From positions 1-34,815 of the forward strand of contig FLMG01002199.1 of the NCBI GenBank assembly GCA_900088475.1: 34,815 nt of DNA, written 5' to 3'. Each line of letters begins with the position of its first letter. The first letter of the stretch is position 1. Source of the DNA: Hyphochytrium catenoides (Eukaryota; Protista; Hyphochytriomycota). Below the pieces are notes generated by a model, which was not told the origin of the DNA, did no database searches, and worked only from the letters and a program-made list of their open reading frames with translations. Position numbers and translations under genes: made by a program. Below, piece by piece: positions 1 through 34,815 of this stretch.

Positions 1-912
1 CTCTCTCTCTCTCTCCCCTTTCCCTTCTCTTTGCTATCTCCTTTCTACCTCCTCCTTGCTAACCTTCCTCACTTGCGTTGGCCTCGTCTTTCTCCTTCAG
101 TCATCGTTCGCGTGTGCATCTGCTTATCGGACTGGTCTGTCAATATAGCCATTGACAGTGCATCCTCTGGCGTAGTGGGGAGGCAGGCATTGCTGAAGAG
201 AAAGGCCCACACTTCCACCTTTCCTTTCCTTTCGGCACCTCGTTGTCTCTCAGTCTCTCTCTTCTTCTCTTTACTCTCTCTCTCTCTTCTCCGGCGCCGT
301 CTTCTGTCTAGCTCCAGCTAGTCTTGGATCTTCAAGGGTATGGGCTTATGTCCTCGGCTGTCGGCCCTTTGCCTTAGCTGGGCCGCGAGGGAGAGGTAGT
401 TCACCTTTCTCACATAATTTGGTCCTTATGGCTTCGCTGTCCTAGTAGGCTGCACTTGCCCCTCTCTCTCTCTCTTTCTCTCTCTCTCCTTTCTTTTGCT
501 CATCTCTTTCTCTCTCTCCCGCTTAGTCCTGCTTGCACGATCTCTCCTGCTGGTCCTATTGCTTTGTTCCTCTGTTTCTTTCTAAGTTTACCGCTGGCTG
601 ACGAGACTCCTGTCTGAGGGGAAGGATCTGACGTCGTTATTGGCTTTTCTCTTCCTATCTCTGTTCGACGGTGTCTCCTTCTCTCTGCCTCATTCCCACG
701 TTCCCTGTCTTCCTCTCTTGCCCACTATCTCACGCTGTCTTCCCCTGTCTCTCTCCCCCCTCGGTCTCTCTCTCGCACTCTGTCCCCCTCCCCCCTTCTC
801 TCTCTCNNNNNNNNNNNNNNNNNNNNNNNNNNNNNNNNNNNNNNCTCTCTCTCTCTCTCTCCCTCTCTCTCCCTTCTTACGATGCCATCTCCTCCCTCAT
901 TTATTGACACAG

Positions 913-2608
913 ATGAAGGTTCGTGAGGCCATCACACGCTTGCTGGAGCAGCCGCTGCAGATATTATGGCAATACTATGAGAAGAGGACTCTCTTTGACT
1001 TCGTACAAGGACTGCAAGGAAGAGAGAAGACAGATGAGAAGAGAGAGGACCCTCGTCTCTCCAAAAGCACTCTCTCTTCGCTTCCGGAAAGAGAGAAGCT
1101 CTCCCGATGGGTTGATAGCATCGTGAAGCTAGCTGATGCGTGCAACGGCACAGCAGAGGGAGCTGAGGAAGATGAGATGGAAGACCCTCACCCGAGCAAA
1201 AGAGAGAGAGGTCCAGAGAAAGCACAGTCGACAGCTAATCACAGCGCCTTCGAGAGAGAAAGAGAAGAAAAGCAATCGGTAGAGAAGCTAAAAGAAAGTG
1301 ATCTCTCTCTCATCATAGAGGCGATCGTGGGGCCCAACTCATCTCTTTCTTCCGTTCTCTCCGCGGCGGAGAGAGAGTGTCGAGACAGAGCAAGTGCTCT
1401 GCTTCTCTCGTTCTTCCTCTTTAGAGTCAAGAGGTCCGAAGACTCCTCTTTCCGGCAAATCACCAATCTTCTCTTAGAGTTAGCAGCCAGTAAGCACGAG
1501 CACAGCAGGACTCACGGCTTTCGCCTTCTCTTCTCACTTGCCGTCCGTTCTCTCTCTCTTCGCCTCTCTATGGAGGCAAAAGCTGAACAAGAAGAAGGGC
1601 CAGAAAGAGAGACTGAGACAAAGAGAGAGAAAGAGGGAGAGCACTGGCAAGAAGTCCTCTTTGGCGTTCTTCTCGACATGATCGCGCTTACTGCGAAGAC
1701 AGAGCTGTTCGAGGGCTGCTGCTACTCTTCTTCATCTGCTCCTTCTTCACTATCCGTGGTGCTGGAGACCTTTCTCTTCTTCCTCTTTGACAAGGGAGAG
1801 AGACAAAAGGGAGAGAGCGCCATCTCTCTCCATCGACTTTTCAGAGTGGAACCCTCTCTCATCGTCGTACTGATGAGGTTCTCAGAGCTCCTTCTAGATC
1901 CGGACATTGACCTGAGGATGATCCAGGTCTATGTTGCTAGTATCTACCTCAGACACATAGAGCGGGAGAGTGAGAGAGGCAGCGCTAAGGAGAAAAGAGA
2001 GAAAGAAACAACTGATAAGGAAAGAGAAGAAGAGGTTAAAATGAGGTCAATGCGTGTAGGTCTTAGCTCCAATGTTAGCAAATCCAAGTTCTACCTATCT
2101 GACGGAAAGATTGCGTTGACATCTCTCCTGGAGAGAGAAGTCCCTACTGTCCTCTCTGTCTCTGGTGAGGAAGAGCCTCTTCTGGGTCTTTCTCTCTCTG
2201 GCCTACAGAGGTTTGGAGGAGTGGAGCTGGTAACTAGAAAGCTCCTGAGGACTCTATCGGTTCGGGGCCAACGCCTTCTCTTTATGGTCCTGCTGACTGT
2301 TGCCATGGAGCATCTCAGGACCTTCGCACGACGGTGAGAGCTTGTATCTCTTCCCTTCTTTTCACACTTTACGGGCATCTGTTCTTCTCCTTTCCTCTGC
2401 ACTCCTCCCCCCAACCACCACCACCACCTTCTCTCTCTCTCTCTTCCCGTCTCTCTTTTTCTCTCTTTCCCGCTCTCTTTCTCCCTCTCTCACCTCTCTC
2501 TCTCTCTCTCTTTTTTTTTCCTCTCTTTCCTGCTCTCTCTCTCTCTCCCTCTCCCCCCCTCCCTCTTTCTCTNNNNNNNNNNNNNNNNNNNNNNNNNNNN
2601 NNNNNNNN

Positions 2609-2642
<34 letters not shown>

Positions 2643-5600
2643 ATGTGTGTGTCGGAATCTTTACCTTGGAACGTCAACGACTGGGCAACTCTCTCTTGTC
2701 CATCACATAATGATCTGAAAAGTACATTCCACCGCTCCACTTTCGTGTTCCTTTCTGAACGTCCATACTTCCTCATCTAACTCCATCGCCAGGAAAGCGC
2801 CTGAAGATGGAGTAGATGCAAGACGAAAAGCCATCTCCCTTTTGGAGTTCTTCCTTCGTGTTGATCTTCCGTATGCAATCAGCCTCCATCCTCATCTGCT
2901 GAATAAGGTAGAGTCTTGCCATCCTGCCCTCCATCTATAGATGCTACTTTCTTCCTCATCTCAACCGGCTCGGTATACGATTGTGGCTCGCTATCTCACT
3001 GGTTACTTCCTGCTTTTCTTTTGCCTGTTCACACATTCTCTCTTGCATCATCCTCGACATGGCTCAGTCGTACCTGGCCTCTTGTGCACAGGCAGTGGTT
3101 CCTCAAGTCGTGGAGTTGCTCTCCCGGAAGCACAGGAGGCGATTAGACCAGATGAATCTGGAAAAAGAGGATCTGCTGCTTTCTCTTGATGCTCTAAGGA
3201 CCCTGGTAAAGGAAGCCGTCTGATACTTCGATCTCATAACTTTCCTCGTTTACCTTTGTCTCTCTATGCCTATACTCGCGCTGTTCCTCGACCCTCTCCA
3301 TATCTGACCGATTCCCTTGCTCCTTTCTTTTATTACCTCCGGTCGGGTCGTCCGCCTGCGCCTCCTTTCCCGTGCGCCAGCTTCAAGTGTCAGAACTTAG
3401 TTCCCGTAGCAGCAGTCTTGCTCAAGTCGTCTCTGCCTCACAAGCTGCTTTGAAGCCCAGGGCAGCTCAGGAAGAAGACAAAGGTGCAGGAGATCGGGGT
3501 ACATTCTTCATTTTCTTCACCTTTCTCACTTGTAGTTAGCCGGTTATGCAGCTAAGAATGGCCTTAAGAATAGTTCGAGGTACCGTCTAAAGTGCGCCCT
3601 TCTGACTGCATATGTCTCAATGTTAATAGAGAGCTCCCAGGAGGATTCCTCAAGGAATAAAGTGATCTTGGCCGTGCACAAGCTCCTGCAGTCAAGGGAT
3701 CAATATGAAAGAGAGAAGGGAGAGGTGAGTGCTTATTTGGCTGCGTCAGGAAGTGCTCTAAGATGGCCTTCGGTTCCCTAAGTTTGATGTAAGGCTTTCT
3801 TTCTTATGTATGGCTTTCTTCTTATTGTAGCGATGGCTGGCAGAGCTGATGGCTGAGCCTGCCGCATTGGGAGGAGCGTCTGCTGAAAGTAACAGAGGTA
3901 AGGGCTCCAGACGCGGATTGTCTAAGATTATATAGGGAAGCCAGATCATAGGATACGATAGAGTCAAAGGTATCCCAGAAAGTGACTGGATCCGTAGTAG
4001 CCGTCGAGCCACGGAAAGAGAGAATGAGGGAGAGGCACCCGCGGGAAGGTATTCAAGGGCAGTCTCAACGCATGACTAACCATGACGTCCGTGGCCAGGC
4101 CCTGCATTATCCAGCATGGCTCAGATTCTCTCCTCTCTTCCTGATCAGAATTTCCTGCACTCTCTCTCCTTTGTCCGAGTGGTGAAGCTGTTGGTAGCAC
4201 GGAGAGTGGAGCGGCAGGTGATCACTAATATTCAGACAGGTCTTTCTTTCACTCTCTTTTTCCTGTTGAGTACTCCCTGGCATTTTCTCCAGGAGACTCC
4301 GCACGAACTTTCCCAGTACAGTCTCACCGCGAGCAGTGTCTGACCCACTTCTTTTCACTCTCTCTCTCTCTCTCTCGCTCTGTACCCCCCTTTCCCGGTG
4401 TGCGCTTGCACGCTCTCCTTCCCTCGTCTCCCTCTCTCTTTCCTTTCTTATATTGACTTGCTATCGAAGTCAGTCCCGGACGGGCCCCGACCGTCTGTCG
4501 TACTCCTCTTTCCGTTCGTCTCTTTTGTCAGAGATTTCTGGCTGTCTGTCTCTCTTCTGCGCGAGCAACAGGGCTACTTTCCCAGCCACCGTCGCTTTCC
4601 TAGCCTTCATTGTAGATTTTTTAAGCATCCCCGCCAGGAAACACGGTCCGACTTCTCACGAACTTGGTCAACAATCCCATCTACCTTCTCTTTCCTTGTC
4701 AAGCCTCTCCGCCTCCTTTCTTCCCTTTGTGTACCAAGGTTACTGTTTGGTCTTGGGTGCATGTTTCTCTTCGGGTGTCCAAGAAAACTCCTTCATCTTC
4801 CATTCAGTCCCCGCTTCTGACAAATACACGTACCATACCCCTTCCAGCCTCTAGTCAACCTCTATCTTTAGCGTGCTTATCTCTCCTTGCAGTTTCGCCG
4901 TCTCCGTTCGGCTCTTGAGGTTGTTAACCTTCTCGTTTTCTCTGCCGTGGTAGATAACATGAACCCTAGACCTCTACGGGCTGACTGTCTGTTCAACTCT
5001 CTCCTCGAGGGGAACTACTCTCTCAACGTTGATGAGCTCGCCCAGTTAGACATAAAGAGCATAGGACGCCTGCCATGCTTTCTTCGAAGAGGAGGAAACA
5101 GTGGCGGAACGTATGAAGCTTTTTACCTCTCATGCTGACCTTCTCTTCTACAAATAGCACATTCCAGGAGGCTCTACCCTTCTTCTCTCCCCTCTACCGC
5201 CCATGCATATATATGAAAGCCCATCGAAGAGTGATTTCCTTCTTGCCTTCTCTCCCTCTTCCCCCCCTCTTCCCCCTGGAAGAATGTCTCTCTCGCTCTC
5301 CCTAGCTATTTATCCTATCCAAATTCCCTTTGACATCGCAACCCTGACACTTTATCCTCTTCTTTCCTTGGCGTCTCTGCTCTCTATTCCAGTCTCTGTT
5401 CGCAGGCACTGGCGGTGAATTTCTTCCTTCTCTCGTGTTTCCCTCAGGGCCAGCAGCGGGAGCTGGGAGGTCTGGAGTACTATCGGACCTTCCTCAATGC
5501 CGCCATGCCGTTTTCCTCTATGTAGGACCTGTCCTGCGAGACTCTCTCTCTCGCTCTTGGATATCTCCCTTGTTTTCTCTATTGCCTCTTTCTCTCTCAC

Positions 5601-5959
5601 ACTCTCTCTCTTTTCCTGTCAATTAGCGACGGTGGTTGATTCTCTCTTTCTTCGCTCCATTTTTTCAGTATCTTCTTGTCTCTCTCTCTCTGCTGGTAAA
5701 GCATTTGGTCACTCCTACGACAAACTTCCCCCAGTCTGCATCCGTCCTCATGCCCTGCCTTGCCTCTCTTTTTTATGGTGTCCCAAACAGTTTTGTTGCG
5801 TCTCTGCTGCTCCGCTACCTGCGCCAGGAGCAGCCTGAACGGTACCGCCGGGGACTGCTTCTGGCGCGAGGCGTGGCAGAGGAAGGCAATGACTCAATGA
5901 TCTTGGAGAACCCTTTCCTTCGCTGTATCGCCATGCTTGACGAACCGATCTCAGGTTGA
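913..5959 (+). CDS. CLoG1 (conditional loss-of-growth 1)/At3g12590-family large helical protein; multi-exon, 5' end probably upstream (candidate exons near 100-171 and 587-670)
   Basis: GT-AG exons: 913-2333, 2793-2907, 3092-3205, ~3381-3498, 3630-3724, 3831-~3897, ~4149-4239, ~4470-4646, ~4954-5110, ~5448-5521, 5791-5959 (TGA); some internal junctions are unresolved. Colinear motifs resemble the plant family as I recall it: LLLELAASKHEHSRTHGFRLLFSLAV; LFGVLLDMI..FLFFLFDKG; LQRFGGVELV..QRLLFMVL; AVHKLLQSRDQYEREKGE|RWLAELM; LLEGNYSL; ELGGLEYYRTFL; C-terminal FVASLLLRYLRQEQPERY..NDSMILENPFLRCIAML (cf. plant ..FLLKRMMTE.PEKYQ..NNEKLLENPYLQM). Confidence 0.75.
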
Positions 5960-6416
5960 TCGATAGCAAGGTAGAACCTATGAGAAACCAGAGAAGCGCT
6001 TACGAAGAGCAAAGGGAGAGGCCTCAGAAGAAGCGTTCTTTCCAAAGACAACTTGTGCTAGCATATGCAAGAGCACACCCTTTGTATATGAGGAGTATCG
6101 CGCTATAAAGGCAAAAAAGCGCTAGCCTCACTCATGCCTATACACAGACAACGAGAAGCGACGATATTGCCAGACAAAATTGCCCTCGAGCTCGTGGAGG
6201 CTTAACTTGAGAAAGAAAGACAGACGAAGAGAGAGAGAGGGAGGGCGTGAGCGAAAGAACACAGATGGGAGAAGAAGTTGAGTTTAAAGATACGGCTAAC
6301 GGATGTTCTTATTAAGCGTCCATGAATATATTGCTCTGAATGCCAGACAGATAGTCGACACACTGTGCGGTCATCTGGATGCTCTCTCTTTCTATCTTTG
6401 ATGACCTTTCTCTCCT

Positions 6417-7401
6417 TCATCGACCCAAGAGATGCCCGCAGTCCCCTCTACTGCCTTCATTTCCCTTCCCGTCACTGCTTCCAAAGCCAGAGAAGCAACG
6501 GCACTGCCCAGTAGACCTGGCCAACAAGAGAGGAGAGAGAGAAGCTTGTCAAACAAGGGAGTACGGTCGAACTGAGAGCTCAATCGAGTACTCTCTCTCT
6601 CTTTTCTCTCCTACCATACTTCTGTGTCAGGCTTTTGGTCCTTAAACTCTGTTCGCATTGACTGGAGCATTTCCCTGTCTTTCGGCCTTCTCGCATCGAA
6701 CCTCCTTCCCTCCTCCACCGTCAGTCTTCTCTCGTTTCTCCTTTCTTCCTAACCTACACCACATAAGATCTACCTTCCTTGCTTCATATCCTCCGGCTTC
6801 GGGCTTTTCTCTCTCTCTCTTTTTCTGTCCATCGCCTACCTGTCGCACATTCCTCTGTGGCTGCACTCAGCCCTCTCTCGCTGTCCTGCTACACTGAGAA
6901 TGCCTCCTAGAACCTCTCCGCCNNNNNNNNNNNNNNNNNNNNNNNNNNGAACAGCCAGAGGAGAAAGAGAGAGGAAGAGAGGTAGAGAGGAAGAGATAAG
7001 ACAGGGAAAGAGGCTGCTGACGAAGAGGGAAACCCTTGAAAATAAGAGCGTTCTCATTGATATTGAGAGGCTAGGTGCTGCACGAGTATGCGATGCAAGA
7101 AGAGACAACGAGCAAACAACTGATAATAGTCAGGCAGCAGATAGACTCTCTACCGTCCCATCCTTTCCTCTAAGTCGACCTACCGGTCTCAGTCAGAAAC
7201 TCTATGGTCAGAAAGTTTTGAGGTGCCGAAGGCGCAGAGCAGATTGGCGCGGAAGGAGACGTAGCCCTAATGGTCACCTCTCCTGACATGAAGAGAAGAG
7301 AAATATAGAGAGAGCAGAGACGTAGGCTTCGTCAGGAACGCAGGAACTCCTCTATTAACTCTCCAGCCCACCTTTGCGCTTCTCATCTCTCTTTCTCTCT
7401 C

Positions 7402-7475
<74 letters not shown>

Positions 7476-7952
7476 TCACACACAACACCTGTTCCTCTCT
7501 GCCTGTCTATCTGGCGGCCGTAATTCTCTCTGTTTGTCTCTTCCTCTGCCCGGAGTAGGACCCTCGCCTTGCTTGGTCTTTCGAACTCTTCATCCTCACC
7601 ACGTCTAGTGCCACCACCTTGTTCTTGTCCTGCTCTCTCTTTGCCACTCTACTGCTTCTAGTCCTTTCCATGGCCTCACTCATTCTCTCTCCCCTTATTG
7701 CTTCCTCGGCATCAGTCCCTCACCTAGTGAACCCAGCTCCTCTAGCGCAGCTTCCACTCCGGAGATATCTACATCGAAAGGCAATGGAGCGGTGTACTGG
7801 CCGCCAAACCCTAAGCGGAAGGTGCCAGAACTGGCCACACAGGAAAGAACCTGCAAAGCAAGCGGGGGGAAAATTAGTTCAGAACTAAGCACGAAAAGGC
7901 AGGGAATCGGACGACAGAGAAAGAGAAACAGACGGTAATAAAGGTGTCCGTC

Positions 7953-8012
<60 letters not shown>

Positions 8013-10623
8013 TAGACAGACAGAGAAAGAGAGAGAGAGAAGGTTGGAGGAAGCAAAATTGGAAGGAAGCCAAGATGCAAGCACATGCAGTATATTATCA
8101 AGAACAGGGAACTGATATCGCTACGGCGCCATTAAACAATCTAGTGAGAGGGAGCGGAGTGAGCCACAAATGCTAATATCTCTCTTTTCCTGCCTCTCCT
8201 CTCTCTCTATATCGTCTCACGGTCATCTCTCCCATGCCTGCTTCTCACCTGCATCTCATTTGCTTGACCTGCAGTCACCGGATCATCTCCAAACGGACAT
8301 TCTCCTAGAAGAGCGGACGATGCACAAGAGGGATACTGAGTATCGAGATTATAGAGCGTGCTGACAAGACAGAGAGAGCGGGAGAGACAGGGCGACGAAG
8401 CTTATAAACAGAAAGAGACAAGCTAACGTAGGCTTCGGATGAGGCACCTAGAAGGATTCTTCGATGGCGAAATAAAGAGCAGGCGAGAGAAGAAGACAAG
8501 GATCCTCGAGAGAAGAAGACAAGGATCCTCTTCGACGGGAAGAAGAGAAAATGTGGGAAAGTGAGAAGAGAAAGAAAGACAAAATGACGTACGGAGACCG
8601 CAATCATGGCCCACGAAACCATTCTCACACACGCAGCCGCGGACTGCGTCTGCATCCCAAGTGAGGGGGTTATGAGGGTCCTGACCATAGGAAAGACCCG
8701 CTATAAAGCGATCCGGCCCGCGATGCAAGGAGACAGATTCCGTGAGAGAGAGACACGCGCCCCGTCCGTGACATGGAAGAATCACCCCGTCCTCCTCTGA
8801 GAGACCTGAAGGGCAGTCCACTACCAGCGATTGAGCCAGCGTTCGCGTTTTTTGTTAGCAAAACAGCCTTCAGTCTCTCTCTCCCCTCGACCTACCATCA
8901 CCTCAAGGGTCTTTCTCCCCTTGTATTAGTTTTCCTCTGTCTCTTTCCTCCATCAACAATAGCTAGACTTCCTCTAGTCCCGCCTTTTCTCTACCTACTA
9001 TTCATCCGCTTTCTCTGATGTGCTGATGTGTGATGATGTCTGACCCTCTTTTTGCTCTCCATTCCTCTCTCTCTAGGTCTTTCTCTTTCGCTCTCTTCTC
9101 TTCCCTCTTCTCTGCAGGTGAGACGACTCACAATGCTCACACGCCGCCCCAGTGAACCCCTCAGCGCAGCTGCATTCGCCGCTCCTCCGGTCGCAGAGCC
9201 CGCGATCGCTACATTCTGCAGTTCGCCTGTGAGCCTCGTTTGGCGCCGAAGGGAAGGAGAACCATGAGGGACCTTGAGGACAAAGCCCTGATGGACGGTA
9301 AGGCAACAAGCGAGACGATGAGAGAAGCAGAATTTAGAAAGAGAGAGTCAGTGTATAACGCGATGGAGAGGTAACATAGAGGTAAGGAGGCATACATAAG
9401 GAGGAGGAGCCAGGGAGGATAAGAGCGGAGAGGGAGAAGAAAAGAGAATGATGAGAGAGGAGAAAGAGGGATCGACGAGACCTAGGGAGAGAGCCAAAAA
9501 GGACAAAGAGAGGGACCGTGAGACCGCAGGTAAAGAGGACAAAATAGTGATTGGCACGCAGTCGAGAGAACGAAGAGATAAGGGATGGGCTCAGTGTGAA
9601 CTCACTCAAGGCACAGTCCCCTCCGGTCCATCCTTCACTGCAAGAGCAGCGGTAAGTCCCATCGGCAGCGTTGCAGGTACCGTGGCCGCTAATAAAGTAA
9701 GTTGATGGATGGAGGAGAGAATAGACGGGACAGAATGCGTGAAAAAAGAATGCCCCTGACGGACTGGATCCTCCTATTCCCCTCTATCTTCCTCTCTCTC
9801 TGTTTCTCTTCTCTGTTGTCCCTCCCTCTGTCTCTAACTTTGTCTCTGTCTGTTAACTCTCTCTCTTTGTCTCTCTCCAGTCTTTGGCAGTGGGGCAAAA
9901 GCCAAAACTTCTTCACTTCCATTCTCGTCCTTCTCTCTTTGTCCTACTAGGCGTCCCTCATTCTTCTCTTGTTTCTTTTCTTTATTACCTGCACGCTATT
10001 TCTTCTCCTGGGCAATCCGTTGTCTTTTCTGCCCAGTAGTTTGAGTTCTGAGGAGCGCCACAGTCTCCCAGGTTGCCCACCTCTCCCTTCCCATTGCTAC
10101 TGCGAAACCCTGGGCGGGGATATTCATAGCATTCGCATTGGCCCGTCTCTAGAGAAGGAAAGCAAAGCAGTCAAACCGGCGGAGGAGAGAGAGGGAGGAA
10201 AAACGAGAGAGTCAAACTGAGAAGCAGAAAGAAGGACCGAAAGATAGGACAAGGTGGCAAGGCGACTTGATTGATCCGTCTCTACAGCTGCCGTCTGTCT
10301 GCCTCTTTCGTCTGTCTCTCTCTCCGTGGTAACGTTTTCTATCCTGGCCAGCCAGCCTGTCTCTTCTTATACCTTTGTTGCACCTTCCTCTCCCGTTGCA
10401 CTCTTCATTCTCTCTGCTGCCTTCCCTGCTGATGAAGTTGAAGAGGCTCTGCCCTCCGCGCCTCAGAGTAAAGCTTCCAGGAGGAGAGAACTTCTCCAAA
10501 CCGTAAGCTTTGATTGGAGGTTGTCTGCAAAGAACAGTCAGTATATGGTGCGAAGAAGGACAACGACAGGTAGAAAGAAGAGGGCAGAGAAAGAGCTATG
10601 AGAGACAAGAAACAAGAAAGAAC

Positions 10624-10661
<38 letters not shown>

Positions 10662-13176
10662 TAGGGAAAGAGGCAGGGAGAGAGACAGAGAGAGAGAGAG
10701 AGAAAGAGGGAAAGAGAGAGCGAAAGAGAGAGCAACCTAGGAGAAAGGGAAACAGGATCAGCGATTTAACCCAGAACCCCTACATAATAGAGCAATCGGA
10801 GGCGATAGAGACACAGAAAGGGTACCACTTACGGCCCCCCGTCTCCTATGAACTCGACGGCAACCACGCCCTGACCGTCAGGCGTGCAGAGCGCCGATGT
10901 CCCGTGATAAGAGACAGATACTTCAGATACCATGGGAAGGCTCTTATTATATCATATGTGGTTTTCAGGAGAGGAGCACGGAAAGAGAGAGGATGGGAGA
11001 AGAGGGAAGAGAAGGTAGGGCGATGAGAAGACCTAAACCCATAAGAGAGAAGATAGGAAAGGATTGGCTCAACTATCGTGCGCAGAATAGCAACGCCGAG
11101 ATCGTGGCAACGGAGGAGTGAAAGGAGAGAGAAAAGCTGAACGGCGAATGATGGAACGTACATCCAGGTAAAGCATTAAGCAGCTGCAGTCAGACTTTAG
11201 TGGGGAAGAACAAAGAATTTGATCTGCGCTACCAAGTGTACGGAGCAACAGGCGGAGGCTGAGACAGTCAGGGTGAGAGAGGAGATAGAGAACGAAGAGA
11301 GAGGAGAGTGGTGAGAGAGAAAGAAAGAGAGAGGGAGAGCAAAGAGAGTGCTTGAAAGAGAGAACTAGAGGAAACTAGAGGAAATAAAAGAGTAGAATAG
11401 CTATTCGATTATGTTCTCTCACCTCCAACGCCCTCTTGAGCTCTGTGGCGCTATAATGGGCCTTGACCTCTACTCTATGTCGCTTGAAGGAGAGCTCAAA
11501 GGCTCCCTTCAGCGCTTGACAGGAGAAGAGCTGAAGCTCTGTCTCTTGGCCCGCGGTCATGGGGTCATCTCCCCTTGGACAGGTCGCTAGGAACAGAAAG
11601 ACGCAAGAAGGAAAGAGGGGCGGTGATGACTACGGCGCGTTCCGAGGAAGAAGGGAAGAAAGATATATGTAAAGAGATCTTTTAGAGAGAGGAGAAAGAT
11701 CTTTAGGTGATGAGCAGCGTGAATCAGGAACAAAAATGGCGCAAAGTTCAATGATGTTCCTCTTTCCCACTTTCCTTCTCTTTCTGCTGTGTGTCTCTTT
11801 TTTTCTCTCTCTCTCTGTCTCTCTCTCTGTCTCTCACACACACACTCTCACTCTTCTCGGCTCTTCCTCTCTCTCTCGGCGTCTTTCTCTCTTTTTCTCT
11901 TTCTTCTCTCCCTTTATCATCTCCTCCATGTCCCCTGTCGATTGTGTCCCAAACTATGTTTGCCCTTCATTCTCTCACCTAATGAGCAGTCATGGCCCTC
12001 ATATCCCGGCTCACAAAAGCAGCCAAAGATAGAGTCTCTATCCCAGGCTAGGTCATAGGGAAAGTCGATCTCGCTCTCCGCATTTTCCTGAGCCAGTTCC
12101 TTCAGAGAGAGACACAGGCCTCTGCCATTGCAGTTATTGGGACAACTCACTAAGAAGACAAATCGTTTGGGAGCAGCAAACGAAATGAAACGGGGAGAAG
12201 AACAGGGAAGGGACGATTGAACAGAGAAAGAGTTAAAAGAAAGAGAGAAAAAGAGTAAGTGTGAAAGGCAGGGAGAGCGAGAGAGAGGGAGAGAGCGTGA
12301 GAGAGAGAGAAAGAGACAGAGACAGCAGGGGAGAGATCAATGAGTTTAAGGCAGATGAGACGGCTGGAAGATAGTAGCAGGTGTAAAGAAGTAAGAGCAC
12401 GAGCAGCAATTGAAGACATTCTCTCTCTCCGCTCGTCTACACTCTTTCTGGTTGTACCACTTACTCCTTTGGCAAGCAGCCCCTTCAAATCCTTTGTCAC
12501 ATTGGCATCTCCCCCGCTCTTTGTCACAGCTCCCTCTCCCACTGCACTCAGAGAGCTGCTCATGCACCATATCATTGGAGAGAGGAGGCCCGAACCAGGA
12601 GGAGCCCAGAGGGCAGGTTCCTGGTATATGTAGCAGAGAAGACGCGTCAGTGAGGAAGAGAGATGATCAATAATGGACCGTGATGGCCCGCGCGATGTGT
12701 TCCTTTGCGGTTTATCCGCCATCCTCTCTCCCTTCTCTTTCTCTCTTTAATACCTGCCCTTCTTCTCCGCAGCCGTCGAGATCGATTCACCAGTCTCTTT
12801 GGCCCTCTGCCTCAGTGTATGTTCGGGTCGCTGTCTTCATGGTCCGCATCTCTTTCTACTTCTCTCTTCCCTTCTTCTACCTCACGCCTTCTACCACTTC
12901 TCGTCTTCAAACACTTGCCGCTGTTCTATCATCTCTCTCTCAGACTCTCTGTCAGTGTCAGTAGCCAACAGCCCTGATCATTGACTTTGTCTTACGTTCT
13001 CGGCAGTCGACGCCAGTGTATCCCTTGGAGCACACGCAGTGATCGGTAGTGGTCTGACACTCGCCATGTCCGCTGCATATTCTAGGCGGCGAGAGTTGGA
13101 AGTTCATAGGACAGGAGAGAGTGACTGACAAGAAGGAAGAGAAGAGAAGAGTAAAGAGAAAGATGAGAGAGTCCAT
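6417..13176 (-). CDS. Secreted EGF/tenascin-like repeat protein, stramenopile mastigoneme (flagellar hair)/Sig-like family, ~690 aa, ~15 exons
   Basis: Phase-consistent GT-AG exons: 13176-12996, 12620-12465, 12149-11979, 11586-11423, 10942-10833, 10524-10373, 10148-9989, 9688-9606, 9287-9132, 8820-8593, 8304-8249, 7850-7724, 7282-7184, (N gap)-6840, 6516-6417 (TGA). Signal-peptide-like start MDSLIFLFTLLFSSFLSVTLS. Motifs CSGHGEC, CPxGxSWF..H...ECSxRGxCD..G.C.C..GF.GAAC, WD.D...GC.C..G..GHDC, CP.GDDP.T.GQ and SS(N/D)GKG..G..GDCG are typical of this family. Confidence 0.85.
7381..7476. repeat. (CT)n microsatellite in an intron
   Basis: Imperfect CT dinucleotide run of ~95 nt. Confidence 0.9.
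7955..8040. repeat. Compound (GA)n-(GACA)n microsatellite in an intron
   Basis: gagaga... followed by gacagacagaca... and then more GA repeats. Confidence 0.9.
8485..8530. repeat. Perfect 23-bp tandem duplication in an intron
   Basis: GAGAGAAGAAGACAAGGATCCTC x2. Confidence 0.9.
10630..10732. repeat. (GA)n microsatellite cluster in an intron
   Basis: Several GA runs read directly from the sequence. Confidence 0.85.
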
Positions 13177-13334
13177 TCTGCTGCCCTGTCCTCGGACTTC
13201 TCCGCCTTCGATTAGCAGCAGGGAAGGTCAAAAGGAAAGGAAGAAGGTGAAAAAGGGGAGAGAAGCAGTTTTGGTGGCTCAGATTGGCTTCTCTCCTTTC
13301 ATACTTTGCCTTAATCACTTCTTGATCCGAACAG

Positions 13335-13925
13335 ATGATGAGCGGCAAGCCTGCCTCCGACCTTGGGTGGATGATGCTTCGTCCAAGAGCACGGACGGCA
13401 CCAAGAAGAGGAACTATCTTCTGTCTGACCCCCGACGTAAGGGTACTCTTGGACAATCTTGACAGCCGAGGATCAAGAGAGCGAAGAAGAGACAGGAGGA
13501 GGGAGAGGGACGTGAGCNNNNNNNNNNNNNNNNNNNNNNNNNNNNNNNNNNNNNNNNNNNNNNNNNNNNNNNNNNNNNNNNNNNNNNNNNNNNNNNNNNN
13601 NNNNNNNNNNNNNNNNNNNNNNNNNNNNNNNNNNNNNNNNNNNNNNNNNNNNNNNNNNNNNNNNNNNNNATCTGCAGCCAAAGAGAACATTGAAGTGGAT
13701 GTCAAGATAGCGGTTCTCGATGGTTCAAGGGAGAGAGAGAAAGACATAAGGATGGCGATGATGATGGAGTCAAAAGGGAGAGAGAGAGAGGGAGAGGGAG
13801 AGAGAAAGGGAGAGAGAGAAAGGGAGAGAGAGAGAGAGAAAGGAGAGAGGGAGGAAGAGTCACTTGCAGACATGAGGCTTGAAACCACCGCGAAGAAAGT
13901 CGGTTACTACAACAAGGACCTGTGA
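13335..13925 (+). CDS. Hypothetical protein (orphan), interrupted by a 152-nt N gap
   Basis: ORF begins right after a polypyrimidine+CAG (13334), with a possible GTAAG donor at ~13437. The post-gap segment SAAKENIEVDVKIAVLDG...LADMRLETTAKKVGYYNKDL* is followed by an AT-rich 3'-UTR-like tract (13926-14010) facing the Nup96 stop. No recognised domain; the frame across the gap is unverified. Confidence 0.3.
   Translation: MMSGKPASDLGWMMLRPRARTAPRRGTIFCLTPDVRVLLDNLDSRGSRERRRDRRRERDVSXXXXXXXXXXXXXXXXXXXXXXXXXXXXXXXXXXXXXXXXXXXXXXXXXXXSAAKENIEVDVKIAVLDGSREREKDIRMAMMMESKGREREGEGERKGEREREREREKGEREEESLADMRLETTAKKVGYYNKDL
13518..13669. other. Assembly gap (N run); other gaps at 807-844, 2573-2608, 6923-6948, 25893-25946
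   Basis: N runs in the sequence; several sit next to CT/GA microsatellites. Confidence 0.99.
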
Positions 13926-14039
13926 TAATCAATAACATTTAGTTCCTTTACTTTATATAGCAAAAAATGACTTCCAATCTGTTATTTTCTGATTGATAAC
14001 TAATGCTCAAGCTGACGTTTGATAACCAATAAGGGCGAG

Positions 14040-17000
14040 TCATGCTTCTTGCTGCCGCCAGTGGACGAAGCGCTGGAAGATGTGAGGCAGGTGCTCAGAC
14101 CTGAACTTCTCTCCAAAGTAGTCAGAAGAGGAAGAGGCGCAGAGCTGCTCGAGCTTCGCGCTGTCGAGAAAGAAAGGAGGAGCACGACCTGTCTCTTCCT
14201 CCTCCCCCAGCGCATCCTTGAGGTCCTCTAGCTTCAGCCGTAGGGCTGTCGCTCTCACTAGCAACAAGGGGTGGATAGAAAGAGCAGTTAGGTGTCAGAG
14301 AGCAGCAATAATCGGAAAGAAAGAGAAAGAGCGAAGAAGAGACAGAGAGCAGAGCCCAAAGAGTTTTAGGGTTAGGGTTAGGCAATCTGCTAGAGAGAGA
14401 GATGGCTGGCAGAAGAGGGAAAGAGGGATGGCTTGTTTACCTGATAAGAAGTGATACATAGAAGAGATGCAGACTCTTTGCTTCCACTCGTCTTCTTCCA
14501 AAATCCAGCCAGTTGATGGCCTCCAATGCCTATGACGACGACAGAAGCTGAGTCCTAGTCCTTGCCACCAGTCGCGACCTCTTTCTAGTTTCTCTTCCCA
14601 TCCTAAGGTCTAAAGCACCTCTTCCCCGTAACTTTCGCCCTTTCTCTCAAATCGTTATCACTGTCTCGAGGAGCTTCCTCACGTGCTCAGTGCACCTGCT
14701 CTCCCCTACTCCCACTCTAAGACCTCACCTCAAGTTGGCGGACACCCTCTCTATCTCCTCGAGGAACATCTCTAGGTTCTCCCTCAGCTTCAGCCAGTCC
14801 GCCGTGTCCTCGAGCTTGTACTCCAGCAGACGGAGGTATTCTAAGTATAGACCACCGTTGAGGCCCCACTCCTATTGAAGAACGCCGTTAGCCTCTAAAA
14901 GAGTAGGTCCCACCAACCTAGCGGATAGCGGAGAGACGATCGAGTAATAGAAAGAAAAACATGACAGAGAAGAAGCTCGAAGAGCGGCCACAGCACGACT
15001 GTCAGGTAGGGTAGGAAGATAGTCAGGCAGGAAGAACCCAGTGCCTGCTTATCGCTCTTTCAACTTCCTCCCTCTTCTCTGTCTCTTTCCCATTCTGTGG
15101 ACGCGAAAAGCGACATCTTTCTCTTTCTCTCTCTTCCCTTCACCTTCTCAGCCTGCCCCTTCTCAGCCTGTCTTTAGCTTACCGATAACTGCGAGAGGTC
15201 GTCGCAGCCTTCCTGTATGGCCTCCAGAATCTTCCTGAGCACCGAGTAGTCTGCTTGGAAGATGCAAGACGGTGACAGCCTGTGGCAACAGACCCTGTGC
15301 GCCTCCTCCCACTCTCTGCAGGCAATAAGCTGGGCGATCTCCTCTGAGTAGTTCCGGTCGTAACGAGCGCGAATCGACTTCGCCTCCGCAATCCACTTAG
15401 CAATCAGCGCCAACATAACGACCAGCATGGGCGAGAGAAAGAGAGAAAGAAGAGAACCAACAGATGAATGTTAGCTAAGCTGGATCATAACTCATGCTCA
15501 GGTAGCCGATGGCTCGGAAAGGGTCTCTCTGCGGACCAAAAGCTCTTTTTTCCCTTCTTCCTAGCGCGATCGACCCAGTTCCCCGCTAACTCTGGCTGGT
15601 TCGACGCATTCTCTTCAGTTCTCTACGCCCCGTTCTAGCTCTCGGTCAAAGTATAGCCGTCCCTCTCTTGTCTCTCGTTTCCAGTGTCTCACGTCGAAAT
15701 TTCCGTCACTTAGGTCATAAAGTTGTTCGCTGCACTACTTTGACTAAGAACTTACAGTGTCTGGCACTCTCAGCCTCTGAGTGACAAACTCAACCTTCTC
15801 CTTGTACTCTTTGCTATCGTAGAAGCTCCAGTGCGGGCAGTTTCTGTGGAGAATGGCGCGCACTGCGGCTTCTCTTCTCTGTTGATCTGGAAGAGAAAGC
15901 GCCACATACACAGCCCAATGCCATTCTCCCCTCTCCTCTAACTCCCGCTGATATGAGGAGAATATAATAGACTTTGCCTCTATGTCAACATTCTGCCCAA
16001 GTGCCTGCAGAAAGCCAAAGGAAAAGAAATATGAACAACTTGTAAGGCGCAGCTTGCCAGGTCTCCTACGTCAACCCCTTTCAGGTGTCCGTCTCTCCAC
16101 ATGTTCAGACTGCACTCCTTTCTCATGGTGTCTCTCTCTTGCTCTTGTACTCTCTTCTTTCTCTCTCTCTGTTCCTCGAAGTCGAAGTTCGTTGTTCTTT
16201 GGCAGCGGATGTGGTACTTTTGCACGCCGCTCCCGCTGTCCCGACCATAAATACCCTTCTGTCACTCTAGTTCCCTGCATTAGCATATCCATGTCCCTGA
16301 GTCCCCCGCCTACCTCGAGTATGCTGCAGAGATGCCATGAAAGCGAATAGTCTAGAGGGTTCGAAGTGTGAGAGAAAGAGTCCAGCACGGCCCGTATGCC
16401 GCTCCCAGTGCTGCAGTACAAGCTCATCAAGTGGAAGAGGATGTCCCTCTTGCCCTTGAGCCACTGGCGCACATCTCGCTGTTCCTCACTCTCCCCTAGC
16501 TCGTCTTCTCTCTCCAATCTCTCTCTAACATAGGCTGGCCGCGGCACCTGCACAAGACCCGCCTGTTCTGCCTTAGAGAAAGCATCGAGTGCATCACCTA
16601 GCCTCTCTCCTGGCCCATGCCGGTACCACAGGAAGAGGCCTAAGGCAGCCTTCCAGTCTAAGCCCTTCAGCCTATCAACCTTAGGACAGCCAGGCAGAAA
16701 GGATAGCGTGAGATGTGAAAGATGATATAGAGTACCGTCTATGGGAGGCAAAAGTCAACCGAAGCGTGAAACGGAGGGTAGAACGTCCAGCAAGATCTCA
16801 GAACTTCCATCAGGCAATAAGAGAATAATAGGGCCAACAGAATAGAAGAGTAACACTTGCTCTTTACTCTTCGTCTATCCAGGACGAGGTCTGTCGATAG
16901 TTCATGCAAACGTACATTCTCAACATTTCCCGCCATCAGCTCGTAGAGACGTATGATACCGCGATCAATGTGGGCTGCACTACCGTCTTGGTACCAGAGC

Positions 17001-20000
17001 TCCAGCTAAGAGTGAGAAAGAGAGAACATCTTAGAACGCCCAAGAAGAACTTCAGTACCAAGACACTCTAGACTAAATGTTGCCGCCCCATAAGCGGAGG
17101 CAGGGACAGCGAGTGGAAGTTCTTATAGAGTCTTGAACCATGTAATCCAGCTTATCCCGCCGCCACCAGCCTGACATGCCTCCGCAACTTTTGTTCTTAC
17201 CTGGTCTTTGATGCTATCCCTAAACTCCTCATCATGGTAACCTTGTATCTGGGCGAGAAGGAGAGAGAGACGAGGACAGCCAGAGCGAAAAGCAATCTCC
17301 GCTGCATCCTCAACTTTGTTTTCACAAAGCCTCTCAAAGATGAGAGAGAGATCATCAGATTCGGTCCCTCTTTCTCTGTCGTCTTCTCTACCAGCAAGGA
17401 CGTCTCTAAACCAGGAAGATATCGCTTCTCTCCTCCTATCCAATAACTGGTAATTTGAGAGATCATCGAGCAATCGACTGTCAGCATCCACAGGCATAAG
17501 CTCTTTCTTTGACTCTTCGGGATCTTGAGTGGTCCGCTCCTGCCCAGGCACCAAGAGAGCGGGGAGTTGTTAATAGGGCTACTGTGTATGGATGCAGTGA
17601 TAGGAGACACTAGGTGGCACATTTACGGACTTAAGAGACTTTCTCTTAGTCTCCACCTTTTCAATGAGATAGCTCGAGCGCTCACCTGGCCCCAAAGAGC
17701 ATTTACTAGCGTCCAGACCCTTGCCTGTACGACCGTCGAAGGAGAGGACGAATGCAATCCTTGCCCAGCAAATGCTTTGACATAGCTCTGAAGAGTGGGC
17801 GCCATTGCAGCCGCTCCTTCAGGGAGTGAGAAACACTTGACGGTTTCCCGACCTGTGACAGTAGCGAAAGAGAGTAATAAGGCCATCAGGAACAAGACTC
17901 CACGCGCAAAGTTTTAGCGAGATAACAAACAAGAGATGAAGAAATGCTTAAGAGCATCTGTGCTTACCGGTGTCTCCTTCTTCTACGGTTCCAGAGGTGG
18001 CTTCGAGATGTACTTGTAGTCCTAAGGTTGGCGAGAGTTTGGAAGATGCAGCCGGTGGGCTGTTGCTGGCGTCTCGCCTAAAGAGAGAGAGGGGTCGCTC
18101 CAGGAGCACACGGTGGGTCCGTCCCACCTGCTCGTCCGCCATACATAGACTACGCCCGAGGTTCACCAGTTCCCCTATGAAGACGAGGACGATATGGCAA
18201 GACCCAAACGAGATAGAACGCTAGTCAGAACCAATGCTAGCGATCCGGCAGAGACTAGAGACAAGATGAACCTGCGAGACAACGAGGTACAACCACGAAG
18301 GAAGAGGGAAACCTCAAAGTGTCACAACGAGAGATCCAACCGGACTGAGCTCTTACCGTTAGGTCCCCAGGAACATCTGAAAGATCGGCCCAGAAATAGC
18401 GCCATATCCGTTCGGGACCGAACCTTCCCAGGCCCATCCATAGCCTCAGCGGCGATTTGGAAGGTCCGAGAAGATGTATCTGGAGCTCGCTTAAAGGGGA
18501 AATCAGGAAGAGTGAGTATGGAAAGAGAATGCTAGTTCCAACGGATCAAGGAAGAGCAAAAATTAAGAGACAGGTATCCCCGTATCAGAGCGGATGAACA
18601 AGAGACAATGGCCCAAGGAAAGACAGAAAAGAGGAAAATCATTGAGGACGTTCGCCGGAAGAGAGTATGCAGTGCTTTATGCAGGACCTGTTCCATGGAG
18701 TAGAAGGCGGCAGGAGGCTTTATCATAGCCACAGCGACTGATGGAGGTGGGAGGAGAGCCAGGGCAGATGCAGGAGGGCCCTCTGGAGCAGAAGATCGGG
18801 TTTGTGCAGCCCGAACGGAGCTTCGCGTCTTCATTTGATGACGGACGGGGATTCTATTGGAGAGAATGAGAGAGGACAACGGTTAAACGTTACCTACAGG
18901 TAGGAGCTCCCTTCTCTTCTTTCTGTTCTGTCAATAACTCTAACCCTACATCCGACAAGTGCGCGGTGGTCCATCCTTCGGTGAAGCCCCAACAAGGCTT
19001 TCGCTGACTTTGCCTCTAAGAACATCAAGGGGACTTTTCCACCGCTCAGTCTTCTTCCCCTTTCAATACTGATAAGTTCTAGAGCTTCCTGCACGATGGG
19101 ATGTGCGCCTTGGCATTCTCGTCACTAGGTCACTCCTAAGACCCCTAACGTTTCCCCCGAGGACTCACGAACCTTTCCTTCTTCAAACTTCTGGTCAGTC
19201 TTCTTTCAGCAACCTCTTGCCTCTCTCTGTCTTCTCTTGGCTTTTGTGGAAAGAATGAGGATTGCAGAGCATGGAGGTTCGATGGGTCCAAACCTAACTT
19301 CATAGGCAAGGAGCCAGCTAGAGTGGGAGGGGAAGACGAGGACCGAAGAGAATCTCTAAGATTGCTTCTAGCAAAATCGTTCTCCACGACCTCTCTTCCC
19401 TCTCCTTCTGAATCCTCTTCCTCCGAGTCACCAGGAGCTGAGAACTTGGAGCTAGCAGCTGAAAGAGGAACGAGAGGCGTAGTAGGCTTTGGAAAGGGTG
19501 TGGCTTTCTCTGTCACGCCACGGGCAAGATTCTTTCGTGGAGTGTCTCCAGAGTTGACCTTAGGGGACTTGTGGACGCCTCCCTTGGGTCTCTCTTCGTC
19601 ATCTTCATCATCACTATCGTCCAGGCCATATCGGGAGAAATGTTCAGCTCTGAAGCACCAGCGGCCAGTCTCAGGGGAGTAAGAAATAAGAGTGGCACCA
19701 CTCTTCGCTGTTCTCTGCTCCACCCTTCGCACATACTTCGCCCTTGCCTCGTCTGTGTCTTGTGCAGGAAGAATGCCTGATAGAACGCAAAACGGTAGCA
19801 AGTCAAATGAGAGAGAGGAGAGATGAAGAGAAAGCAACGGGTGAGTCTACCTTCTAACGTGATTATGGCTGGCTTGTTCAGTTCCTCGCCCTCTGGGGGC
19901 TTTTTCTCCTCATCTGGATAAACGGTGACCGCTCTTTGTCCAATATGAACCAATTCGTCCAGATCTAAACCACTAACGTCCGTCACGCCCAGCCACCGGA

Positions 20001-23000
20001 TCGACCCACAACCCTTACGGCCAATGGTGAAGTTCTCTACATTCCTTAGCTCCTTATCCGTCATGCGTTCTAACTCTTCCATAGGAGGATCTGTATAATA
20101 CCCATCACCTGTGAGGTTTGGGCAGTTAGGATTCTGTCTGGACTTTTCAGGACTGTTGGATCGCAAGGGTCCGTCCTCACTTGTCCGGCGAAGGAACTCT
20201 GAATATGAGCGGAACTTCTCTGATGGGGCTTGCTCCTGAAAGGCACCACTAACGTCTCCACCACGGCTCAGAGCCCCACGAGTAGCGGAGTATTCGCCTG
20301 GAGCACGGACCGGAGTGGGGCGTAGAATAGTTTCATCCTTTTCTAGAGCTTTCCATGGAGACGGCGAGGTAAGAGTTATGTCCTTCTGTGGTGGTCTCCT
20401 CACGTCCGTCTGCGGTGAAGTAATCTTCTCTCTGCCATCTTTCCCCGCAGCCATCAACAGCGAGGAGCCAGGGGTCTGAGAGGAGGGTGCAGTGGCCGGG
20501 AGAGACGGGTTGATGGCTACTTGCAGCCTTCGTGGCCCTCCAGGGGAAAGAAGCTCAGATATTCTGCTGTCAACGCCATCCATTATCACCCGCCCACCAA
20601 CTAAGACGATGAACTGTTCGGGTATGATGTTGGGACGATAATCCACTAGCTTCTTTCGCAAATCTCCGACTGTGAGTTCCTCTGAGAAGTCGACCTTCAC
20701 TGCCTCTTCCTTGTCCATAAAGATGACCTCTAAGCTCCTTGTATCTGTCTCCGTGGTAGTCCCATCTATTGCTTGAACTCCATCCGACGGAGGGAGAGCA
20801 AGAACGCCTCTGGTTGTATCTGATTCTCGCTGCCTGTCTGCAGATTTGTCAATAACCAGATGCTTGGGGTTTCGGCTTAGGAATAGATCTGGGCTCATGG
20901 CATAAGCATCAGTACCGATACTCGACATTGTGCCTTTGCCTTTCAGAAAACCTTGAAGGCCTAGGTCCCCATAGCCACGAGGGAGGATGCGTACTGCTGC
21001 CCTGGGTGTCCTGTACATCGTCCCAGCGGAAGCGCTCAGGGCTGTTTGGGACGTCGCTGCCTTGCTCTTGTCTCCTAGCCCAACCGCCACAGTCTTAGCT
21101 CCAGCGTCAGACTTAAGCGGTAGGGCGAGGGCGGCCTTAACCTGCTGCTCTAAGAGACCTGCTCCTGCAGCTCCTGCACCATAGGGATTAACGTTATGGC
21201 TGGCTACCAGTTGTGCTGGAGCCATACCGGGGGCTGCTCCTTGGGCTGCTGGCGCACCAAAAGCGCCAGTACTGGACCCTAGAGATCCAAAAAGGGGAGC
21301 AGCCTGGGCTGTCGAAGGTGTGGAGAAAAGCGAAGACCCTGTGGCTCCGCCACTACCAAAAGAGGAGCCAAAAAGACCCCCTCCAGTCCCTGTTGAAGGT
21401 GTAGAGAAGGAGAATGAAGAGCCAGGAGTTGTCCCGAAGGCACTGCCAGAAGTCCCTGTGCCCCCAAAAAGAGATGACGTGGAAGAGGATCCTCCCCCAA
21501 ATAGACTGCTTCCAGTAGTACCAGGCCCAGCAGAAGGAGTCGAAGTAGAGCCTCCAAATAGAGAACCACCAGGTGCACTGCCGAAAGTGCTAGAGGAGGA
21601 AGGGGTTGAGCCGAAGCTGAAGGGAGAAGAAGCGGCTGTTCCTCCTCCAGTAGCGCCAAACGCGGGAGCGGTAGAGGTAGTAGAGCCAAAGCTGAAGGGT
21701 GACGAAGAGGGGGTCGTGGAGCCAAAGAGACCTGTCGACGGTGTACTTCCAAACCCTGCAATCGGAAGCAAGCAGAAATGAGTTCGACAAGGGCCAGCCG
21801 ACAGGAAATGTAGCAGAGGAGACATGGCTAGCAGTAAGGTAGAAGTGTCTAAAGATACGGTGTGTATACATATGCACCAACAGAGATACACTCTTAACAT
21901 GAAGAAGATCTCACAGACAAGCAGGCGGCTCAGCATGCTTGCAACTAACAAGGCATTACGACAAGGTAAGACAGGAACGATAGAGTGCGATACAGTCAAA
22001 TCTTCAGCTCTCAGATAGAAGAAGATGGAGGACGAAGACCAGCGGGAGGATATGAAACCAGAAGAACACATCAACAAGACCATGACTCTATCAAAAGTCC
22101 TAGCTCGTACCAGTGCCAAGCCCTGTAGAAGCGGTGGCTGGCTTGAAGCTTCCGAAACCTGTGCTAGCCGTGGGTGTGGCCGAAGACCCAAACGGTGATG
22201 ACGCCGCAGGTGTAGTGCTCCCAAACAGCCCTCCGCCGGTCGCCGTAGAGCCGAAGGCAGATGAGGCGGGCTGGCCAAAGGCTCCAGTCCCTCCTGAAGG
22301 CGTAGTAGAGAATGGACTAGCTGCAGTGCTCGCAGTCGAGCCAAAAAGGCCTCCTCCAGTACTTCCGAGGCCACCTGCAGCGGTGCCACCACCACCGAAG
22401 GGAGAAGGGGAAGGCTGAGTGGAGCCAAACGCGGACGATTGCCCAAAAAAGCTGCTCGTAGAGGACCCTGCGGGTTGAGAGCTGCCAAATCCTCCAGAGA
22501 GGCCCCCGAAAGTGGATCCTCCGGCTCCAAATGCTCCTGTGGTAGCTCCTGGAGCTGCCGCTCCTACAGACGACCGTCCAGTAAGGGAGATTAGTGAGTC
22601 AATAGCTACTATATGTATATACTAGACGATACAGAGAAAGCAAGGCGGTACGGCTAGGGACGCTGCAGCTGACTACTCTAGGGGAGAGAGACGAGAGAGA
22701 AGGGCGCCATGCAAAAGGTAACCAGAAGTCGAGATAATAGAAAGAGAAGACTATAGTGTCAGAACAGGGAAACATAGAGTCTTGAAGGTGATATTCTATG
22801 ATACCTGGATTCCCTTTCACTCCTTTTTGATAGTCTTCCCATCGTAGCTCCTCAGGACTCTTGTGCAGGTACTGGGGCATTGCGCTGATGGACATGAAGA
22901 CGTGCCCGCTAGCATCTTTATCCTAGTGAATTTATACATAAATGGTAGCCAACACGGAGTTAGGCACTCAGCAAACGAAGAGATGGTGATAACCGTCAGT

Positions 23001-24897
23001 CAGCATGGCTGACAGCGGAGCCTACGAGAAAGGCATAACTGGACAAAAAATATGAGGGAGCGAGTGGTAGAAGGGAGATGCGGCGGGAGAGAGTTAAAGA
23101 ATACATTGCAACGCCTAAGTAGCGCCTTTCACGAAGAGGAACTAGGATTTTAGGAGCGGAGACCACCACGAAGGTAAACCTTTCCCTAAATTCCTTCCCT
23201 TGGGCTTCTGCCTCCTTTTCACCCGTTCTCCCTTCCACCCTAACTTCTCTGATCCTATAGTTTCTCACATCTTCCGGCTTGAAAGGCGGGTTTCCAGTTC
23301 CATTTGTGGCAGGGCCAAAAGTTGAGCCAAAAGCTCCTCCTCCGCCAAAAGTGCTTGAGCCAAAGCCTCCAGTGGGCTGTGTCGAGCCGAAGGTACTCGT
23401 CGATCCCCCGAAAGGAGAGGGAGAGGTCGTAGCGCCAAACGGAGATGTAGATGTGGTGCCAAAGGCAGAGGTAGAAGTAGAGCTAGCGCCAAAAGGAGAA
23501 GGGGATGAAGCCGGGGCTCCAAAGGGACTGCTAGTCGCTCCGAAGGCAGAGGTTGAAGGAGCACCAAATGGTGAGGCGGTAGTGGTGCTTCCAAAAGGGG
23601 AGGTGTTGGCCGCTGGCGTCGAAAAGGCAGATGTCTGGGCACCGAAAGCTCCTACAATGCAAGAGTAGAGGGATGAGTCCATCCACCATTCAGGGTTCCC
23701 GTTGCAACAAGACGGAGAAGACAATAGCAAGGCGATTCACATTCGGAAGACACATAGAACGAGGCCCAAGACGAGAAGGCTGGATATGAGGACAATGGAC
23801 CTTGTGATAGCATAAGCAAAGACAATCGTCCGGAGTGATGTTAGACAAACAGACGAGGAGCAAGTGCAGCCAGATACTACCAAGCGGAGGATTAAAGTTT
23901 GGAGCAAGGGAAGTAATATCGGTGCCGAGGTGAGAGAGGAGCTAAGCGCTGCTGTGCGAGTAAGCTCACACAACTAACGAGAAGAAGAATGCCTACCCGT
24001 TCCGGAGGTAGAAGCTCCAAAAGGAGATGGACTTGAGCTGCCAAATGTTGTTGTCCCGGAGCCAAAGGCTGGTGCAGGAGTACTCTAAAAGTGAACCAGG
24101 GTCAGGGTTGCAGGCAGCAGAGGAGGATCAGGAGCCGCAACAATAAGTGAGGAGAGGATTGAGAGTCCAAACAGCAAAGGAGACAAGACAGGGCTTGCGA
24201 CAGAGGGTCATGAAGGACAAGGAGCGGGTCACACAGAAGTGATAGAGGGAAGCCCCCCAAAGTAACGGAAAGGGTAAATAACACGGCAGAAGCACGGGGA
24301 AAGAAGAATAGAAGTAGGAGACTGATGCACGCAGCAAAGAGAGAGGAATCAAGGGGATCGGCAGGAGGATTGTTAGCACGTACAGAGCCAAAGAGCGGTT
24401 TGCTCGCTGTTGATCCAAAGGTGCTGGTGCCTCCAAAGCCCTATGGAGCGTAGTCAGGTTTCGTTGCGGCGGCGGATGAAGAGCAGCTCGAGAAAATTGA
24501 AGGGAGAGAGGAGCCAAGAGCGCAGAGACAACGAATTTGGCCGACAAGAAAGACAGAGGCTCAGGGTAGACCATAGCTTGAGAGACTAAAGCAACAAAGA
24601 AAGCCCCCGCTGGCTGCTTTAGTAACTTACCGTGTTGCCAAAGCCGGGAGTAGTGCCGGTAGTTGAAGCACCAAAGCCTGACGAAGGCGTAGAGCTCCCA
24701 AACAGCCCGCCACCGGCGTTCGTTGTAGAGCCGAACGCTACATGTCATTGTCAACGCGTGACCGTAAGAAGAGGAAAGCGTGCAGTGAGAACCACTGAGG
24801 ACTACTTGTTACCTGGCGTCGTGGACCCCCCAAAGGGCGAAGAAGTGGCTCCAAATGGCGAAGAAGAGGAGCCGAAGGCTCCCGTGGTGCCAAACAT
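14040..24897 (-). CDS. NUP98: Nuclear pore complex protein Nup98-Nup96 precursor (~20 exons)
   Basis: Starts [16 protein letters not shown] at 24897. FG exons: 24897-24813, 24737-24631, 24440-24384, 24084-23997, 23651-23269. GLEBS exon 22922-22805. Then 22563-22111, 21755-19851 and 19776-~19173 (contains HF|SRYG). Nup96 exons: 18853-18688, ~18531-18357 ([18 protein letters not shown]), 18174-17968, 17852-17686, 17539-17201, 17005-16916, 16679-16314 ([22 protein letters not shown]), 16004-15756 (WHWAVYVAL), 15395-15183, 14871-14729 ([12 protein letters not shown]), 14529-14441, 14227-14040 (stop). Confidence 0.96.
19625..20124 (-). other. Nup98 autoproteolytic domain (Nucleoporin2/peptidase S59); cleavage between Phe (19639-19637) and Ser (19636-19634)
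   Basis: [29 protein letters not shown]...[35 protein letters not shown]|GI...[20 protein letters not shown]; intron at 19850-19777. Confidence 0.95.
20506..20733 (-). other. Ubiquitin-like (beta-grasp) domain within Nup98
   Basis: 76 codons, [76 protein letters not shown]. It aligns by eye with the ubiquitin pattern (TV.DL+.KL, IP.+Q..L...G+.L.D, +S+L, final beta strand). Confidence 0.7.
22805..22922 (-). other. GLEBS (Rae1/Gle2-binding) motif exon of Nup98
   Basis: [34 protein letters not shown], preceded by [12 protein letters not shown] in the previous exon; matches the SI.AM..Y..KS.EELR.EDY consensus. Confidence 0.93.
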
Positions 24898-25955
24898 CGT
24901 GGCTGTTCTCTGCTTCTTAACTTTCGCGTGAAGACTCGGTCACCTATATGTTCCTAGCTTTGAAGATAGCTGCACGGCCGTGGCGGCCGCCCCTGCCTGC
25001 AAGGAGGCGACGGCTTCGCCACTTCTTTAGTTCAAGGTACTAAGATATCTCTCGTCCTGGATAAGTGCAGCACTTTCTCTGTCTCAGTCTGCCCTGGTCG
25101 TAGGCAATGAATGAGCCGCGGCAGTGATGCTGCAAGAAGCTCGGCTGCCGATCCTCAAGCCATAGATTTTGAATTGCAATCTACATAAGGTGCTGGTCCC
25201 TAATATTATCTTAGGGGATCTGCCCTCCACCATCCGCAAAAATCTCTCCTAGGAGAGCTCCCCCTGGACAATAAAGTGTGGGTGGGGCCTTGGTTGGAGA
25301 CCCATCCGAGTAAATGTATATGAAATGGATATCACAAGGGTGGGTGGATTGGCTTCTGGGGGAGGTGTGAGACTTAATCTTTGTGTCTGTCATCATTCCG
25401 TTTCTCAGTTCTGAAGCTTTGCGGAGCGAATCTTCATGGATCTCCAGATTTAATATCTCTACCTGCACCGCCCAGCAGGCCAGCGGAGCGCGTGAGGGCG
25501 AGGCTGCCATGACGCTATGACTTGACGCTGCCTAACAAATAAGATAGCTTATCACGATAACTAGGGGCAGTAATGGTGGGAGCAAGCATTAGGGGCCATG
25601 ATCAATTACCAGTATAGAGAGGATCACTGCTACGCAGGTCCACGCGTCAGCAACTTCTTCTGTTAAAGTTTGTCTGCTCGCAGTGCCAAAGGGTTAGAGT
25701 CTTATGATCTATATAGAGTAGGATTCGGATTAGTGGAAGCGCTTTAGTTTATACTATCCCCGCAGCTATTTAAGCAGCAAGAAAGAAGAGAATGAGAAGC
25801 CAACGCAAGCGACAGACAGCAATTTCATTATGTTTGCTGCACCAGTAGGTGCAGACGGACGGCACAGTTTCCAAGTTAACTGTTAAAGAAATNNNNNNNN
25901 NNNNNNNNNNNNNNNNNNNNNNNNNNNNNNNNNNNNNNNNNNNNNNCTCGCCGCT

Positions 25956-28453
25956 TTATAGACTACCCTCTACGAGCGCTTCGTATTGGCGCAGCTCCTT
26001 GTCGAAGTCATCCTCTTCATCATCAGCAGCAACACCAGCTGCAATCTCGTCCTCGCCAAAATCTGCATCCAAATCGTCTGAGTCTTCGTCTGCAGCTTTC
26101 CCAGCTTCTTCTATTGCACTTGCAGGTGGCATATCATTCTGATACTTCTCTTCTGATATGGTCACTGGAGGGACCACATGCCTTTCGTCTTCTGGTTTAC
26201 TACTATTAGCCGGTGCTGGTGGTGCAGCTTGCTTCGTCAGCGGTACAGTGCTGGCCACTGGAGCCTTGGGTGGAGCCTTAGCAGGCAGCTTCTGCAGCTG
26301 TCTAGGAGGCGCGCCCACGGCTTTGGCTTTCGTGACCGCCGGAACTTTGACAGACGCCAGCGGCGAAGCTTTGGGGGCTTGCGGACCCTTAGTTAAAACA
26401 GAAGCCTCAACAGAAGGGGTAGTCCCACTGTGAGCCTGCTGCTTCGCCCTCTTCTGTGCCATGATCTCTTCAAAGGTAAGAATCTTAAAGTCAGCCCCTC
26501 CTGCAGCCTTCTTCTCGGCTGGCCTCTCTTTGGCGGCAGCGGTCGGTTTGGCAACCTTGACCGGCGGTGATGGTGCCCCTGCATCGGCTCCAGTAGCTTT
26601 TGGGTCCAAGAAGGGCAAAAGGAAAATGGAGCAAAAGGGGAGAGAAATGAATGAGAAGTCGGAAAGAGGGAGTGTATGTTAGTCTTACTCATGCAATGAT
26701 AATATAAAGCAGCGCATGCGGGTACCTGCAGGTAAGGGAGACTCTCCCCCAAGGCGGCGTTTCTTCGGAAGCTGCTTGGCAGGAGCAAGCGGGACTTCTT
26801 TGAGCACTGAACCTCCAGCAGAAGGGGCACTTTTATCTCCTAGTCTCTCCAGAACCGATACGCGACGCTTGGCTCCCTTCTTGCTGAGATCAATGATACC
26901 GCTCTTCGCTCCTGCGTTGCCAATGGGAACATCTCCTCTTCCTCCTTTCGCCTGCGCTTTCGCTCTATTTTCTCCCTTGGCTTTTGCTGCTTCTAAGCCT
27001 TGAGGAGCAGACTTTGTCATTACTGCCGCCTGCTTAGCCCGTACTTGGCGCTTAGGGCTCCTCTCCCCTGCCTCTCTGTCGGAACCTCCTTCCTGGTTAT
27101 CTGGTCCGGGTCGAGGTCTCCGTCCCACTCTTCTTCGGTCCTGGTCTGTGTCTCTGTCGCCCTTCATGTCCAATTGACGATCCCTATCCTCCGCCATATA
27201 TCCCCGCCGCCCTGACCCGGGCCCCTCGTTCCTCCTCACGCCGTCAGGTCGTGGACCATCTGGTCCCATCCACGGTCCATCCCAACCTGGAGAAGGCCCC
27301 ATTCCAGGCCCAGGCCGGGGCGGGATACCCCTACCAGGTCCCGGTGGGAACCAGGGCGGTCGAACGGCAGGCATCATGTGCGGGCTAGGAGGAGGCAGAA
27401 AAGGAGGGACGGGGCCATTGAAAGCCCAAGGCATCATAGGACCACCGAATGGCATAGGCGGAGGAGGACCTCTAGGTCCTCCAGGTCCCCCTCCTCGAGG
27501 CCCCGGCCAGCCTCCCCTTCCGCTCATACTGGGACCTCTCTCACCTCCCCTGGGGCCGCGCCCTGGGCCTCGGCCTCCCTGGAACGGTCGAGACTTGAAA
27601 TCACGCCCGTTAGGAGCTCCTGGCTTCTCTCCAGCGGGTCCTTCGGATTGTCCATTGCTTGCCTTGCTCTGCTGCTGCTCATTGTTGACTTCAGTAGGCC
27701 CCTGCCCACCTTCGGATTCTGCTGTGCCTTCCACCTTTTGCCCGTCGCTTCCCCCAGAATCTTTAATCGTACCAGTCACGTGCAAGAAGGTGCATTTGTC
27801 GCCATTTCTGCACTGTCCTATGGAGAAATAATAGCAAGGTATTTGTCCTGGGGTAGAAGGTGAAGCCTGTGGAAGCGGCTGTACCAGGATGAACAGGAGG
27901 AGCAAGGGTCAGACACTCTGCCACTGCTGTGTAGCTCAGGAAGCTGAAGACTCACCTTAACTTGGGCATCGTGCCAGAAAGGGCAGTCAGCTTTATTGCA
28001 GGCTCCTGCGAGCCAAAAACGACAATCTGATGTCGCGTACTTTGAAGCTTCAGAATGTCTAAATTCACATTTGTCTCCCTAAACGTTTGCCATAGATAAA
28101 AAGCGAATGACTTATGATCTGTTGTCTCTTTCGTACTGGGGTGCTATTCGAGGCGCGGCCAGGTGAAAGAGATCAGGCGCTATTGGTGGCATTACTGGCT
28201 TTCCATGTGCTGCGTTGCTCTGCCATCGACGCTTGCATATTTACCTGTCTTCCCGTCTAGGTAGCCAGGCATCAAACTGAAGCAACTATGCCACAGAAGA
28301 AATAACCAAAGTAACGCACTCTATAGTCCCGTTCTCTCCCACTAGGCGCTAACCTACAAGCTCCTACGTAACAAAATCTGATAGAGATAATGGAATTACC
28401 TTTGTGCATCTGTTCTCTGCAAAAAAGATACAATCTGCCTTATTTGCACTCAT
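25956..28453 (-). CDS. ZC3H11A-like triple CCCH zinc-finger RNA-binding protein
   Basis: Exons 28453-28400, 28078-27956, 27866-26726 and 26596-25956 (TAA), with consistent phases. N-terminus DCIFFAENRCTK|GDKCEFRHSEA..DCRFWLAGACNKADCPFWH..IPCYYFSIGQCRNGDKCTFLH. The later motif DFKILTFEEIMAQKR and acidic tail EDDFDKEL also resemble ZC3H11A. Confidence 0.82.
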
Positions 28454-29644
28454 TGTTTCTGGAGTCTCCTTCGACAAGCCCAGTGTGTTGAACGAGCAAG
28501 AACCAGAGGACGTATTGCGAGAGAGAGAGAGATGGAGAGAGAGAGAGGAGCTAAGATAACAAGGAGAGGAGAGAGAGGCCCAGGATGCGCTATTGCAGTC
28601 TGTCACCACCGACCATTGCCAGCAGTCGGATAAAACCTTTCAAGACGCCACCCACTCTTGCTTCTTCACTCCTCCAAACGGCCAACAGCCCCTCGCTCGC
28701 GAGACAGAAAAAATTGAGACTGATAAGCAGCCGTGAAAAGGGCCTATTCTAGCTGCCAACAGTCGATGCAGCACCTCGAACAAGCAGAAAGAAGCATCCC
28801 AGAGATGATCTGGGATCTCTATCAAATCTCGTTCTCAGACGGAGCCAAGGAAAATGTGGCAATGATCTTTGGGACAGAGTGCAGTTTTTTGCTGGCTGTG
28901 GGGCATCTTCGTTTTGTTCGTGAGGGGACTCTGTCTCGCTACACAATCTCAGACTTGTTACCGCTAAGGACCTAGGTGTCCTCAAAACGTATGGGCAAAC
29001 CACTCAAGACGTAGCGTATTATTATGGGAGGGGCACATCTAGTTTAGGTTTGATGTTGAAAGGCAAAGACTATTTTAAATCCAAATATCAAAAAGAATGA
29101 ATATACGGAAATAGAGCTGAGATAATTCTATATCCTACCCTGTTCATCAGGTAGATGATAACTAAAGCTCTTCCTCTTAAGGTTACCACTCACAAGAGAC
29201 TTCGATTTGCTCTAGTGATTGATTTTCATACAAAAATTCAAAAAAGTTCAGTTGTCAATGTTCCTTGTCGCCGCCGTCAGACCGGCACTGATGCTGAAGA
29301 AGACAGCGCAGGGCTTGGAGCTCACAAGGTGAATAATAGTTCAGTGCAGACAGGTCAAAGCTTGTCTGAGACACTGCCGGAGAGAGAGGTCGAGGAAGGT
29401 GCAAAGAGGAATCTCTTAGACGTGCTATTTTCACGTTGCTTCTTCTGTTGAGGGCTGGAGATGGTGCAGTCGACAGGTTTGCCTCTTCCGACGCTGTCAT
29501 TCGGAGCTCTATTCGTCTAGCCCATGGTGGGCCGCATACTGGCGCTCTTATCGTAGGCTTCAACAGAGCCGCTTCTACTTATCTCGTCTAGTAGACAGTT
29601 TCGCACCAGGACCATCTTCCTGCTGGTCCACCTATCAGGGAAAG
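28454..29644. promoter_or_regulatory. Divergent intergenic/promoter region between the ZC3H11A-like gene and NCAPH2, with an AT-rich core at ~29040-29255
   Basis: Head-to-head start codons ~1.2 kb apart, with a locally AT-rich segment in an otherwise ~50% GC sequence. Confidence 0.45.
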
Positions 29645-32600
29645 ATGAGGGACACATCTCAAAGCTCTCAGGACAGTGCAGAGAACAGGTTCCACCACCT
29701 GCTCCAGCCGATTCGGTGATGTCCAATGAAGTCAATCTTTGAGCGAGCTGCATGACTGACATCCCGCTCCTCCTGTTCTCTACCTTACCCATAATCATAT
29801 TCGTCTCCTTTTGCTTTATCGATCTCTTCTATGTCTCCTTCGGTGCCTCTCTCTCCCCCCTCCCTTCTCTCTCTCTCTCTCTTTCTCTTTCCTCTCTTCT
29901 TTTATCTCTCCACCAGAAATCTTGCAAACAACTGGAACATCGACATAGCCAGTGAGCTTGAAGAATACCTTGATGAACTTGAACAGCTTCGGATTGACTT
30001 CGAGGGAGGAGAGGTCAACTTAAACTTCGCAGAGGCAGCCTTGCTTATTCAGGTGCCAGAAGACAATCTATGCTGGCCTAGCTTCTTTTCTGGTCCTCGT
30101 CTCTTATTTCTTCTCTCCCTCTTGTCGTCTAGCAGTCAATCTCGACTTCATTCCGTATCATGTCTCTCATCCTTCTGGCAACTCATCATCTCTCGCCGGC
30201 TGCGCTTTGTCGTCCGGCTGTCTAATGTGTGTTGGCTGTAGGGAACGGCCTGCATCTACAGCAAGAAGGTTGAGTATCTTTACGCTCTCGTTTATCAAAC
30301 TTTGGATCTCCTTGCCGAAAACAAGGCACACAAGGTGAGGGCGCTTGCTCTCTTTGCAGGAGCTTCTTTCTCCTCTGTCCACATCCTTCCTCTTTCCTCC
30401 TTTTCCCTTTCTTCTTCCTGGTGGCTGACTTCCGCTTCTTACAGGGTCGGCAACCTGAGCAAAATCATGGCGATGCGGGCGATCTTGAGCAAGATACGGT
30501 TGAGTTTTTGAACCTTGATGACGTGTTGGAAGAGGCGAAGAACATTGATCTCAAGGATGATAGGGAGCTGCTACATCGCAAGGTAGTTTCTCAACTATAT
30601 CTAACCCACTGCTCGCCGCGTTTTGCCCATCTTTATCCATATCTGGTTCTCTACCTCGCTTGTCGGCGCTTCGATAAAGTTGACATGAGACTTCTTATGC
30701 GCCAGGTTACGCCAGGACACTCAACTTCAAACAGCCGAATGAGCAGGTACACGCAAGACAGAAATAGAGGTTTAAGGTTCTTTTAGCGATGTTGCTAACT
30801 ATTTTCTTTCCAGGCTCTCGATTGGCCTGATGGGCTCTCTACTGCCTGACGATCGAGGTGACACATTCAAGATGAATACGTGCACAGTGCATCAGGTGAG
30901 CCAACAGCAACCTCTTTCTCCTTCCTCTCTGCTGTCAACAGTGTATGCCATTGAACTTAATCTGCCAGTCTTCACTCTCTCAATCTCGACATATGTCCCC
31001 CTCCTAAATAAAGCCTAATATTGTCAAATTGGATCTTCTCAACCCACTTTGTAGTCCGGCGCACTCCTCTTGGATATCCTCCCCGGCAGCAACTACGACC
31101 AGAACCTGGAACCCATCTCAACCAACCTACAGGAACCACACTCGTCAGCTTCTCAGGACGAGGCAAATGGCTTTCCAGAGGAGGAGGATGGCCATGAGGC
31201 CCATATCGGGGGAGGAGAAAGCAGTGAAGACGAGGAGACAGAGGACTTTCCTGCTCCGGTAAGCCGCTCTTGAACTTTCTACTAGTCCATTGACCCTCCC
31301 GGGCGCCAGTTCTGGTATGAGGTCAATTGATTGTCATCTTCGGCCTCCGAGGAGTCGGGAAAGTTCTTTAGTTATGCTTTGGCTAAACCGCTACCGTCCA
31401 GCAAGCTAAAGTAGAGTGATTCCCAGGCTTTTTCGTCGCCGATTCAAGCCGAAACGAGTGAACAAGCCAATGCTCAACGCGCTTTCAGAGCACTGCATGC
31501 TCCTGGAGTGAGCAGACTGTCAATGGAAAGCAGGAAAGAAGTGGAAGAGGAGAGCGATCCCTTTGAAATGCTGGATCCTTATGATGAGGGCAAAAGTGTT
31601 ATTAAGCCTTTCAAGAAAGGTGAGGAAAACTGGCTCCCTAATGCCTACTCAAAAGTGCCCTCCAGAGATCTTCGGACAGCTTCTGGCGGTTGTTATCTCG
31701 CCTTCTCTCTATTCCATCCCTTGCAGCTCTTCGTTCCACTTCGCTACTTTTCCTTCTCCCCGCCTTGTTGCCTTCAAGACGCATTATGAAGCGCAATAAC
31801 GGTTCTCTCGTGTTATTGTTTTGACTTACATTTGGTCTCACCTTAATAGGGAAGACCTTCAAAGCTCCAGCACTCTTGAATGACCCAGAGTGTGGTACGA
31901 ATGGTTCCCTATATGCACACTTTTTCTGGGGAAGTGTGCAGACTGCGACTGACATCAAGATCCGGTACTCTATCGTTAACAATTGTTCGAAAACCACATC
32001 CATACGCTCACTTCCTGACCGTCATTCGTATCTCATGTCGTGACGGCCTCGTTCTGCGTATGCAGTCAGATCCAGCCTCTTTGTTCTCGATTTTGTCACT
32101 CACTTCCTGTTCCATCTTCTCTTACCTTCTTCACTCCGTTCTGTTAAAAGTTCTTACTGGCCACGGCTATGTAGGCTGAAAGCCCAGAGCAGCGAAGAAG
32201 ATGACCCGATGGCCTTCACTGTGGTCGACATACCCCTCAAAGGGGTCCTCTTTAAAGAGTTCCAAGGGCTAGCTCAAAGGGAGAGGAAGAGAAGGATGGC
32301 AGAGAAGATCGCCAGCCGAAATCTTCAGGTGGGCATGAAAGGAGGGCGCCTTGGGGAGAGAAAGGAGAGAGAGAGCGACTCTGTGAGGGTCATCAGTGTC
32401 CAAGACGACAACATGGCAATGGACCTATAGGAGGTCAAAGTAAGATCTAGGTGAACGAGGCTAATGGGATTATGGTGAGACCTTGAGAGCGCAAGCCCTT
32501 GTAAGTGGAACTACTGATAGCCACCTCAAACCTCTGACAACGTTCACTGTGCCAGGTTCCCGGCGCAACAAAACCGATGGAAGAGGACTATGATGATGAC

Positions 32601-34109
32601 GATAACGATAACTATGGTCCAGACGACGATGATGACGATGGCGGTGATAACCGCTTTGCGGCTTTCCCTAGTGCAGACTTTGATGGTGGTGAAGGTCGCA
32701 TAGGCGGGGAATCCAGGGATACAGAAGGCGGCTGCGTCCCCATTTCGCTGGATGAGGCTTTCAGGGAGGTACCCGAAAGCTATGAAGACCTTTGCAGATC
32801 TCACATTGTGAGTCTCATCCGGCATAATAGAAGGAAGAAGAGATGAGAGAGATACCAGAGGGAGGTGGAAGAGAGAGAGAGGAATAAAGAGAAAGAAAGA
32901 GAGAGTGACACTGAGAGAAGGGGAGACGGAAGAAAGGGAGAAACGTGGAGAATGAATAGGATGAGAAAGGTCAAGAAGTTAAAGCTTTAACTGGGTGACA
33001 CTCGGTCCGTGCAAAGCGCACCACCAGTGCTAACGCTCAAGATCCTTGTAGGAAAAGTTCATGCGGGGCGCGGATCAGTACCTGAAAGAGACGAACATTT
33101 CAAAACGAGTGGCCGAATGGCAGGAGAAGCTTATCCCAGTGCTTGAAGAACAGGTCAGCAGTTATGGTTCTCTCTCCATCGGCCTCTCTCTGTCTCGCGC
33201 GCGCTTATTAATTGTTTGTTACAGTTCACTCTTACACATCATAGAGTAGCCCTATGGCGTACAGGGTGCCTTTGCGGATGCCCCTCCGTCCTCTTCCATT
33301 TCGTTTTGTGCAGACTTTAGTCTGCTTTGCTTCTCTAATCCATGCCGAATACCTTCGTTCCTCAAGTTGATAGCACTCCTTACCACGCTGTATGTTCCAG
33401 GAGCGAACTCCTGCCTTCGACATTCACGAGTATGGAGACCAGATAGTGCACAGAATTGAGGATCGGATTGCACGGTACTGGTCATCCCATTCGTTTTCTA
33501 TGTCCACTTAGCACTTAGTTCTCCTTCATTACTCTCATAATCATCAAGGAGACAAGCCGAAAGTAGTAAGAAGGTGGTCAAGGAGAAGACCCTGGTGCCG
33601 TTCGCAGAGGTGGTGACCGGCAAACAGGTTAAGGACATCTGCCGGATGTTCCTCGCTACCTTGCAGCTGGTAAGGCTACATGCGCTTCATGTCTGCAGAT
33701 GTATCACCTATGGCGGTCAATCTGCTCTCTCTCTTGGAAACTCCGTCATAGTCTCTAAACCTAGAGCTTTTTAAGGCGCCCTCCTAAGTTCTGTTGCTCT
33801 TCGTCTTCTCTCGCGTCGGCAGAGCTGTTTACTAGTCCTTTGTTTTAGTTATCCTGATTCCGTCACTTTTATGCCACCTCATCACCTCTTATGACGACCA
33901 GCCCAGGGCCTCAAGGCTTGCCCTAGACCTGGATTTGCTAATCACCCCTTCCCTTTGCGTAGGCTAACAATGGCAATGTGAACCTGATTCATGCCAACAG
34001 TGCGCCAGAACCCCAGAGCTTCGGATTGAAGCTTCTCTCTTCTCAAAAGTTGTATGACATTGCAGGCTATGCTGCGCCTTCCATGCAGGCAACCCGAGCC
34101 TCACAGTAA
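29645..34109 (+). CDS. NCAPH2: Condensin II kleisin subunit CAP-H2
   Basis: Exons 29645-29715, 29917-30052, 30242-30334, 30445-30582, 30706-30746, 30814-30895, 31055-31258, 31427-31619, 31850-~31890, ~32175-32328, 32556-32807, 33052-33153, 33401-33474, 33549-33669, 33963-34109 (TAA). Motifs: [10 protein letters not shown]|[29 protein letters not shown]|[72 protein letters not shown]|ANNGNV, YAAPS. Confidence 0.97.
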
Positions 34110-34815
34110 ACTGTATAAGCAATGTGCATATGTATTAAAAAAGTATCTGCCTCTGCTGCGGTTATCACACTTATGAGGTTAACAGCCGCCTCGGTAGCTA
34201 GTCCGATTTTGCTGGCTCTTCGTCCCTCCTTGCGCCATGTTGCTCGTTCCTTCCTTCTACCGACCCTCTTCCACTTTGATTTGCTCTTCTCTCTCTCCGC
34301 TCGCTGTCTTTTTGCCTGTTCTCCTTTTATGCACTTACTTGGCGCCTAGGGGCGCGTCTCATTATGACTTGCCTTGTGAAGCTCTGCCCCTTCAATGAAG
34401 GCGATGACTCGAGGTCGGGCGGCAACTCTTTTGATGGCGGGCCGGAGCGCGGTTCCATGTCTCTTCATCCGCCTCGACCCATATTACCCATAGAGGTACC
34501 TACTATTTCAGTAATTGGGGCTACTATTATGAAGAGAGAAACAAAATAGTTAACCCCATTAACTAAGGCCTCGAAAAAAAACTTAATCTTTCACGAAGCT
34601 AAAGGTTTCAGGATAGGAAAGATTCCCAAAGTAGCCAGGCCCTGGCATTGGTTTTTGAGGAAATTCAGCGCGAATTAATTGAAAGGTTTCGTTGCGAGGG
34701 ACATATGCCTACAAGGTGGGAAAGGGCAAGTGATGCGGTGCCGAATCCTTGACGACGGTGCCAGAGAGAGGAGAGAGAGAGTGGCGGGAAGAGAGAAAGA
34801 GAGAGAGAGAGGGAG

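What the first reader, a model, noticed from the sequence alone, without database searches (positions are those of the whole stretch)
20506..20733. Nup98 carries an embedded ubiquitin-like domain
Seen: between the FG repeats and the autoproteolytic domain, inside one long open exon and flanked by disordered linkers, lies a 76-aa globular-looking segment. Its pattern is ubiquitin-like: beta1 LEVIF, beta2 AVKVDF, helix [35 protein letters not shown] and beta5 RLQVAI, with no C-terminal di-Gly. Known: the Nup98/Nup145N/Nup100/Nup116 proteins I know have a largely unstructured linker here and no UBL. Integral UBLs commonly dock the proteasome (Rpn1/10/13), Cdc48/p97 cofactors or UBA/SIM proteins. 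Inference: this is a possibly undescribed lineage-specific nucleoporin fusion that could tether proteasomes or quality-control machinery to the nuclear pore, and it would stay on the Nup98 half after self-cleavage.
Basis: partly seen in the sequence, partly recalled or inferred. Interest (0 to 1): 0.8.

Follow-up and report, generated by a model that had tools for sequence, protein, structure and literature searches.

The report
Ubiquitin-like domain inside Nup98 linker
The nuclear-pore protein Nup98 of this oomycete-related protist really does carry a built-in ubiquitin-shaped domain, but water moulds such as Phytophthora and some uncultured eukaryotes have it too, and no paper I could search describes it or shows what it does.

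Summary
Window 20733..20506 encodes 76 residues in frame inside the large Nup98-96 exon (21756..19851). They lie between the FG repeats and the autoproteolytic domain.

The segment alone is weak evidence: Pfam ubiquitin scores E 0.03-0.09, below threshold, and a single-sequence AlphaFold model is poor.

I found equivalent domains at the same linker position in Peronospora, Phytophthora, Plasmopara, Bremia and Pythium, and in several unnamed eukaryotes. Some of these reach Pfam's ubiquitin or Rad60-SLD thresholds.

With 21 of them as the alignment, AlphaFold gives a confident beta-grasp (pLDDT 83.5). It superposes on ubiquitin at TM 0.83 and 1.9 A. The family profile hits Rad23 and ubiquilin UBLs in the PDB at E 1e-8 to 1e-7.

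There is no C-terminal Gly-Gly. The HF|S cleavage site lies downstream, so the domain stays on Nup98.

About 85 other Nup98 representatives lack the domain, among them amoebozoans, a red alga, a malawimonad and a hagfish.

So this is a lineage-wide feature, not special to this genome, and I found no paper describing it. Proteasome tethering is untested. No RNA run was listed.

The parts
20506..20733 (-). Ubiquitin-like (beta-grasp) domain, 76 aa, residues 600-675 of the open frame. It has no C-terminal Gly-Gly.
   Evidence: Translation. Pfam ubiquitin E 0.034-0.089, sub-threshold. AF2 with alignment A1: pLDDT 83.5, strand-strand-helix-strand-strand-helix-strand. Foldseek to ubiquitin TM 0.83, rmsd 1.9 A. 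hhalign against the 21 positional homologues: P 2.3e-5.
19851..21756 (-). Large exon of the Nup98-96 gene: FG repeats, linker with conserved short motifs, the UBL, a second linker, and the N-half of the autoproteolytic domain.
   Evidence: Open frame. Pfam PF04096 E 2.3e-29. Colinear tblastn matches to P. infestans Nup98-96.
21121..21195 (-). Linker motif [19 protein letters not shown], shared with oomycete Nup98 proteins.
   Evidence: Alignment. The motif search matched 32 of 199 sequences; all of the matched sequences that were in the APD tree lie in the clade that holds the window.
20845..20865 (-). KHLVIDK motif, the conserved Nup98 linker motif just upstream of the UBL.
20191..20217 (-). 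KFRSYSEFL motif downstream of the UBL (oomycetes have KRFMTYDEYL).
19777..19850 (-). 74-nt GT..AG intron, pyrimidine-rich, that splits the autoproteolytic domain.
   Evidence: Sequence. The spliced product restores a full domain colinear with the oomycete one.
19622..19776 (-). C-half of the autoproteolytic domain, with the HFS self-cleavage site at 19642..19634.
22824..22898 (-). GLEBS (Rae1/Gle2-binding) exon of Nup98.
   Evidence: tblastn to the P. infestans GLEBS region. Sequence ..[21 protein letters not shown].
22103..22590 (-). FG-repeat exon; exon ends are approximate.
   Evidence: Frame translation.
23270..23680 (-). FG-repeat exon upstream of GLEBS; exon ends are approximate.
15225..18513 (-). 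Nup96 half of the precursor, in several exons.
   Evidence: tblastn to P. infestans Nup98-96 residues 1326-1895.

Best explanation
The segment is a genuine, permanently built-in ubiquitin-fold domain (a UBL, not a modifier) in the linker of the Nup98-96 precursor of an oomycete-related protist. It was inherited from an ancestor shared with oomycetes, whose Nup98-96 proteins carry a homologous but fast-diverging UBL at the same position.

Shown here: the fold; its position between conserved linker motifs; the lack of a Gly-Gly tail; a location about 125 residues upstream of the autoproteolytic domain and upstream of the HF|S cleavage site; and stronger conservation than the flanking linker among oomycete orthologues.

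Inferred: after self-cleavage the UBL stays on Nup98. It therefore sits near the site where the autoproteolytic domain anchors Nup98 to the pore scaffold, and it acts there as a fixed protein-docking module. The docking face would be the beta-sheet around the conserved hydrophobic I44/V70-equivalent positions.

My estimates: about 80% that it is a binding module rather than an inert spacer. For the partner, about 35% a ubiquitin-receptor-type protein (proteasome Rpn1/Rpn10/Rpn13, or a UBA/UIM factor), about 35% another nucleoporin, and the rest something else.
For: - Translation and open frame.
- Nup98 identity: PF04096 at E 2e-29, the HFS site, GLEBS, a downstream Nup96 half, and colinearity with P. 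infestans Nup98-96.
- Fold: AF2 with a 22-row alignment gives pLDDT 83.5 and pTM 0.69 with beta-grasp topology. Foldseek finds 269 PDB hits at E<=1e-3, with ubiquitin at TM 0.83 and 1.9 A. The nearest ESM Atlas shapes are the BAG6, ubiquilin, Ddi1 and Rad23 UBLs at TM 0.69-0.73.
- Sequence: the family profile hits Rad23 UBL at E 7.7e-9, UBQLN3 at 1e-7 and mono-ubiquitin at about 1e-6. Relatives reach Pfam thresholds: P0001 ubiquitin 25.4, Rad60-SLD 24.5; P0016 26.6; P0077 25.7; P0008 Rad60-SLD_2 26.
- Homology of the window's copy: hhalign against the alignment without it gives P 2.3e-5 over 91 colinear columns.
- Core and hallmark positions are kept: the K27 equivalent is R/K in 22/22 rows, G47 is kept in 19/22, and the I44 equivalent is hydrophobic in 21/22 (mapping).
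- Constraint: among oomycetes the UBL columns show 0.57-0.75 pairwise identity, against 0.34-0.48 in the flanking linker.
- Phylogenetic clustering: UBL presence needs 5 changes on the autoproteolytic-domain tree, against 20.6 for shuffled labels (0 of 500 shuffles as low).
Against: - The window's own segment is below Pfam's threshold (about 14 bits).
- An HMM built from oomycete UBLs does not detect it.
- The single-sequence AF2 model was poor (pLDDT 53) and gave no significant structural hit.
- The confident model depends on an alignment I assembled from positional homologues.
- No RNA run was listed, so transcription and exon status are not shown directly.
- The ubiquitin receptor patch is only partly kept: the L8 equivalent is polar, the H68 equivalent is Asp in 16/22 rows, and the R42 equivalent is Glu in oomycetes.
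- The surface differs between the window and the oomycetes, so one shared partner is not obvious.
- Saprolegniales orthologues have only an undetectable, possibly degenerate version.
Confidence: 0.8

Rival explanations
1. The UBL is a structural adaptor inside the pore. It binds another nucleoporin, doing with a folded domain what short linear motifs of the Nup98/Nup145N linker do in fungi and animals, and it has nothing to do with ubiquitin-system receptors.
For: It sits among conserved short linker motifs. The ubiquitin receptor patch is only partly kept, and the H68 and R42 equivalents are acidic in oomycetes.
Against: No partner is known. The surface residues differ between the window and the oomycetes. 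The family's best sequence matches are the shuttle-factor UBLs Rad23 and ubiquilin.
Confidence: 0.3
2. It is a SUMO-like domain (as in Rad60/NIP45) that recruits Ubc9 or SIM-containing proteins to the pore.
For: Relatives pass the Pfam Rad60-SLD or Rad60-SLD_2 cut-offs: P0001 at 24.5 and 24 bits, P0008 at 26 bits. Nuclear pores are known SUMO hubs (general knowledge).
Against: The window's segment has no Rad60-SLD hit. Those Pfam models overlap heavily with ubiquitin. The top structural and profile matches are ubiquitin, Rad23 and ubiquilin rather than SUMO.
Confidence: 0.1
3. The segment is not part of the mature protein: it is an in-frame intron or a pseudo-exon, or the UBL resemblance is chance.
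For: No RNA run could be listed. The window's own sequence signals are weak.
Against: The frame is open for 635 codons, with conserved motifs in the same frame on both sides. No candidate GT..AG interval in the region has the pyrimidine content of the real intron (0.62 at best against 0.74). Annotated proteins of more than 25 relatives keep a UBL at this position. hhalign gives P 2.3e-5.
Confidence: 0.05
4. It is a cleavable ubiquitin-like unit, released or processed by a deubiquitinase.
For: None beyond the fold.
Against: There is no Gly-Gly or similar tail in the window or in any of the 21 homologues. The last strand runs straight into the linker.
Confidence: 0.02

Closest known systems
N-terminal UBLs of the proteasome shuttle factors Rad23/hHR23 and ubiquilin/Dsk2 (also the Get5/Mdy2, BAG6 and Ddi1 UBLs)
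   Same: These are integral, non-conjugatable ubiquitin-fold domains. They are the best single-domain sequence-profile matches (Rad23 E 7.7e-9, UBQLN3 1e-7) and among the best structural matches. The G47, K27 and I44 equivalents are kept.
   Different: Here the UBL is internal, embedded in a disordered nucleoporin linker, with no UBA, STI1 or other shuttle-factor domain. The L8, R42 and H68 equivalents are not ubiquitin-like. Receptor binding is untested.
Nup98-96 / Nup145 precursor family (Nup98, Nup145N, Nup100, Nup116)
   Same: FG repeats, GLEBS, linker motifs, the S59 autoproteolytic domain with an HFS site, and a downstream Nup96 half.
   Different: The described family members have an unstructured linker where this protein has a folded UBL. 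In my survey the representatives outside the two UBL-bearing clades show no UBL, including amoebozoans, Galdieria, Gefionella and a hagfish.
Oomycete Nup98-96 proteins (e.g. P. infestans 'Nuclear protein 96', Plasmopara halstedii 'nucleoporin 98', Pythium spp.)
   Same: Same architecture, with a UBL between the K(K/R)LVIDK motif and the RFxxYxE(F/Y)L motif.
   Different: Their UBL has a 10-20 residue loop after the helix that the window's compact 76-aa copy lacks. Sequence identity to the window's UBL is only 10-21%. Their database records list no ubiquitin Pfam domain.
UBL in Nup107 of the same genome and of oomycetes
   Same: A second pore scaffold protein of the same lineage is reported to carry an integral UBL.
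   Different: It is a different protein on another piece of the genome. I could not read or test it here.

Membership tests
Ubiquitin-like beta-grasp superfamily (Pfam ubiquitin clan) | Beta-grasp topology: strand-strand-helix-strand-strand-(short helix)-strand. | tested here: met
   The AF2 model with alignment A1 has E7-13, E18-24, H30-40, E49-53, E56-58, H66-69, E77-82 at pLDDT 83.5. Ubiquitin matches at TM 0.83 and rmsd 1.9 A. Caveat: the alignment was hand-assembled.
Ubiquitin-like beta-grasp superfamily (Pfam ubiquitin clan) | Significant sequence match to the ubiquitin family. | tested here: inconclusive
   The window segment alone scores 13-14.4 bits on PF00240 against a cut-off of 25.4. 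Homologues do reach the cut-offs. The family profile that includes the window hits Rad23 and ubiquitin in the PDB at E 1e-8 to 1e-6. The window against the family without it gives hhalign P 2.3e-5.
Ubiquitin-like beta-grasp superfamily (Pfam ubiquitin clan) | Hydrophobic core positions and the G47 and K27 equivalents conserved. | tested here: met
   with the mapping taken from the HMMER alignment.
Ubiquitin-like modifiers (ubiquitin, NEDD8, SUMO) | C-terminal Gly-Gly (or Gly) exposed by processing, for conjugation. | tested here: not met
   The segment ends ..[11 protein letters not shown]. None of the 22 aligned sequences has a di-Gly tail.
UBL-UBA proteasome shuttle factors (Rad23/Dsk2 type) | UBL plus UBA domain(s), and an L8-I44-H68-V70 receptor patch. 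| tested here: not met
   Pfam finds no UBA or other shuttle domain in the exon. The I44 and V70 equivalents are hydrophobic, but the L8 equivalent is polar and the H68 equivalent is Asp or Gln. This lowers 'is a shuttle factor', not 'binds a ubiquitin receptor'.
SUMO-like domains (Rad60-SLD) | Pfam PF11976 or PF13881 above the cut-off. | tested here: inconclusive
   Not hit by the window's segment. Hit above the cut-off by homologues P0001 and P0008.
Nup98-96 / Nup145 precursor | S59 autoproteolytic domain with an HF|S site. | tested here: met
   PF04096 at E 2.3e-29 on the N-half. The spliced product carries ..EHFSRYG...
Nup98-96 / Nup145 precursor | N-terminal FG/GLFG repeats with an embedded GLEBS motif. 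| tested here: met
   FG exons and the GLEBS exon. tblastn matches the P. infestans GLEBS region.
Nup98-96 / Nup145 precursor | Nup96 half encoded downstream in the same gene. | tested here: met
   Colinear tblastn matches to P. infestans residues 1326-1895 at 18513..15225.
Nup98-96 / Nup145 precursor | Self-cleavage actually occurs and the UBL remains on Nup98. | not testable with these tools
   Inferred from the intact HFS site downstream of the UBL and from established knowledge of the family.

The most novel reading that the evidence does not exclude
Oomycetes and their relatives have wired ubiquitin-fold docking sites permanently into the nuclear pore, on Nup98 (shown here) and reportedly on Nup107. 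These sites would station proteasomes, Cdc48 cofactors or UBA/UIM shuttle factors at the pore. That would be a lineage-specific, hard-wired link between nuclear transport and protein quality control, and other eukaryotes have no domain-level equivalent in Nup98.
Probability: 0.15. Interest if true: 0.75.

Novelty: new variant of a known kind. Interest (0 to 1): 0.5.

Why it matters
Nup98 is among the best-studied nucleoporins, and its linker is treated as a string of short motifs. A folded ubiquitin-like module conserved there across a whole lineage shows that pore architecture is more plastic than the fungal and animal models suggest. That lineage includes major crop and fish pathogens.

The finding gives a concrete, testable handle: one small, soluble domain for which a binding partner can be sought. 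It bears on whether pores in this lineage recruit ubiquitin-system machinery or use UBLs as scaffold connectors.

It also shows that routine Pfam annotation misses the domain. The public records of the 21 Peronosporales Nup98-96 proteins recovered here list only the Nup98 and Nup96 families.

Tried and rejected
- **Plus-strand reading** of the given coordinates: only stops.
- **Single-sequence AF2:** pLDDT 53. Foldseek rows were mostly ubiquitin-like but at E > 0.3, and the wide VIA-align search gave Z < 4. Uninformative.
- **phmmer of the segment against PDB sequences:** no meaningful hit.
- **Word-index protein search with the UBL region:** nothing. With UBL plus autoproteolytic domain: only 3 hits, all through the autoproteolytic domain.
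- **phmmer of the window's UBL against the 150 best Nup98 representatives:** no hit, which at first suggested uniqueness. I rejected that after reading the Peronospora protein by eye.
- **Oomycete-only UBL HMM, iterated:** never recruited the window. hhalign against the oomycete-only alignment gave only P 0.064.
- **Metagenome contig scan with the UBL:** 507 pattern matches, none confirmed.
- **RNA evidence:** no run was listed.
- **Saprolegniales (Aphanomyces, Achlya):** the segments at the same place look UBL-like by hydrophobic pattern, but Pfam, hhalign and the Atlas features gave nothing. Left open.
- **Naming the unnamed UBL-bearing proteins from their contigs:** only run and sample codes came back, no organism.
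- **Second Nup98 paralogue in the window** (as in Phytophthora): none found.
Full report
**Observation**

The quoted coordinates give only stops on the + strand. They are residues 600-675 of a 1005-codon open frame.

The true exon begins near 21756 and ends at 19851. In one frame it holds:
- FG repeats;
- a linker with the motifs [27 protein letters not shown] and KHLVIDK;
- the candidate domain;
- a second linker of about 124 residues with a KFRSYSEFL motif;
- the N-half of the Nup98 autopeptidase (Pfam PF04096, E 2.3e-29).

A 74-nt GT..AG intron (19850..19777) splits that domain. The spliced product continues into ..[12 protein letters not shown].., the HF|S self-cleavage site, at 19642..19634.

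Upstream lie FG exons and a GLEBS exon. Downstream, the Nup96 half is colinear with P. infestans Nup98-96 as far as about 15225. The gene is therefore a Nup98-96 precursor, and the segment lies on the Nup98 side of the cleavage site.

**Is the segment a UBL?**

Taken alone, the evidence is weak but consistent:
- Pfam ubiquitin is the best hit with four different boundaries and the only hit with three of them, but it scores only 13-14.4 bits against a cut-off of 25.4. ThiS, another beta-grasp family, appears once at E 0.17.
- Protein-language-model features point to ubiquitin-type clusters at 0.87-0.92.
- A single-sequence AlphaFold2 model had the right order of elements, but its pLDDT was 53 and it gave no significant structural match.
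- phmmer against PDB sequences found nothing meaningful.

**Finding relatives**

A HMMER search of 1.84 billion representatives with UBL + linker + autoproteolytic domain gave 2549 hits, all through the autoproteolytic domain. None was close enough to be this organism's own protein. phmmer of the UBL against the best 150 found nothing. The nearest proteins with a conserved linker showed only low-complexity sequence there.

Reading the Peronospora destructor protein by eye showed a clear UBL-patterned segment at the same position. It lies after K(R/K)LVIDK and before RFxxYxE(F/Y)L plus the autoproteolytic domain. On Pfam it reaches ubiquitin 25.4 bits (equal to the cut-off), Rad60-SLD 24.5 (cut-off 23.8) and Rad60-SLD_2 24 (cut-off 23).

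A word search seeded with that region found 21 Peronosporales Nup98-96 proteins: Phytophthora, Peronospora, Plasmopara, Bremia, Peronosclerospora and Nothophytophthora. Their stored Pfam annotation lists only PF04096, PF12110 and PF21240.

An HMM built from these detected the domain in three Pythium species and in several unnamed proteins. Four more unnamed proteins have it at or near Pfam thresholds: P0016 ubiquitin 26.6, P0077 25.7, P0008 Rad60-SLD_2 26, P0010 25.0. A further group (P0063, P0070, P0076, P0097, P0116) has a UBL-like segment just upstream of the autoproteolytic domain.

**Fold**

MAFFT aligned 21 of these segments with the window's copy in register from the first to the last strand (alignment A1).

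With A1, AlphaFold2 gave pLDDT 83.5 and pTM 0.69, with the canonical strand-strand-helix-strand-strand-helix-strand order. Foldseek then found 269 PDB chains at E<=1e-3. Ubiquitin 5dk8_A matched at TM 0.83 and rmsd 1.9 A over 77 columns, alongside the UBQLN3, Get5, BAG6 and NEDD8 structures. The nearest ESM Atlas shapes are the BAG6, ubiquilin, Ddi1 and Rad23 UBLs.

The A1 profile hits PDB sequences of Rad23 UBL (E 7.7e-9), UBQLN3 (1e-7), Mdy2/Get5 (1e-6) and mono-ubiquitin (about 1e-6).

The window's copy, compared by hhalign with the alignment from which it had been removed, gives P 2.3e-5 over 91 colinear columns.

Caveat: the confident model depends on an alignment I assembled from positional homologues. 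An oomycete-only HMM does not see the window's copy.

**Anatomy of the domain**

I used the HMMER alignment to ubiquitin for numbering. Ubiquitin's core positions are hydrophobic throughout the family. Other positions behave as follows:

| Ubiquitin position | In the 22 aligned sequences |
|---|---|
| K27 | Arg or Lys in 22/22 |
| G47 | kept in 19/22 |
| K48 | Arg or Lys in 19/22 |
| I44 | hydrophobic in 21/22 |
| V70 | mostly hydrophobic or small |
| L8 | polar in most rows |
| H68 | Asp in 16/22 (Gln in the window) |
| R42 | Glu in oomycetes (Ile in the window) |

No sequence ends in Gly-Gly. It is an integral UBL, not a modifier or a cleavable unit.

Among oomycete orthologues the UBL columns are 0.57-0.75 identical. 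The flanking linker is 0.34-0.48 identical and the autoproteolytic domain 0.75-0.86. The domain therefore behaves as a constrained folded unit.

**Distribution**

On a tree of the autoproteolytic domain (117 rows, quick IQ-TREE), the window falls in a weakly supported clade (SH-aLRT 82). That clade also holds the oomycetes and the unnamed proteins P0008, P0016, P0098 and P0077. UBL presence needs 5 changes on the tree, against 20.6 for shuffled labels (0 of 500 shuffles as low), and a single origin is not excluded.

The motif search for NPYG..GAGL(L/V/I)E matched 32 of 199 sequences. All of those that were in the autoproteolytic-domain tree lie in this clade, and P0016 carries a close variant seen by eye. 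The second UBL-bearing group lacks the motif.

Inside the clade, the short Phytophthora 'NUP98A' paralogues lack the UBL. Those of Nothophytophthora, P. cinnamomi and P. citrophthora are recorded with the same longest-contig length as the Nup98-96 gene, and the two Nothophytophthora locus tags are consecutive, which suggests they are neighbours. The Saprolegniales orthologues (Aphanomyces, Achlya) have only a UBL-like hydrophobic pattern that no tool recognised.

Named representatives outside the clade, in which the A1 profile found no UBL, are Galdieria, Cavenderia, Cavostelium, Clastostelium, Gefionella and a hagfish. For three of them, Cavostelium, Clastostelium and Gefionella, I also read the linker and saw only low-complexity sequence.

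Earlier notes of this scan call the organism a close relative of oomycetes. The tree and the motif agree with that. I did not determine the species.

**Mechanism**

Shown: a folded, non-cleavable UBL, conserved in a lineage, on the Nup98 side of the cleavage site.

Inferred: it is a fixed docking module held near the point where the autoproteolytic domain anchors Nup98 to the scaffold. The best sequence matches are shuttle-factor UBLs, and the I44/V70-equivalent face stays hydrophobic. The non-ubiquitin-like L8, R42 and H68 equivalents, and the surface differences between the window and the oomycetes, fit a nucleoporin partner equally well. I give each reading about one third. A SUMO-like role is less likely.

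**Literature**

Five full-text searches found no description of a UBL in Nup98. A paper on ubiquitin fusion proteins in algae does not mention nucleoporins. The library lacks most subscription journals, so this is absence in what I could search, not proof of absence.

**Verdict**

I class it as a new variant of a known kind, of moderate interest.

Noticed in passing
P0046, P0051, P0061 (Phytophthora cinnamomi, P. citrophthora, Nothophytophthora): Peronosporales have a second, short Nup98-only paralogue annotated NUP98A (about 720-810 aa). It is recorded with the same longest-contig length as the Nup98-96 gene, and in Nothophytophthora the two locus tags are consecutive, suggesting the genes are neighbours. 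It keeps the NPYG..GAGLVEQ linker motif but lacks the UBL.
   Followed up: partly
P0004 (656 aa, unnamed): The best autoproteolytic-domain hit carries two tandem Nup98 autoproteolytic domains in one protein and no UBL.
   Followed up: no
P0094:195-272 (Aphanomyces invadans), P0084:813-883 (Achlya hypogyna): Saprolegniales Nup98-96 proteins have, at the UBL position, a roughly 75-aa segment with a UBL-like alternation of hydrophobic residues. Pfam, hhalign and the Atlas features do not recognise it. It may be a degenerate UBL or a replaced domain.
   Followed up: partly
P0063, P0070, P0076, P0116, P0097 (metagenomic, taxon unknown; L002 holds P0116): A second group of Nup98 homologues carries a UBL just upstream of the autoproteolytic domain but lacks the oomycete-type linker motif. 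This is either an independent gain or a much older feature.
   Followed up: partly
window 11900-13200, minus strand: Several exon-like ORFs encode Cys-rich EGF/tenascin-like repeats (patterns such as CSGRGSC..C.C..G..G..C). This appears to be a separate gene downstream of Nup96.
   Followed up: no
window 807-844, 2573-2608, 6923-6948, 13518-13669, 25893-25946: Five runs of N (assembly gaps). The 152-base run explains the apparent GC dip at 13-14 kb.
   Followed up: yes
window 19777-19850 and many intergenic/intronic stretches (e.g. 11600-12000, 13700-13900): Introns and spacers are rich in CT/TC microsatellite-like tracts, which translate as SLSLSL ORFs. The confirmed intron is 74 nt and 74% pyrimidine.
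   Followed up: partly
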